Assembly (NCBI GenBank): GCA_963701965.1
Contig: OY969695.1
Span: 4,160,001-4,224,000 of the forward strand
Length of the DNA: 64,000 nt
Source: an uncultured Gemmatimonadales bacterium
GTDB taxonomy: Bacteria; Gemmatimonadota; Gemmatimonadetes; Gemmatimonadales; Gemmatimonadaceae
Reading direction: 5' to 3'
Positions 1-64,000 of this stretch are shown piece by piece (positions within the stretch are counted from its first letter, which is position 1; each line of letters opens with the position of its first letter). The position numbers and the translations under genes are program-made. The notes beneath the pieces are model-generated. The model saw only the letters and a program-made list of their open reading frames with translations, was not told the origin of the DNA and searched no databases.

Positions 1-150
1 GGCAAGGCGCGCTTGGTCAATCCCGCGGCTTCGCATGACCAGCCAGGTGCCGAGCTGAACCGGCGCGTGGTGTTCGTGATCGAGACCAAGGGTGAGCAGA
101 CGCCGGACAACGCCAAGACCACCGCCATGATCTCGGCGGCTGGCCAGTAA
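1..150 (+). CDS. OmpA-family protein, C-terminal part (truncated by window edge)
   Basis: Manual frame-1 translation GKARLVNPAASHDQPGAELNRRVVFVIETK...*; NRRV is the end motif of the OmpA peptidoglycan-binding domain. Confidence 0.65.
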   Translation, partial: GKARLVNPAASHDQPGAELNRRVVFVIETKGEQTPDNAKTTAMISAAGQ

Positions 151-175
151 CGCTGGGCGATAAAAACTGGGTCGT

Positions 176-556
176 TCAGCCCGTCACATCGTAGGCCTGA
201 ACGACCCAGCGTACGACGCTGCTCCGCAAATGGGTGCGCTCCACCGACGGTAGTTCCGACTTGGTGGCTTGGCTGACTACCGTGGCGAGCTCGTGCACGG
301 CGGCAGCGCGGCTCACACCCTCCCGCCTCAACTGTTGGACGTAGGTGCCGACCGCCGCACGGAGCACGCGCTCCGCGGCCAGTCGCTCCGCGCTCATGAG
401 CCGATACTCGGCGAGCGTCGCGAGGTACTCGGCGGACGAGCGCTGAAAGCCAAAGGCCTGCGCGACGGAGCGCGCCGCGGCCGCCTCGTACCACACGATC
501 GCCTGCAGGGCGCGCTCAACATGTTCGCGGGGATGCACCTCACCGCTCGAGCGCAT
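176..556 (-). CDS. hypothetical helical protein
   Basis: 126-aa ORF; C-terminal LRAAVGTYVQQLRREG...VVRWVVQAY resembles a small family I associate with Gemmatimonadaceae. Confidence 0.6.
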   Translation of the reverse strand: MRSSGEVHPREHVERALQAIVWYEAAAARSVAQAFGFQRSSAEYLATLAEYRLMSAERLAAERVLRAAVGTYVQQLRREGVSRAAAVHELATVVSQATKSELPSVERTHLRSSVVRWVVQAYDVTG

Positions 557-624
557 CCCCCGAAAACTAGCGAGGCCGGATCGCGTGACAAAGCGATCCG
601 GCCCGCGTGCGTGTCAGTCAATGG

Positions 625-2196
625 CTACTGTCGACGTTGCGCGCTCCCCACCAGTCGCTCGAAGCTCCGCGCGACGTAGGGGTTCGCACCGAGGAATCCG
701 AGCGCCACCGCGCCGGGCGCCCGCCCGTACACCATCGGCGCGCCCGATACATAGAAGCTCGACGCCGCGACCCGCGTGATGAACGCGCTCGTGCCCGGAC
801 CGACCGCGAAGAAGTTGGAGATGAGTCCGAGGGCGTCACCGACCGCGATCTTGGGTTCCGCCGGCTCGGCCCGCTCGACTGGCTCCGGGATCGCATCCGC
901 CGTCACGGCAGGTTCCGGCTCCGCCTCTGCTGCTGCTGCTGCTTCTTCTTCTTCTTCTTCTTCTTCTTCTTCCAGTGTTTCGGGGGTGGTCGCGAGCGTC
1001 ACCGCCTCCAGCATGAACGCTTCGCGCGTCGCCGCGTCGTGCATGAATTCCTCTTCCACGGCCGCGATCGCGATCTGCTCGTTGACGTCTGCTTCGTCCT
1101 CGCCGTCCTCATCGTCTTGCGCGTGCCAATCGTCGTTGACTTCGGCGTGCTCCCCGTTCTGTTGCGCCTCACCGTCGAACGAGAGCGCGTCCGCCCGCAC
1201 GCGGAGCGTATCCGACCATACTTCGCGGTCGGCCACGGGCTGTTTCACGCCGACATCGACGGAGCCGCCGCACAGCGCCGCCGCGAACCCGTCGACCGAG
1301 TCGGCGTCCGCGCCCAGCAGAATGCCAATGGACAGTCCGCCCTCGGTGGCGCCATTGAGCACGCCGCCGACCGCCTCGGTCGTGACGCCATTCTCATCCT
1401 GGCCGCCGATCACGCTGGCGCTGCCACTCGCGGCCAGTCCGACAATGGCTCCGGCATGAACAAGCGCATCGCGGCACGTGTCGCGCGCGTCATCGGCGGC
1501 GTCGGTGTCGGCGTGCGTGCCAAGCGCGGCAATGGCCGAGCCCAACTCGGGGCCGCGGGAGAGGATGCCGCTGCCACCGGCGTTCACGCCCAGACCGCCC
1601 AGTTGCTGCGATGGCAGCACCGTGAACGTGGTCGTCGCGACGTTATAGAAGAGGGACCACCCCAGGTCGCCGCCGGATACCTTGGGCGGGCCATACGCCG
1701 TCCACGCCGAGAGGCCGACGCGATAGAGGCTCGTGTGTCCGTGAAACGCCGCCGAATGCAGGAGCGTGAGATAGAGCGACTCGACGCCATCGAGCGTCCG
1801 GCTGAAGGCAATGTGCGCCAACAGAGTCCGGAACAACGCACTGTGCAGATCCGGATGCGCCGCGATGATCTGTCCCAGCGCCGCGGCGAGGGCGAGCCGG
1901 TATTCGTGGCTCGATCCGCTGGCATGCAGGCGCTGCAACCGCGCCCATCCCAAAGGCGCCGGATAGAACCACAGGATCCGCCGCGTGAACTGCACCGAGC
2001 CGCTTCCGGTGGCGAACTCGTACCACGGGCGCACCGACTCCCGCGCCGCCGCGCCGTTGCTGGCTTCGCGAGCCGCGCGCACCGCCGTGAGCACCTCGCG
2101 CTTCGCGGGAGCAGGCAGAGCGTCCTCGCGTACGAGTCGCTCGATTTCAGCCAATAAGCTCGATACCCGCTCCTGCGCGACCGCGGTGTGATGCAT
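625..2196 (-). CDS. hypothetical protein with Gly-rich middle and acidic poly-Glu linker
   Basis: 523-aa ORF from ATG with GGAG upstream; no family recognised. Confidence 0.7.
   Translation of the reverse strand: MHHTAVAQERVSSLLAEIERLVREDALPAPAKREVLTAVRAAREASNGAAARESVRPWYEFATGSGSVQFTRRILWFYPAPLGWARLQRLHASGSSHEYRLALAAALGQIIAAHPDLHSALFRTLLAHIAFSRTLDGVESLYLTLLHSAAFHGHTSLYRVGLSAWTAYGPPKVSGGDLGWSLFYNVATTTFTVLPSQQLGGLGVNAGGSGILSRGPELGSAIAALGTHADTDAADDARDTCRDALVHAGAIVGLAASGSASVIGGQDENGVTTEAVGGVLNGATEGGLSIGILLGADADSVDGFAAALCGGSVDVGVKQPVADREVWSDTLRVRADALSFDGEAQQNGEHAEVNDDWHAQDDEDGEDEADVNEQIAIAAVEEEFMHDAATREAFMLEAVTLATTPETLEEEEEEEEEEAAAAAEAEPEPAVTADAIPEPVERAEPAEPKIAVGDALGLISNFFAVGPGTSAFITRVAASSFYVSGAPMVYGRAPGAVALGFLGANPYVARSFERLVGSAQRRQ
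928..972. repeat. compound trinucleotide microsatellite (TGC)5(TTC)10, encoding E10A5 on the minus strand
   Basis: TGC x5 at 928-942 and TTC x10 at 943-972, read directly. Confidence 0.95.
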
Positions 2197-2306
2197 GCCG
2201 GCGTCTCCGTATGAGGATCGATTGGGGAGGCGAACGCCGGTGAACGTAATCGCTCCGCCGCCTTCTTCCCACGTCGAGATCGGAGAGTTGCCCTGGCGTT
2301 ACCCGG

Positions 2307-5072
2307 TCACGGCGCCGTCACGGCATGCGGCGCCGCGCGATTCACCAGAGTATCGAGCACGTCGGCTTCCAACGGCCGCGCAAACAAGTAGCCCTGCGCC
2401 AGGTCGCACCCGAACGCCAGGAGCTCGTCGCGCTGCTGCACGGATTCGACGCCTTCCGCTACGGTGCGCAGGTGCAACATGTCGCCGAGCGCGATGATCG
2501 TGCGCGCCAACGCGGCGTCCGTGCCGCCGCGACCGACGCCGTCGATGAACGTCTTGTCGAGCTTGAGGATGTCGATAGGGAACCGCTGTAAGTACGACAG
2601 CGACGAGTAGCCCGTGCCAAAATCGTCGATCGCCAGCCGCACCCCGATGGCTTTCAGGGCCCGCAACTTCCGGAGGGTCGCCTCGGTATCCTGCATGATC
2701 ACGCTCTCCGTGATCTCGAGAACCAGGCGTTCCGGGGCCAAGCCCAATGCGTCGAGCGCCGCCACGACGTCATCGGCCAGAGTGGCCGACTGGAGCTGCC
2801 GACCCGAGATATTCACACTGATGGTGAGGGGCTCCGAGCCGTCCGACGAGGGGACGAACCGCGCGCCGCGGCGGCAGGCCTCCATCAGGATCCATCGGCC
2901 CAAGGGCACGATGATCCCGGATTCTTCGGCCAGCGGGATGAAATCGCTGGGCGGCACGGGTCCGCGCTGGGCGTGCGTCCATCGGGCCAACGCTTCGACG
3001 CCGACGCAGCGGCTGGTCGCCAGCTCAATGATCGGCTGGTAGACCAGCCGGATCTCGTGGCGGTCGGCGGCCTGGCGAAGATCGGCCTCCAGCTCCAGCC
3101 GATCGAGCAGCGCCGCGTGCATCTCGGGCGCGAACACCGCGTGCGAGCCGCCGCCCCGGGCCTTGGCCCGGTACATGGCCACGTCGGCGTTCCGGAGCAG
3201 TTCGTCGGCGCGGGAGGCCGATCCGCCGCGGGCAATGCCGATGCTCGCCGAGATCAATACGTCTTTGCCATCGAGCGAGACCGGCGCCTGCATGGCCGCT
3301 TCGGCGCGCTCGACGACCTGCAGGGCCTCGGCGTCATCGTGGACGGCCTCCAGCAGGATCGCGAACTCATCGCCGCCCAACCGGGCCACGGTGTCGTGTC
3401 CCCGCGTGGCGGCCATAAGGCGGCCGGCGACGGCGCACAGCAGGCGGTCGCCCGCGGCGTGTCCCAAGCCGTCGTTGATCGACTTGAAGTTGTCGAGGTC
3501 GAGGAAGAGCACGGCGACGCCGGCGGCGTGGCGCTCGGTGCGCGTCAGCGCGTGCTCGACGCGGTCGCGAAAGAGCGCGCGATTGGCCAGGCCGGTGAGT
3601 GCGTCGTGAAAGGCCTGGTGCGTGAGTTGGGCCTCCAGCCGCTTGCGTTCCGACACATCGCGGAACGCGATCACCGCGCCAACCACGCCGGCATTTTCGC
3701 GGATCGGCGTGCTTTCGTAGGCGACGTAGAACGTCGTGCCGTCGGCGCGGCGAAAGGCGTCGTCGTCGACGCGGTGCACGGCGCCGTCGCGCAGCGCCGT
3801 CTCGATGGGGCAATGGCCGCCGCTGTGGCGCGGGCCGACGCCATCGACCGGGTGCACGATGGGATGCAAGGCCTGGCCGAGCAGGGCCTTGGGGTCGTAG
3901 CCCAGCATGCGAGCCGCGGCGCGGTTGGCGAACATCGCCCGGCCGGCCAGGTCGAGGCCGACAATGCCCTCGCCGACCGAGTCGAGAATCAGCTCGTTGG
4001 CGCGCGCCAGGTGGGCGATGCGGGCCGCGGCGCGCCGGCGCTTCCCCGAGTCCACCACGGTCGCCGCGATGAGCACGGCGAGCACCGCGGTCGCGGCGGC
4101 CACCAGCGCGGCTTCGGCGCGGAATCGGGCCACGGCGCCGGCGACGGCTTCCTCCTGGTCGATGGCGCGCACCACGCCCCAATCGGCGCCGGCCACGTGG
4201 CTCGTGGCGGCCACAATGGCGGTGCCGCGGACATCGCGAAAGACACCGGTCGTGTCCACGCCGCGCGCGGCGACGCGCCAGATCTCGGGGACGTTCGGCG
4301 TCGACAGGGTCAGGCCAAAGGGCTCGGATGGGGGATAGGCCGTCGGGCTCAGCACCCGGTACACGGTCGTGTCGGTCGCGTCCCGGCCCACGAGTTTCGT
4401 GCGCGCGGTGCGCGTCCCGCCGGTCTCGCGCATCACGAAGGGAAACAGCGTGCGGCCGGGGTCGACGGCGACGATCGTCGACCACGCGGTGCCGGATACC
4501 GGCATCACGAGCGACAGCCGGGCGTCGCCGGTGGGCAAGAGCTCGGGGCCGACGATCCGTTCGCGCCGCGCGTGCGGCATCGCCAGCGTGGCGCGACGCT
4601 CGGCGTCCGTCAGTGTGTCGGAACCATCCGCGGCGGCGACGATCTGACCCGTGCCGTCCACGGCCCACACCGACAGATAGCTGTGCCGGCGACGAAGAGT
4701 CGTGAGGGCCCACACGAGCGCGCTGTGGGCGGCGGTGTGCGCCACGGCGTGGTCCGGCGCCCGAAGGGATGCACCCTCCAGCACCGCGTACGCCGAGACA
4801 TAGCCCAATGCTTCCCGCGCGTCGATCCGGCGTTCATCGAGCCAGCCGTCCAGGACCGAGGACGTCAGCTCGGCGTTGGACGAGAGCTGTTGCTCCCACT
4901 GCGCCAGCGAGATGGCGCGGAGGTGGGCAAGGCGGGCGCGGGAAATGGCGTCAGTCGCGGCAATGGCCGCCGCGGTCGCGGTGATGGCGACGAGAGTCCA
5001 GAGCGTGCGCTTGAGCACCGGAGCGGAGCGCGGTAACGCGAGCGGTGCCGGAAGGCCGTCGTCTGGTGACAT
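2307..5072 (-). CDS. membrane-bound sensor diguanylate cyclase/phosphodiesterase (TM, Cache-like periplasmic region, TM, PAS, GGDEF, EAL)
   Basis: Motifs HDALTGLANR, DLDNFKSIND, RLGGDEF, GVEALARW, EITES and DDFGTGYSS; two hydrophobic segments. Confidence 0.95.
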   Translation of the reverse strand: MSPDDGLPAPLALPRSAPVLKRTLWTLVAITATAAAIAATDAISRARLAHLRAISLAQWEQQLSSNAELTSSVLDGWLDERRIDAREALGYVSAYAVLEGASLRAPDHAVAHTAAHSALVWALTTLRRRHSYLSVWAVDGTGQIVAAADGSDTLTDAERRATLAMPHARRERIVGPELLPTGDARLSLVMPVSGTAWSTIVAVDPGRTLFPFVMRETGGTRTARTKLVGRDATDTTVYRVLSPTAYPPSEPFGLTLSTPNVPEIWRVAARGVDTTGVFRDVRGTAIVAATSHVAGADWGVVRAIDQEEAVAGAVARFRAEAALVAAATAVLAVLIAATVVDSGKRRRAAARIAHLARANELILDSVGEGIVGLDLAGRAMFANRAAARMLGYDPKALLGQALHPIVHPVDGVGPRHSGGHCPIETALRDGAVHRVDDDAFRRADGTTFYVAYESTPIRENAGVVGAVIAFRDVSERKRLEAQLTHQAFHDALTGLANRALFRDRVEHALTRTERHAAGVAVLFLDLDNFKSINDGLGHAAGDRLLCAVAGRLMAATRGHDTVARLGGDEFAILLEAVHDDAEALQVVERAEAAMQAPVSLDGKDVLISASIGIARGGSASRADELLRNADVAMYRAKARGGGSHAVFAPEMHAALLDRLELEADLRQAADRHEIRLVYQPIIELATSRCVGVEALARWTHAQRGPVPPSDFIPLAEESGIIVPLGRWILMEACRRGARFVPSSDGSEPLTISVNISGRQLQSATLADDVVAALDALGLAPERLVLEITESVIMQDTEATLRKLRALKAIGVRLAIDDFGTGYSSLSYLQRFPIDILKLDKTFIDGVGRGGTDAALARTIIALGDMLHLRTVAEGVESVQQRDELLAFGCDLAQGYLFARPLEADVLDTLVNRAAPHAVTAP

Positions 5073-5148
5073 GCGGGTAGTGAGAGGAGCGTCTCTCCTC
5101 GTTCAGACGATCGGTCGGGCCCCGAGGCCACGGCCGCTCCGGGCGTTT

Positions 5149-6414
5149 TTATCGCTCGGGCGCGGGCGGGGGCGTCGGGTGGGAGAACTGGTGTGACGCG
5201 GTCGGATGGCTGTCAGTGCCGTCCGTGCGCACGATCGGAGCAATGGAGCCCGGGCCGACCGGGCGAGCCACCGCGGAGTCGAGGACCGTGGGTTTCTCGA
5301 TGACCGCGGAGGGTGTGGGTGCCACTGCCGGCGTCACGGAATCGGCCGCCGCTGACGTCGGAACGATGTCGGTCCCGGTGTCCGGCGGCGGCGTCGTGTC
5401 GATCGGTGTCGTGTCCACCGGGGCGACCGCGCGCGCCGGCGCCGGCACGCGAGCCTCGCGCACCTCCGGCTTGCCCCAATGCCGGGCGGCCACGACGATC
5501 GCCATCACCAGGACCGCCGCGACGCCCAATGCGATCGCCAGCGCGCGGCGCGGATACCGCCGCCATAGTGGCTTCTGGTCGGCCGCTCGCCCGCGCCCCG
5601 GCGCGCTCGCGGCGCGCGGCTCTCCCATGGGCACCGACGCGGGTACCGCGGCGCCCTCGGGGATGTACAAGTCCAAGCCGTGCGCCGGCGTCAGCATCAT
5701 CGGTGGCGCAATGCGCACCTGGCCGACAACCGGCACCTCGCTGACGGGCGCCGGCGGTGCGGGCGCCGCTGGCAAAGGCGCCGCTGGTGTCGGCCCACGC
5801 ATAGACGGTGGCTCGTGCCACTGTGGCGCACGTGGTCTCTCGGTGAGGGCCGGCGCCGCGGGCGCCGCCACATCGGGTTTATCCTCCAGCGCGGCAAACG
5901 CGCGCGAGAGCACGTCGTCAATGTCGCCGACGGCCGGCTCGGCCGGCGGTTCCGGCGCCGGCTGCACCGCTCCCGCCTCGACAGCGTCGCGGATGTTCTC
6001 CCACAGCGCGGTGTCCGCGCTGCCAAGCGGCGCGGGCTCCTCGGCAACCGGCGCATCGCCGGGCGGCGTATCGCCAGCCAGCGATGCGATAATCGGCGCC
6101 CGCGCGCGCTCGAGCTCTTCGTCGGACGGATCCCGCCCGTAGAGAAACGCTTCGAGCACAGCCGGAAACGCCACGCACTGCCCGGTGTCATAGAGCCGGG
6201 CATGCCAATCGTCGTGGACGCGCTCGTCGGCGCCGTCCCTCAGCGCCGCGTAATAATCGAGATATTCGCCGAGCGCATCGCGCCCGAACGAATACAGCAC
6301 ACTCCAGCCGTTCGCGCGCAGTTGCCCACTGCGCCGGTCGGCCAGATCAGCCTCCGGTATGCGCAGCGACCACGGCGCGAACTCGCGCTTGAACGCTTCC
6401 GCCGCCGTCTCCAT
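5149..6414 (-). CDS. bitopic hypothetical protein (globular N-terminal domain, Pro-rich linker, TM, Pro/Thr-rich tail)
   Basis: 421-aa ORF; TM ALAIALGVAAVLVMAIVVAA preceded by a basic patch. Confidence 0.7.
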   Translation of the reverse strand: METAAEAFKREFAPWSLRIPEADLADRRSGQLRANGWSVLYSFGRDALGEYLDYYAALRDGADERVHDDWHARLYDTGQCVAFPAVLEAFLYGRDPSDEELERARAPIIASLAGDTPPGDAPVAEEPAPLGSADTALWENIRDAVEAGAVQPAPEPPAEPAVGDIDDVLSRAFAALEDKPDVAAPAAPALTERPRAPQWHEPPSMRGPTPAAPLPAAPAPPAPVSEVPVVGQVRIAPPMMLTPAHGLDLYIPEGAAVPASVPMGEPRAASAPGRGRAADQKPLWRRYPRRALAIALGVAAVLVMAIVVAARHWGKPEVREARVPAPARAVAPVDTTPIDTTPPPDTGTDIVPTSAAADSVTPAVAPTPSAVIEKPTVLDSAVARPVGPGSIAPIVRTDGTDSHPTASHQFSHPTPPPAPER

Positions 6415-6482
6415 GGATACTCAAAAGACGATCCAGCGCGACACTGGTCTCCCCGCCGTGGGGGCGGTAGTTTTGCCAGGAC

Positions 6483-6807
6483 GACCCGGTAGCTCAGTTG
6501 GTAGAGCAACGGACTTGAACGCCAATGAGAGCACCGCGTCAGAAATGGCGCGCGTGAATCCCGTCAAAGTCGGGGAACGCTTGCACCATGCCAACCCCGA
6601 GCCAAGCCGCCCGTCTCCGCGAGCGGAAGGTGTAGAGACTGGACGGCGGGTGCCTGACCACCGCGAGCCTCTTGTGGCTCCGGTGAAGGCAAAGGGACAG
6701 TCCAGACCACGAACCGCGCCCCGGGGTGATCCCTGGCGGGCGCGGGCGGCGAAAGCCGAAGTGGTACGTTAATCCGTAGGTCGCGGGTTCGAAGCCCGCC
6801 CGGGTCA
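6483..6807 (+). tRNA. trnK: tRNA-Lys(UUU), split by an intron (exons 6483-6516 and 6769-6807; CCA not encoded)
   Basis: Exons of 34+39 nt join to a 73-nt cloverleaf: acceptor GACCCGG/CCGGGTC with A73, D arm GCTC-AGTTGGTA-GAGC, anticodon arm ACGGA-CTTTTAA-TCCGT, T arm GCGGG-TTCGAAG-CCCGC. Confidence 0.92.
6517..6768 (+). ncRNA. group I self-splicing intron, IC3/Azoarcus-like, 252 nt, no internal ORF
   Basis: 5' exon ends in U and intron ends in omega-G; P/Q/R/S-like blocks AAAGTCGGGGAA, AACCCCGAGCCAAG, GGTGTAGAGACTGGACGG and AAGGGACAGTCC; P1, P2, P3, P4, P6, P7, P8, P9.0 and P9 all base-pair. Confidence 0.93.
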
Positions 6808-6824
6808 CTCTAGCGCGACGACGA

Positions 6825-7238
6825 TCAGGGTTTCGAGGCAGTCGGTATCGAATCGGGATCCATTTCCCGGAACCCGATGATGTTCTCCAACAACCCCCAC
6901 TCCAGCAGTCCCGTCTCCGGCCCGCCCACGCGGAACGGTTGGGAGATCAGGGGGCGCTCCAGCTGCCGCTCCGCCACAAACCGGTACTCCTGGCTCAGCG
7001 TCACCGGTGTGAAGCGGAACGTCCGCGTCTCCGTTCCCGGCACGGTGCCCAGCATCTGACGGGTGCCGGACGTTTGGACGAGGAAGACGGTCACCTCGGT
7101 CGGTACCGAGAGGTTGTTCGTGATCTCGACCGCGACCGGATGGGGCTTATCGTCTTCGTTAGGTTTCTTTTTGAGCGATGCGCAGCCCAGCGCCGTCAGC
7201 ACGGTCGCTGCGATCGCCGCCGTCAGAAGTGTCCGCAT
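6825..7238 (-). CDS. putative lipoprotein
   Basis: Signal MRTLLTAAIAATVLTALGC ending in a lipobox; start moved to ATG 7238. Confidence 0.7.
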   Translation of the reverse strand: MRTLLTAAIAATVLTALGCASLKKKPNEDDKPHPVAVEITNNLSVPTEVTVFLVQTSGTRQMLGTVPGTETRTFRFTPVTLSQEYRFVAERQLERPLISQPFRVGGPETGLLEWGLLENIIGFREMDPDSIPTASKP

Positions 7239-7291
7239 GGCACGAATCTCATGCACGTTCGCGGCCCGCGCCAGCACCAACTCCCTGGAAT

Positions 7292-8119
7292 ATGGAACAG
7301 ATCGTCTATCCGCCTGAAACATTGGAAGGGTGGTACACGCTACACCAAGTGTTTCGCATCAATGCTGCCGCGCTGCGCGCCCTTCCGCCCAGCGAACGCG
7401 CGTCGGTCAAAGCGAGCGCCGCGCGCGCGTTGGAAGACGTCGCATCGCCGTTGACCGAGGAGGGATGGAGCGCGATTGTCGAGGTCGCTGGGTCCGTCGC
7501 CGATCTGATGCTCGTGCACTTCCGCCCCACGCTCGCCGCTTTGCGCGCCGTGCAACGGCGTCTCGCCTGTGAGCCGCTCTTCGATCGCTTGATCCCGGTC
7601 TACTCGTTCCTGAGTGTCACCGAGGCTGGACTCTATCACCTGAGCGCCGCTGTGGCCGCGGAGCGCGCGCAAGCCGGTGGCGCCGTTGGCGACGCCGAGT
7701 ATCGCGCGGCCATCGATGCCCGGGCCGCCACGGAACGCGCCAGCGCCCACGTGCAACGGCGCCTCTATCCGCCGCTGCCCGCCGAGATGCACTTCGTCTG
7801 CTTCTATCCGATGTCCAAGCGGCGCGCCGAGGGACAGAACTGGTACGCGCTCAGTCTCGACGAGCGCAGTCGGCTGATGCAGGCCCACGGCGTCACGGGG
7901 CGCCGCTACGCGGGTCGCGTGCAACAAGTCATCACGGGCGCGATTGGCCTCGACGCGTGGGAATGGGGCGTCACGTTGTTCGCGCGCGATCCGCTCGACG
8001 TGAAGCGCCTGGTGACCGACATGCGCTTCGACGAAGTGAGTGCGCAGTACGCCGAGTTTGGCCCGTTTTTCGTCGGCGAACGCCTGAGCCCGGCCGCCTG
8101 GATCTCGACACTCTTCTAA
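7292..8119 (+). CDS. chdC: coproheme decarboxylase (ChdC/HemQ, chlorite dismutase superfamily)
   Basis: PETLEGWYTLH, FYPMSKRR, NWY, HG..GRRY, GLDAWEWGVTLF and MRFDEVSAQYAEFGPFFVG match HemQ-type proteins. Confidence 0.85.
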   Translation: MEQIVYPPETLEGWYTLHQVFRINAAALRALPPSERASVKASAARALEDVASPLTEEGWSAIVEVAGSVADLMLVHFRPTLAALRAVQRRLACEPLFDRLIPVYSFLSVTEAGLYHLSAAVAAERAQAGGAVGDAEYRAAIDARAATERASAHVQRRLYPPLPAEMHFVCFYPMSKRRAEGQNWYALSLDERSRLMQAHGVTGRRYAGRVQQVITGAIGLDAWEWGVTLFARDPLDVKRLVTDMRFDEVSAQYAEFGPFFVGERLSPAAWISTLF

Positions 8120-8225
8120 ACCCGGGCCGCAACAGCGCTCCGCCTATCAATCCATAGGCGCGTTCTATTTGCCTGGAGGGCATCCCCGAAACAATGATAG
8201 AAGTATCAACAACCGAAAGAGTACC

Positions 8226-9212
8226 GTGGCGACAACGACGAATGGAAACGGCGCGCACTCGGGCACGCTCCTGATTCGACAGTTCCAATATCTCGTTGCG
8301 CTGGCCCGCGAACGGCACTTCGCGCGTGCCGCCGCGGCGTGCCACGTGACGCAGCCGACCTTGTCGAGCGGCATCAAACAACTCGAGGAAAGTCTCGGCG
8401 TGCTGGTCGTCGAGCGCGGCCAGCGCTTCCGCGGCCTCACGCCCGAAGGGGAGCGCGTGCTGGCGTGGGCGCGCCGCATTACCGCCGACGTCCAATCGCT
8501 GCGCCAGGACGTCGACGCCACGCGCGGCGAGCTGTCGGGCCGCCTGCGCGTCGGCGTCGTCCCCTCGGCGCTCTCCATGATCGCGTTGCTCACGGCGCCG
8601 TTCGCCGAGCGATATCCGGGAACGAGCATCGCCGTCACGTCGCTGACATCGCGCGCCATCGAGCGCGCGCTGGAGGAGTTCGAGATCGACGCCGGCGTCA
8701 CGTATCTCGACGAGGAGCCGTTCGGCCGCGTCGACATCGTGCCCCTGTACCGCGAGCGCTACGTGCTGGTCACGCCGGCGCGCTCACCGATCGGGCGTCA
8801 GTCGCGGGAGGCGGCAACATGGTGCGAGGCGGCGACGTTGCCGCTGTGCCTGCTCACGTCCGACATGCGGCATCGGCGCATCATCAATGGGCTCTTTCGC
8901 GAAGCGGGCGCCACGCCCGTGCCGCGCGTCGAGGCCGATTCCATGGAAGCCGTCTGCGCGCACGTCCGCCAAGGCGTGCTGTCGGCGGTGCTGCCGCAAG
9001 CCGCGCTCGCGGTGCTTGGCGACTTGCCGATCCTGCGCGTGCTCCCGCTGGAAGAACCCGTCGCCTCGCATGCCGTCGGTCTCGTCACGCTGGATCGTGA
9101 CCCGCCCACCCCGATCGCCGCCGCATTTCGCGCCATCGCCCGATCGGTCGACGTGGAGACGGCGCTGGAGCACCATGACGACCTGGCGCCACGCCTCCAT
9201 CGGACGGGCTAA
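8226..9212 (+). CDS. LysR-family transcriptional regulator
   Basis: HFARAAAACHVTQPTLSSGIKQLEE helix-turn-helix; substrate-binding domain follows. Confidence 0.93.
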   Translation: MATTTNGNGAHSGTLLIRQFQYLVALARERHFARAAAACHVTQPTLSSGIKQLEESLGVLVVERGQRFRGLTPEGERVLAWARRITADVQSLRQDVDATRGELSGRLRVGVVPSALSMIALLTAPFAERYPGTSIAVTSLTSRAIERALEEFEIDAGVTYLDEEPFGRVDIVPLYRERYVLVTPARSPIGRQSREAATWCEAATLPLCLLTSDMRHRRIINGLFREAGATPVPRVEADSMEAVCAHVRQGVLSAVLPQAALAVLGDLPILRVLPLEEPVASHAVGLVTLDRDPPTPIAAAFRAIARSVDVETALEHHDDLAPRLHRTG

Positions 9213-9982
9213 ATCACGATACTCATGCAGGTGAGACCCGCTTCGGCCTTCTGTAGCTCCGCAATGTCGATCGACACGGTATCCAGTCCCGCCTGACGCA
9301 ACCGCGCCATGGTGCGCGGCGTGCTGGCGGGCACCAGCACCGTGCCGCCCAACGCCAGGACGTTCGCGCCCCAGGGCTCGTCGCGATCCACGGTGACGAT
9401 CCCGATCCCGGCGCCCGCGAATGTCTCGGGCGCGATCCAATCGGGATTGACGACGACCCGGCCGTCGCCGAGGGATCCCGCGGCGCTCTTGAGATGGAGA
9501 CAGCCGGTGATGGGCACGCCGAGCACCCGATAGCCGAGCGGTCCGAGTAAGGTCGCGAGTTGCTCGACCGCCGCGCGGTTGGTGCGCGCGGTCTGCCCGA
9601 CGTAGAGCGTGCGCCCGATGGGCAAGACGTCCCCGCCGTCCAGCGTCGCTGGCGCCGCGAGCGCGTGCACGGGACGGTACGCCCGCAGCACGTCGGCCAT
9701 CGGCGCGCTTTCGGCGCGCCGCGACGCCTCGGCCATGGACGCGACGATCGCCATCTCATCGAGGACGATCGCCGTGTCCTCGACGAACACGGCGTCGGGG
9801 AGATCATCGATCGCGTCGAGGACGACGACCGTGAGCCCGGCGGCGGCCAACGCCGTCCGATAGGCCGCGTGCTGCTGCCGGGCGCGCGCCAGATCGATCG
9901 GCGCGCGCTCCAGAAACGACAGAGCGCATCGCGGAAGCGATGCGCTCGGGAGCCGGGTGAGGGCCGTGGTCGCGGACGTCAC
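9209..9982 (-). CDS. dimethylarginine dimethylaminohydrolase (amidinotransferase family)
   Basis: PDAVFVED, LDGGDV, LHLKS and C-terminal GLTCMS with catalytic Cys. Confidence 0.9.
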   Translation of the reverse strand: MTSATTALTRLPSASLPRCALSFLERAPIDLARARQQHAAYRTALAAAGLTVVVLDAIDDLPDAVFVEDTAIVLDEMAIVASMAEASRRAESAPMADVLRAYRPVHALAAPATLDGGDVLPIGRTLYVGQTARTNRAAVEQLATLLGPLGYRVLGVPITGCLHLKSAAGSLGDGRVVVNPDWIAPETFAGAGIGIVTVDRDEPWGANVLALGGTVLVPASTPRTMARLRQAGLDTVSIDIAELQKAEAGLTCMSIVI

Positions 9983-10585
9983 CTATTTCAAGTTGTATTT
10001 CACGCCGAATTGGAACGGAAAGTACCCCACGTCGCCCGCCGTGAACGCTTCGTGCCACCGCAGCTCGAAGAATCCGAGCACCGGCCCAATGGGATAGCGC
10101 AGGCCGCCGCCCAGGTTGATGCCGAGATTCGTGTCGCTGTCGCTGGCACACTCGACGCCGAGCGCGGAGCAATCCACGCTCACCGATACGTGGTAGATCC
10201 CGAGGCCGCCGAGGATGTACGGCTGCAGTTTCGACGTCCAATGCACGGGGATGTCGTACAGCGCATCGACGTCGAATCGCACAATGTCCGAGTTGCCATC
10301 GGTGTAACCAAAGTGACTCCACCCAATCTCGCCGCGCCAGGCCACTGGCAACGTGGATCGGGGATGCCACTCGACCGCGCCCATGAGATCGAGCCCCAAG
10401 CTCGCGTTGCCATAGGATGGCGCCGCAAAGCCTATGCTGCCGTCCAGTGCCCACTCGCTCGGTCCCGCGGCGGCCGGCGCGGCCGATTGCGCGGCCTTGC
10501 GCGTCTGCGCGAGAACGGGCGTCGTATACGCCAACGACGTGGCGGCAACGGTGAGCACAGCGGCCAACAAGGCATTTCTCTTCAT
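9983..10585 (-). CDS. outer-membrane beta-barrel protein (OmpA/OmpW-like transmembrane domain)
   Basis: Signal peptide; PYILGGLGIY, GINLGGG and terminal FGVKY amphipathic strands. Confidence 0.8.
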   Translation of the reverse strand: MKRNALLAAVLTVAATSLAYTTPVLAQTRKAAQSAAPAAAGPSEWALDGSIGFAAPSYGNASLGLDLMGAVEWHPRSTLPVAWRGEIGWSHFGYTDGNSDIVRFDVDALYDIPVHWTSKLQPYILGGLGIYHVSVSVDCSALGVECASDSDTNLGINLGGGLRYPIGPVLGFFELRWHEAFTAGDVGYFPFQFGVKYNLK

Positions 10586-10677
10586 CGAATTCGCTCCGGA
10601 GTCGGTGTAGATCCAGTAGTATGACGCGTAGGCCCCAAGTATAGACACACACCTCACCCGCATTGCATTATTGCCCT

Positions 10678-11442
10678 ATGCACGGTCGGCATGTTTGCGC
10701 GATGCTCGCGTTGTCGCTCGCTGCCACTACCGCGGCGCGGGCCCAGAGTGTTGGCGAATGGCCCCAACACTCAATGGAGCGCCCCAGGCCTCCGGTGGTC
10801 GATCCCGGGCCGGCGGCGAAACCGTTGCCACCGCCGTCCGACGCCATCGTGCTGTTCAACGGACACGATCTCGCGAATTGGCGGAACGCCGACAGTGCGA
10901 ACGTGCCCGCGCGTTGGAAGATCGGTCAGGGTTACTTCGAGGTGGCTCCCGGCACGGGAAACATCGCGACAAAACAGGTGTTCGGTGATTGCCAATTGCA
11001 CATCCAATGGGCAACACCCGCGCCACCGTCGGGCGAAGGACAAGAGCGGGGCAACAGTGGCGTGTTCATGGCGGGGAAATACGAGATTCAAGTCCTCGAC
11101 TCGTACGACAACCCGACATACGCCAATGGCCAAGCCGCCGCAATGTTCGGCCAGTATCCCCCGCTGGTCAACGCCAGCCGCCGGCCGGGAGAATGGCAGA
11201 CGTACGACGTGATCTGGCATGGCCCGCGGTTCGATTCCACCGGCGCGCTCATACGGCCCGCGCGCATCACCGTGTTTCATAACGGTGTGCTGGTGCAAGA
11301 CAACGTCGCGCTCACCGGTCCGACGGCGTTCCAGCGGCGCCCGCCCTACACGCGTGATCCCGAGCGCATGCCCATCGTGCTGCAGGATCACTCCTTCCCG
11401 GTGCGATTTCGGGACATCTGGGTCCGCGAGCTGAAAGAGTGA
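10678..11442 (+). CDS. DUF1080 / 3-keto-disaccharide hydrolase family protein, secreted
   Basis: PSDAIVLFNG, RGNSGV, YEIQVLDS, GEWQTYD and LQDH..VRFRDIW. Confidence 0.92.
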   Translation: MHGRHVCAMLALSLAATTAARAQSVGEWPQHSMERPRPPVVDPGPAAKPLPPPSDAIVLFNGHDLANWRNADSANVPARWKIGQGYFEVAPGTGNIATKQVFGDCQLHIQWATPAPPSGEGQERGNSGVFMAGKYEIQVLDSYDNPTYANGQAAAMFGQYPPLVNASRRPGEWQTYDVIWHGPRFDSTGALIRPARITVFHNGVLVQDNVALTGPTAFQRRPPYTRDPERMPIVLQDHSFPVRFRDIWVRELKE

Positions 11443-13097
11443 ACGCCCGGTCCCGACCGACGTTCGACGTCGCCATCGTGGGCTCGGGCGCCGGGGGTGG
11501 GATGGCGGCGTACATGCTGACCAAGGCGGGCGCGCGGGTCGTGATGTTGGAAGCCGGCCGCGAGTGGAACGCGACGGTCAATGGCGCGATGCTGACCTGG
11601 CCGTACGCATCGCCCCGCCGCGGCGCGGCGACGCCGGCACGGCCGTTTGGCGAATTTGATGCCTGCATCGGGGGCTGGCACCTCGAGGGCGAGCCGTACA
11701 CCGCGGCGCCAGGCACGCACTTCGACTGGTGGCGGGCCCGCATGCTGGGCGGCCGGACAAACCACTGGGGTCGCATCTCCCTGCGCTTCGGACCCAATGA
11801 CTTCCGCCGCAAGAGTCTCAATGGATTGGGCGATGACTGGCCCATCGGGTACAATGACCTCAAGCCGTACTACGATCGGACCGACCAGTTGATCGGCGTG
11901 TTCGGCAGCCACGAAGGGCTGCCCAACGATCCCAATGGCGTCTTTCTTCCACCGCCGCGCCCGCGGTGCTGGGAGCTGGTGGTCAAACAGGCGTGCGACG
12001 CCACGGGCGTCCGCTGCATTCCGGCGCGCCTCTCCATCCTGACCCGCGCGCACAACGACCGCGCGGCATGTCACTATTGCGGTCAGTGCTCCCGGGGCTG
12101 CAAGACGAACTCGAACTTCTCGAGCCCGGGGGTGCTGATTGAGCCGGCGCGGCGGACGGGCCGCCTGACGCTCATCACCAATGCCATGGCGCGCGCGATC
12201 ACGACGGGCCCCTCGGGTCTGGCCAGTGGCGTCGCCTACATCGACAAGACCACGGGCGCCGATGAACACGTGCGCGCGCGCATCGTCGTACTGGCGGCCA
12301 GCGCGTGCGAGTCGGCCCGCTTGCTCCTCAACTCCGGCAACCTGGCCAACGCCAGCGGTGTGGTCGGCAAGTACCTCACCGACACGACCGGCACGTCCGT
12401 CGAGGGATTCATCCCGCGCCTCACCGACCACGTGCCGCACAACGAGGATGGCGTCGGCGGCGCACATCTCTACTCCCCGTGGTGGATCGACAACAAGACC
12501 GTCGACTTTCCCCGTGGCTACCACATCGAGTTGAGCGGCGGCCTCAACGTGCCCCAGTACGGCGACATGGACCATATCCAGGGGGGCTATGGGAAAGCGC
12601 TCAAGGATGAGTACCGCCGCCGCTACGGCGCGACCGTGGGGTTCTCGGGACGGGGCGAGATGATCCCCAACGAGCACTCGTACTGCGACATCGACCCGTC
12701 GGTCGTCGACCAATGGGGCATCCCCGTGCTGCGCTTCCACTGGCAGTGGAGCGACTACGAGCACCGCCAGGTGAAGCACATGCAGGAGACTTTTCGGATG
12801 ATCATCGACGCAATGGGCGGGCAAGCTTTGGGGCCCATGCCGTCCGCCGACAGCGGATACGGCATCGCGCCCGGTGGCCGCATCATCCACGAGCTCGGCA
12901 CCGTACGCATGGGCGACGATCCCTCCCGGTCGGCGCTCAACCAATGGTGCCAGGCGCACGATGTGAAGAATTTGTTCGTCGCCGACGGAGGGCCGTTCGT
13001 GTCGCAAGCCGACAAGAACCCGACCTGGACGATCCTCGCGCTGGCAATGCGGACGAGCGAGTACATCGCCACCCAACGCCAGGCGGGTGTGCTGTGA
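11439..13097 (+). CDS. GMC-family FAD oxidoreductase (glycoside 3-dehydrogenase-like large subunit)
   Basis: GSGAGG, LGGRTNHWGR, CHYCGQCSRGC Fe-S motif, IHELGTVRMG and KNPTWTILALA. Confidence 0.93.
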   Translation: MNARSRPTFDVAIVGSGAGGGMAAYMLTKAGARVVMLEAGREWNATVNGAMLTWPYASPRRGAATPARPFGEFDACIGGWHLEGEPYTAAPGTHFDWWRARMLGGRTNHWGRISLRFGPNDFRRKSLNGLGDDWPIGYNDLKPYYDRTDQLIGVFGSHEGLPNDPNGVFLPPPRPRCWELVVKQACDATGVRCIPARLSILTRAHNDRAACHYCGQCSRGCKTNSNFSSPGVLIEPARRTGRLTLITNAMARAITTGPSGLASGVAYIDKTTGADEHVRARIVVLAASACESARLLLNSGNLANASGVVGKYLTDTTGTSVEGFIPRLTDHVPHNEDGVGGAHLYSPWWIDNKTVDFPRGYHIELSGGLNVPQYGDMDHIQGGYGKALKDEYRRRYGATVGFSGRGEMIPNEHSYCDIDPSVVDQWGIPVLRFHWQWSDYEHRQVKHMQETFRMIIDAMGGQALGPMPSADSGYGIAPGGRIIHELGTVRMGDDPSRSALNQWCQAHDVKNLFVADGGPFVSQADKNPTWTILALAMRTSEYIATQRQAGVL

Positions 13098-13651
13098 CGA
13101 TCACGCGCCGTGAGGCGCTCGAGCTGATGGCTTTGGCGCCGTTGGCCATCGCGTCCTCCGCGCCGGGCGCGCCTGCCGAGAGCCCGGCGCCGCAGGCGCC
13201 ACGGTTCTTTACCGCGCACGAGTGGCGCACCGTGCGCGTGCTGGCCAATGACGTGATGCCCCGGGACGAGCGATCGGGCAGCGCCACGGAGGCGGGCGTG
13301 CCCGAGTTCATGGACTTCATCCTCTTGGACCAGCCCGACCTTCAGTTACCAATGCGCGGCGGCCTGGCCTGGCTCGATGCCCACGCCGATCGGCGGTTCG
13401 GCGCGGCGTTCGCCGACGGCACGGCCGCGCAGCGCGCCAGTGTCCTCGACGAGATCGCCTGGCCCACCCGCGCCCGGCCGGATGTCAGCCATGGCGTCGC
13501 GTTTTTCTCGATGTTCCGCGACCTCACGGCGTCGGGATTTTGGACGAGCCGCATTGGCGTGACGGACTTGCGGTATTGGGGGAACACGGTGGTCCATCAG
13601 TGGGACGGTTGTCCGCCGGAGGCGTTGGCCAAGCTGGGGGTCTCGTACTGA
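13094..13651 (+). CDS. gluconate 2-dehydrogenase subunit 3-family protein (Tat-exported small subunit)
   Basis: TRREAL Tat-like signal; SATEAGVPEFMDF, FF..FRDLTASGFWTSRIG; GTG overlaps the upstream stop. Confidence 0.85.
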   Translation: MTITRREALELMALAPLAIASSAPGAPAESPAPQAPRFFTAHEWRTVRVLANDVMPRDERSGSATEAGVPEFMDFILLDQPDLQLPMRGGLAWLDAHADRRFGAAFADGTAAQRASVLDEIAWPTRARPDVSHGVAFFSMFRDLTASGFWTSRIGVTDLRYWGNTVVHQWDGCPPEALAKLGVSY

Positions 13652-14901
13652 TGTCGGCCACCCGTCTCGGCATCGGCATCGTCGGCAGCGGATTCAACGC
13701 GCGATTTCATCTCCAGGCATTCACCGCGGTGCGCGACGCCGACGTCCTCGGCGTCTGGAGTCCGAATCCGGCGCACGCCGCGGACGCGGCGGCGCGCGCA
13801 CGCCAACTGGACGTCGGTGACGCCAAGCCCTATCCGTCGATCGCCGCAATGGTCGCCGATCCGGCGATCGTTGCGCTGTGGATCGCGGGCCCAAATCACA
13901 CGCGAGTCGCGAACTTCGAGGAGATCGCCGCCGCGATCGAGAGCGGCGCGGGTCGCCTCATCGGCGTGGCCTGTGAGAAGCCGCTGGCCCGCAACGTGGC
14001 CGAGGCCAACGCGATCCGCGCGTTGGTCGACCGCGTGGGCTTGGCGCACGCCTACCTGGAGAATCAAGTCTTCGCCCCCCAGGTCGAACACGGACGCGCC
14101 ATCATCTGGGCCCGCGGCGCGCAGGCGACGGGCCGTCCCTACCTGGCCCGCGCCGCCGAGGAGCACGCGGGACCGCACATGCCGTGGTTCTGGCAGGGGC
14201 GGCTCCAGGGTGGCGGGGTCCTCAACGACATAATGTGTCACTCGGCGTTGCTCGTCCGCCACTTGCTCACCGAGCCGGGCGCGCGGCACGGGACGGTACG
14301 GCCCGTGCGCGTGACCGGACACATCGCGAGCCTCAAGTGGTCGCAGCCGGAGTACGCCGCGAAACTATCGGAGACCATGGGTCCGGCCGTCGACTATACG
14401 GCGCACCCGGCCGAGGATTTCGCGAGCCTCATGATCGAGTTCGAGACGCCCGGAGGCCGCCGCGTCATCGGCGAAGCGACGACGTCGTGGAGCTTCGTGG
14501 GCGCTGGTCTTCGCCTGTCGGCCGAGCTCCTGGGGCCTGAGTATTCAATGTCGTGGAACACGCTCGATAGCGGTCTTTCTCTCTTTTTCAGCCGCGAGGT
14601 CCGGCCCCGCGCCGGCGCCGAGGATCTCGTCGAGAAGCAGCAAGCCGAATTGGGGCTCATGCCGGTCGTCGCCAACGAGGCCGCGGCCTATGGCTACGAG
14701 GCCGAGGATCGGAGCGTCGTACGCGCGTTTCTGCGGGGCGAGACACCGGCCTACACGTTCGACGACGGCGTCGACGTCGCAAAGATCCTGATGGCGGGGT
14801 ACATGAGCGCCGAGCAAGGGCGCACGATCGCGTTCCCGCCCGAGGGACTGGAGACCTTTGTGCCGCGAGTGGCCGCGGGGACGTGGCGAGGCGAGCCATG
14901 A
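13651..14901 (+). CDS. Gfo/Idh/MocA-family NAD(P) oxidoreductase
   Basis: GIVGSGFNARFH, CEKPLA and GGGVLNDIMCH; TGATG coupling. Confidence 0.92.
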   Translation: MSATRLGIGIVGSGFNARFHLQAFTAVRDADVLGVWSPNPAHAADAAARARQLDVGDAKPYPSIAAMVADPAIVALWIAGPNHTRVANFEEIAAAIESGAGRLIGVACEKPLARNVAEANAIRALVDRVGLAHAYLENQVFAPQVEHGRAIIWARGAQATGRPYLARAAEEHAGPHMPWFWQGRLQGGGVLNDIMCHSALLVRHLLTEPGARHGTVRPVRVTGHIASLKWSQPEYAAKLSETMGPAVDYTAHPAEDFASLMIEFETPGGRRVIGEATTSWSFVGAGLRLSAELLGPEYSMSWNTLDSGLSLFFSREVRPRAGAEDLVEKQQAELGLMPVVANEAAAYGYEAEDRSVVRAFLRGETPAYTFDDGVDVAKILMAGYMSAEQGRTIAFPPEGLETFVPRVAAGTWRGEP

Positions 14902-15866
14902 CCACTCCTCTCGTCGTGCTGCGCGAGGCCGACGTGCGCGCGCTGCTCGATCCCCAATCCTGCATCGACGTCGTCGCCGACGCATTCACGGCGTACGCGA
15001 GCGGCGGCGCCGAGCTGCCGGGCGTCATTCACCTCAATGTGCCCGAGCACGCCGGGGAGATCCACATCAAGGCCGGACACCTGCACGGCAGCCCCTGGTA
15101 CGCCTGCAAGTTCGCGTCGGGCTTCGCCGGCACGAACGACGGAGTGGTGCTGGCGTTTGACGCGCGCACGGGCGCGCCGGCGGCGATCCTGTTCGATCGC
15201 GGGTACATCACCGACCTGCGCACGGCCGCCGCGGGTGCCGTCGCCGCCCGGCATCTGGCGCGCGAGCGCGTCCACACCGTCGCCGTGTTGGGCACAGGCA
15301 TCCAGGCCCGCCTGCAGCCCCAACTCCTGGCCCGCGTCCGCAGCTTCGCACGCGTGCGCGTCTGGGGCCGGCGGCGCGACGCGGTCGACCGCTGCGTCGA
15401 CGATCTCCGCGCGGTGCTCCCCGTCGACGTCGTGGCCGCGGACACCGTCGCATCGGCGCTCGCCGACGCCGACATCGTGGTGGCGGTGACCGCGAGCCGC
15501 GCGCCGTTCGTGAGAGCGTCGTGGCTTGCCGCCGGCGCGCTGGTGATCGCCGCCGGGTCCGATGGCCCTGACAAGCAGGAGCTCGACGTCGACGTCCTGG
15601 CCAGCGCCGATCGGGTCGTCGCCGATTCGCTGGCCCAGTGCCGCCGGCTGGGCGAGATTCACCACGCGATCGACGCCGGCGTGCTGAGCGACGACCGGGT
15701 GACCGAGCTCGGTCAGATCACGGCGGGACGCGCGCCGGGCCGCCGGACGCCGGACGAGATGATCGTGTGCGATCTCACCGGCATCGGCGTACAGGATGTC
15801 GCGGCGGCCAACGCCGTCGTCGCCCGGGCGCTGGCCTCGGGCGCCGGGGAACGCTGGACGCTGTAG
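14898..15866 (+). CDS. ornithine cyclodeaminase / mu-crystallin family protein
   Basis: ITDLRTAAAGA, GTGIQAR, GSDGPDKQE and DLTGIGVQDVAAA. Confidence 0.9.
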   Translation: MTTPLVVLREADVRALLDPQSCIDVVADAFTAYASGGAELPGVIHLNVPEHAGEIHIKAGHLHGSPWYACKFASGFAGTNDGVVLAFDARTGAPAAILFDRGYITDLRTAAAGAVAARHLARERVHTVAVLGTGIQARLQPQLLARVRSFARVRVWGRRRDAVDRCVDDLRAVLPVDVVAADTVASALADADIVVAVTASRAPFVRASWLAAGALVIAAGSDGPDKQELDVDVLASADRVVADSLAQCRRLGEIHHAIDAGVLSDDRVTELGQITAGRAPGRRTPDEMIVCDLTGIGVQDVAAANAVVARALASGAGERWTL

Positions 15867-15878
15867 CGGGACATTCGG

Positions 15879-16305
15879 CTACTGGACGATGACCGTTCCG
15901 GTCATCCCCATCGCTTGGTGCGGCAGGCAGTAGTACTTGTACGGGCCGGGTTTCGCGTCCTTGAACGGAGATGACGTACGCGTCGTTCGGATTCGTCATC
16001 AGCGGTCCAGTCAGCTTGGCCTGCTGGCGTGGCATGTCCTGATCGAGCGCCGTCGCCGCGCCGTCCGGGATATCGTTCGGATCGAACGTCACGTTATGCG
16101 GGCCACCGGAGACCATCACGAACTTGACCGGCTGGCCGCTCTTGATGGTGACGACGGCGGGCTGGAATTTGTAGCCTGATGTGCTGCCAACCATTTGGAC
16201 GGTGACGGTATCGGCAGCGGTCGCCAGCGGGGCGGCCTCAACAGCCGGCGTCGGTGCGCGATGGGCGCCCAACAGCCCCAGCGCCATGATGGGAATAAGT
16301 CTCAT
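15879..16305 (-). pseudogene. plastocyanin/azurin-family blue copper protein, frameshifted near 15967 (possibly a sequencing error)
   Basis: GPHNVTF in frame 1; removing one base gives FKDAKPGPYKYYCLPHQAMGMTGTVIVQ*, restoring the type-1 Cu ligands H, C, H, M. Confidence 0.88.
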
Positions 16306-16389
16306 GTATTGTAGGATGGCGACCGCCGCACCCCTCGCGCCACGGGCCAACGTAACGTACGATAGATGGTCACGAATCGGAGGAGTGGA

Positions 16390-16731
16390 ATGGGCACAAC
16401 AGGGCGGTTCGGTAGCGCGGTGGTGACGCTCGGCATCGTTGCCCTGGCGACGGCGTGCTCGAGCAGCGGCGACAAGCAGTTATCGAACGGGCGGCTCGGG
16501 TTGAAGGGCACCATTCATTCTGTGCAGGCCAGTGACGGCAGTCAGTGCTGGCAGCTCGTGTCCTCGTCGGGGAAGCAGTACGAACTGCAGCCCGCGCAGG
16601 CGCCCGCGTCGCTGTTGGTCGACGGCGCGCAGGCCGATATCGTCGCGAAGCCGCGCAGTGGCGGAAGCTTCTGCAAGGTCGGGCAGATCATCGACGTGCT
16701 GAGCGATACGGCGGCGAACGCCAAAAGCTGA
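16390..16731 (+). CDS. small lipoprotein
   Basis: GGAG ribosome-binding site; signal ending LATAC; one further Cys pair. Confidence 0.7.
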   Translation: MGTTGRFGSAVVTLGIVALATACSSSGDKQLSNGRLGLKGTIHSVQASDGSQCWQLVSSSGKQYELQPAQAPASLLVDGAQADIVAKPRSGGSFCKVGQIIDVLSDTAANAKS

Positions 16732-16810
16732 GCTCGGCTGGCGCGCGCTGTCCGGCGGGACGGCGCGCCGCCGCGCCTGTTACGTCGGGGAGTCTGATAT
16801 AGTTTGAGCG

Positions 16811-17692
16811 GTGCCAATCCGCCTGCTGGCCGTCGTGTGCCTGATCGTGAACGGGATTCTGCTCCGGGCCGCTGCCGGGCAGCCTCCGCCGTGCATTCTG
16901 CCCGCCAATAGCCACGAAGCGCGCCTGCTGGCCTTTTATAGCGCCCCGCTGGCCTTCTCGCCCGCGACAGCGCCCGAGCTTCATGCTCCGTTCTCCGTCC
17001 GCGTTGGGGTCGAGGTCGCTCCGCTCCCGTCACCGGACACCGCCCTTCAGCATACCGGAGTCTGCTATCTCGCGAAAAGCGAGCACACTCAGCTCGCGTC
17101 GATATTCCCGCGGCCCCGGGTCACCGTCTGGCTCCCGTTGGGCTTTGAGGTCGAAGCGAGCTACGATCCGCCTGTTCCGATCGACGAGGCCAAGGTCGAC
17201 ATCGGGAGCCTGGCCGTGTCGAACACGCGACACCTGGTGACCCTGCCCGGCGCCGATCTCCTATTGATGATCCGCGCGCACGGCACCCTGGGGCAGATTC
17301 GCGGGCCCATCACGTGTCCGCGCTCGGCCTTGCAACTGCGGGACTCCACGGCCGCCTGCTACGGCACGCAGCCATCCGACGACACCTTCAATCCCGACAT
17401 GTTCGGCGTCGAATCCGCGGTCGGCGCCACCGCCCTCGGCGGACGCCTCGAAGCCTACGTCGGCGGCGGGATCTCTTGGCTTCGGCCGCGGTTCAATGTT
17501 GGTTTTCACGACCTGTCGCAAGACTACTCCTACTACGGCACCCACCTGATCGTGAATCTCACGCGCGGCACGGTATTCGGCGGACTCACCCTGCGGGTCA
17601 CCCCCGCGATCGACGTTTCGTCGCAGGTCTACGCGGTGCCTTCTGACGCCACCACGTTTCGCTTCGGCCTCGGCTATCGCTTCGGTCCGTGA
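16811..17692 (+). CDS. secreted protein, probable outer-membrane beta-barrel
   Basis: Signal peptide; alternating strands such as YVGGGISWL; C-terminal FRFGLGYRF; stop overlaps the next start. Confidence 0.65.
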   Translation: MPIRLLAVVCLIVNGILLRAAAGQPPPCILPANSHEARLLAFYSAPLAFSPATAPELHAPFSVRVGVEVAPLPSPDTALQHTGVCYLAKSEHTQLASIFPRPRVTVWLPLGFEVEASYDPPVPIDEAKVDIGSLAVSNTRHLVTLPGADLLLMIRAHGTLGQIRGPITCPRSALQLRDSTAACYGTQPSDDTFNPDMFGVESAVGATALGGRLEAYVGGGISWLRPRFNVGFHDLSQDYSYYGTHLIVNLTRGTVFGGLTLRVTPAIDVSSQVYAVPSDATTFRFGLGYRFGP

Positions 17693-18591
17693 GTCGACTG
17701 TCTCTCGTCGCCGCCGCGATGATGCTCGTCGCCTGCGGCCCGACGCACCGCGCCGGCGAAAAGCGCGTTGGCGTGACGCTGCTCACCCGCGAGCACCAGT
17801 TCTACCAACAGCTGGAGCTGGGCCTCCGGGAATCCGCCGCGCGCCACGGCTACGCCGTGCTGGTGACGTCGGGCGATTTCGACCTCGCCAAGCAGCAGTC
17901 GGAGATCGACAACTTCATCGTGCAGCGCGTCAATGCGATCGTGGTCTGTGCCGTCGACTCGAAGGGCATCGCCCCGGCGATCGCCCGGGCCCAGGCGGCG
18001 GGCATTCCCGTGTTCTCCGCCGACATCCGGGCGTTCGGCGCGCATGTGATCGCGCACGTGGCGTCCGACAGCTACGAGGGCGGCCGGCTGGCGGCCGGGT
18101 TCATGGCCCGGACGCTGCACGACTCGGGCACCGTCGCCGTCATCGGGCAACCCGAGCTGCAGACCGGCGCCGACCGCGCCCGCGGGTTCACGGACGCCAT
18201 GGCGGCCGCGCATCCCCGGATCACCGTCGTGAGCGTACTGTCCGCGGGCGGCGTCCGCGACCGCGCGCTCAAGGTCGCCGATGATCTCCTCCAGGCGCAT
18301 CCCGCGCTCGACGGCGTCTTCGCCATCAACGACGAAACGGCGTTGGGCGCCCTCGCCGCGGCCACGGCGCACGGCAAGACGGCGGCGAATTTCACCATCG
18401 TCGGATACGACGCCAGCCCCGAAGCCGTCCGCGCGATCCACGGCAATTCGCCGCTCAAGGCCGACATCGCCCAGCAGCCGCGACGCATCGGCTCCGAGAC
18501 GATCGACGCCATCGCCGCGTATTTCGCGCGCCAAACTCCCGACTCGGTCATCGCCGTTCCGACCAGCGTAGTCGACGCCTCGACGCCGTGA
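17689..18591 (+). CDS. sugar ABC transporter substrate-binding lipoprotein (RbsB-like)
   Basis: Lipobox LVAC; AGIPVFSAD, FAINDETALGA, IVGYD and IAQQP. Confidence 0.9.
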   Translation: MSRLSLVAAAMMLVACGPTHRAGEKRVGVTLLTREHQFYQQLELGLRESAARHGYAVLVTSGDFDLAKQQSEIDNFIVQRVNAIVVCAVDSKGIAPAIARAQAAGIPVFSADIRAFGAHVIAHVASDSYEGGRLAAGFMARTLHDSGTVAVIGQPELQTGADRARGFTDAMAAAHPRITVVSVLSAGGVRDRALKVADDLLQAHPALDGVFAINDETALGALAAATAHGKTAANFTIVGYDASPEAVRAIHGNSPLKADIAQQPRRIGSETIDAIAAYFARQTPDSVIAVPTSVVDASTP

Positions 18592-20081
18592 CCGGCCCCA
18601 TCCTCGCCGCGCGGAACATCGTGGTTCGGTACGGCGGCGTGGCGGCGCTGGCCGGGGTCGACTGCGACCTGGCGGCAGGCGAAGTGCATGCGCTGCTCGG
18701 CGAGAACGGCGCGGGGAAATCGACGCTCATGAAGGTCCTCGCCGGCGCCGTGCGCCCGGCCGCAGGCGCGCTGACCATCGATGGCGCCGCCGTCACGTTC
18801 CACTCCCCGCGCGATGCGCACGCGGCGGGCGTCCGCATGGTCCATCAGGAGCTCCGCCTGGTGCCGGCTTTGTCCGCGGCGGCGAATATCGTGCTGGGCC
18901 GCGAACCGCGGGCCCTGGGCTTTCGTATCGACCGGCGCGCCGCCCGCGCCACCGCCGCCGAGGCGCTGGCGCGACTCGGACCCGCGGGCGCCGCGATCAA
19001 TGTCGACACACCGGTCGCCGCGCTCTCCCTGGCGCAACGCCAGCTCGTGGAGATCGCCAAGGCGCTCGGCGCGGCGCGGATCCTGATCCTCGATGAGCCC
19101 ACCGCCGTGCTCTCGCCGCGCGAATGCAATGCGCTCTTCGAGACCATCGCGCGCCTGACGGCCGCGGGAGTCAGCGTGCTCTATACCACGCACCGCCTCG
19201 AGGAAGTCGAGCGCTTGGCCCACCGCGTCACGATTCTACGCGACGGCGCGCGCGTGGCGCACGGCCCGGCCGGCGGGTTCACGCGCCAGGCCATCATCGC
19301 CGACATGGTGGGACGGGAAACCACCCTGGCGCCCGCGCGGCGCCCCGCGCCCGCCAATGCGCCGCCGGTCCTGGTCGTCGAGCATCTCGCGGCGCCCGGC
19401 GTCGATGACGCCAGCCTCGTCGTGCGGGTCGGCGAGATCGTCGGTCTCGTCGGCCTCGTGGGCGCAGGGCGTACCGAACTGGCGCGGGCGATCGTGGGCG
19501 CGGCGCCAATCAGACGCGGCACGGTCACTCTCAGGGGAGCCCAGTATCGTCCGCGATCACCTCGCGACGCCGTCGAGAGGGGCATCGGCTACATCCCCGA
19601 AGATCGCGCTGGCGAGGCGCTCATCCCGACCGGATCGCTGCGCGCCAACCTCACGCTCCCCTCGCTCGGCGCATTGTCCCGGCTCGGCGTCACCGACGGG
19701 CGCGCCGAGCGACGGCTGACCCGCGAGTGGGTCGACCGATTGGCCATGCGCACCGCGTCGGTGGACGCGCCCGTGATGAGTCTGTCCGGCGGGACGCAGC
19801 AGAAAGTCGTGCTGGCCCGCTGGCTCGCCCGCCGTCCCCACGTGCTGATCGCCGACGAGCCGACCCGGGGCGTCGACGTCGGCGCCCGCGCCGAGATCTA
19901 CCGGGCACTGCGCGCCGCCGCGGGCGAAGGGGCCGGTGTCCTCGTGGTGACATCCGACCTCGAGGAAGCCCTGGCCCTCTGTGATCGCCTCGTCGTCATG
20001 CGCGAGGGCCGGGTCGTTGGAGCATTGTCCGGCGCCGACTGCACCGCGGCACGCGTCGGCACGCTCATGATGCCGGCGTAG
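18588..20081 (+). CDS. sugar ABC transporter ATP-binding protein (RbsA-like, two ATPase domains)
   Basis: GENGAGKSTL, ILDEPT, LSGGTQQK and DEPTRGVDVGA. Confidence 0.95.
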   Translation: MTGPILAARNIVVRYGGVAALAGVDCDLAAGEVHALLGENGAGKSTLMKVLAGAVRPAAGALTIDGAAVTFHSPRDAHAAGVRMVHQELRLVPALSAAANIVLGREPRALGFRIDRRAARATAAEALARLGPAGAAINVDTPVAALSLAQRQLVEIAKALGAARILILDEPTAVLSPRECNALFETIARLTAAGVSVLYTTHRLEEVERLAHRVTILRDGARVAHGPAGGFTRQAIIADMVGRETTLAPARRPAPANAPPVLVVEHLAAPGVDDASLVVRVGEIVGLVGLVGAGRTELARAIVGAAPIRRGTVTLRGAQYRPRSPRDAVERGIGYIPEDRAGEALIPTGSLRANLTLPSLGALSRLGVTDGRAERRLTREWVDRLAMRTASVDAPVMSLSGGTQQKVVLARWLARRPHVLIADEPTRGVDVGARAEIYRALRAAAGEGAGVLVVTSDLEEALALCDRLVVMREGRVVGALSGADCTAARVGTLMMPA

Positions 20082-20092
20082 GGCGCCTCGCC

Positions 20093-20974
20093 ATGCTCGC
20101 GACTTTTTTCTCCCTCGCCAATCTCATCAACGTCGCGTTGTCGGTGGCGATCGTCGGCATCATGTCGGTCGGGATGACGGCGGTGATCCTGACGGGTGGG
20201 ATCGATCTGTCGGTGGGTTCGGTCCTGGCGCTGTCCGGCGTGACGGCGGCCCTCACAGCGCACGGCCTCGCGCCCGTGCTGGGCGGAACGGGCGCCGCGT
20301 GCGCGGGCGTCGCCGCCGCCCTCGCGGTCGGCGCCTCCGCCGGACTGGTCAGCGCCGGCACGGTCGCGTACCTCAAGGTCCCGTCGTTCCTCGTGACGCT
20401 CGCGCTCTTGACCATCTGCCGCGGACTGGCATTCATCGTGTCCGGTGGCCGCTCCGTGGGTGACCTGCCCTCTGCATTCGACTGGCTCGGCCAGGGCACA
20501 GTGTTGGGGCTCCCGACGCCCGTGCTGCTGATGTTGGTGATCGTCGCCGGCGGTTGGTTCGTGCTCGCTCGAACGGTATGGGGCCGGTGGGTCTACGCGG
20601 CCGGCGGCAACGAGGAAGCCGCCTGGCTCGCCGGCGTTCGCACGCGCCGGGTGATCGCCTGGGTGTATATCGCCAACGGCATCCTGGCCGGTTTCGCGGG
20701 CGCGGTGCTCGCCGGCCGCTTGGGCGCCGGCGTGCCCAACGCGGGACTCCAATACGAGCTCAATGTGATCGCCGCCGTCGTCATTGGCGGCACGGCCCTC
20801 ACCGGGGGGCGGGGCAGTGTGCTGGGGACGTTGATTGGCGCCGTCTGCATCGGCGCCCTCACCAACGCGCTCAATCTCGCCAATGTCGACCCGGAGCTCC
20901 AACGGATCGTGGTTGGCCTCGTGATTCTCGGCGCCGTGGTCGCCGACCGGGTCCGCCAGCTGTTCAATGAGTAG
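20093..20974 (+). CDS. sugar ABC transporter permease (RbsC-like)
   Basis: GGIDLSVGS, GGNEEAA, YELNVIAAVVIGG and GGRGS. Confidence 0.93.
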   Translation: MLATFFSLANLINVALSVAIVGIMSVGMTAVILTGGIDLSVGSVLALSGVTAALTAHGLAPVLGGTGAACAGVAAALAVGASAGLVSAGTVAYLKVPSFLVTLALLTICRGLAFIVSGGRSVGDLPSAFDWLGQGTVLGLPTPVLLMLVIVAGGWFVLARTVWGRWVYAAGGNEEAAWLAGVRTRRVIAWVYIANGILAGFAGAVLAGRLGAGVPNAGLQYELNVIAAVVIGGTALTGGRGSVLGTLIGAVCIGALTNALNLANVDPELQRIVVGLVILGAVVADRVRQLFNE

Positions 20975-22733
20975 ATTCTTCCGCATGCTCCGACGAGCGA
21001 CCTTCGGCGTGGCGCTCTGTGGTTGGGCGGCGGCGGCGCCGGCCCAGGACGATGGCCAGTGGACGATCCCCGCGAAGGACTACGCGGCGACGCGGTTCAG
21101 CGGCCTGGCCACGATCACCCCGGCGAACGTGGGTCGTCTGCGCCCCGTGTGGACGTTCTCCACGGGCGTGCTCGGCGGACACGAGGGTCAGCCGCTGGTC
21201 GTCGGCTCCACGATGTACGTCGTCACGCCGTACCCAAACGTGCTGTATGCGTTCGACCTGACCAAGGACGGCTATCCGCTCAAGTGGAAGTACCGGCCGC
21301 CCGTGGACCAGAACGCCATCGGCATCGCCTGTTGCGATGCGGTGAATCGCGGCGCGGCGTACGCCAATGGCGCCATCGTCTACAACCTCCTCGACGGCCA
21401 CACAGTCGCCGTCGACGCGGCCTCCGGCAAAGAGCGGTGGCGGACGCAGATCGCCGATCTCTCGCAGGGCGAGACGACGCCAATGGCGCCGCTCATCATC
21501 AAGAACCGCGTCATCGTGGGCGCGTCGGGCGGCGAGTTCGGCATCCTGGGGTCGGTGAAGGCACTGGATCTGGCCACGGGCGCCATCGTGTGGACCGGAT
21601 CGAACCTGGGGCCGGACAGCGCCATGTTGGCGCGGCCGGGGAAGTTCACGTCGTTCTACGACAAGGGAGCCCAACTCGGTCTCACGAGCTGGCCCACCAA
21701 TGCGTGGAGGCATGGCGGTGCCCCGGTCTGGGGCTGGCTGTCGTACGACCCGGTCCTCGATCTGCTCTACTACGGCAGCGGAAACCCCGGGCCGTACAAT
21801 CCCGAGCAACGGCCGGGCGACAACAAGTGGACGGCGAGCGTTTTGGCGCGACACCCGCAGGACGGGGCGTTGGTCTGGGCCTATCAGTTCACACCCCACG
21901 ACGCGTGGGACTATGACGCCGCCGCCGAGATGGTGCTGGTCGACATCCCGATCGCGGGCCGCATGCGCCACGCGCTCGTGCACTTCGACAAGAACGGCTT
22001 TGCCTATACGCTGGATCGGGCGACCGGCGAGATCCTCGTGGCCGAACCCTACGTCGACGTCAATTGGGCCAAGCGCATCGATCGCGCGACCGGCCGACCG
22101 GTGGTCGACAGCAGCAAGGTCACGGGCGCCTCCAAGGGCAACGTCAAGGACATCTGCCCGACGCTCGAGGGAGGGAAGAGTCCGGCGTCGCCGGTGGCCT
22201 ACTCGCCGCGCACGAAGCTGTTCTATGCATCGACCAACAACATGTGCATGGACTACGCGGCGGCGCCGACGACGCACATTGCCGGCACGCCATTCATGGG
22301 TGTGAACAGCCCGTACCACGCGGGACGCGGTGGGCACCTCGGTGCCTTCATCGCCTGGGACGCCGCCCGCGGACGGCGCGTGTGGGAGATCGACGAGCGA
22401 TATCCCGTGTGGAGTGGGAGCCTGGCGACCGCCGGCAACGTCGTGTTCTACGGCACCCTCGACGGGTGGTTCAAGGCGGTCGATGCCACGACGGGGCGCC
22501 CACTCTGGAAGTTCAAGGTCGGATCGGGCATCGTCGGCAGTCCCATCACCTACACCGGTCCCGATGGCCGGCAGTATGTCGCGATCTATGCCGGGATCGG
22601 AGGTGACTGGTTGCTCCTCGCCGGAGACTATCGGTCGGACGATCCCGCGGACATCCGTGATCCGGCGGATTTCGTCAAAGACTTGGCGAGTCGCACGAGT
22701 CAGGGCGGCATGATCTGGATCTTTGCCCTATGA
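20967..22733 (+). CDS. PQQ-dependent alcohol dehydrogenase, methanol/ethanol family, with lanthanide-type DxD motif
   Basis: Signal peptide; CCDAVNRG vicinal Cys pair, GGEFG, GNPGP, WDYD and W-propeller repeats. Confidence 0.93.
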   Translation: MSRFFRMLRRATFGVALCGWAAAAPAQDDGQWTIPAKDYAATRFSGLATITPANVGRLRPVWTFSTGVLGGHEGQPLVVGSTMYVVTPYPNVLYAFDLTKDGYPLKWKYRPPVDQNAIGIACCDAVNRGAAYANGAIVYNLLDGHTVAVDAASGKERWRTQIADLSQGETTPMAPLIIKNRVIVGASGGEFGILGSVKALDLATGAIVWTGSNLGPDSAMLARPGKFTSFYDKGAQLGLTSWPTNAWRHGGAPVWGWLSYDPVLDLLYYGSGNPGPYNPEQRPGDNKWTASVLARHPQDGALVWAYQFTPHDAWDYDAAAEMVLVDIPIAGRMRHALVHFDKNGFAYTLDRATGEILVAEPYVDVNWAKRIDRATGRPVVDSSKVTGASKGNVKDICPTLEGGKSPASPVAYSPRTKLFYASTNNMCMDYAAAPTTHIAGTPFMGVNSPYHAGRGGHLGAFIAWDAARGRRVWEIDERYPVWSGSLATAGNVVFYGTLDGWFKAVDATTGRPLWKFKVGSGIVGSPITYTGPDGRQYVAIYAGIGGDWLLLAGDYRSDDPADIRDPADFVKDLASRTSQGGMIWIFAL

Positions 22734-23173
22734 CGGCTCGCCTCCCGGTCTTGTTGACGATCGCCGCGATCAGTTGCCGCGGCAACGCTCCACCCGAGCA
22801 CGCTGGTGGACCTCCGGCGATTCGCTCCGAGGATCGGGTGTTCGTGGGCGGCGCGGCCCCTCCGGCAACGACCCTGATCAATCCAGTGGTCGCCGACGCC
22901 AGGACCGTCGCCGAGGGCCGCCAACTCTTCACGGGGATGAACTGCGACGGATGCCACGGCGCCGATGCCGTCGGGGCGGTGGGCCCGAGCCTGACGGCCC
23001 GGCGTTGGCGCTACGGCGGGACCGACGCCGAGATCTTCCAATCGATCTTCTATGGCCGTCCGCGCGGGATGCCGGCGTTCGGCGGGGCGTTGCCGCCCGA
23101 CGTGATCTGGACGCTCGTGACCTACATCAAGTCGCTGCCGCCGCCGGCGGATGCGCCGACGGAGGCGTGGTAG
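22730..23173 (+). CDS. monoheme cytochrome c lipoprotein (cytochrome cL/XoxG-like partner)
   Basis: CDGCH heme motif; GPSL, WRYGG and GMPAF; ATGA overlap with the dehydrogenase stop. Confidence 0.9.
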   Translation: MTARLPVLLTIAAISCRGNAPPEHAGGPPAIRSEDRVFVGGAAPPATTLINPVVADARTVAEGRQLFTGMNCDGCHGADAVGAVGPSLTARRWRYGGTDAEIFQSIFYGRPRGMPAFGGALPPDVIWTLVTYIKSLPPPADAPTEAW

Positions 23174-24697
23174 CCGCGAGCGCCCCGAGCGCCGCGTCTT
23201 TTCGCGCCGCGGCCAGCGCGCGCACTTGGGCCGATTGCTCTTCCGTGAATTGCGGTGTCGGCACGCAATCAAACGCGCGCGCCGCGTGCGCCGTGCGCTC
23301 CACCGCGTCGCGCAGCGCGTCGCGTCCGGACAGCCGGAACGACACCGCCGATAGAGGTCCGAACAGGAGGGCGCGCGCCAGATCGGGCCAGCGCGTGACC
23401 TCGGGCTCGATGCCCGCTTCACGCGCGAACGCGACCGCCATCACGTGCATGGCCAGCGGGGCGCCGGATGGTGGGCCACCGGCGGCGGCGATGGCCGCTC
23501 GCATGTCGGCGTCCGGTGCCATCGGGCACGCGTCGCTCCACGCATAGGCGATCCATCGCGCCTGTTGTTCGACCATGGGGAAGAACGGGCCGACGGTGTG
23601 CATCAGCCCGACCAGCGCCAAGCCGGGGGCGTCCGGGTGAAAGGTGTTCCGGTAGGTGTTGGTCGCGACTTCGTTCGCTCCCAGGGTCTCCCGGAGGTCG
23701 GGACTCAAGAAGTCGAGATCAAGCGCATAGCCGGTGCCCAGCACGATCGCGTCGAACTCGGCCTCGCTCCCATCGGCGAATCGCACGATGGATCCTTCCA
23801 CCGCCGTGATCCACGGCTTGAGCTCGAATGCGCGTTTCGGCGACTAACGGAAGAAACGTCTGCGACAGCGCGATCCCGGCGTCCAGCACACTCTCCGCGG
23901 GCCGCGGCGCGCCGTACTGCTCCGGATTTCCGAAGCGCCGGATGATGAATTCCTTGAGTGACTGCGCGCTCGCGCCCGGCGGAAACGACTCATTGGCCAG
24001 CGCGGCGAACCGCGTGAACGCCAGAATGGTCCACGGGCATACCCGCGGTCATCTTCTGCACGATGTAGCGTTGGCGGCGGTTCGTCGATACCACGCGGGC
24101 GGCGCCGAGCATCGCCAGGTCGCTCGCCACCTCCAGCGCACTGATCGCGCAGCCGGCCACCAACACGCGCTGGCCGCGGTAGCGCTCCGGTTCCTTGTAG
24201 GCGAACGTGTGGGCGACGCTACCCTTGCCGGGGAAGGTGGCCAGTCCCGGCACCGCCGGGATCGACGGCTTGTGATAGCGGCCCGTGGCCACGACGACGC
24301 GCTCGAACCACTCGTCGCGGACGACGCCATCGGGGCCGCGGGAACGCACGGCGTAGCCACCGGACCCGCGGGCGATCGTCTCCACGCGCGTTCCCAAACG
24401 GGCCGACGACAGGATGTCGAACTGCTCCGCGTAGCGTTGCAGGTAATCCCGCACCGTCTGATTGGTCGGGTAGATCCCCACGCGGGGATCGTGGGCCAGA
24501 TCGCTGAACGCCGTCATCACGCGGCTCGTGTTGGCCCGCATCCCGGGCCACACGCCGCTGGTGATTGGATCGGCCGACCATTGTCCGCCGATCCGTTTCG
24601 CCTGTTCGAACAGCACCGGATCGAAGCCTTGAGACTTGAGGTACCGGGCGGCCACCAGGCCGCCCGGTCCCCCGCCGACGATCGCGACGTCAGCCAT
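23127..24697 (-). pseudogene. flavin-containing monooxygenase (FMO-like), two +1 frameshifts (about 24026 and 23828)
   Basis: GGGPGG, VVATGRY, HTFAYK, GCAISA and DAIVLGTGY; removing one base at each site gives a continuous ORF. Confidence 0.85.
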
Positions 24698-24711
24698 CCT
24701 GAATCATAGCC

Positions 24712-25268
24712 CTACTGGATCTGGCGCGTAAACCGGATGAACCACACCTCGTTGTGGTCGATGGCGCCGTTGCGGGCCGGCCGAGTCTTCTGCGCGATGC
24801 CGTTGTTCGGACCGTCGGTGATGCCGAAGTCGTCGTCATTGGAAACCGCGATCGTGTTGCGGTCGACGACCGTCACGCCCTCGAGCTTGTCGTGCGGGTA
24901 GCCGAGCGGCAGCAGGTCGACGAACAGTTGCTTGGCGACCGATCGGCGAGGAAGTTGTCGTCGCGCTCGATGACCAGGAACCGGCCGTCGTGGCCGTTCG
25001 TGACCTGCTCGATCTCGTTCACACCGTACTTCGGCTGCCGGCGCCGTCGAAGTTCGGCCCACGGTCGGCGAGCAAGTAGTATTCATCGTTCCGGAATGGC
25101 GACTTGTCGAGCGCGGATCCAAAGCCGCCGTTGAAGACCGAGACGCCATTCACGGTGGCGATGACCGTGTTGGGCAGGGCCGGGAAGATGTCGACGTGCG
25201 CCACCGTCGGCGTTTGCAGTCCTTGCACAGGCAAACAGCTGGAGCATGACGCGACGAGATGCAAACAT
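24712..25268 (-). pseudogene. esterase-like phytase-domain gene remnant with internal deletions
   Basis: Three out-of-frame blocks: GGFGSAL...LADRGPN, FLVIERD and DKLEG...VSNDDDFGI. Confidence 0.7.
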
Positions 25269-25434
25269 GCGAGCAACTCCTCGACAAAATGGGAATCGGA
25301 CGGGGCGGTAACGCGACCGCCGGCGCGCAGCCAAGAAAGCCGGCGGGATGCCGGTTGCGGTTTCATTCCTGCAACGGCCCCGTCACGGTGGACGTAGTAA
25401 CGGAAGGGCCCGCTCGAGCGTGTCTCCAGGAGTG

Positions 25435-25851
25435 ATGCGACCACCGATGTACAGCGGCAGCGGCGGGTTGCTCATCGTCGACGACGAACCCGTCGTCCTC
25501 ACGTCCCTCTCGGCGCTTTTCCGCCGGCGGGGCTACGACGTGCTGGCGGCCTCCAGCGGCGCGGCGGCGATGACCATCCTGCGGCGCCAACCCGTCGACG
25601 GCATGTTGATCGACTTCCGGTTGCCCGACATGCGCGGCAATGTGCTGTTCGCCGCGGCAGTGGCCATTCAGGGGCATCTCCGCGCGCGGACGATCTTCAT
25701 CACGGGCGACGTGACGGTGGCCGTGACCGAGGCGCTGGCGGACATTCACTGCCCAATCGTGCTCAAGCCTTTTGACCTGCCCGAGCTCGAACGAATGGTG
25801 TCCACAACGATCGGAGCTGCCGCCATGCGCCCGGCGCGGGACGGCCCCTAG
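25435..25851 (+). CDS. single-domain response regulator (receiver)
   Basis: LIVDDEP, acceptor Asp in LIDFRLPD, FITG and LKPF. Confidence 0.88.
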   Translation: MRPPMYSGSGGLLIVDDEPVVLTSLSALFRRRGYDVLAASSGAAAMTILRRQPVDGMLIDFRLPDMRGNVLFAAAVAIQGHLRARTIFITGDVTVAVTEALADIHCPIVLKPFDLPELERMVSTTIGAAAMRPARDGP

Positions 25852-25904
25852 CGTTCGGACTCCCAAGGCTGGCGGAGACGGGGGCAAGACGATAGCGTGT
25901 AACC

Positions 25905-26780
25905 ATGTCCGAAACCGGGTCCGCGGTGTCGCTCACCGACCGCGCGCCGCGCGACGACGAGATCGACTTTTTCGGCCTGACGCACGCCGGGAAGACGCGC
26001 ACGATCAATCAGGACCACTTCCTGGTGTGTTCGATCCGGAAGGCCGTTCAGGTCCATCTCACCAGCCTGCCCACGCTCGATCGCCTCGTCCTCGAGCCCG
26101 AGCGGGTCGCGATGGTCGCCATGGTCGCTGACGGCGTGGGCGGCGGTCCCATGGGCGAGGAAGCCAGCCGCTTCGCCGTGGAAGCCGTCGCTCAGTACGT
26201 CGCGCGATCCATCCGGTGCTGCGCGACCATCCCTGACGGGATGAGCGACGAGTTCGCGCACACGCTCGAGGACGCGGCGCGCGAATGCCACGACACGATC
26301 GTCCGCCAAGCGGAGGACAATCCGGCGTTCGCGGGCATGGCGACGACGCTGACGATGTGGATCGGCATGTGGCCGCGGTCGTACCTGCTACACGTCGGCG
26401 ACAGCCGCTGCTATGTCCTGCGCGACGGCGATCTGATCCAGCTCTCGCGCGACCAGACGATGGCCCAGGAGTTGATCGACATCGGCGTGCTCACGCGTAC
26501 CGAGGCCTATCGCACGCGCTGGGTCAATATGCTGTCCAGCTCGATCGGCGGACCGCAGACGACTCCCGTGGTCAGCTCGCTCTCGCAGGTCTGGGGCACG
26601 GTGGGACTGCTGTGCAGTGACGGCCTCACGAAGCATGTGACCGACGCCCGCATTCGCGAGCGCCTGTCGACCATGACGTCCACACGTCAGGTGTGCGAAG
26701 ATCTGGTGCAAGACGCGTTGGATGGCGGCGGCAGCGACAACATCACGGTAGTCGTCGGGCGCACAGTGCGGCGAGACTGA
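25905..26780 (+). CDS. PP2C-family Ser/Thr protein phosphatase
   Basis: NQDHF, VADGVGG, HVGDSRCY, LCSDGL and GGSDNIT. Confidence 0.95.
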   Translation: MSETGSAVSLTDRAPRDDEIDFFGLTHAGKTRTINQDHFLVCSIRKAVQVHLTSLPTLDRLVLEPERVAMVAMVADGVGGGPMGEEASRFAVEAVAQYVARSIRCCATIPDGMSDEFAHTLEDAARECHDTIVRQAEDNPAFAGMATTLTMWIGMWPRSYLLHVGDSRCYVLRDGDLIQLSRDQTMAQELIDIGVLTRTEAYRTRWVNMLSSSIGGPQTTPVVSSLSQVWGTVGLLCSDGLTKHVTDARIRERLSTMTSTRQVCEDLVQDALDGGGSDNITVVVGRTVRRD

Positions 26781-26803
26781 GCCACCGCCGCCATCACACT
26801 ACG

Positions 26804-27574
26804 CTAGTGGGGGCCGGGACCGCCCCCGTGACCGCGACCGTGGCGATGGTCGTCCTCGAACGCCTGGAACGACCGCGTGATGTTATCGGTGACGACCTGC
26901 TGATTCGGTCCGCCGGGGTCGGCGGTCGATGGGTTGATCAGGGCGCCCGACCGATTGACGAACCACGTGCTCAAGTCGACGTGCACGGTGATGTTGGTCG
27001 TACTGTCGGCCACCGCCAGCGGCGGGTTGAACGACAGCTCGATCTTGGCGTGCGGCGTGCCAGTGTAGGTGAACGGCTGCCCATCGAATGTTCCCATCAC
27101 TTGCACGCTGGCTCCCGCGATGTCCGGCGGCGCGGCGAGCAAGCTCGACGATGCCAGGCGCGCTTCGAGCGCGCGGTAGTTGCCGGGCGGAATGTGCAAC
27201 GTCAGCGAGGTCACCACCGTCGTGTCGGTCGGCAACTGCACGACCATCGGCGACACTTCGAGCTTGTCGCAATCGTCGTGATCCATCGCCTGATTGTTAT
27301 CGTCGCCGGAATCCACGTCGGCGCACGCCATCATGCCGGCCTGCGCCAGCTCGATGTGGGACAGCACGATCTCCGCACTGGTGATGGTCAGACGGTCGGC
27401 GCCCGAGGCGATCACACTGGCGGAGCCGACGCCCGCGGGGCGCGTGGCAAACGCCAGGCTGACGGTATTGCCTGATGACGCGGGGGCGCTCGCGTCCTTC
27501 CCACATCCCACCAACGCGATGGCGGCCAACGCCATCGCGTGGAGCCCGTAGTGTCCCGGATTACGTATTGTCAT
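26804..27574 (-). CDS. putative lipoprotein (DUF4382-like beta-sandwich)
   Basis: Lipobox LVGC; PPGNYRALE motif. Confidence 0.65.
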   Translation of the reverse strand: MTIRNPGHYGLHAMALAAIALVGCGKDASAPASSGNTVSLAFATRPAGVGSASVIASGADRLTITSAEIVLSHIELAQAGMMACADVDSGDDNNQAMDHDDCDKLEVSPMVVQLPTDTTVVTSLTLHIPPGNYRALEARLASSSLLAAPPDIAGASVQVMGTFDGQPFTYTGTPHAKIELSFNPPLAVADSTTNITVHVDLSTWFVNRSGALINPSTADPGGPNQQVVTDNITRSFQAFEDDHRHGRGHGGGPGPH

Positions 27575-27707
27575 GCCTGTGAATATGGAACGTCTTCGCG
27601 CCGTGGCGACCGATGCGGGGTCAATGACCAATGCCCGGTGGTGAGTCCACGGTCTGGCGAGTTCGTCATCGAATCGGACACATTTGGCTGTGATGTGGAT
27701 CACATTG

Positions 27708-28631
27708 ATGCGTGTCATTGATTCTCACACCGAAGGCGAGCCCACGCGCGTCGTTATGGAAGGCTGGCCGCAGCCAACCGGCGCGACAATGGCGGAACGC
27801 CGTGAGACGGTGCGGCGCCAGTACGATCATTTGCGCCGCGGCGTGCTGTGCGAGCCGCGCGGTCATGATGCGCTCGTCGGCGCGCTGCTGACGCCGCCCG
27901 TCACGCCGGGTTCGGCCGCTGGTGTCATTTTCTTCAACAACGTCGGCTATCTGGGCATGTGCGGGCACGGCACGATCGGCGTCGTGCGGACGCTCGCCCA
28001 TCTCGGACGCATTCAACCGGGGCCAGTCCGACTCGACACGCCGGTCGGGACAGTGAGCGCCCAGTTGGGGGACGATGGCGCCGTGACGGTGCGGAACGTC
28101 GCGGCGCGCTGTCACGCGCGCGACGTCGCGGTCACCGTTCCCGGTATCGGGCGCGTGGTTGGCGACATCGCGTATGGCGGCAACTGGTTCTTCATCACGC
28201 ATCTGGATGAGCCGCCGCTCGTCCTGTCGCGCCAGGCCGAGCTGAGCCGCGCCACGATGGCCATCATGGACGCGCTGCGCGTGCAGGGGATCCGGGGCGA
28301 TGGCGGAGCGGACATCGATCACGTGGAGTTGTCGGGACCGCCGGCGCGCGCCGATGCGGATAGCCGGAACTTCGTGATGTGCCCAGGAGGCGCCTACGAC
28401 CGCTCGCCGTGCGGCACGGGCACGTCGGCAAAGCTGGCCGTCATGCACGCGCGACACCAGCTGGCGGTCGGACAGCGCTATCGGCAAGAGAGCATCACTG
28501 GCAGTCTCTTCATTGGATGGCTCGACGAGCAGGCGGGGGAGTTGGTGCCGAACATTTGTGGACGGGCATTCATCACCGGCGAAACGCTCTTGCATTTCGA
28601 TCCGTCGGATCCCTTCAGCGCGGGATTCTGA
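27708..28631 (+). CDS. 4-hydroxyproline 2-epimerase / proline racemase family
   Basis: IDSHTEGEPTR, EPRGH, MCGHG and DRSPCGTGTSA (Cys/Cys catalytic pair). Confidence 0.93.
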   Translation: MRVIDSHTEGEPTRVVMEGWPQPTGATMAERRETVRRQYDHLRRGVLCEPRGHDALVGALLTPPVTPGSAAGVIFFNNVGYLGMCGHGTIGVVRTLAHLGRIQPGPVRLDTPVGTVSAQLGDDGAVTVRNVAARCHARDVAVTVPGIGRVVGDIAYGGNWFFITHLDEPPLVLSRQAELSRATMAIMDALRVQGIRGDGGADIDHVELSGPPARADADSRNFVMCPGGAYDRSPCGTGTSAKLAVMHARHQLAVGQRYRQESITGSLFIGWLDEQAGELVPNICGRAFITGETLLHFDPSDPFSAGF

Positions 28632-28636
28632 GGCCG

Positions 28637-29674
28637 GTGACAGGCGACGCCATCGTCGTCGGCGCGGGCATCGTGGGCGCGGCGTGCGCGTACTATTTGG
28701 CGCAGGAAGGATTCGCGGTCTCTGTCGTGGACGCCGGCAACATCGCGGGCGCCGCGACGTCCGCGGGCATGGGCCACGTGGTGGTGCTCGATGCATCGGA
28801 CGCGTTGTTCGCGCTGACCGCCTACTCCCAGCGCCTGCTCCGGGAGCTCGCTCCGAATGTCGTTCTCGAGCCGCGCGGCACGCTGTGGGTCGCCGAGGAC
28901 GATGCGCAGATGGAGACGGCGCGCGCCAAGCGCGACGCCTATGTCGCGCGCGGTATCGGCGCCGCGGTACTGGACGCCCAAGCACTCCGCAATGCCGAGC
29001 CGGCGCTGCGCCCCGGTCTCGCCGGTGGGCTCTCCGTTCCGGGCGACATGGTCATCGATCCGCCGTTACTCGCCCGTTGGCTGCTCAATGGCGTGGCGGT
29101 GAAGGAGCACGCGCCGGTGAAGCGCCTGGCGGATCTCGAGGCTCAAGTCATCGTCAATGCGACGGGCGCGGCAGCGCCCGCGCTGACACCAGGCATACCG
29201 ATCACCCCGCGCAAAGGGCACTTGGTGATCGCCGAAGGCGCGGCGCATCTCTGCCGGCATCAGGTCGCGGAGCTGGGGTATGGCCACGACGCGGCCATTG
29301 CCTGCAACGTCCAGCCGCGGGCCACGGGACAGCTCCTCATTGGCGCGTCGCGCGAGAACGTCGGCTGGGATGCGTCGATCAATCAGGACCTCGTGGACCG
29401 GATGCTCCGGCGGGCCGCACATTTTCTGCCGTCAACCGGCCACATACTCGAAGAGGCCCGCACCCGCATCGGGTTCCGGCCCGCCACGCCGGACAATTTG
29501 CCGTTCATCGGCGCTTGGCCCGAGTCGCCATTTTGGATCGCGGCTGGCCACGAAGGATTTGGGATAACGACCGCGCTCGGCACCGGCCGCATCCTCGCGG
29601 ACCTCGTGCTGGGCCGGACGCCAGCGATCGATCCTGCCCCCTACCGGCCCTCCCGGGCGCGAGGAGCAATGTGA
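28637..29674 (+). CDS. DAO-family FAD oxidoreductase, probable D-hydroxyproline dehydrogenase
   Basis: GAGIVG, ATSAGMGH, PRKGHL, GFRPATPD and GHEGFGITTA; lies between the epimerase and the deaminase. Confidence 0.85.
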   Translation: MTGDAIVVGAGIVGAACAYYLAQEGFAVSVVDAGNIAGAATSAGMGHVVVLDASDALFALTAYSQRLLRELAPNVVLEPRGTLWVAEDDAQMETARAKRDAYVARGIGAAVLDAQALRNAEPALRPGLAGGLSVPGDMVIDPPLLARWLLNGVAVKEHAPVKRLADLEAQVIVNATGAAAPALTPGIPITPRKGHLVIAEGAAHLCRHQVAELGYGHDAAIACNVQPRATGQLLIGASRENVGWDASINQDLVDRMLRRAAHFLPSTGHILEEARTRIGFRPATPDNLPFIGAWPESPFWIAAGHEGFGITTALGTGRILADLVLGRTPAIDPAPYRPSRARGAM

Positions 29675-30576
29675 TGCAAGCCGCAAACTGGTCCGGCGTT
29701 CTTCCCGCGATCACCACGCCGTTCGATGCCGATGGGGCGATCGACGAGACGGCGCTCGCCGCCCACGTGCGGTGGATCCTGAGCGCCGGCTGCGACGCGA
29801 TCGTGGCGCTCGGCTCCCTCGGGGAAGGCGCGACGCTCCGGTTCGAGGAAAAGGTGCGGGTGCTGGAGATCTGCCGTTCCGCGACTGGAGCCGCGCCGCT
29901 CGTCGCCGGGATCAGCGGTCTCTCCACCGACGAGTGCGTCCGGCTCGCCCGCGCGGCCGAGCGGGCGGGCTGTGATGGGCTCATGGTGCTGCCACCCTAC
30001 GTCTATCGCGGGGATTGGCGCGAAACGGAAGCCCACTTCCACGCCGTGCTCGACGCGACGCCGCTCTCCTGTATGCTGTACAACAATCCCATCGCCTACG
30101 GGACCGATCTCTCGGCCGCGGACGTGGCGGCGCTCGCCGACCGGCACGCGAACGTGCACGCCGTGAAAGAGTCGAGCGGAGACGTGCGCCGCGTGACGGC
30201 ACTCCGGGCGGCACTCGGGCACCGGCTCGCGCTCCTGGCGGGGCTCGATGACATGATCCTGGAGGCGGTGGGGGTCGGCGCCGCCGGATGGGTGGCGGGG
30301 CTGGCCAACGCTTTGCCCGCCGAGTCGGTGCGCCTGTTCGAGTTGGCGCGGTCGGGTCAGATGCGGGAAGCGCTCGCGCTGTACGCGTGGTTCCTGCCGT
30401 TGCTGCGATTTGACACCGTGGTCAAGTTCGTCCAGCTCATCAAGCTCGTGCAGTTGGAGGTGGGCCGCGGCACGGAGTTCGTCCGCCCACCCCGCCTGCC
30501 GCTCGCGGGAGCCGAACGCGACGCCGCATTGGGCGTGATCCGCGAACGTCTTGACCGGCGGCCAAGCGCCAGGTAG
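29674..30576 (+). CDS. DHDPS-family protein, probable 1-pyrroline-4-hydroxy-2-carboxylate deaminase
   Basis: GVLPAITTPF, GSLGE, LYNNP, VKESSGD and KFVQLIK; hydroxyproline context. Confidence 0.88.
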   Translation: MQAANWSGVLPAITTPFDADGAIDETALAAHVRWILSAGCDAIVALGSLGEGATLRFEEKVRVLEICRSATGAAPLVAGISGLSTDECVRLARAAERAGCDGLMVLPPYVYRGDWRETEAHFHAVLDATPLSCMLYNNPIAYGTDLSAADVAALADRHANVHAVKESSGDVRRVTALRAALGHRLALLAGLDDMILEAVGVGAAGWVAGLANALPAESVRLFELARSGQMREALALYAWFLPLLRFDTVVKFVQLIKLVQLEVGRGTEFVRPPRLPLAGAERDAALGVIRERLDRRPSAR

Positions 30577-30579
30577 GCG

Positions 30580-30820
30580 CCACTCACGAGCCGCGGTGCA
30601 TGCCATAGACCCCACGCTCCTCGGCGCCGTGCTCGGCGTCGGTGGCGCGCTCGCCGGAAACCGGATGCTCGCGGGCATGCTATACGGGGTGAGTCCGGTC
30701 GACGCAATGACTTACGCAATCGTCATCGGGGGGCTGCTCTTGGTCGTCGTCGTGGCCTGCATTGTGCCGCCAACGCGAGCGACCCGCGTGGATCCACTCA
30801 CGAGCTTGCGTCCCGAGTAG
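30580..30820 (+). pseudogene. 3'-only remnant of an FtsX/ADOP ABC permease
   Basis: MLYGVSPVD...ACIVPPTRATRVDPLTSLRPE* is the typical C-terminus; no upstream body. Confidence 0.7.
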
Positions 30821-30841
30821 AGCACGATCTACATCTCAAGA

Positions 30842-31048
30842 ATGCCGACAAAGCTCGACAAGCCACTGAAACGCGAGATCATGATCGCGGACCAACCGCT
30901 GGTGCTGACATTGACGCCCGACGGCGTGTTGATGACCGAGAAAGGGCACCGGAAAGGCAAGATGTTCAGCTGGGCCGACCTGTGGAGCGGGGAGGCCGAC
31001 ATGCAGAGACAATTGCGCGCGTCTGTCGACGCGATGCGGAGGGGCTGA
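30842..31048 (+). CDS. small conserved-looking hypothetical protein
   Basis: 68-aa ORF MPTKLDKPLKREI...KGHRKG...W; TGATG coupling to the next gene. Confidence 0.7.
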   Translation: MPTKLDKPLKREIMIADQPLVLTLTPDGVLMTEKGHRKGKMFSWADLWSGEADMQRQLRASVDAMRRG

Positions 31049-31915
31049 TGCGATACCCGGCTACGAGGAGTGGCACGTTCGCCATAGGAGGCGATCTCCA
31101 AGCTTACCGACTCGGCTACGGCACCATGCGCCTGACAGGGCGCGGCATTCTGGGGCGAGCCGGCCAACCACGCCGAAGCGATCGCGGTCCTCCGTCGCGC
31201 GGTCGACCTTGGGATCAACCTACTGGATACGGCCGACTCCTACGGCCCGGAGGTCGCCGAGCGCTTGATCGCCGAAGCGCTCTACCCGTACCCCAAAGGG
31301 CTCATCATCGCCACCAAGGCGGGATTCCAACGGCCCGGCCCCGACAACTGGGTCATGGATGGACGGCCCGAGCACCTGCGCGCGGCGTGCGAGGGCAGCC
31401 TGCGCCGGCTTCGATTGGAGCGCATCGAGCTCTTTCAGCTGCATCGCATCGACCCGAAAGTCCCGCTCGACGATCAGATCGGGGCGCTCACCGATCTCCA
31501 GCGCGAAGGCCGCATCAAACACATCGGTCTCTCCGAAGTCGATGTCGATCAGATTGACGCGGTGCGGCGGTTGACCCCCATCGTCTCCGTGCAGAACCGG
31601 TATAATCTCACCGATCGGCAGTCGGAGCCGGTGCTCGATTACTGCGAGCGGGAAGGTTTGGCATTCCTTCCCTGGTTTCCGCTGGCGACGGGCAATCTGG
31701 CGAATTCCGGCGGACCGCTGTCGCGCGTGGCCGAGCGGCTCCAGGCGACACCCTCGCAGGTGGCGATCGCCTGGCTGCTCAAGCGGTCTCCGGTCATGCT
31801 GCCGATCCCCGGAACGTCCACGGTGAAGCACCTCGAAGAGAACACCGCCGCCGCGACGTTGGAGTTGGATGACGCGACGATGGAGGAGCTGGATCCGCAC
31901 TCCCTCCGGACTTAG
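31048..31915 (+). pseudogene. aldo/keto reductase, +1 frameshift at about 31148
   Basis: RLGYGTMRL; after correction DTADSYG, ATKAG, IGLSE, VQNRYN and PIPGT. Confidence 0.88.
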
Positions 31916-34338
31916 TCCGTCCGGATGGCGATGATGGGGTCGACCTGCGTCGCGCGCACCGCTGGCACCAGCGACGCGATGAGACCCGCCACGGTGAGCG
32001 CCAGGGTGGCCAACACCCACGTCGGCGCATCGGCGCGACTGACGCCGTAGAGCAGGCTGGCGAGGACGCGCGATACCAAAATGCCGCCCACTACGCCACC
32101 CACGACACCGAATCCCACGAGGCGCATCCCCTGCTGCGCGACAATGCGCAGCGTCAGCGACGTCGGACTCCCCAGCGCCGCCCGGATCCCCAACTCGCGC
32201 GTGCGCTGGGCTACGGCATAGCTCATCACGCCGTAGAGTCCCGCGACCGCGAGCACGAGCGCCACCAGCGCGAAGGTCCCGATGAGCGTGAGATAGAATC
32301 GCGGCGTCCCCACGCTCGTCGCCATCACATCGGACATCGTCGAGACATCCGACACCGCGGCCACCGGATCCACCGAGTGGATGGCCGCGGTCACGGCCCG
32401 CGTGACGGCGGCGGGGTCTCCCCGGGTCACGCGCAGCATGATCGGGTAGACGGTGTTGCTGGTGTCCATCTGAAAGTAGGAGTAGTACACCTCGGGGACC
32501 GGCGGATCGATCGGCCCGGCGTTGGGGATGTCGCTGACCACACCGACGATGGTCGCGAACATGCTGTCACCCATGTAGAAGCGCTTCCCCACGGCATCCT
32601 GATGCGGGAAATCGCGGCGGGCCAACGCCTCGTTGGCGACGACCGCGATCGGTACACCGGGACGATTGTCCTCGTCGGTGCGCGGGAGACGGCCCGCGAC
32701 CAGCCGCTGGCCGGTAGCGCGAAAGAAGTCCGGCGTCGCCGTACGGTCGTCGACGAGCGGCTTGTGCTCCGGGTCGTCGTCGGGCTGTCCCTCGTATCGG
32801 ATGTTGGAATTCGATCCCCAGTTGCGATACGGGACGTGGGAGATCGCGCCCACGTACTGCACGCCGGGCACGTGCGTGACTGCCGCGAGCATGGGCGTGA
32901 GAAAGCGCCGGACGACCGCGCCGCTGGGATAGCGATCCGGCGAGACGGTCACCGTCAACGTCAGGAGCGGCCGCGGGTCGAATCCGGGATCCCGGCCTAC
33001 GAGCTTCTGGAATCCCCGCAGGACGAGACTGGCGCCGATGAGGAGCATCAACGACAACGCCACTTCGGCGATCACCAACCCCCCCAAGGCCCGATGATGG
33101 GCCGCCCCCGCGCCGCCGCCGCGGCCGCCGCGCAGGGCGTCCTGGGGGTCGACGCCGGCACTGTACCACGCCGGGAGCGCGCCGCAACACAAGGCCACGA
33201 GCGCGGCCAAGGAGAGCGCGAACACGACGATCCGCGCCTCGATGGCGAGACCGGTGAGCTGGGGCAGGCGGTCGCTGGCGAGCTTTCCGATCGTCATGAC
33301 GGTGAGCCACGCCAGACCGATTCCCAACACGCCGCCCGCGCCGGTGAGCACCGCGCTCTCGGCCAGCGCTGGCCGCATGACTGCCCACCGGCTGGCGCCC
33401 AACGCCGACCGCACCGCGATCTCGCGCTGACGGTGCACGCCGCGCGCCAGCAGCAGACTGCCCACGTTCGCCGAGGCGATCAACAGCACGGCGCACACGG
33501 CGCCGAACACGAGCAGGAGCGGCGTCCGCACGGTGGCCACGCTCTCGGCCTGGAGCGGCACGGCGCGGGCCGACTCGCCGCGCAGCTCGGGATGGATGGT
33601 GACCATGGCGTCGACCAGTGACCGCAACTCGGCGTTGGCGCTGGCCACCGTGGCGCCGGGCGCGAGGCGCCCCAACGCGTTCAGCCAATTGCTGCCGCGC
33701 CGGTCCCGTTCCTCCGGCGTGAACCGCATCGGGAGCCAGGCATCCCCGGTCAGCTCATAGTTGCCGGAAGGGATATGAAACCCCGGCGGCACGATGCCGA
33801 TCACCGTGGTTGGGACACCGTCGAGACGAACCACCCGGCCGACCACCCCGGGATCGGCGGCGAATCGTTTGCGCCACAACTCATCGCTGAGCACGACGAC
33901 GGGATTCTGTCCTTCGCTGTCGTCGGCGACGGTGACGAGGCGCCCATGCTCGGCGCGGGCGCCGAGCATGGCAAAGAGGTTGCCCGTCACCCGCCGCGTT
34001 TGGAGCTCGACGCCCTCCGTCGGCAGCGCCAGGAGTTTCGTGTCGTACCCAAAGGCCGCCAACCCGTCCAACTGGCGCACGCCGTGAGCCAGGTCGAGAT
34101 ATTTGGGCGCGGAGAACGGCCAGGTCTCGGACTGCGGGGCCGTCCTATAGACGGTGACCAAGCGGCCGGGCTCGCGGAACGGCAGCGGCCGCAAGAGCGC
34201 CTGATCAATGGCGCTGGCGATCGCCGTCGTCGCACCAAGCCCGAGGGTGAGACAGAGGATGGCGGACGCCGTCACAGTGGGGGCGCGGCGTAGCCGGCGC
34301 ACGGCATCCCGCAGGTCGTTGGACGAGAAGAGCGTCAC
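31912..34338 (-). CDS. ADOP-family duplicated MacB/FtsX ABC permease
   Basis: Two MacB-FtsX halves; REIAVRSALGASR and GLYGVMSYAVAQRTRELGIRAALG. Confidence 0.92.
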   Translation of the reverse strand: MTLFSSNDLRDAVRRLRRAPTVTASAILCLTLGLGATTAIASAIDQALLRPLPFREPGRLVTVYRTAPQSETWPFSAPKYLDLAHGVRQLDGLAAFGYDTKLLALPTEGVELQTRRVTGNLFAMLGARAEHGRLVTVADDSEGQNPVVVLSDELWRKRFAADPGVVGRVVRLDGVPTTVIGIVPPGFHIPSGNYELTGDAWLPMRFTPEERDRRGSNWLNALGRLAPGATVASANAELRSLVDAMVTIHPELRGESARAVPLQAESVATVRTPLLLVFGAVCAVLLIASANVGSLLLARGVHRQREIAVRSALGASRWAVMRPALAESAVLTGAGGVLGIGLAWLTVMTIGKLASDRLPQLTGLAIEARIVVFALSLAALVALCCGALPAWYSAGVDPQDALRGGRGGGAGAAHHRALGGLVIAEVALSLMLLIGASLVLRGFQKLVGRDPGFDPRPLLTLTVTVSPDRYPSGAVVRRFLTPMLAAVTHVPGVQYVGAISHVPYRNWGSNSNIRYEGQPDDDPEHKPLVDDRTATPDFFRATGQRLVAGRLPRTDEDNRPGVPIAVVANEALARRDFPHQDAVGKRFYMGDSMFATIVGVVSDIPNAGPIDPPVPEVYYSYFQMDTSNTVYPIMLRVTRGDPAAVTRAVTAAIHSVDPVAAVSDVSTMSDVMATSVGTPRFYLTLIGTFALVALVLAVAGLYGVMSYAVAQRTRELGIRAALGSPTSLTLRIVAQQGMRLVGFGVVGGVVGGILVSRVLASLLYGVSRADAPTWVLATLALTVAGLIASLVPAVRATQVDPIIAIRTD

Positions 34339-34396
34339 GGTCTCGGGGGGTCGGAGTCGCCCCTTGGACAGCGCGACCCGGCGAACAGTTTGCAGC

Positions 34397-36460
34397 CTAC
34401 CGGGGGAACGCCTCCGGCAGGCCACCATCGACCGTAATAATGTCCCCGGTCGTATACCGAAACCGGTCGCTGGCCAGGAGCGCCGCGAGATCGCCCACGG
34501 TCTCCGCCGGGATCAGCGAGACGCCCATGAGGTTGCGCCGGCGATAGGCGTCCAGCTGCTCCTCGGCCGATACCCCCCGGCCAGCCGCCCGCTGCCGCAC
34601 GAACTCCATGAACATCGGAGTCTCGATCTGATCGGCGTTGATGGCGTTGACGCGGATCCCGTCGGCGCCCAGCTCGACGGCCGCCACCCGCATCGCCTGG
34701 AGCAGCGCCGCCTTGCTCCCGCCGTACGCCGCGGCGTCGCGGCCGGGCACCACCGCGGCCTTGGAGACGGAGGCGACAATGGAACCGCCGAGACGTTGGC
34801 GGCGCATCACGGAGGCCGCACCCCCGATAGCGAGCACGGCGCCCAGATAGTGCACGTCGAGTTGCTGCTGGAGGTCCTCGCGCCGCATGTCCGTCACGCT
34901 GGCGAACCTCGGCGCGCGCCCGGCCGTGTAGAACAGGCAATCGACCCCGCCGAACGCGAAGATCGTCGCTCGCACGAGATCCGCAAGGCTCGCGTCGTCC
35001 CGCACGTCCACGCGCGCCGCGATCGCCCGCCCGGGAAACGCCGCGTTGATCTCCCCGGCCACGGCGTCGGCCGCCGATGCGTCCAGATCGGCCACGACCA
35101 CGTGCGCGCCCTCCCGGGCGAACGCGAGGGCGGCCGCCCGCCCGATGCCGCTCCCGCCCCCGATGATCGTCGCGACGTGGCGCGGCAGCAGCAACGCCGC
35201 GCGCTCCCGCGCGTCCTGCTCGTCGATCTTGCGCCGCTCGAGCGGCCAGTGCTCAAAGGTGAAGACGTCGGCTTCGGAGATGAACCGGAACGCATCGATG
35301 GCCTCGGCGTTGGCCATTGTCTCCAGCACGGCGCGGTAGCAGATATTGGCCGTCACCGCGCTCCGCTTGTCGCGGCCGGCGGTGATCATGCCGAGGCCGG
35401 GCGCCAACACCACCTTGGCCCAGTCCTCGAGCGGCCGTTCGCCGGCCGACGCGTGGCGGGCATGGTAGACCTCGTACTCCGCCCGTTGGCGACCGATCTG
35501 TTCCCGGACTCCCTCGGCCAATGCGTCCCGATCGACCGGCAGCCACACCGGAAGGCGCCCGGCGCGCAGGATATGCTCCGGCGTCGCCATCCCGCGTTGG
35601 GAGACCTCCGCGAGCTTCGGGTCCGCGAGCGCCGCGAGGATCTCGTCGGAGTCGTCGAAATGCAGGATCACGCGGCTCTCCGATCCCAGCGCGCCGCGCA
35701 CCACCGGTAGCACGTGCTCGGCGCGGCGTCGGCGAGCGTCGTTCGGCTCGGCCGGTTCGAATGCCACGCGTGGCGGCCGCTTGGTCGCCAGATACCGCTC
35801 GATGGTGTGCACGGCCCCCAGCAAGCGGGCGTAGCACGCGCGTGCGTCGTCCGCCCATACCACGATCCCGTGGTGCGCCAGCGCCAGCCCGACGACGCCC
35901 GGAGAAAGCTGGCCGACGAGTCCCGACACGACCTTGGCCAGCGGAAACCCCGGGCGCACATAGGGGACGTACACGATGTCACCGCCGAACAACTCGCCGA
36001 CGAGACGCTCGGCGAGCGGGTCGCTCACGTTCGTGAGGCTCATGGTCGCGACATCGTGCGTGTGCGCGATGACGCGGGCCGGGAGCAGGGAATGGAGCGG
36101 GGTCTCGACGCTCGGCGCCGGACCTTCCTCCAGCATCCCCGCCGCCATGAACCGCATCATGTCCGCGTCGAGCATGGCCTCCGTGGTCCCGAGCGCCGCC
36201 AACTTGGCGAGCGACAGGCGCGTGAAACCCTTGCGACCGATGGTCCGGAGATCGGTGCCGCTGCCTTTGACCAGCAGGGCATCGCCCACCTTGATCGATG
36301 TGTTCCCGCCGCCGGGCTGCACCAGCCGGGGTTCGCGGCCGATCAGGTTGGAGAGGTAGACCAGCTTGTCAAGCTCGTCGGCTCCGGGGGCGAGGCCATT
36401 CTGGCCATCGAGCCACCGATCTTCGATCGGCTCCGGCGTGAAAGGTGCTAATACAGCCAT
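34397..36460 (-). CDS. bifunctional class II aldolase / short-chain dehydrogenase (RhaEW-like)
   Basis: GGGNTSIK, KGSGTDL, PSVETPLH and HTH in the N-half; GGGSGIG and YGGSK in the C-half. Confidence 0.9.
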   Translation of the reverse strand: MAVLAPFTPEPIEDRWLDGQNGLAPGADELDKLVYLSNLIGREPRLVQPGGGNTSIKVGDALLVKGSGTDLRTIGRKGFTRLSLAKLAALGTTEAMLDADMMRFMAAGMLEEGPAPSVETPLHSLLPARVIAHTHDVATMSLTNVSDPLAERLVGELFGGDIVYVPYVRPGFPLAKVVSGLVGQLSPGVVGLALAHHGIVVWADDARACYARLLGAVHTIERYLATKRPPRVAFEPAEPNDARRRRAEHVLPVVRGALGSESRVILHFDDSDEILAALADPKLAEVSQRGMATPEHILRAGRLPVWLPVDRDALAEGVREQIGRQRAEYEVYHARHASAGERPLEDWAKVVLAPGLGMITAGRDKRSAVTANICYRAVLETMANAEAIDAFRFISEADVFTFEHWPLERRKIDEQDARERAALLLPRHVATIIGGGSGIGRAAALAFAREGAHVVVADLDASAADAVAGEINAAFPGRAIAARVDVRDDASLADLVRATIFAFGGVDCLFYTAGRAPRFASVTDMRREDLQQQLDVHYLGAVLAIGGAASVMRRQRLGGSIVASVSKAAVVPGRDAAAYGGSKAALLQAMRVAAVELGADGIRVNAINADQIETPMFMEFVRQRAAGRGVSAEEQLDAYRRRNLMGVSLIPAETVGDLAALLASDRFRYTTGDIITVDGGLPEAFPR

Positions 36461-36551
36461 GAGGGGAAAGATGGGCCGGTCCCCGGCGGCGAGCGAGGCC
36501 GTTACCGTGGCGGGCGAGATCCGTCAGAAAGCAAGAGGCCCGGGAGGGCGT

Positions 36552-36818
36552 ATGATGCAGCCGTGGCAGGATGGACCACCAGATGAGGGAGGGAGGGACG
36601 GCCTCCCCGAGTCGGGCGAGCCGAGAGCCGAGCCGCCGGAGCCGGTGAGCGCGTTCTATTGCGTGCGCTGCGGCGGCACGCAGCCGCACACGCACGAACT
36701 GCCCGCCGCACGCGAGTGTCCGCACTGCACGGAGACGATCTCCGCATACGCGCACTGGTGCTGGAAGTGCGAGCGCCCCGTGCTCGCCCCGGAGCGCCCA
36801 AAGGCGACGAACGGATAG
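36552..36818 (+). CDS. small zinc-ribbon protein
   Basis: Three CxxC motifs (CVRC, CPHC, CWKC); GGAGG upstream. Confidence 0.65.
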   Translation: MMQPWQDGPPDEGGRDGLPESGEPRAEPPEPVSAFYCVRCGGTQPHTHELPAARECPHCTETISAYAHWCWKCERPVLAPERPKATNG

Positions 36819-36833
36819 AGCGACGCCCCGGGG

Positions 36834-38636
36834 CTAGAACCCGGGCGGCCGCTCGCCGACGACCGCGAATGCCCGCTCCATCGCGACGCCCGCTCGCCCC
36901 AGCAGGCCATCGTCGAACAGCCGGCCGATGAGTGTGACGCCATGCGGCACGCGCCGCGGCGGGGAAAAAGTCGGGAGAGGGTGGTGCGGGTCCGGCGCCC
37001 AATCGCTCCGCGCTTGCGAGACCTGAATGAAACCCGCCCGCAGCGTCAACGACGGATGACCCGTGAAATTCGAGATGACGAGCATCTCGTCGCGGAGCGA
37101 CGGCACGAGCAGGAGGTCGACCTGCGTGAAGATCCGCGCCATCTCCTGTGCGACGCGCCGGCGGAACCGGTCGGCCTGCACGAAGTCGACGGCCGAGAGG
37201 AACCGCGCTTCGCGGAACTGGTTGGGCCAGGCGTCGGGAACTTGGGCTTTGAGCTGGCGCACCTGACCGCTCAGCGTCAGCTCTTCGAACGCCGCGGCTG
37301 CCTCGGCGAACAGGATGAGATTGAGGGAGTCGTAGGGCCAGTCGGGTAAGGTCACTTCCGTCGGGACCATCCCGAGCGTCCGGACCGTGTCCAATGCCCC
37401 GCGATCGACGTCCGTGGCCGGGTCCTCATGCATCCATTTCGGGAAGTATCCGACGCGGAGACCCTTCACGCTCGCCGTCGCATCGAAGTCGAGCGCACTG
37501 GGAACCGAGGCGACGTCGCGCTCGTCGCGGCCACTGATGGCATTGAGCACCAGCATGGTGTCCTCGACGCCGCGGGCCATAGGGCCCAGCTTGTCGAGCG
37601 ACCAGCACAGCGTCATCGCCCCGGTGCGCGGGACGCGGCCGTACGTTGGGCGGAGGCCCGTCACGCCGCAGCGCATGCTCGGGCTCACGATGCTGCCACC
37701 GGTCTCGCTCCCGATGGAGAAGCCGACCAGTCCGGCCGCCGTCGCCGCGCCCGGCCCCGCGCTCGAGCCGGATGCGCCTTCCTCCAAAAGCCAGGGGTTC
37801 ACGGTCTGGCCGCCGAACCAGATGTCGTTGAGCGCCAGCGCACCCAGGCTCAGTTTCGCGACGAGGATCGCTCCCGCGGCGCGCAGGCGCTCCACGACCA
37901 CCGCGTCCGTGGTCGGGACGCGATCGCGAAAGGGCTCGGCGCCATAGGTCGTCGGAATGCCGGCGGTGTCCAGGAGATCCTTGCTGCCCCACGGAATCCC
38001 GTGCAACGGGCCGCGATACTTGCCCGCCGCGATCTCGGCATCCGCCTGCTTGGCTTGGGCGAGCGCGCTGTCGCGCGTCAGCGTGATCACGCAGCGGAGC
38101 TTGGGGTCGAAGCGCTGCAGTCGGTCGAGGTACAGCGTGGTGAGCCGCTCCGCGCTCAGCTGCCGGTGTTCGATCCACCGGGACAGGTGGGTCACGGGCG
38201 CGAAGGCGATGTCCTCGTCACTGGCCGGCAGCTGGCCCGGATCGTTGCTCCGCACAAACCGGTCGTGCGCCGGCCCCGCCGTACCGGTGAGGACGGGGTT
38301 CCATCGGGTAGCCGGCGAGACGGTGGCATCCAGTGACACCGTGCGCGGACCGACGCGCCGTTCGATCAGGGCGGCCATCGACTGCCGCCAGTTGGCCGCC
38401 GCCATGGCGCGCTCGTCGTCGCGCATGGCGACCTGGACGAGCTTTTCGGCCTCCACGAAGGTCTGGGGCGTGACGACCGGGCCGACTTCCGGCGCCGCGC
38501 CGAACGTCGGCGGCGAGCCGGGAGGCAGTGTCGAGGGTGTGGAGGACGCGGTGCCCTGATCCTGGCCGCGGCACGCCGCCGCCGCGGCCAGGAGCCCGAG
38601 GGGAGCGCGGATGAGGAACTGCCGGCGTGAGTTCAC
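36834..38636 (-). CDS. amidase-signature family enzyme with Tat/lipoprotein signal
   Basis: SRRQFL...AAAC; GPLHGIPWGSKD, SGSSAG and GSETGGSI. Confidence 0.92.
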   Translation of the reverse strand: MNSRRQFLIRAPLGLLAAAAACRGQDQGTASSTPSTLPPGSPPTFGAAPEVGPVVTPQTFVEAEKLVQVAMRDDERAMAAANWRQSMAALIERRVGPRTVSLDATVSPATRWNPVLTGTAGPAHDRFVRSNDPGQLPASDEDIAFAPVTHLSRWIEHRQLSAERLTTLYLDRLQRFDPKLRCVITLTRDSALAQAKQADAEIAAGKYRGPLHGIPWGSKDLLDTAGIPTTYGAEPFRDRVPTTDAVVVERLRAAGAILVAKLSLGALALNDIWFGGQTVNPWLLEEGASGSSAGPGAATAAGLVGFSIGSETGGSIVSPSMRCGVTGLRPTYGRVPRTGAMTLCWSLDKLGPMARGVEDTMLVLNAISGRDERDVASVPSALDFDATASVKGLRVGYFPKWMHEDPATDVDRGALDTVRTLGMVPTEVTLPDWPYDSLNLILFAEAAAAFEELTLSGQVRQLKAQVPDAWPNQFREARFLSAVDFVQADRFRRRVAQEMARIFTQVDLLLVPSLRDEMLVISNFTGHPSLTLRAGFIQVSQARSDWAPDPHHPLPTFSPPRRVPHGVTLIGRLFDDGLLGRAGVAMERAFAVVGERPPGF

Positions 38637-38687
38637 GGGCACAATGTGCAATTGCGGACTGGGGGCCGCCACTACAGAATCTCTGAG

Positions 38688-40130
38688 ATGGCATCCTCCA
38701 CGGAATTCAGCCGGGTCGAAGCCCGCAGCGCCGAGCTCAAACAGCAGTTGGGGCTTCGCGATCTGGTCCTGACCCAGATCCTCTATGTGGTCGGCCTCTC
38801 GTGGGTGGGCGCCGCGGCGAAGCTGGGGCACTCCCAGATTCCGTTCTGGCTGGGGGCGATGGCGCTCTTCTACCTGCCGCAGGCCGCCGTCGTCATCTAT
38901 TTGAGCCGCCGGTTCCCGCTCGAAGGCGGTCTCTATCAGTGGTCCAAGCTTGGCTTGAACAACGGGATCGCGTTCCTCGTCGCCTGGAATCTCTGGCTGT
39001 ACGCGATCGTCCTGCTCGGCGCGCTGGGACTCACGTTCGCCAACGCCATGATCTACGCCATCGGACCGAAGGCCCAGTGGCTCTCCGGGAACCCGGTGTA
39101 TATCGGCGCCGTCACCGGGACGCTCATGGGCGCGCTCATCGTGGTGTCGATCCTGGGGCTCGGCGTGAGCAAGTGGGTGCACAACATCGCCGGAATGCTC
39201 CTCATCGCGGCGTTTGGTCTCTTGCTCGTCCTTCCCGTGGTCAACGTGATCCGGGGTACGCTCCCCGCGTACCACCCGTTGGCGATGACGGCGCCCGCGA
39301 TGACGCTGCTCAACATCAACATCTTCGGGAAGCTGGCGGTAGGCGCCCTGTCGGGGTTCGAGTACGTCGCCATTCTCTCGGGCGAGGCCAAGGATGCGCG
39401 GCGCACGATCGGCCGCTCGGTCATGATCGCGGCACCGGTGATCGCGCTGATGTTCATCTTCGGCACGTCGGCGATCCAGGCGCTCGTGCCGATGGACCAG
39501 ATCGATCTGGTGGGGCCCATTCCGCAGGCCTTTCGTATCGGGCTGGGGTCGTCGGGATGGGTGGCCGTCCTGGTCCCACTGGCGGTCGCGGCGGCGAGCG
39601 CCCGCATCGTCGCCAACTCCAGTGTCCTGTTTACCGCCACCACGCGTATGCCCATGGTCGCGGGATGGGATGCGTTGATGCCGTCGTGGTTCGCGCGTCT
39701 GCATCCGCGGTATCGCACGCCGATCAACTCGATCTTCTTCATCGGGGTCTGCGCGCTCCTCTTCGCCGCGGCCTGTATGACGAATGTCGGAGAGCAGGAA
39801 GGATTTCAGCTGATCGACAACGCGGCCGGTATTTTCTACGGCCTCACGTATCTGGTGCTCTTCGCCGTGCCGCTCGTCGGGCTCCGGCGGGCGAGTGACG
39901 GGGAGCGGGTCCCCGTCCTGCTGCGCGTGCTGGCGCTGGCCGGATTCGCGACGACGCTGCTCTACGTCATTCTGTCCGTCCTACCGATTGTGGACGTGGC
40001 CAGCCGCTTCGTCTTCGCGCTCAAGATCAGCAGCTTGGTCATCGGCGCGAACGTGGTCGGGATCGCGCTCTATTGGCGGAGACGACTGGGGGCGGGGACC
40101 GTGCGGGTGCCGAGGCCGAGGAGGGCCTGA
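38688..40130 (+). CDS. APC-family amino acid permease
   Basis: About 12 TM segments; PLEGGLYQW, GFEYVAILSGEAKD and LHPRYRTP. Confidence 0.92.
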   Translation: MASSTEFSRVEARSAELKQQLGLRDLVLTQILYVVGLSWVGAAAKLGHSQIPFWLGAMALFYLPQAAVVIYLSRRFPLEGGLYQWSKLGLNNGIAFLVAWNLWLYAIVLLGALGLTFANAMIYAIGPKAQWLSGNPVYIGAVTGTLMGALIVVSILGLGVSKWVHNIAGMLLIAAFGLLLVLPVVNVIRGTLPAYHPLAMTAPAMTLLNINIFGKLAVGALSGFEYVAILSGEAKDARRTIGRSVMIAAPVIALMFIFGTSAIQALVPMDQIDLVGPIPQAFRIGLGSSGWVAVLVPLAVAAASARIVANSSVLFTATTRMPMVAGWDALMPSWFARLHPRYRTPINSIFFIGVCALLFAAACMTNVGEQEGFQLIDNAAGIFYGLTYLVLFAVPLVGLRRASDGERVPVLLRVLALAGFATTLLYVILSVLPIVDVASRFVFALKISSLVIGANVVGIALYWRRRLGAGTVRVPRPRRA

Positions 40131-40136
40131 CCGCGC

Positions 40137-40718
40137 TTATCTGGGAACGAAACCGTTGGCCTTGAGCTCATCCGCCGACATCTCGACAACGTCGACATGC
40201 AACCGGATGGGCTGCAGGGGATTGTTGGTGGAGTCCTTGGGCACGGAGACGATCGCTTCCACGACGCTCATGCCCTTGAAGACCTGCCCATAGACCGTGT
40301 AGTGGCCGTCGAGCTTCGGCAGGCCCTGTTTGTTGACCACGATGTAGAACTGGCACCCCGCCGAGAGCTGGCCCGGATTGTCGTCGCGACCGGCGCCCAC
40401 AGCCCCGTACACGTGCTTCAGGTGTTCGTTGAATTCCGGCGCCAGCAGGTACGGCGACCCGCCGAACCCTTGCGGGGTGTCGGGACAGCCGGCCTGCGCC
40501 ACGAAGTTCTTGATGACCCGGTTGAACGTCAACGAGTCCCAGTAGTGGCTCGACGCCAACCGGATGAAGCTCGCTTTGTGCCGGGGCGTCTGGTCGCGGA
40601 GCAGGAACAGAATCTCGCCCTTGTCGGTCTGGATACGGCCGACTTGGTAGGTCTTGGCGGGCCGCGAGCCGGCGACCAAGGGGATGGTGAGCAAGACGGT
40701 CAGGAGGAGTCGGCGCAT
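40137..40718 (-). CDS. secreted cyclophilin-type peptidyl-prolyl isomerase
   Basis: FNRVIKNFVAQAG, QFYIV and LDGHYTVYGQV. Confidence 0.92.
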   Translation of the reverse strand: MRRLLLTVLLTIPLVAGSRPAKTYQVGRIQTDKGEILFLLRDQTPRHKASFIRLASSHYWDSLTFNRVIKNFVAQAGCPDTPQGFGGSPYLLAPEFNEHLKHVYGAVGAGRDDNPGQLSAGCQFYIVVNKQGLPKLDGHYTVYGQVFKGMSVVEAIVSVPKDSTNNPLQPIRLHVDVVEMSADELKANGFVPR

Positions 40719-40803
40719 GGGGACAATAATGCGGCTCGACTGTAGTCTGAGCCAGTAGGCGATCCCGGGGCGCGCCGGACCGGCGATTGCACTGGTCGGC
40801 CAC

Positions 40804-41658
40804 ATGGTGGTTGGGGGGTATCGGATCAACACGCTCGTGCGGAGTACGGCGCGTCACTTGTGGGCGCACGGTGTGCTCGGCCTCGGCGCGCAGACGGCGT
40901 ACTATTTCTTCTTTTCGCTCTTTCCCATTCTGTTGTTCTCGGCGCCGCTACTGAGCCTGGTAGGCGATCGGCGGCGGACGATGGAAGCGATCCTGACCCA
41001 GATCGCGCCGGTGGTGCCGAGCGAGGCGTACGCGCTCATTCAGAGCGTGCTGCAGGATGTGGTCTTCTCCTCGGGCGCGCCGGGCGTGATGTCGGTCGGC
41101 GCCCTGCTGGCCTTGTGGAGCGGCTCGAATGTCTTTTCGTCGCTCGCCGACGCGCTCAATCGGGCCTACGGCGTGCCCGAGCGCCGGCCTTTCTGGAAGG
41201 TGTCGCTCATCGCGATGGCGTTCGTGATCGGGGCCGGCGTCGCCATGATCGCCGCGACGATCCTCTTCGTGTTTGCCGAGCCCATCGTCCACGCGCTCGC
41301 CGACCTGCTCGGCCTGGGCGACGTCGGGGTCGCGCTGTGGTCGATCGTCCAAGTGGGGATCGCGATCGCCCTGGTCGTGGCGGTGGGCGCGGCGGTCTTC
41401 TACATCCTGCCCAGCGTCCGCCTGATGTGGCGCGAGGCGCTGCTCGGCTCCGTCGTCGCCACGGCACTGTGGATCGTCGTGACCGCCGGATTTCGCCTCT
41501 ATGTCGAGAACTTTTCGACATATAACCGGACGTATGGCACGATCGGTGGCGTCATCGTGCTCTTGACTTGGATGTACCTCTCGATGCTGGCCGTGCTCGT
41601 GGGTGGTGAATTCGCCGCGGAGATGCATGCCGGCACCGGACGCGTCGCGTCCGCCTGA
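40804..41658 (+). CDS. YihY/BrkB-family membrane protein
   Basis: AYYFFFSLFP, LNRAY and YNRTYGTIGGVIVLLTWMY. Confidence 0.93.
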   Translation: MVVGGYRINTLVRSTARHLWAHGVLGLGAQTAYYFFFSLFPILLFSAPLLSLVGDRRRTMEAILTQIAPVVPSEAYALIQSVLQDVVFSSGAPGVMSVGALLALWSGSNVFSSLADALNRAYGVPERRPFWKVSLIAMAFVIGAGVAMIAATILFVFAEPIVHALADLLGLGDVGVALWSIVQVGIAIALVVAVGAAVFYILPSVRLMWREALLGSVVATALWIVVTAGFRLYVENFSTYNRTYGTIGGVIVLLTWMYLSMLAVLVGGEFAAEMHAGTGRVASA

Positions 41659-42083
41659 GCCATTGCCTTCGCGCTATCGCTCCACGTCGAACGGGGCCCC
41701 TACGCCGCACTATTTCGTCGCGCAGACGGCGCGGACGTCTTCCGCGATGTGAATGGCGCGTTCGCGGATCTCTTGAACGCGGTCGACATCGCCGATGTCG
41801 TCGCTTTCCTGCGGACGCTGACCGACAGCGACGCTCAGGGATCGACGCGTTGAGATAGCGCTGCCGTCCGCCGGGCCCGGGCCGGCGCGGTCGGGTACCG
41901 GCCAGACGTAGACGCGCGTGGCGCCCGGCGGCACGCCGTCGTCGGCCCGATCGGCGCGCCCAGGTGCTCCCAGGCCGTCTCCCCTCCCCCCCCACCGTCT
42001 CCTGGGCGTCGTTGGTTGATCAAATGTCGCACGGAGCCCAGAATTCCGAGGCACGAATTCATTTGTCCTCGGAGGTCGTTCAG

Positions 42084-44252
42084 GTGAAGCGCGTACTCAT
42101 TCTCGCGGCGCTCTGCGCCACACCGGCTTTGGCGCAGGGCCCGGGTGACATCGCCCGCTGGAAGCAAGAGGCCCGGGCCGTCACGATCATCCGGGACGAT
42201 TGGGGCATCCCGCACATCTACGGGAAGACGGACGCCGACGCGGTGTTCGGCCTCTTGTACGCCCAGGCCGAGGACGACTTCAATCGCGTCGAGACGAACT
42301 ATATCAACGCGATGGGGCGCCTGTCCGAGGTCGAGGGCGAAGACGCCGTGTATCGCGATCTCCGGATGAAGCTGTTCATCGACCCGGACAGCATGAAGGC
42401 CAAGTACGAGACCAGTCCGCCGTGGCTCAAGAGCCTGATGAATGCCTACGCGGACGGGTTGAACTACTATTTGTATACTCATCCCCGCACGGTGCCGAGG
42501 CTCATCAAGCACTTCGAGCCGTGGATGGCCCTGACCTTCAGTGAAGGGAGCATTGGTGGCGATATCGAGCACGTGTCGCTGCGCCAGCTTGCGGCGTTCT
42601 ATGGCAGCGACTCCATGCCGCGTCTGCCGTCAGCCGAAGCGCCGAGATCCACCGAGGCGTCGGGATCAAATGGCATGGCCATCGCGCCATCGTTGACGGC
42701 GTCGCACCACGCGATGCTTCTCATCAACCCGCACACATCGTTCTTTTTCCGCGCCGAGGTGCAGGTCGTAAGTGATGAGGGCCTCGATGCGTATGGCGCG
42801 GTGACGTGGGGACAATTTTTCGTCTATCAGGGCTTCAACCCGCGCATCGGATGGATGCACACATCGAGCGCGGTGAACGATGTCAACGAGTACGCCGAGA
42901 CCGTCGTCAAGAATGGCGACAAGGTCTCCTATCGCTACGGGGGAGCGCTCCGGCCCATGACGGTCTCGACGGTCACGGTGCCGTACAAGACGTCCACCGG
43001 GATGGCCGAGCGGCGCTTCACGGTATATCGCACGCTCCATGGGCCCATCGTGCGCTGGGCCGACGGAAAGTGGGTCAGTGTCCGTTTGATGCAGGAGCCG
43101 GTGAAAGCGCTGACGCAGTCGTACTCGCGGACGAAGGCCCGCGATTACAAATCATTCCGTGAGTCCCTGGAGTTGCATACCAACTCCTCGAACAACACGA
43201 TCTTCGCCGACGCGGACGGTGACATCGCGTACTTCCATGCCAACTTCATTCCCCGGCGGGACGACAAGTTCGACTGGACGAAGCCCGTCGACGGGAGCGA
43301 TCCGGCTACCGAGTGGAAGGGGCTCTTGTCAGTCGATGAAAGCCCCCTTCTCTTGAATCCGTCCAACGGGTGGCTCTACAACAGCAACAACTCCCCGTGG
43401 TCGGCGGCCGGACCGAACAGTCCAAAGCAGGCGGACTATCCCAAGTACGTCGACGACGGCTACGAGACCGCGCGCGGGCTGCACGCGGTCCGCGTGTTGG
43501 AGCATGCGCGGCAGTTCACGTTGGACTCGTTGATGCACGCCGCGTACGACAGCTACCTCCCCGCGTTTCAGTTCATGATTCCATCCTTGGCCAAGGCGTG
43601 GGACGGCACCCGGTCGGACGATCCCATGCGCGCCAAGGTGGCGGATCAGGTCGCGCTGCTCCGGGCATGGGATCTCCGGTGGGGGACGACATTTATTCCG
43701 ACGACCCTGGCCGTGTATTGGGGAAACGAGCTGGCGCGCCGACTAGGACGAACGGGCGGGGAAGCCAGCGTCGAGTACTACGAGCACATCGCCAGTCAGG
43801 CGAGTGCCGCGGATCAGCTCCAGGCGTTGGCGGCCGCGTCTGACCGATTGACGGCGGACTTCGGAACCTGGCGGACGCCGTGGGGCGACGTGAATCGCTT
43901 CCAGCGGATCACCGACGACATCGCGCCGCACTTCGACGATGCGATGCCGAGCATTCCCGTGGGCTTCACCTACTCGCAGTGGGGATCGCTGGCGTCTTTT
44001 AGCGCTCGGACGTACCCGGGAACCAAGAAGATGTACGGGACGTCGGGCAATAGCTTCGTCGCCGTGGTGGAGTTCGGCGACAGCGTACGCGCCAAGGCCG
44101 TGACCGCGGGCGGTGAGAGCGGCGACCCGACCTCGCCGCACTTCAACGACGAGGCGCAGCGCTACAGCACGGGGAATCTACGCGACGTCTACTTCTACCG
44201 CGGGCAGCTCAAAGGCCACACGCAGCGGGAATACCATCCCGGCGACGCTTAG
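42084..44252 (+). CDS. penicillin acylase family (Ntn hydrolase, S45), secreted
   Basis: IIRDDWGIPHIYG, GSNG autoprocessing Ser, LINPH and GNSFVAVVEF. Confidence 0.93.
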   Translation: MKRVLILAALCATPALAQGPGDIARWKQEARAVTIIRDDWGIPHIYGKTDADAVFGLLYAQAEDDFNRVETNYINAMGRLSEVEGEDAVYRDLRMKLFIDPDSMKAKYETSPPWLKSLMNAYADGLNYYLYTHPRTVPRLIKHFEPWMALTFSEGSIGGDIEHVSLRQLAAFYGSDSMPRLPSAEAPRSTEASGSNGMAIAPSLTASHHAMLLINPHTSFFFRAEVQVVSDEGLDAYGAVTWGQFFVYQGFNPRIGWMHTSSAVNDVNEYAETVVKNGDKVSYRYGGALRPMTVSTVTVPYKTSTGMAERRFTVYRTLHGPIVRWADGKWVSVRLMQEPVKALTQSYSRTKARDYKSFRESLELHTNSSNNTIFADADGDIAYFHANFIPRRDDKFDWTKPVDGSDPATEWKGLLSVDESPLLLNPSNGWLYNSNNSPWSAAGPNSPKQADYPKYVDDGYETARGLHAVRVLEHARQFTLDSLMHAAYDSYLPAFQFMIPSLAKAWDGTRSDDPMRAKVADQVALLRAWDLRWGTTFIPTTLAVYWGNELARRLGRTGGEASVEYYEHIASQASAADQLQALAAASDRLTADFGTWRTPWGDVNRFQRITDDIAPHFDDAMPSIPVGFTYSQWGSLASFSARTYPGTKKMYGTSGNSFVAVVEFGDSVRAKAVTAGGESGDPTSPHFNDEAQRYSTGNLRDVYFYRGQLKGHTQREYHPGDA

Positions 44253-45136
44253 GGCGACAGGTCCGGCGTGTAGCTGGTGACGAATTCGATGAACTTCGAG
44301 ACTTCGGTCATGTCCTTGCCGACGAACTCGATCGAGTGGGACGCCGTGCGCCGTACGACGGGCAGGTACGTCAGCATGTCGGCCGGGCGGTAGTTCTTGA
44401 ACGTGAGTCCCAGGCGGACGGGCGGTTTCACGACATACGGCCGGAGCTGCGCGCGGCGCTCGACTCCGGCCTTCACCTTGTCGTGGATCAACGCCTGGCC
44501 CGCCTGCGGAGTCATGGTCGCGGCGGCGTGAAACGAGATGGCGCGCTTGACTACGGCGCCTTCGATGTTGCCGAGGAGGCGTTGGGCTTCTCCCACCGCG
44601 ATGTCGTCGCCGGAAATCGCGACGACCGGCACCCCGAAACTCCCGGCGATCGCGGCGCTGATCCCCGACTCTGGCATTGGGACGCCGTTCAGGTCGACCT
44701 CCGCGAGCACGGCACTGGAGATCGTGTGCGCGCGCACGCCCGCGGGATTCGTGGTCGCGGCGTGATACCCGATGAAGACCACGGCGCCGAAGGTGGAGTC
44801 GATGCCTTCCATCATCTGGAGCGGCCGGGGCCACGAACGGATGATCGTCACGTCGGGCGGGAACTGGTCGATCAGGAGATTCTCGCCGTTTCCGTGCGAG
44901 TCACTCACCACGATCGTCGTGGCCCCGGCATCCTTGGCACCCTGAACGGCCGCCAAGGCCTCCGCGGTCATGAAGCCCCGGAAACGCTCGTACTCGAATC
45001 CCGGCGGCCCGAGTTGATCCGGCGTGACGACGCCGGTGATGCCTTCCATGTCGACCGAGATGTAGACCTTGAAGGGCCGCTGGGCGACCGCCGGTGTGGC
45101 CACGGCGAGCGCGAGGGCGATCTGGAGGTAGCGCAC
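44249..45136 (-). CDS. M55-family D-aminopeptidase (DppA-like), with signal peptide
   Basis: ISVDMEGI, SDSHG, GYHA, AHTIS and SGDD. Confidence 0.93.
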   Translation of the reverse strand: MRYLQIALALAVATPAVAQRPFKVYISVDMEGITGVVTPDQLGPPGFEYERFRGFMTAEALAAVQGAKDAGATTIVVSDSHGNGENLLIDQFPPDVTIIRSWPRPLQMMEGIDSTFGAVVFIGYHAATTNPAGVRAHTISSAVLAEVDLNGVPMPESGISAAIAGSFGVPVVAISGDDIAVGEAQRLLGNIEGAVVKRAISFHAAATMTPQAGQALIHDKVKAGVERRAQLRPYVVKPPVRLGLTFKNYRPADMLTYLPVVRRTASHSIEFVGKDMTEVSKFIEFVTSYTPDLSP

Positions 45137-45149
45137 GACGGCAACTTAC

Positions 45150-46079
45150 CGTCCTTCTGGCTAGATGCCGTTGAAGCGTGTCGAACGGCTGATCCTGGTA
45201 CTTGGAGCTAAGACGATTGAGGGAGTAAAAGGCTGAATCAAACGAAGCATTGGACCACTCCGCGTGAAGCTGTCTCGCCAGATCCAATCGCGGGGCGCCA
45301 TAGATGCGTCCGCGTGTGCGGCACCTGGCACGAACCGACGCACGCCACGCTCGTCCCGAGCCTTGCTCGCGAACCGTGCCGACAAAATCGGCGCTATCGG
45401 ATGCCGGGTACCACTGCGCAAACAGCGTATCGCTAACTGGGCTCAACGACTCGCTTGTCAGGCTGCGCGCTGTGGGAGCGGCAGATCCTGTGTCGATATG
45501 CCGCTCTTGTGCCTGTGATCGGAGGGCGTCCGATCCGCTGAGAGGCACTAGCTGTATCGAGTCATGTGGTCGCCATTGCGAACAAACGCGCACACTGTCA
45601 GGAAATGCATTCCAGACTTCTTTCCAATCCCTGAGAGTTGCGGAGCTGACCGCGGTGCTGAACTTAGCTTTGCTGCTTGATGTGGATATGTCCCACAATC
45701 CGTGATCCCGACCTCCAATGGTCACATTGTCAGACACGATGCCGTTGCTCGTGACAAGTTCTCCCGCAAGAGAAATCGTACCTGTCCACCCTTGATTGAT
45801 TTCGCTGTTCGAATCGGGGTCCGCACCGGCGTGCGATACTCCCTCGAATGTCAGCAGCCAGGCGGAGTCACTCAACAATCGTTGTGCTCGAACTATGTCT
45901 CGCGCATTGCTGCGCGCACGTTCCAAGCCCCACGGATCGATACTCATTGCCGCGACTAGCAGGGCGATCGAAGTCAACACCACCGCGAAGTGTGTCGTCC
46001 GCAGGAGTGCCGCGTGGTCCCCTAACTCGCGCCTCGCTCGCTCATCTTCCTTTGCCAGTTGGGAGAATTCGTAGGTCAT
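45150..46079 (-). CDS. hypothetical membrane-anchored protein in a lower-GC insert; 3' end apparently truncated
   Basis: Open frame from ATG 46079 with one TM segment; frame runs without a stop into the M55 gene region; AT-richer codon usage. Confidence 0.5.
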
Positions 46080-46428
46080 CTGGTAGTAGATACCACAGCA
46101 ATGACAGCATGCGCGTGACTGCGCAAGTCGGCAGCACAATCTAGGCGATTCTAGTCAGCCCCGCAGAGTGGCCAACGACGACTATAGACCGAGTGACGTT
46201 GCTACACGTGTACCAAAGGGTCAAGAGCTCCTTTGCGACCGGCGAAGTTCAACGCGTTTTCCGAAACTGGATCACCAAAGAGGATTGATCGGTCGCGATG
46301 CGACTTGTAACGATCGATGACTGTGCGTACGTAATCGCCGAATGGGCGACTCGGACTTGTCGCCGCGAATGTCACTGAGGCCTGCATGTCGGGGCAAAAC
46401 GTACCCGTGCACCTTGTGTCAGATAGAG

Positions 46429-47610
46429 TCAGCGACTCGGCCACCCCGTCTGCGGGGCGCCCTTGGTGATCTTGAGCGCGTTCTCGAAGTAGACCTTCCT
46501 GAGCACGCTATCCGGGAGATCGATGCCGTACAGTTTCCAGAACGCATGGTACGGCCGGTAGTAGTCGAAGTACTCGTCCGCGGTCTCGAACACACGCCAG
46601 TAGTACGGATATTCCGACGGTTGGAACGAGTCTTTGCCGAACAGGATCCGATCCTGGTACTTGACGAAGAACGCGTGCGCGCCGCGCGGTTGGCGGCCGA
46701 TGTCGTAGAGGACGGCGCCGACCTCGGTGTATACGTTGGGCATCGCGTCGAGCATCGCGCCCAATGACGCCAGATCGTTGGCGTGCCATCCCATGTGGGC
46801 GGCGACGAAGGTCGTCTTCGGGTGTTTCCGGAACAGGTTGTCCCGCTCTGTCATCAATTCGACGAAGCTTGGGAACCGATCCTGCGGATACCGGCGTTCC
46901 GAAAAGAGCGACAGTTCCAGCCACCGCTCGTTGGTGTAGTCGATCGGCTGGAAGAACTCCTGCGGATCGGCCGTGTGGATGAAGACAGGAATGCCCAGCC
47001 GCGCGCACTCGTCCCAGATGGGATCCAGCTCGGCGTCATCGATCCGGAGCCGCGTCCCGTCCCGCTTCTTGATCGAGAGCCCGAGACTCTTGGAGATCTC
47101 GCCGACCCCAACCGCGCCCGCCGCGATGTCCGCGTCGAGTTGTTTGATGGCACGATCGGCCCATCCGGGGCCGACATCGCGAAAATCGATCCCGGCGAGC
47201 ACGCGCACGCGGTCCCGCATCTTGTCCGATCCGCGGACCGCGGTCAGCGCGCTGCGCAGCCGATCGCCGGAACGATTGTCGGCGGAGATCATGAGACGCA
47301 CGTTCAAGCTGTCCATCGCGGCGCCAAGCGTGGCGAGGCCATCGGCCGACGTGATGAGATCCTGCGGGTGGCCGTGAAAATCGATCGCCGGATACTTCGC
47401 CCTCTTGACCAGGTGGGCCGGCGTCACTAGCGTCGACTTCGGCCGGTAGTCCAGGATGCTCGGCGCCGGACTGCTTGGTGACTCGCAGTTGTGGGGACGG
47501 ACCTCGGTCGTCCCGGCCGGACAGGGGTCCGGGTTCGCGGTCTGCGCTGGTAGAGAGGGCGCGATGACCGCCATCACGACGATTGCGACGAGAGAGGGGA
47601 ACGAGTTCAT
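46429..47610 (-). CDS. amidohydrolase-2 family protein, secreted
   Basis: IDFHGH, IHTADP, AAHMG and RILFGKD. Confidence 0.9.
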   Translation of the reverse strand: MNSFPSLVAIVVMAVIAPSLPAQTANPDPCPAGTTEVRPHNCESPSSPAPSILDYRPKSTLVTPAHLVKRAKYPAIDFHGHPQDLITSADGLATLGAAMDSLNVRLMISADNRSGDRLRSALTAVRGSDKMRDRVRVLAGIDFRDVGPGWADRAIKQLDADIAAGAVGVGEISKSLGLSIKKRDGTRLRIDDAELDPIWDECARLGIPVFIHTADPQEFFQPIDYTNERWLELSLFSERRYPQDRFPSFVELMTERDNLFRKHPKTTFVAAHMGWHANDLASLGAMLDAMPNVYTEVGAVLYDIGRQPRGAHAFFVKYQDRILFGKDSFQPSEYPYYWRVFETADEYFDYYRPYHAFWKLYGIDLPDSVLRKVYFENALKITKGAPQTGWPSR

Positions 47611-47641
47611 GACGATTCCCGGACGCCAAATTGAGGGAGCG

Positions 47642-48850
47642 ATGAGGGCGAGCGTGCCACCGGATTCTAATACGCGAGCCGGGGCCGAGCCGGTGGTCCG
47701 TCCCACCCGGCGCGCGCGCATCGCGTCACTCGATATCGTACGCGGCGCGGCGATGATCCTCATGGCGCTGGATCACGTGCGGGTCTACTCGGGCCAACCG
47801 GCGGGCGGACCGACTCCCGGCATCTTCTTTACCCGCTGGATCACCCATTTCGTGGCGCCGACGTTTCTCTTTCTCGCGGGGACGGGCGCCTATCTCCACG
47901 GTCAGTCACTCGGCGATCGCCGGGCCGCGGCGCGATTTCTCGTCACGCGCGGGCTCTGGCTCGTGCTGCTCGAGCTGACCGTCATTCGCGTGGCCTGGAC
48001 CTTCAACCTTGATTTCAGCCACTACCTGCTGGCCGGCGTCATCTGGATGATCGGTTGGTGCATGGTGTTGATGGCCGGCGTGATCTTCCTGCCCATGCGC
48101 GCCATCGCCGGCGTCGGCATCGCGATCATCGCGCTCCATAACATCACGGATTTCTTCCCGGTGGAGAACCCCGGCTGGTTGCTCCAGGTGCTGTACTACG
48201 GCGGGGTCGTTCATATCGGCGCGTCGGGTCCGCCACTCTACGTCCTGTTCGTCATCGTGCCGTGGATCGCGGTCATGATGGTCGGCTACGCGTTCGGCCC
48301 CGTGATGACCATGACCGTCGAACGCCGTCGAACACTCTGCCTGCGCCTCGGACTCCTGCTCTCGGCGCTCTTCGTCGTGTTGCGCGTGCTCGGCGTATAC
48401 GGCGACCCCCGCCCGTGGGCCACGCTCACCCAGCACCTCCCAAGCGCGCTCGCGTTCCTCGCCACCAATAAATACCCGGCGTCATTGGAGTTTCTGCTCA
48501 TGACCCTGGGCCCGATGTTCGTGGCCCTGGCGCTCGTCGAGACGTGGCGCGGCCGCTTCGCAGACGTGGTCTCGACATTCGGACGCGTGCCCTTCTTCTA
48601 CTATGTCCTTCACATCCCCACGATCCATCTCGCGGCGTGCATCGTCTCGGTCGTCCGCGAAGGTCACATCGATCCGTGGTTGTTCGGCAATCACCCGATG
48701 GCGCCCGGCCCGGCGCCCGACGGGTATATGTGGAGCCTCCCGCTGCTCTACCTCGTGTTCTTCATTTGCGTGACCGCGCTCTATCTCCCCTGCCGTTGGT
48801 ACGCGCGGGTGAAAGAGACGCGTCGTTCGGCTCTTTTGAGTTACTTGTAG
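47642..48850 (+). CDS. DUF1624 / HGSNAT-like membrane acyltransferase
   Basis: SLDIVRG, MALDH, RWITHFVAP, KYPASL and GRVPFFYY. Confidence 0.88.
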   Translation: MRASVPPDSNTRAGAEPVVRPTRRARIASLDIVRGAAMILMALDHVRVYSGQPAGGPTPGIFFTRWITHFVAPTFLFLAGTGAYLHGQSLGDRRAAARFLVTRGLWLVLLELTVIRVAWTFNLDFSHYLLAGVIWMIGWCMVLMAGVIFLPMRAIAGVGIAIIALHNITDFFPVENPGWLLQVLYYGGVVHIGASGPPLYVLFVIVPWIAVMMVGYAFGPVMTMTVERRRTLCLRLGLLLSALFVVLRVLGVYGDPRPWATLTQHLPSALAFLATNKYPASLEFLLMTLGPMFVALALVETWRGRFADVVSTFGRVPFFYYVLHIPTIHLAACIVSVVREGHIDPWLFGNHPMAPGPAPDGYMWSLPLLYLVFFICVTALYLPCRWYARVKETRRSALLSYL

Positions 48851-50079
48851 GGCCGCCGCTCCAAGACCCGGCGCAGCAGGAGTACGAACAGCAGAGCGCT
48901 GAATGCGGCGAGCGCATATTGCGTCCGCGACACTCCGGTGCCAAACGGGAACCAGATGCCGGGCACGTGGAGCATACTCAGCTCGCTGGCGAAGACCGCG
49001 ATCGCCAGGGACACGGCCGAGACTGCAGCGATCCCGCGATCCCGCTCTTGAGGGGCCCGCTGACGCACGCCCTGCACGACGATCAGCGTGTAGAGCGCGA
49101 CGAAGCCCAACCGGAGCGGCAAGACGATCGTGGCATTGTCGACGGCCTGCGCGATGACGTAGAGCGCGGTCAGCGCGCCGATCGCCGCCGGGATCCAAGC
49201 GGGCGCCCGCAGGCGGAACCACCGCCACCAGGTCATCGTCCACGCCCCCAGCACGAGCGGTGTCAAGAGGATGTTCGTGACGATGTTGAAATCCGGCGCG
49301 CTCTCGAACGGCAGCCAGAAGAAGACCGCCTGGTTGGCGCGCCGCATTGCGTAGAGCACGAGCGCCGCTACCAGCCAACGGTACGCGGACTCCGTGGGAT
49401 CGAACGCCAGCAGCACCAGCGCCACGATCGCCAACAGCAGAAACGCCACGCCCAGGGCGGCGTCAACGACGTACCCCGTGAACTTCTTGAGCCACTCCAG
49501 CTCGTAGTGGGCGGTGATCACGCCCTTCTGACCGAGGACGGGCGCGATGCGCATGCCGCCCGCGGTGGGCACCGCGCGCATCGTCGACGGCGCCGCCCAC
49601 ACCCGGACGGCGATCTCCGTGGGCGCGTCCGAAAGGACGACCATGAGCGGCCGCGTGTTGTACGCGACCGGCGTGCGACCCGAAAAATCTCCCGAACCGG
49701 CCACGCGGCGTCCGTCGACGAACAACTCGTAGGCGTCGTCGACCTCCAACGGCGCGGCGAGCGCCAGCGTATCACCGGGCGGCGCCGCTACCGCCAGGCG
49801 CAGACGGTACCACGCATACCCCGCGTACCCCGCGTGACCCCGCGCGCCCCACCCGCGGACATACCCTTCGAGGCCGACGTCGGGATCATGCGCGCCGGCG
49901 CCGGGCGTCAGATCGACGGTCTCCCACGCGCGGTCGTCGAAATCCCGTTCGGCCCAATGGCTGTCGTCACCAGTATGAAATCGCCACGGTCCGGTGAGAG
50001 GGACCGCGGCGCGCCCGACCGCGACGGGTTGGACGACGACGGATTGGACCACCAGGAGGAGCGAGGCGGCGAGTCGCAT
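48841..50079 (-). CDS. membrane protein with N-terminal galactose-binding-like (GH2-type) domain and multi-TM region
   Basis: LTGPWRFHTGDD..WA..DFDD..W, GYAWYR and DDAYELFVDG, followed by about 7 TM helices. Confidence 0.75.
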   Translation of the reverse strand: MRLAASLLLVVQSVVVQPVAVGRAAVPLTGPWRFHTGDDSHWAERDFDDRAWETVDLTPGAGAHDPDVGLEGYVRGWGARGHAGYAGYAWYRLRLAVAAPPGDTLALAAPLEVDDAYELFVDGRRVAGSGDFSGRTPVAYNTRPLMVVLSDAPTEIAVRVWAAPSTMRAVPTAGGMRIAPVLGQKGVITAHYELEWLKKFTGYVVDAALGVAFLLLAIVALVLLAFDPTESAYRWLVAALVLYAMRRANQAVFFWLPFESAPDFNIVTNILLTPLVLGAWTMTWWRWFRLRAPAWIPAAIGALTALYVIAQAVDNATIVLPLRLGFVALYTLIVVQGVRQRAPQERDRGIAAVSAVSLAIAVFASELSMLHVPGIWFPFGTGVSRTQYALAAFSALLFVLLLRRVLERRPYK

Positions 50080-50154
50080 TTCGGACGTCCATTGTAAGCG
50101 ACACCATGACGGTTGCCACATCCAAGCGTCGCGGTTATCGTCGGTCCAAGATCG

Positions 50155-51420
50155 TCAACGGGCCACGAGATCACCGATCGGCCGCCACAGCTTGAACCCA
50201 TACGCGTCGGCGCGGCCGTCGATCGCCGGCACGTGGAGCGTGGCCGTGCCGCGCAGCCCGTCGGGTGTGCGCGTCCAAGTCTCTTCGAGCAACCGGACGC
50301 CGCGCTCATCGACGTAGCGGACCGTGAGCGCGGGACCGGCGAAGTCCAGCAGCGCGAACCCGCAGTATCCGATCGGCGTATTCCCGACACTCGACTGCTG
50401 CCGCGCGTCGAGGAACACCGGCTGCAGCGAGAGATCGACTTTCGTCTGCGGGGGCCCCAGCTCGACCGGCATGCCGCCATGCCCAATGCATCGCGCCCGG
50501 ACCGGTGTGCCTCCGCCAGGCGCCATCATCGCGTATCCGGCGAACCGGTGCTCGTGCCCCCAAAACCACAGGGCCACGCGGCTCAAGTATGGGGCGAGCG
50601 CGCGTCCGAGCGCCGGATACCCGTGCGCATCAAACGCCGTGAACCACTGGTGATGGCTCAAGAGGATCACCGGCCGCGTGTCCGTCGGGTCGGCGAAGAC
50701 CACGGTCTTGAGCCATCGTCGGACGGCGCGGGGAAGGGTCGTCTGGTCCTGACCCAGGACGTAGCGGAGCCCCGTCGTACATTCGTACCCGGTGTCGAGA
50801 CCCACGATGCGCCAATGCGCGTTCTCCAGGCAAAAATAGCTGGCCGGCTGCCGCAACGTCGCGAGCGCGAGATCGACATAGGCGTGCCCGCCGCTGTACA
50901 TCTCATGATTGCCGCACAGCGCATAGGACGGGAGCGCCCGCGACGCGTCGGTGCCGGGATCGGCCGAACCGCGCGGCCAGCAATCCGCCGGCAGGAAGTA
51001 ATCGGAAAATTCCTGGTGATCGCCCGAGTAGTACACGTCGCCCAGGTGGATCGTGATGGCCGCCTTGGCGTCGGCGATACCCTGGCCGACGGCGTACGCG
51101 CTCTCCGTGCCGGTCCCCCAGTCCGCCGCGAGTCCGATACGGGTCGTATCGTCCATCCGGTACACCCCGTGCGTCGCTCCCGCGTGGCCGGGGAACGGCA
51201 CCCGCGACTCGAACGTGTGCAGGAGAAACTGGGATCCCCAGGCGAGAATCGACTGCGACAAAAAGCCGATCCGGTCGCGCGCCGAAACGGGCGCGCCGGC
51301 AGCCAGTTGCTCTTGCGTCGTCCGCCACAACGACCCCGCTGCCGAGCGCGGGGTGCCGAGGACCTCGTGGGGTTGGCGGACCTTGCGCGACCTGCCGGGG
51401 CGTTCTTGATGGGGCGGCAT
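50155..51420 (-). CDS. calcineurin-like metallophosphoesterase
   Basis: ADWGTG, HLGDVYY, GNHE, SHH and GHEH. Confidence 0.88.
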   Translation of the reverse strand: MPPHQERPGRSRKVRQPHEVLGTPRSAAGSLWRTTQEQLAAGAPVSARDRIGFLSQSILAWGSQFLLHTFESRVPFPGHAGATHGVYRMDDTTRIGLAADWGTGTESAYAVGQGIADAKAAITIHLGDVYYSGDHQEFSDYFLPADCWPRGSADPGTDASRALPSYALCGNHEMYSGGHAYVDLALATLRQPASYFCLENAHWRIVGLDTGYECTTGLRYVLGQDQTTLPRAVRRWLKTVVFADPTDTRPVILLSHHQWFTAFDAHGYPALGRALAPYLSRVALWFWGHEHRFAGYAMMAPGGGTPVRARCIGHGGMPVELGPPQTKVDLSLQPVFLDARQQSSVGNTPIGYCGFALLDFAGPALTVRYVDERGVRLLEETWTRTPDGLRGTATLHVPAIDGRADAYGFKLWRPIGDLVAR

Positions 51421-51438
51421 GCCCCATCATAGCACGGC

Positions 51439-51879
51439 TCACGCCGCTTCGGCTATCTCCTTGATCTGCACGAGGATCGTGTCGCCGCCGGCGACCGTGT
51501 GCTCATACCGGGTCGCGCCGTTGCCGACCGTCGTGAAGTCTCCGATCACCATGGAGAGCTCGGTCCCGTCGTTGGTGGTCGCCAGCTCGCAAGTCGCCGT
51601 GAGATGGTTGGCTGGCACATTCGCGAGGTCCGAGCTCGGGTCGAACATGGTATAGCGGAGCAACCGGTTGGGCTGCACGTCCACCAGACGTCCCACGACG
51701 TAGACAACCCCGTCGGCGGCGCCCCGCCAGTCGAAGGAGCCGCCGGCCCGCCAATCGGTCACGATCTCGCAGCCGAACATGTAGCGTTTGGTGTAATCCG
51801 ATTGCGTCAGGACGTTCCAGACGGTCGACGCGGGCGCCTGAATCCGCACCGATTGCCGCACAAATTGAGGGATGGGCAT
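51439..51879 (-). CDS. SRPBCC/AHSA1-domain protein
   Basis: IQAPASTVWNVLT, YMFG and TDW..G. Confidence 0.85.
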   Translation of the reverse strand: MPIPQFVRQSVRIQAPASTVWNVLTQSDYTKRYMFGCEIVTDWRAGGSFDWRGAADGVVYVVGRLVDVQPNRLLRYTMFDPSSDLANVPANHLTATCELATTNDGTELSMVIGDFTTVGNGATRYEHTVAGGDTILVQIKEIAEAA

Positions 51880-52711
51880 GGGAAGAAAGGATAAGGCCGC
51901 GGATCGCGAAGGATTGGAGAAACGCGACAGGGCAGTTCGCGCCGTGCTGCGGCCAACGGATGCCCCGATTCGTCTCACTCACGTTCCGCCTGCCGAGGAT
52001 CTCCGGCCCTACGTCGCGCTCTATTGGATCGTCGAGTGGGACGCGCGCGACCCGTACGTGCAAGAGACGCTGCCGCATCCCTGCGTGCACCTGGTGGTGC
52101 AGGGGCATCAGGGACTCGCGTACGGTGTCGTCAAAGGCAAATTCTCGATCGTGCTCCAGGGTCGGAGTCGCGCGTTCGGCATCAAGTTCCGTCCGGGCGG
52201 GTTCTATCCATTCCTGCGCGGGCCGCTGTCCCGGCTCACCAATCGCACGGAGCCTGTGAGCGCGTTCTTCGACGTCAATGCCGCGGCGCGCTTCACTGGC
52301 GCACCGGATGTGGCGTCGGCCGAGCATCTGCTGCGCGGCGCCCGGCCGCGACGCGCCGCCGCGGCGGAGACCGCCGGCCAGATTGCCGAAGCCATCGCCG
52401 ACGACCGCACGCTCACGACGGTTGACGGCGTGGCGACGCGGTTCGACGTGCCGACGCGGGCGCTGCAGCGGATGTTTTCCCGGTACATCGGTGTGAGCCC
52501 CAAGTGGGTCATCAACCGGTATCGGCTCCACGAAGTCGTCGAGCGGTTGACGCGCGGCGAGACGGTCGATTGGGCGCGCCTGGCGGCGGACCTCGGGTAC
52601 TTCGACCAGGCGCATCTTATTCGCGACTTCAAGGCCGTCGTCGGCCAGACTCCGGGAGCCTACGAGCGCCAACGCGTAGTTGGCATACCGAAAAACGGCG
52701 TGTCGCGGTAG
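51878..52711 (+). CDS. AraC-family transcriptional regulator
   Basis: LQRMFSRYIGVSPKW and LGYFDQAHLIRDFKAVVGQTP. Confidence 0.92.
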   Translation: MGRKDKAADREGLEKRDRAVRAVLRPTDAPIRLTHVPPAEDLRPYVALYWIVEWDARDPYVQETLPHPCVHLVVQGHQGLAYGVVKGKFSIVLQGRSRAFGIKFRPGGFYPFLRGPLSRLTNRTEPVSAFFDVNAAARFTGAPDVASAEHLLRGARPRRAAAAETAGQIAEAIADDRTLTTVDGVATRFDVPTRALQRMFSRYIGVSPKWVINRYRLHEVVERLTRGETVDWARLAADLGYFDQAHLIRDFKAVVGQTPGAYERQRVVGIPKNGVSR

Positions 52712-52722
52712 ACTCCTGCCCC

Positions 52723-54208
52723 ATGCGCCGGCCCTCGTTGTTGATCGCCACCGCGCTCTTTGCCGGTGCGCCCGCCCCATCGCCCGGACAGGCGTCGGTC
52801 GCGGCGCTCGACTCGGCCGTCCGGCGCACGATGGCCCGCGAGCGCGTCGTGGGCGCGTCGGTGCTGGTGGCCCGCGGTGGTGCCGTCATTCTCCATCGCG
52901 GCTACGGATTGGCCGATCTCGGACTTCGGGCGCCGGCCCGCGACGAAACGGTGTACCACGTGGTCGGTCCGATGCTGCCGTTGACGGGGATCGCCGTGCT
53001 GCAACAGGTGGAGCGCGGCCGGCTGTCGCTCGACGATGACATCGCGACGTACGTGCCGGAGTTCCCAATGCAGGGACACCACGTCACGATTCGCCAGCTC
53101 CTCAATCACACGTCAGGGATCGTCGACTACCACTACCTCGGCGACCCGATCGAGGCCACGAGCCGCGCAACCCAAGGCCCTCGACGAAGTCGTGGCGCTG
53201 TACGCCGGCAAGCGCTGGGTCAATGAGCCCGGCGCCAAGTGGGATTGGTCCATCTCCGGGTTCTCCCTCCTGGTGACGATCGTCGAGCGCGTCACCGGCC
53301 AATCGTTTCCCGACTACGTACGCGAACACATTATCGCTCCGGCCGGCGTGCGGTCGACGACCTACTGCGACGAGGAAGCGGTCGTTCCTGACCTGGCCCA
53401 CGCCTACCGCAAGAAGAACGGCGGCTACGCGCCGGCCAACGAGTCGGACATGGCGTACAACGCCGACCTCCGGTTCTGCAGCACGGTCGCGGACATCTAC
53501 GCGCTGTGGACCGCGATCCGGGAGAAGCACCTCGTGAGCGCCGAGACCTGGACCCGCATGACGACGGCGGAAGGCGCGGCGGCGCACATGAACCCGCGCG
53601 ACCCGCAAGCGCAGTATGGATTCGCCGTCACCATCAATCACGAAGACGATCACCGCCGCATTGGCCAACACGGGTCGCTCCTCGGCTACAGTGGCAGCCT
53701 GTATGAGTTTCCGGACGACCATCTGACGATCGTCGTCCTGACCAACACCGAGGACCAGAACGCCTACGCCATCACGCGCAATGTCGCCCGCGTGGCCCTG
53801 GGACTGCCGCCGCTGCCGGCGACTGCCGTCCTGCCGGATCCGACCCTCGCCGACACGCCAGTCGACTCCGCGGAACGCCGGCGGCTCGCCGGCACGTTCG
53901 TCCTCAAACTCGACCGGCTGACGCCGGGATTGCACGACTCGTTCGCCCAATACCGCCGGACCTATCGCGTGTTCGATGAGAACGGCCGGCTCATGATCGA
54001 GCCCCTCGGCGAGGCGCCGCGGCGGCTGCTCAAGCAACCCGATGGCAGCTTCGCCACCCGCTCGACGCCGCGCGATCGCATCGCGTTCGTCGTCGCCGAT
54101 GGCCGAGTGACCGGCATGCGAATGGACTCCCAGGCCTACGGGGTGCCCCTCTCCGGCGATCGGGTCGGCAATGGCGACCCGTCCACTTTCCACGACCAAC
54201 TCCACTAA
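52723..54208 (+). pseudogene. beta-lactamase-family serine hydrolase-like protein, +1 frameshift at about 53167; catalytic motifs degenerate
   Basis: GYGLAD, LSLDD, TIRQLLNHTSGI, EPGAKW and HGSLLGY; SxxK and YxN positions read GPMLP and WSI. Confidence 0.8.
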
Positions 54209-54209
54209 C

Positions 54210-55634
54210 ATGCGCACGGCGTACCAGTTCCTCGTCGCGCTCCTGCCGACGGTCATGTCCGCGCAGACGGTGACCCTGTCGCCGGAAGTGCGGAAGTACG
54301 TCACCGTCGACGCACCGGTGGTCGCCATTCAACATGTGCGCATCATCGACGGCACCGGCGCTCCGGCCCGCGCGGACCAGACGGTCGTGATCGAGGGGGG
54401 TCGCATCGTGGATGTCGGCGACGCCGGGGCGGTGACCGTGCCTGCCGGCGCCAAGGTGCTCGACCTCCCGGATCATACGGTGATGCCGGGATTGGTCATG
54501 GTGCACGAGCACATGTTCTACCCGACCGGCGGCGTGTCGCTCTACAACGAGCATGGCTACAGCTTCCCGCGACTCTATCTGGCGGGCGGCGCCACGACGA
54601 TCCGGACCGCCGGCAGCATGGAGCCGTACACGGACCTCAACGTCAAGCACATGATCGACACCGGCGCCGTGCCCGGCCCGGCAATGGACGTGACGGGGCC
54701 CTATCTCGAGGGGCCCGGACTGTCGCTGTATCAGGTCCACGCCCTGACGTCGCCGGAGGATGCGACGGAGATGGTCCGCTACTGGGCAGATCACGGCGCC
54801 ACGTCGTTCAAGATGTACATGAACATCACCCGCGCCGAGATGTCCGCCGTGCTCGCCGAGGCACACCGGCGGGGGCTCAAGGCCACCGGGCATCTGTGCT
54901 CCGTGACGTTTCGCGAAGCGGCGACGCTGGGCATCGACAACTTGGAGCACGGGTTGGTAGTGTCCACCGACTTCGTGCGGGACAAACAGCCCGACGTCTG
55001 CCCCAAATCCAAGGTCGTCACCGCCTCGATCGCCGCGCTCGACATCGCCGGCGACTCGGCCACCGCGCTCATTCGCTATCTCGTCGCCCGGCACGTGGCC
55101 CTCACGTCGACATTGGCGATCTTCGAGACGTTCGCGCCGCACCGGCCCACGATCTACCCGCGCGCGCTCGAGGCGATGACCGCCGAGGCGCGCGCCTCCT
55201 ATCTCCAAGGGCGCGCCCGGATCGGCGAGGATACGTCGACCCTGTGGACGGTGCTGCTGCGCAAGGAAATGCAGTTCGAGCGCGCGTTCGCAACCGCCGG
55301 CGGATTACTGCTCGCGGGGTCCGATCCCACCGGCTACGGTGGCGTTGTCCCCGGCTACTCGAACCAACGGCAGATCGAGCTCCTGGTCGAGAGCGGGTTC
55401 ACGCCCGTCGAGGCGATCCATATCGCGACGCTGAACGGCGCCCAGTATCTGCATCTCGCCGATCGGGTCGGGTCGATCGCCAAGGGTAAGCGGGCCGATC
55501 TCCTCATCGTGCGCGGCGATCCAACCGCGCGCATCGCGGACATCGAGAACGCGGAGTTGGTGTTCAAGGACGGCATCGGGTACGACTCGCAGAAGCTCTT
55601 TGAGTCAGCGCGGGGCACCGTCGGCTTGCACTGA
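54210..55634 (+). CDS. secreted amidohydrolase family protein
   Basis: MPGLVMVHEH, LEHG, AGSD and GSIAKGKRADL. Confidence 0.9.
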   Translation: MRTAYQFLVALLPTVMSAQTVTLSPEVRKYVTVDAPVVAIQHVRIIDGTGAPARADQTVVIEGGRIVDVGDAGAVTVPAGAKVLDLPDHTVMPGLVMVHEHMFYPTGGVSLYNEHGYSFPRLYLAGGATTIRTAGSMEPYTDLNVKHMIDTGAVPGPAMDVTGPYLEGPGLSLYQVHALTSPEDATEMVRYWADHGATSFKMYMNITRAEMSAVLAEAHRRGLKATGHLCSVTFREAATLGIDNLEHGLVVSTDFVRDKQPDVCPKSKVVTASIAALDIAGDSATALIRYLVARHVALTSTLAIFETFAPHRPTIYPRALEAMTAEARASYLQGRARIGEDTSTLWTVLLRKEMQFERAFATAGGLLLAGSDPTGYGGVVPGYSNQRQIELLVESGFTPVEAIHIATLNGAQYLHLADRVGSIAKGKRADLLIVRGDPTARIADIENAELVFKDGIGYDSQKLFESARGTVGLH

Positions 55635-57008
55635 TCCGCCCAGGATCTCCCAGCAGCGGGCCCACGCCTCGAGACCCTCGTGCAGGCGATGGATGCGGAA
55701 GAACTCATTCGGCGCGTGGTAGTCTTCGTCGGCCGTGGAGAACGAGAAGAATACCGTCGCCACGCCCATGTGCCGATCGAACAGCTCGGCGATCGGTACC
55801 GTGCCGCCCATGCGCACGATCGCCGGCGGCACGCCGTACACGGCGCGCAACGCCTCGCCGGCCGCCCGCAACGCGTAGTGGTCCACGGGGATGTGCGCCG
55901 GCCGAGCGCCATGATCGCCCGGCACGATCGAGAGCCGCGTGCCCGGCGGCACCTGCGCCTCGAGGTGCCGCGCCACGAGCCCCACCACCTCGGCCGGATC
56001 CTGATCCGGCACCAGCCGGCAGGTGATCTTGGCGTGGGCCTCGCTCGGGATCACGGTCTTGTGTCCCGGCCCTGAGTACCCGCCCCACATCCCGTTGACT
56101 TCGATCGTCGGTCGCGTCCACTGGCGCTCCAGGGTCGTGTATCCGGGCTCGCCGAACGCTGCCGGCGCGCCGACCTGTGCCAGATAAGCGCGCTCGTCGA
56201 ACGGCAGCGCCGCGATTGCTGCGCGTTCGTCGGCGCTGAGCGCGCGTACGCGATCGTAGAAGCCGGCGACGGCGATGCGTCCTTCGGGCGTGTGAAGCGT
56301 GGCGATGAGGCGCGCCAGCGCGTGCAGCGCGTTGGCCACGCCACCGCCGTGGCGACCCGAGTGCAGATCCTTGGACGCCCCCGTGAGCGTGATCTCGAGC
56401 CCCGCCAGCCCGCGGCTGGCGACGGTCAGCGATGGCTCGTCGACCCGCCACATCGCGCCATCCGCCGACAAGACGACATCGGCGGCGAGCAAGGCCGCAT
56501 TGTCCCGGATGAACGCGTCGAGGCTCGGACTCCCGATCTCTTCCTCGCCTTCGAACAGGCATTTGACGTTGAGGGGCAGGCCGCCAGTCGTCGCGAAGAA
56601 CGCCTCGGCGACTTTGATCGGGATCACCATCGGGGCCTTGTCATCGGACACGCCGCGGCCGTACAGTCGCCCATCGCGCACGGTGGGCGTCCACGGTGGA
56701 CTGTGCCACCGCTCCAGGGGATCGGGCGGCTGCACGTCGTAGTGGCCGTACACGAGCACCGTCGGCCGCCCCGGCGCGCCCCGCCATTCCGCGTAGACGA
56801 CCGGGTTGCCGGCCGTCGGGATCGTGCGGGTCGTGAAGGGTCCGGCGCTGGTGACCGCCGCGGCCACCCAGCGCGCCGCGTTCTCCACATCGGCGGCGTG
56901 CGCGGGATCGGTGCTGACGCTGGGAATGGCGGCGAACTCGATCACCTCGGCCAGGATGCGTTCGTGGTGCGCCCGGAGATGCGCGAGCACGCGCGCGATC
57001 GTCGTCAC
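55605..57008 (-). CDS. M20-family dipeptidase
   Basis: YGHYDVQP, GRGVSDDK, EGEEEIGS, DLHSG and HAPNE. Confidence 0.93.
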   Translation of the reverse strand: MTTIARVLAHLRAHHERILAEVIEFAAIPSVSTDPAHAADVENAARWVAAAVTSAGPFTTRTIPTAGNPVVYAEWRGAPGRPTVLVYGHYDVQPPDPLERWHSPPWTPTVRDGRLYGRGVSDDKAPMVIPIKVAEAFFATTGGLPLNVKCLFEGEEEIGSPSLDAFIRDNAALLAADVVLSADGAMWRVDEPSLTVASRGLAGLEITLTGASKDLHSGRHGGGVANALHALARLIATLHTPEGRIAVAGFYDRVRALSADERAAIAALPFDERAYLAQVGAPAAFGEPGYTTLERQWTRPTIEVNGMWGGYSGPGHKTVIPSEAHAKITCRLVPDQDPAEVVGLVARHLEAQVPPGTRLSIVPGDHGARPAHIPVDHYALRAAGEALRAVYGVPPAIVRMGGTVPIAELFDRHMGVATVFFSFSTADEDYHAPNEFFRIHRLHEGLEAWARCWEILGGSVQADGAPR

Positions 57009-57767
57009 TTGCCGCCGTCGATCGACAGGACCTGGCCGGTGATCCAGTTGGCATCGGCGGAGGCGAAGAAGAGCACGCCGTAGGCAATGTCATCAGGAGT
57101 GCCGAGGCGCCGGAGCGCGATGCCGTCGAGGAGCGCGCGTTGGCCATCGGCCCCATACGACTCCCACTGCCGCTCGGTCGTCGGGTTGGACCGCACGAAT
57201 CCCGGAGCGATGGCGTTGACGGTGATGCCCCAGGGCCCGAGCTCGTGGGCCAGCTGCCGTGTGAGGCCGATCTGCGCGGCCTTGGCCAATGCGTAGGCCT
57301 GGATGCCGGTGAGGCTGATCCCGAGTCCCGCGCCGCTCGAGAATGTTGACGATCCGCCCGCGGCGCGCCGCCTTCATGCCTGGCGCGACCGCTTGCGCGC
57401 AGTAGAACGCGGCGCTCACGTTGACGTCGAAGATGCGCTGCCACTCCTCCGGCGTGACGTCTTCGAGCGGCCGCCCCACCTGACCCAAGACCCCTCCGGC
57501 GTTGTTCACCAGGACATCGACGCGGCCCGTCGCCGCCGCCGCGTCGGCGACAAAGGTCTGGATGGCGAGGGGGTCGCGCACATCGGCGGCGCGTACCGAG
57601 CAGATGCCGCCGGCGGCGACCGCGAGGCGCGCCGTCTCGCGCAGCTCGTCTTCGAGCACGTCGCAAGCCCACACGCGCGCGCCGCGTTGCGCGAACGCCA
57701 GGCTGATGGCGCGTCCGAACCCGTGGGCGGCGCCGGTGACCAGGATTGTCTGGTCTTGAAACATCAT
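57005..57767 (-). pseudogene. SDR-family oxidoreductase, +1 frameshift at about 57343
   Basis: TGAAHGFG and NNAGG; after correction NISSG, YALAK and IDGG. Confidence 0.88.
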
Positions 57768-58780
57768 GGGACGTGAGACTCGGCGAGCGCGGCCAGGGTA
57801 TCGAGCGAGAGGGGACGGACGCCGTTCTCCACGTCGTGGATCAACGCGACGAGGCGGGCCGTGAGCGGTGTGGCGACGCCCTCTTCCTGAGCCAGGGTCA
57901 CGACAATGCCGAGTTGGGCATCCACCTCCGTCCGACGCTGCCGGACCGCCAGATCGCGCCAGATGCCACTGTGCGATTTGGCCGAACGCCGATTGTGGGC
58001 CACCAGCGCATCGAGCGAGCGGGCCGCGGCCCCGACCGGTGCCATTGGCAAGTACGCCGCCGGCTCGAATCCATCGAACCCCTCGAGCGCGACAGCGCGC
58101 GCGCAGGCCACCGCGAGTATCTCGCGGACCAACGCGATGTAGAGTCCGCGATACTGGGGCATGGCCAGCGCATCGGCGATGGACTCGTTGGTGAGCGCCG
58201 TGGCGAACAACATCGCGCCGTAGGCCTCTTTGCCCCACAGGTAACCCCAAATGTTCGGTGTGACGGTCGCGCGGCTGTCGAAATCGCGCCACGCATCACG
58301 GATCGCCGTCGCCCGCGTCGTGATGCGCCAATCGATCTCACCGACCACCACCGCGCCCCGGCCGCCATAGTGAATGATGCCGGGTTCCAGATAATCGGCG
58401 CCGAAGTTGACGAACGCGCCCACGGTGCGTTCGTGCCCGACGATGGCGGCGATGGCTAGCTCATTGAGTCCGTTCTGCGCCGAAATCACGCAGCCGTTGG
58501 CGGTCAGGTGCGGGGCGAGCGCGCGCACGGCGGTTTCGGTGTGGTGCGCTTTGGTCGCCAGGATGATCGTGTCCCAGTGCCCAGTCAGGGCGTCGGGCGT
58601 GAATGCTGGCGCGCGCACGGTGAACGTCGACAACGGGCCCGTGATGCGTAAGCCCCGGCGCCCGATCGCCGCGACATGCTCGGCCACCGTATCGACGAAC
58701 GTCACGTCGTGGCCCGCGCGCGCCAGATGCGCGCCCATGGTGCCGCCGATAGCGCCGGCGCCCCAAACGAGAGACCGCAT
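57764..58780 (-). CDS. ketopantoate reductase-family protein
   Basis: GAGAIGG, LATK, QNG, SGIWRDL and RTEVD. Confidence 0.88.
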   Translation of the reverse strand: MRSLVWGAGAIGGTMGAHLARAGHDVTFVDTVAEHVAAIGRRGLRITGPLSTFTVRAPAFTPDALTGHWDTIILATKAHHTETAVRALAPHLTANGCVISAQNGLNELAIAAIVGHERTVGAFVNFGADYLEPGIIHYGGRGAVVVGEIDWRITTRATAIRDAWRDFDSRATVTPNIWGYLWGKEAYGAMLFATALTNESIADALAMPQYRGLYIALVREILAVACARAVALEGFDGFEPAAYLPMAPVGAAARSLDALVAHNRRSAKSHSGIWRDLAVRQRRTEVDAQLGIVVTLAQEEGVATPLTARLVALIHDVENGVRPLSLDTLAALAESHVP

Positions 58781-58795
58781 CGTTGGTGCGCGTCC

Positions 58796-59506
58796 CTACG
58801 ACGCGTCGCCCCAGCCGCTCACCAGCAGCGCCCGCGTCTCGTCGACCGCGACCCGCCACAGCGCGGCGGTGTCCTCGTCGGATCGTTGATAGAGGCCGCC
58901 GTAGTTGCCGTCGCCAATGTACTGGCGGAGCGCGACTGGATCGAGGGTCCGCACCCGCGCCAGATCGACCATCGGTCGCTGGACCGCGGGCACCGCGACC
59001 GCCGGCAGCCGTGTCCAGGGAAAGTTCTCCATCCACGACCCGTGAGACGCTACGGGATCGATCTCCTGCACCTTGGCCCACGTGCGCGGCGCGTTCCACC
59101 AGTTGTGAAAGACCACGCGGCAGTCCGGGTGATCGGCGGCCCACTCCTGGGCAAAGGGTTGGGCGGCGCTGTTGCCGCCATGTCCGTTGACCATCAGAAT
59201 GCGGCGAAAACCGCTATGCGCCAGACCATCGAGGATGTCGCGGACGACGCGCAGGTGGGTGTCCACGCGGAGGGAGATGGACCCGGGGAAGGCCCGGAAG
59301 TACGGCGTGACGCCGTAGGCCACGACGGGAAACACCGGGATGCCCAGTGGCTCGGCGGCCTCCGCGGCGACCCGCTCCGGGAGGATGCAGTCGACGGTCA
59401 GGCGCAAAAAGCTGTGCTGTTCCGTGCTCCCGAGGGGCAGCACCGCGCGGTCGTCCCGCCGGAGGTACTCCTCGACCTGCATCCAGTTCATGTCGCCAAT
59501 GCGCAC
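58796..59506 (-). CDS. creatininase-family amidohydrolase
   Basis: PLGSTEQH, FPGSI, NGHGGN and HGSWME. Confidence 0.92.
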   Translation of the reverse strand: MRIGDMNWMQVEEYLRRDDRAVLPLGSTEQHSFLRLTVDCILPERVAAEAAEPLGIPVFPVVAYGVTPYFRAFPGSISLRVDTHLRVVRDILDGLAHSGFRRILMVNGHGGNSAAQPFAQEWAADHPDCRVVFHNWWNAPRTWAKVQEIDPVASHGSWMENFPWTRLPAVAVPAVQRPMVDLARVRTLDPVALRQYIGDGNYGGLYQRSDEDTAALWRVAVDETRALLVSGWGDAS

Positions 59507-59568
59507 GGCCCTCAATTTACCCGGGGAGGGGTGCTAGCGCCCGCCCGTACGCGGGGGTATTCTCGCGC

Positions 59569-61638
59569 ATGTTCCGCTACGGCTTCCTGCTTCTGATCGT
59601 GGCCACTGCCGCGTGTACCCGGCACGCCAATGCCCCCTCGCTCGTCGGCGACTGGGATGCCTATATCGCCGACGGGTCGGTCGCGCATCCCGGGTTCGAG
59701 GGTTGGCGGCGCCGGGGGTTCGCGCACTTCGCCACGAGCGACGCGGGGCCGGTCGGCTCGATCCGCCGGCGCACTGGCGAGCCGATCCTCGAGGTTATCG
59801 GGGTCGCGGTGCGCGCCGACTCGGTGATCTTGAACAGTGGTCCGGCGTCACTCGCGGCCGCTTGGCACGGCGACACCCTGACCGGCGTAATGCTGGCCGG
59901 TGGTGTGCCGCAGGGCCAGCGCCTGCGGCTCGTCCGCCGCGCCACGCCGTTCGTGGTCGAGCAGCCGTACCCGCTGTGGCCGGGTCCCGTATCGGACTCG
60001 CAGTATGCGGTCACCGAAGACACGCTCGTCTTCATGAAGACCCGGGATGGGGCGCGGCTCGCGAGCTACATCGCCCGCCCGGTCGGCCCAGGACCGTTCG
60101 GCGTGGTGCTCCAGCGCACGCCATACACGCGGATTCTGCATCCGGCGGGCCGGTATTGGGCGTCGCGGGGTTACATCTTCGTCGCCCAGCACGTGCGCGG
60201 CCGCGACGTGTCGGACGGCAACAACTTTGGCGACTACGACACCAATGTGCTGGACGGTTACGACGCCGTCGAGTGGGCGGCGCGGTTGCCCGGCGCCAAT
60301 GGGCGGGTGGGGTTGATCGGCCATTCCGACGAGGGGCGGCTCGCGTGGTACGCGGCCGTGAGCGCTCCGCCGCATCTCGCGGCCATCGCGCCGTCGGCGG
60401 CCTCCGGCGATCCCTGGCGCATCGTGCCGTACGAGGACATGGTGTTTTCCCCGATCAATGTGGCGTGGGCCTGTCTGATGCGCGCCCGCACCCTGGAGAA
60501 CATCAACGATCTCGATGTCGGCCCCGCGCTCGAGCACCTGCCGCTCTCCGCGTTACCGCGCGAACTCGGCTGCGGGGACGTGCCGCTCTGGGATCGGTGG
60601 ATCGCGCATCCCACCCTCAATGCCTATTGGCGCGCCCACGCGGTGACCACGAACATCGCCAAGATGCGGGCGCCCGTGCTGCAGATCTCGGGGTGGTACG
60701 ATGACTCTCGCGGGCCGATCGACTATACGAATGCGTTGAACAAGGTGCCGGGGCATCCCGCCATCCGCCTGGTCATGGGACCGGGCGCGCACAAAGGGGT
60801 CGATTACGTGACCGGCACGTTTGGGCCCGAATCGCGTGTCGACACGCGGCGGCTCCAACTCCGGTGGTTCGACCACTATCTGCTGGGGAAGGACAACGGT
60901 GTCGATCGGGAGCCGCCGGTCGACGTGTTCGTGTTCGGTAACGACAAGTGGCGGCAGGAAGCGGCGTGGCCGCTGGCCCGCGCCGTGCCGACGAATTGGT
61001 ACCTGACGTCCGGCGGCCGGGCGAACACGAGCACGGGCGACGGCGTGCTCGACACGGTGGCGCCGACCGCCGCCGCCGTTGCGGCCGACACGTTCACGTA
61101 CGACCCCGCGCACCCGACGCCCTTTCTCATCGATTCGCGCGAGCTCGAGACGTCGTTGAATGAAGACTACGCGGCGCTCAACGCCAGACGCGCCGACGCG
61201 TTGGTGTTCACGTCGCGGCCGTTCACGAAGCCGGTCGAGGTGACCGGGCCAATGTCGGCGACGCTGTGGGCGGCGACGGACGCCAAGGACACGGACTGGA
61301 ACGTCATGTTGCTCGACGTGTTTCCCGACGGGCATGCCGAGCGGGTGCAGGACGGCGTGGCGCGGGCGCGATTTCGGCGGGGGTTCGATCACGCCGAGTT
61401 GCTGACGCCGGGCAGCGTCGAGCGGTACGACATCGATCTCTGGTTCACGTCCCGCGTGTTCGAGCCCGGGCATCGCGTGCGGGTGGCCGTTTCGTCGGCA
61501 TTGTTCCCGAAGTACGATCGTAACCTCAATACCGGCGGTAACAACGAGCGCGACAGCACGTTCGTGGTTGCGCATCAACGGATCGTGCATGACGCGGCCC
61601 ACCCGTCGCACGTGGTGCTCCCGGTGATTCCGCGCTAG
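59569..61638 (+). CDS. CocE/NonD-family hydrolase (S15), lipoprotein with extra N-terminal domain
   Basis: Lipobox TAAC; RTPY, GHSDEG nucleophile elbow, GWYD, WFDHYL and FPKYDRN. Confidence 0.92.
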   Translation: MFRYGFLLLIVATAACTRHANAPSLVGDWDAYIADGSVAHPGFEGWRRRGFAHFATSDAGPVGSIRRRTGEPILEVIGVAVRADSVILNSGPASLAAAWHGDTLTGVMLAGGVPQGQRLRLVRRATPFVVEQPYPLWPGPVSDSQYAVTEDTLVFMKTRDGARLASYIARPVGPGPFGVVLQRTPYTRILHPAGRYWASRGYIFVAQHVRGRDVSDGNNFGDYDTNVLDGYDAVEWAARLPGANGRVGLIGHSDEGRLAWYAAVSAPPHLAAIAPSAASGDPWRIVPYEDMVFSPINVAWACLMRARTLENINDLDVGPALEHLPLSALPRELGCGDVPLWDRWIAHPTLNAYWRAHAVTTNIAKMRAPVLQISGWYDDSRGPIDYTNALNKVPGHPAIRLVMGPGAHKGVDYVTGTFGPESRVDTRRLQLRWFDHYLLGKDNGVDREPPVDVFVFGNDKWRQEAAWPLARAVPTNWYLTSGGRANTSTGDGVLDTVAPTAAAVAADTFTYDPAHPTPFLIDSRELETSLNEDYAALNARRADALVFTSRPFTKPVEVTGPMSATLWAATDAKDTDWNVMLLDVFPDGHAERVQDGVARARFRRGFDHAELLTPGSVERYDIDLWFTSRVFEPGHRVRVAVSSALFPKYDRNLNTGGNNERDSTFVVAHQRIVHDAAHPSHVVLPVIPR

Positions 61639-61673
61639 TATCCCACCATCTCCATCGGCTCAGGGAGGTTCGT

Positions 61674-61934
61674 ATGTGGCGATATGGATTGTCCGCAGTG
61701 GCAATGTTCGCTTTCACGGTATCCGCGGGCGCTCAGCAGTCGGCCCCACCGGCGCCTCAGACTCCGACGTCACCGGAAGCCCTGTACGTGATCGACGGGA
61801 CGATCGTGTACATCCAAAGCCCGGCACAGGCCGCAGAGGTTTCTGTACCGGCCCAGGCGCTGGGTTTCTACGTCATTGACGGGACGATCGTGTTTCCGAT
61901 CGTAGTTCCGGAGCCGCCGAAGTCATCGCCGTAA
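61674..61934 (+). CDS. small secreted protein with duplicated YVIDGTIV motif
   Basis: GGAGG ribosome-binding site; signal peptide; internal repeat. Confidence 0.7.
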   Translation: MWRYGLSAVAMFAFTVSAGAQQSAPPAPQTPTSPEALYVIDGTIVYIQSPAQAAEVSVPAQALGFYVIDGTIVFPIVVPEPPKSSP

Positions 61935-61938
61935 CGCG

Positions 61939-62202
61939 TTATCGGCGCAGGATCCAGGTCAACACGATCGCGGCGACGGTGGGCACAGCGAAAATGACGG
62001 CGTGGATGCGCAACTCTTCCATCGCCGGGTAGCCCGCGCGAAAGACCCCGACGTACCAGTCAATGATACAGAACACGAGCCACGCCGCGACGAACAGGTA
62101 GGCGGCGTTGGCCCGTGTCGCGCCATGGACGATGACAGGCGCGAGCTCGACCGTCGCGCCGAGGGCGACCAAGCCAATGAGGATGACGATCGCGGTGCGC
62201 AT
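61939..62202 (-). CDS. small three-TM membrane protein
   Basis: 87-aa hydrophobic ORF; GV..AGY...EE......FAVP pattern. Confidence 0.7.
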   Translation of the reverse strand: MRTAIVILIGLVALGATVELAPVIVHGATRANAAYLFVAAWLVFCIIDWYVGVFRAGYPAMEELRIHAVIFAVPTVAAIVLTWILRR

Positions 62203-62210
62203 GGCGTAGG

Positions 62211-62312
62211 CTAGCGGCGCCGAAGGTCGGCAACAATGCCTGCCACGAGGCCGACGAGCACGAGCAGTGCCGCCGCGGCCAGCGCGATCAGTACGCGGTT
62301 CGCGTTCTCCAT
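62211..62312 (-). CDS. putative 33-aa single-TM small protein
   Basis: Manual translation MENANRVLIALAAAALLVLVGLVAGIVADLRRR*; below the ORF-track size cutoff. Confidence 0.45.
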   Translation of the reverse strand: MENANRVLIALAAAALLVLVGLVAGIVADLRRR

Positions 62313-62406
62313 GACGAACGCGCCGTGCCGTGTATGGAACCCATTGAACGTGGCGACCGCGGCTGGCAGCGCGAGCACCTCGCCGCCGGCACGATCGGGT
62401 AGGGAA

Positions 62407-63174
62407 TTATGGACACGTGATCAACCAATCGGCGACGATCCACGCGGCACCCACCGCGGCCAGGTTGTACGCGTTCCCGCCCCAGGACACGTGGTCGTGA
62501 GGAGCGGCGATGATGAGCGGCGCCAGTACCAGTGCGCTAAAGACCAGGAGCATGATCCCGAGAAGTCGCGCCGCCAGGGCGTCGAGCACCCCCGAGACGA
62601 TCCCTAGACCGGCGAGCACGAACGCGATCCCCGTGAGAATCGTCCAGAAGCTCCCTCCCAGGGGCATCCACGCCGGAACCATCGGTGCGACATCCTGTAC
62701 GCCGGTCAGGTGCGCGAGGCCGAACGTGATCGTGCACAGTCCAAACGTCCATCGCGCGATGCGGGCTGCTCGCGGCGACCATGTCCCCGGCTGGGCCAGC
62801 GACGTATACACGATCGCGGCGGCGACGACCAGAATGAGCTGCTCGCCGACCTGGCCGAGCACCCCAATGTAAACGTTGATCTTGCGTCCCAGGAAGTGCG
62901 GCGCCGTGTAGAACCTCGGGAATGACGCAACGCCAAAGGCGCCGTAAATGATCGCCAGGGTCACGGCGCCGAATCGGCCCGTTCGGCGCGACAGCAGCGC
63001 CGCGCCGCCGGCGATCAGGCCGACGGCGGCAATGTACGCCATGACCGTCACGCCGGGAATGTGGTCGCCGAACGCCTGGATGGGTTAATGCGCCGGCTCG
63101 AACTCGCCCCAGACGAGGTCCATGATGCCGGCGGCGATCGAGGCGATGCCCAGTACATATATGCCGATGTCCAT
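62407..63174 (-). pseudogene. DoxX-like membrane protein with in-frame TAA at 63085-63087
   Basis: MDIGIY...WGEFEPAH*PIQAFGDHIPG continues in frame to FGLAH and MVPAWMP. Confidence 0.75.
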
Positions 63175-63214
63175 GCGCGACCCTAATGACCGACCCCGCC
63201 GCGGTCAAGAGGTG

Positions 63215-63305
63215 CGGCGCGACGCCAAGCACGGTCGCCAGGTCGCGATCAAGGTGTTGCATTCCGAGCTCGCCATGTCGCTCGGCCGCGAGCCCTTCCG
63301 CCGGG
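63215..63305 (+). pseudogene. short remnant of a Hanks-type Ser/Thr kinase N-lobe
   Basis: RDAKHGRQVAIKVLHSELAMSLGREPFRR contains the VAIK motif and alphaC region; rest of the kinase absent. Confidence 0.6.
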
Positions 63306-63329
63306 ATCTTGGGGGCCGGGGGCGCCTGA

Positions 63330-64000
63330 TCAGCGGTTCGCGGTGAGGCCGGCGAGTGGTAGCATCCACACGTTGCCGTGGCCGTTGTCCCACAGCGTCA
63401 GGCGCGCGACGTCGCGTTGTGCTTGTTCGCGCGATCGCGGGAACGTGACGGGTATACTGCGGTTGCTCGAGAAATAGAGCGTGTGTTGGTCCGGACTCAA
63501 TCGAGCTTCGTTGTCATCGATGCCGGAGGCATCATCGCCGGCGTACTGAAGCGGCGTCACCGGTCCCCAGTCAGCGCCCTGCTTGTGCACGATGAACAGG
63601 TGCTCGTGCGAGTCTGGCGGCACGCGTCGGCCGGAGCTACTGAACACGAGAAACGACTCATCCGGCGCGATCTCGGGATCGACGTCGCCCTGGGTGCCAT
63701 CGCTGAACGGGAGCGGGGTGGCCCCCTGATATGTGCCGCGGTCGTTCTGCGATCGATACAGTCGGAACGTCGTGCCGGTGGCGGTCTTGTCGATCACGAA
63801 GAAGTAGATGCTGCCATCGCGGGCGACGGTCGGCTTGTATACCCGGTTACTGATATTCACCGCGTCGGGTAACCGCACCGGCTCACTCCAGCCGCCGGAT
63901 ACGCGGTTCACGCGCCAGAAGCCGGCGATCTTGTCGCGGCGGGAGACGAAGACCAGAAACGACCCATCGGGCGCCATCGCCGGCTGCATGTCTGACCATT
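63330..64000 (-). CDS. TolB-like/PD40 beta-propeller protein (5' end outside window)
   Basis: Repeats PAMAPDGSFLVF, PEIAPDESFLVFSS and LSPDQHTLYFSSNR. Confidence 0.85.
   Translation of the reverse strand, partial: WSDMQPAMAPDGSFLVFVSRRDKIAGFWRVNRVSGGWSEPVRLPDAVNISNRVYKPTVARDGSIYFFVIDKTATGTTFRLYRSQNDRGTYQGATPLPFSDGTQGDVDPEIAPDESFLVFSSSGRRVPPDSHEHLFIVHKQGADWGPVTPLQYAGDDASGIDDNEARLSPDQHTLYFSSNRSIPVTFPRSREQAQRDVARLTLWDNGHGNVWMLPLAGLTANR

Follow-up and report, generated by a model that had tools for sequence, protein, structure and literature searches.

A tRNA-Lys(UUU) gene of an uncultured Gemmatimonadales bacterium cut after U34 by a predicted self-splicing group I intron

Can a bacterium rely for its AAA codons on a tRNA gene that is interrupted inside the anticodon by a ribozyme? 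This question is raised by a locus of an uncultured Gemmatimonadales bacterium (GenBank assembly GCA_963701965.1, contig OY969695.1), which we analyzed within a stretch of 64,000 nucleotides, hereafter called the window. We are highly confident that a group I intron of 252 bases, predicted to be self-splicing, cuts the tRNA-Lys(UUU) gene found there after U34, and that the split gene is likely the only native reader of AAA.

The host tRNA and its exon boundaries

The gene is composed of exons of 34 and 39 nt separated by an insert of 252 nt (Table 1). When the exons were joined by script, they formed a regular cloverleaf that ARAGORN calls tRNA-Lys(ttt), and the coordinates of the two halves, the anticodon UUU, and the insert length are exactly those of the original prediction. 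ARAGORN in its default mode reports no tRNA anywhere in the window. In its intron mode, whose use had been suggested at the outset, it returns Lys(ttt) i(35,252) when run on this locus; run on the whole genome, this mode gives at least 130 calls, mostly spurious. Seven junctions that keep a 7-nt anticodon loop were tested, and ARAGORN named the products Asn (three), Ser (two), Lys (one), and Thr (one). Only the junction at 6516/6769 combines a U at position −1 with an omega G, and the junctions yielding Asn(GUU), Thr(UGU), and Ser(UGA) were rejected because they lack this combination.

Among 21 loci of relatives (L011–L031) are 17 whole intron-less genes, one 5′ half, and three sequences outside the pattern. 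All 17 intron-less orthologues carry the loop CUUUUAA and an acceptor stem that is the same as, or nearly identical to, that of the split gene. Because these orthologues match both halves and the loop, we assign the host as tRNA-Lys(UUU) despite the labels given by the intron mode of ARAGORN, which names six of seven intron-bearing relatives Asn(gtt) and the remaining one Leu. Those labels would fit a host tRNA-Asn(GUU) that is cut one base earlier (33/34) and uses G6768 as its wobble base, an arrangement that likewise leaves a 7-nt loop and is called Asn. However, the intron would then have to end in C (6767), and P1 would place U33 opposite A6530 rather than opposite a G. Moreover, the tRNA body with its discriminator A fits the intron-less Lys(UUU) orthologues, and the genome has two other Asn(GUU) genes. 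We therefore judge an Asn host to be very improbable and retain tRNA-Lys(UUU), cut between positions 34 and 35.

Table 1. Coordinates of the split tRNA gene and its intron within the window
Feature	Position	Strand	Remarks
5′ exon of tRNA-Lys(UUU)	6483..6516	+	tRNA positions 1-34; last base U34 is the −1 uridine; identical or nearly identical to intron-less orthologues
Group I intron	6517..6768	+	252 nt; RF00028 28.8 bits, covariation; no homing endonuclease
Predicted P10 guide	6526..6528	+	Would pair with 3′ exon bases 1-3; read from the sequence
Internal guide sequence GAG	6529..6531	+	P1 with exon 6514-6516; U34 (U6516) opposite G6529; adjoins P2
P2	6532..6556	+	10 bp, one bulge, GAAA loop 6542-6545; two-sided changes at 10/10 pairs
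P3, 5′ strand	6560..6565	+	Pairs with 6645-6650; covariation
P4 and short P5	6570..6600	+	P4 6570-6575/6595-6600, 99.5% paired; P5 about 6579-6591, from sequence; no P5abc
P6 and P6a	6601..6631	+	98.9% and 100% paired
P7, 5′ strand	6635..6641	+	Pairs with 6698-6703; bulged A6636; G6637 of presumed guanosine-binding pair
P3, 3′ strand	6645..6650	+	Pairs with 6560-6565; covariation
P8 with internal loop	6651..6691	+	Read from the sequence; loop like the IC3 tetraloop receptor
P7, 3′ strand	6698..6703	+	Pairs with 6635-6641; covariation
P9 domain	6706..6765	+	P9.0 6706-6710/6761-6765; variable hairpin 6715-6744; GAAA-capped hairpin 6747-6758
Omega-G	6768..6768	+	Last base of the intron; 2 nt past P9.0; invariant in 31 rows
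3′ exon of tRNA-Lys(UUU)	6769..6807	+	tRNA positions 35-73, with discriminator A; no CCA in the gene

Anatomy of the group I fold

An Infernal search with the Rfam model RF00028 finds a match at 6557-6651 (28.8 bits, E 3.3e-5), which is the only match in the genome and lies below the gathering score of 50. Matches are likewise present in 16 of 20 related loci (25.9-54.1 bits), 15 of the 16 being below the gathering score, and the other four loci give none at E 0.01. RF00028 appears to score low on bacterial tRNA introns, since a survey of these elements was conducted at 20 bits (Williams 2020, bioRxiv 10.1101/2020.01.27.920355). The predicted fold of the precursor has a z score of −3.95, and none of 100 shuffled sequences is as stable.

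Covariation was assessed in an alignment of 31 Lys(UUU) introns of compact core, picked by hand, on which a structure of 46 pairs drawn on the window's sequence was imposed; longer introns from Planctomycetota, Rhodothermales, and Solirubrobacterales were left aside. In this alignment, 96.3% of cells are paired, and two-sided changes occur at 21 pairs. This result is reached by none of 500 shuffles, and slid controls give 30-41%, values that are not probabilities, given the relatedness of the rows and a structure derived from the window's own sequence. Within the group I core, P3, P4, P6, and P7 are 97.8-100% paired across the 31 rows and form the P3/P7 pseudoknot, with every core pair intact in the window's copy. 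Covariation in this core, the U-1/G pair, and the omega-G bear out the proposal that the insert folds as a group I ribozyme; its standing as a genuine group I intron in tRNA-Lys(UUU) is well supported.

P1 is paired in all 31 rows, with U-G at the splice site in 30 of them, and the predicted P10 keeps two or three pairs in relatives with different letters. P3 is 97.8% paired with two-sided changes at four of six pairs, P7 is 100% paired with such changes at two of six, and P9.0 and P9 are 90.3% and 100% paired, respectively. G6637-C6702, which we take from established group I structure to be the guanosine-binding pair, is present in 31/31 rows, next to an invariant A6636. Omega-G belonged to the search pattern that supplied the GTDB rows, and all five congeners show it without its use in the query.

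The helices P2, P4, P7, and P9.0 stand as first described, given their pairing counts, as does the placement of an invariant omega-G at 6768 next to P9.0. Two registers had to be corrected by the alignment and the pairing counts, which leaves the splice sites unchanged. The internal guide sequence had been placed at 6527-6529, but this GAG is a second register found in the window's genome only, and the one that adjoins P2 and aligns with the guides of 30 relatives is three-letter GAG at 6529-6531. The predicted U.G splice-site pair is retained as U6516-G6529, though in the shifted register. For P3, the helix itself was correctly recognized, but its proposed 3′ partner at 6642-6646 is only 76.1% paired and shows two-sided changes at 0/5 pairs, and sliding this partner by +3 raises pairing to 97.4%. 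Guides were read from the alignment in place of an automatic caller, which resolved 49 of 93 introns, put 10 at the wrong hairpin, and favoured 10 nt in its tie-break.

The window's copy has a G at +1, an extra AG before the guide, and the second GAG register, features in which the five congeners differ. Because the G at +1 faces A6528, this copy has no P1 extension pair. These deviations near the guide (6517-6528) could be real or could reflect an assembly error.

The architecture resembles that of IC3 introns, as originally proposed for an Azoarcus-like core at position 34/35 of tRNA-Lys(UUU). P5 spans approximately 13 nt and lacks P5abc. L2 is GAAA, and P8 reads GCC...GGC where the IC3 receptor signature has CCC...GGG, with an asymmetric loop that resembles that of the receptor. 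IC3 introns are described as lacking P5(a-d) (PMC11835236), and the IC3 receptor as the commonest L2-P8 receptor, with the signature CCC...GGG (PMC11571812, PMC2275092). The Azoarcus intron, whose pre-tRNA self-splices (PMC13168695), shares with the window's intron a compact core, an anticodon-loop host, and a P1 formed by 5′ exon and guide. It differs in host tRNA and site and is 47 nt shorter, and the likeness is drawn from published descriptions.

Group I introns of tRNA-Leu(UAA) occupy the same position 34/35, with exon CUU, guide GAG, and wobble U34 as the −1 base, but reside in another host tRNA; one such intron, from genome G032, is 61% identical over 207 columns and groups apart. Classical tRNA-Leu(UAA) 34/35 introns occur in three Gemmatimonadota-like genomes of the same order (L033 in G032, L088 in G177, and L226 in G457). 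The intron of plastid trnK(UUU) is a group II intron with matK. It shares the host isoacceptor with the window's intron, but differs in intron class and chemistry and is unrelated. As for mobility, the four overlapping ORFs give no Pfam hit at all, none of seven neighbouring genes matches an endonuclease family, and the intron is only 252 nt long, so that it lacks the encoded endonuclease of a mobile (homing) intron.

Occurrence, probable earlier description, and possible movement among tRNA sites

Among 60 relatives searched, the whole split gene is present in all five congeners (81-85% identity) and in genomes G024 and G030, and in most others the two tRNA halves are directly adjacent. The gene neighbourhood is syntenic in the five congeners and includes an uncharacterized protein upstream; downstream lie genes for a small uncharacterized protein, a member of the HemQ/chlorite-dismutase family, and a LysR protein. 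In the window, the HemQ/ChdC coproheme decarboxylase-like gene lies at 7178-8119 (+) (PF06778; PDB 1t0t, E 5e-60), followed by the LysR regulator at 8169-9212. The proteins at 5149-6414 (−), 6825-7322 (−), and 625-2196 (−) have no Pfam hit, and the one at 5149-6414 (−), which runs divergently from the tRNA, shows conservation across the genus.

Near-identical introns in the Gemmatimonadaceae records L100 and L190 and the Gemmatimonadales record L196 agree with the Gemmatimonadota-like host inferred from the DNA at first reading. Intron matches were found in 22 of 400 genomes of the family and in 5 of 400 in a sample of the phylum. A GTDB pattern scan for the 3′ junction, answering the call to look for the same insertion elsewhere, gave at least 120 loci, named loci of which may overlap genomes of the family and phylum samples, so that these sets are not summed. 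A tRNA-Lys(UUU) split at 34/35 could be rebuilt in 92 of the 120 matches listed (73 of the 80 whose flanks were complete and 19 of the 40 whose flanks were short), with intron lengths of 204-378. Carriers among the matches listed belong to Planctomycetota, Actinomycetota, Alphaproteobacteria, Rhodothermales/Bacteroidota, Chloroflexota, and Gemmatimonadota, or at least six phyla, plus one Terriglobia record. This record (L158) has a tRNA-Lys and intron of planctomycete type and may be misbinned. In a tree with flagged long branches, the introns at the Lys(UUU) 34/35 site fall into two or more distant lineages.

Several side observations concern this gene in other genomes. A lone tRNA-Lys 5′ half lies 120-190 nt before a complete intron-bearing gene in G024 (L008:1349-1785) and in L101, L124, and L151. 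In such cases, an integrating element may have cut the host gene and supplied an intron-bearing replacement, by which the intron could spread without needing an endonuclease. On the contig of G024, no integrase was found near the duplicated halves. Duplicated 5′ halves of an intron-less tRNA-Lys(UUU) occur in L015 (G057) and L037 (G035), where the gene is an integration site. Also, a c-di-GMP-I-GGC riboswitch match lies approximately 400 nt downstream of an intron-bearing tRNA-Lys in L086:2181-2278 (59.1 bits) and L136:1-47.

The original prediction held that Lys(UUU) might be an undescribed host site, a claim that is not supported, in view of the GTDB matches and of carriers that pass the filters of an earlier survey. 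Group I introns have reportedly also been described in Asn/Asp tRNAs of Patescibacteria. Williams (2020) raised the number of bacterial tRNA group I classes from four to 21, using 80,413 genomes of January 2017 with at most 300 scaffolds and an N50 of at least 10 kb, and requiring both an RF00028 match at 20 bits and a split call by ARAGORN. The introns of that survey and that of the window have in common a bacterial tRNA host, an anticodon-loop site, and U-1/G-omega boundaries, and the latter is within its limits (<400 nt, no ORF, RF00028 >20 bits). It also agrees with the definition of class Lys.3Ug (a tRNA-Lys cut behind loop base three, with U-1 and G-omega), and we infer that the Lys(UUU) 34/35 introns are this class.

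Two cultured genomes illustrate this point. Microbacterium azadirachtae DSM 23848 (86 contigs, N50 97,758) and Microbacterium sp. SA39 (39 contigs, N50 232,853) carry Lys(UUU) introns that score 34.6 and 31.4 bits, respectively, with today's RF00028 model and receive ARAGORN split calls. Both genomes were published in May 2015 (PMC4432332). Because both meet the filters of Williams (2020), that pipeline should name their class Lys.3Ug, and it is very probable that the Lys(UUU) 34/35 group I intron has already been catalogued. Against this, a literature search that did not reach most subscription papers returned nothing in which a group I intron of a bacterial tRNA-Lys is named, and "Lys" is absent from the accessible portions of PMC3984707, PMC11835236, PMC11915505, and PMC13168695. 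The window's intron is very likely a further example of a widespread element, and a specialist would not be surprised by it, because its chemistry, its fold, and, very likely, its host site have been described before.

Related introns interrupt other tRNA sites in the family and order. With ambiguous junctions assigned by tRNA body, 30 loci comprise Lys(UUU) 34/35 in 16 genomes (including the window's), Gln(CUG) 35/36 in seven, Leu(UAA) 34/35 in three, Lys(UUU) 35/36 in two, Asn(GUU) 35/36 in one, and one without an assigned site. The Gln(CUG) introns are in L010 (G008), L091 (G311), L217, L221, L222, L223, and L234, all from family genomes. The Lys(UUU) 35/36 introns of L224 (G486) and L227 (G659) have the guide GGA and not GAG. 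The Asn(GUU) intron of G030 (L032/L219) scores 43.5 bits with RF00028, in a genome that also has a Lys intron. The guide tracks the target site, as GAG, GGA, or GCA.

In genus g52, the Lys and Gln introns form one clade (97/95) when the first 25 intron bases are removed, and within each of four genomes of this genus they are 83-89% alike. The g52 introns are nearer to each other than either kind is to introns that share its host tRNA in other genera (66% and 75%). The AU test rejects a single clade for the 16 Lys 34/35 introns (p-AU 0.0046), a group named after the tree had been viewed, and does not reject one for the seven Gln introns (p 0.148). We tentatively suggest, at somewhat less than even confidence, that one endonuclease-free lineage moved among Lys 34/35, Lys 35/36, Gln 35/36, and Asn 35/36 by rewriting its guide. 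Gene conversion between introns within one genome could produce the same picture. If site switching is true, nature would offer in these introns a series on which retargeting at the RNA level, through reverse splicing, could be tested, with the window's gene as a ribozyme-gated sole reader of AAA.

Proposed splicing and probable dependence on the split gene

Two-step, guanosine-initiated splicing is suggested by the anatomy, by the boundary rules of Williams (2020), and by the self-splicing of the Azoarcus pre-tRNA. If the intron acts as the tRNA introns of Azoarcus and cyanobacteria do, exon CUU would pair with guide GAG (6529-6531), so that U34 sits in a U-G wobble. P7 would bind a free guanosine, which would cut after U34, omega-G 6768 would then replace this guanosine, and P10 would align the 3′ exon as U34 is joined to U35. 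Addition of CCA and modification of the wobble U would come after splicing, the latter because P1 holds U34 beforehand; mnmA is present in the genome at C1:1021241. No endonuclease is encoded by the intron, and its inheritance within the genus is vertical.

Eight of 24 RNA runs were examined (best share 0.15), and they yielded contigs of other strains only. Contigs from related strains span the intron in X1, X2, X3, X22, and X23, and those of X1 and X22 contain the 6516/6769 join. Because intron-less organisms or library DNA explain either observation, these contigs are evidence of neither expression nor splicing. A promoter scan of the locus found no sigma-70-like site, and the terminator-like hits, which are upstream, allow no interpretation.

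The search for an intron-less tRNA-Lys(UUU) elsewhere in the assembly, which the original prediction had advised, did find one. ARAGORN reports a Lys(ttt) gene at C1:297106, in apparently foreign DNA. The first 330 kb of the contig is shifted in tetranucleotide use, the second component being +2.3 to +5.7 in all 33 intervals, whereas the later intervals (41 printed) are within approximately 2 of zero. A YbgF protein beside this tRNA has Caldimonas, Rhizobacter, and Pseudomonadota as its named relatives, and a 1.9-kb stretch around the tRNA matches the five congeners only in short pieces (≤75 bases), mostly tRNA. The segment C1:1-330000 includes this Burkholderiales-like ybgF, with frameshifts, and extra tRNAs (Lys TTT, Lys CTT, Ser TGA, Thr CGT, and Leu CAA). 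Judged from its sequence, it is probably a chimeric join or contamination, and it may instead be a large recent transfer. No intron-less Lys(UUU) pattern was found in the five congeners (67-95% complete), in G024 and G030, or in five other named carriers, including the complete Singulisphaera acidiphila.

Because the intron-less copy looks foreign and the congeners are without one, the split gene is probably the only native reader of AAA. In a crude ORF set outside the foreign segment, 5,987 AAA codons are spread over 2,237 of the 2,789 long ORFs. In vivo splicing would thus probably be essential in this lineage. The warning that default tRNA scanning misses the gene is borne out, but the expectation that the genome would be reported as lacking Lys(UUU) is not, given the call at C1:297106. 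Such a gap does hold for the five congeners and five other intron-bearing genomes, in which there is no intron-less copy.

This second gene also figures in a reading in which the intron is real but not self-sufficient, either needing a host protein or being a dead copy for which the 297-kb gene substitutes. Some group I introns do require proteins (PMC3984707), and in the window's copy, which misses the P1 extension pair, the GC-rich peripheral stems exceed those of the congeners in length. However, every core pair is intact, and the substitute gene would reside in the compositionally distinct 330 kb, beside the foreign YbgF and in a region without counterpart in the five congeners. With no second gene to fall back on in those congeners, in vivo splicing must take place in the lineage, and we consider this reading improbable. 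Still less probable, to the point of being hardly credible, is that the insert is what remains of a phage or island that entered the anticodon loop by integration. Relatives do use the tRNA as an integration site, as the duplicated 5′ halves in G035, G057, and G024 indicate. However, the window's genome has no duplicated half, none of seven neighbours scanned is an integrase, and no match exists in 50,697 phage records. The complete group I fold, with covariation in P3 and P7, refutes such an origin.

Many genomes wrongly seem to lack tRNA-Lys(UUU) because default finders miss split genes and intron modes often name them Asn; for tRNAscan-SE 2.0 it is stated that such introns go undetected (PMC8450103). 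The main value of the present finding therefore lies in annotation, together with a test system. Cultured carriers exist, among them M. azadirachtae DSM 23848 and S. acidiphila DSM 18658, in which dependence on the ribozyme is testable. In carriers without an intron-less copy, the decoding of AAA would depend on a ribozyme.
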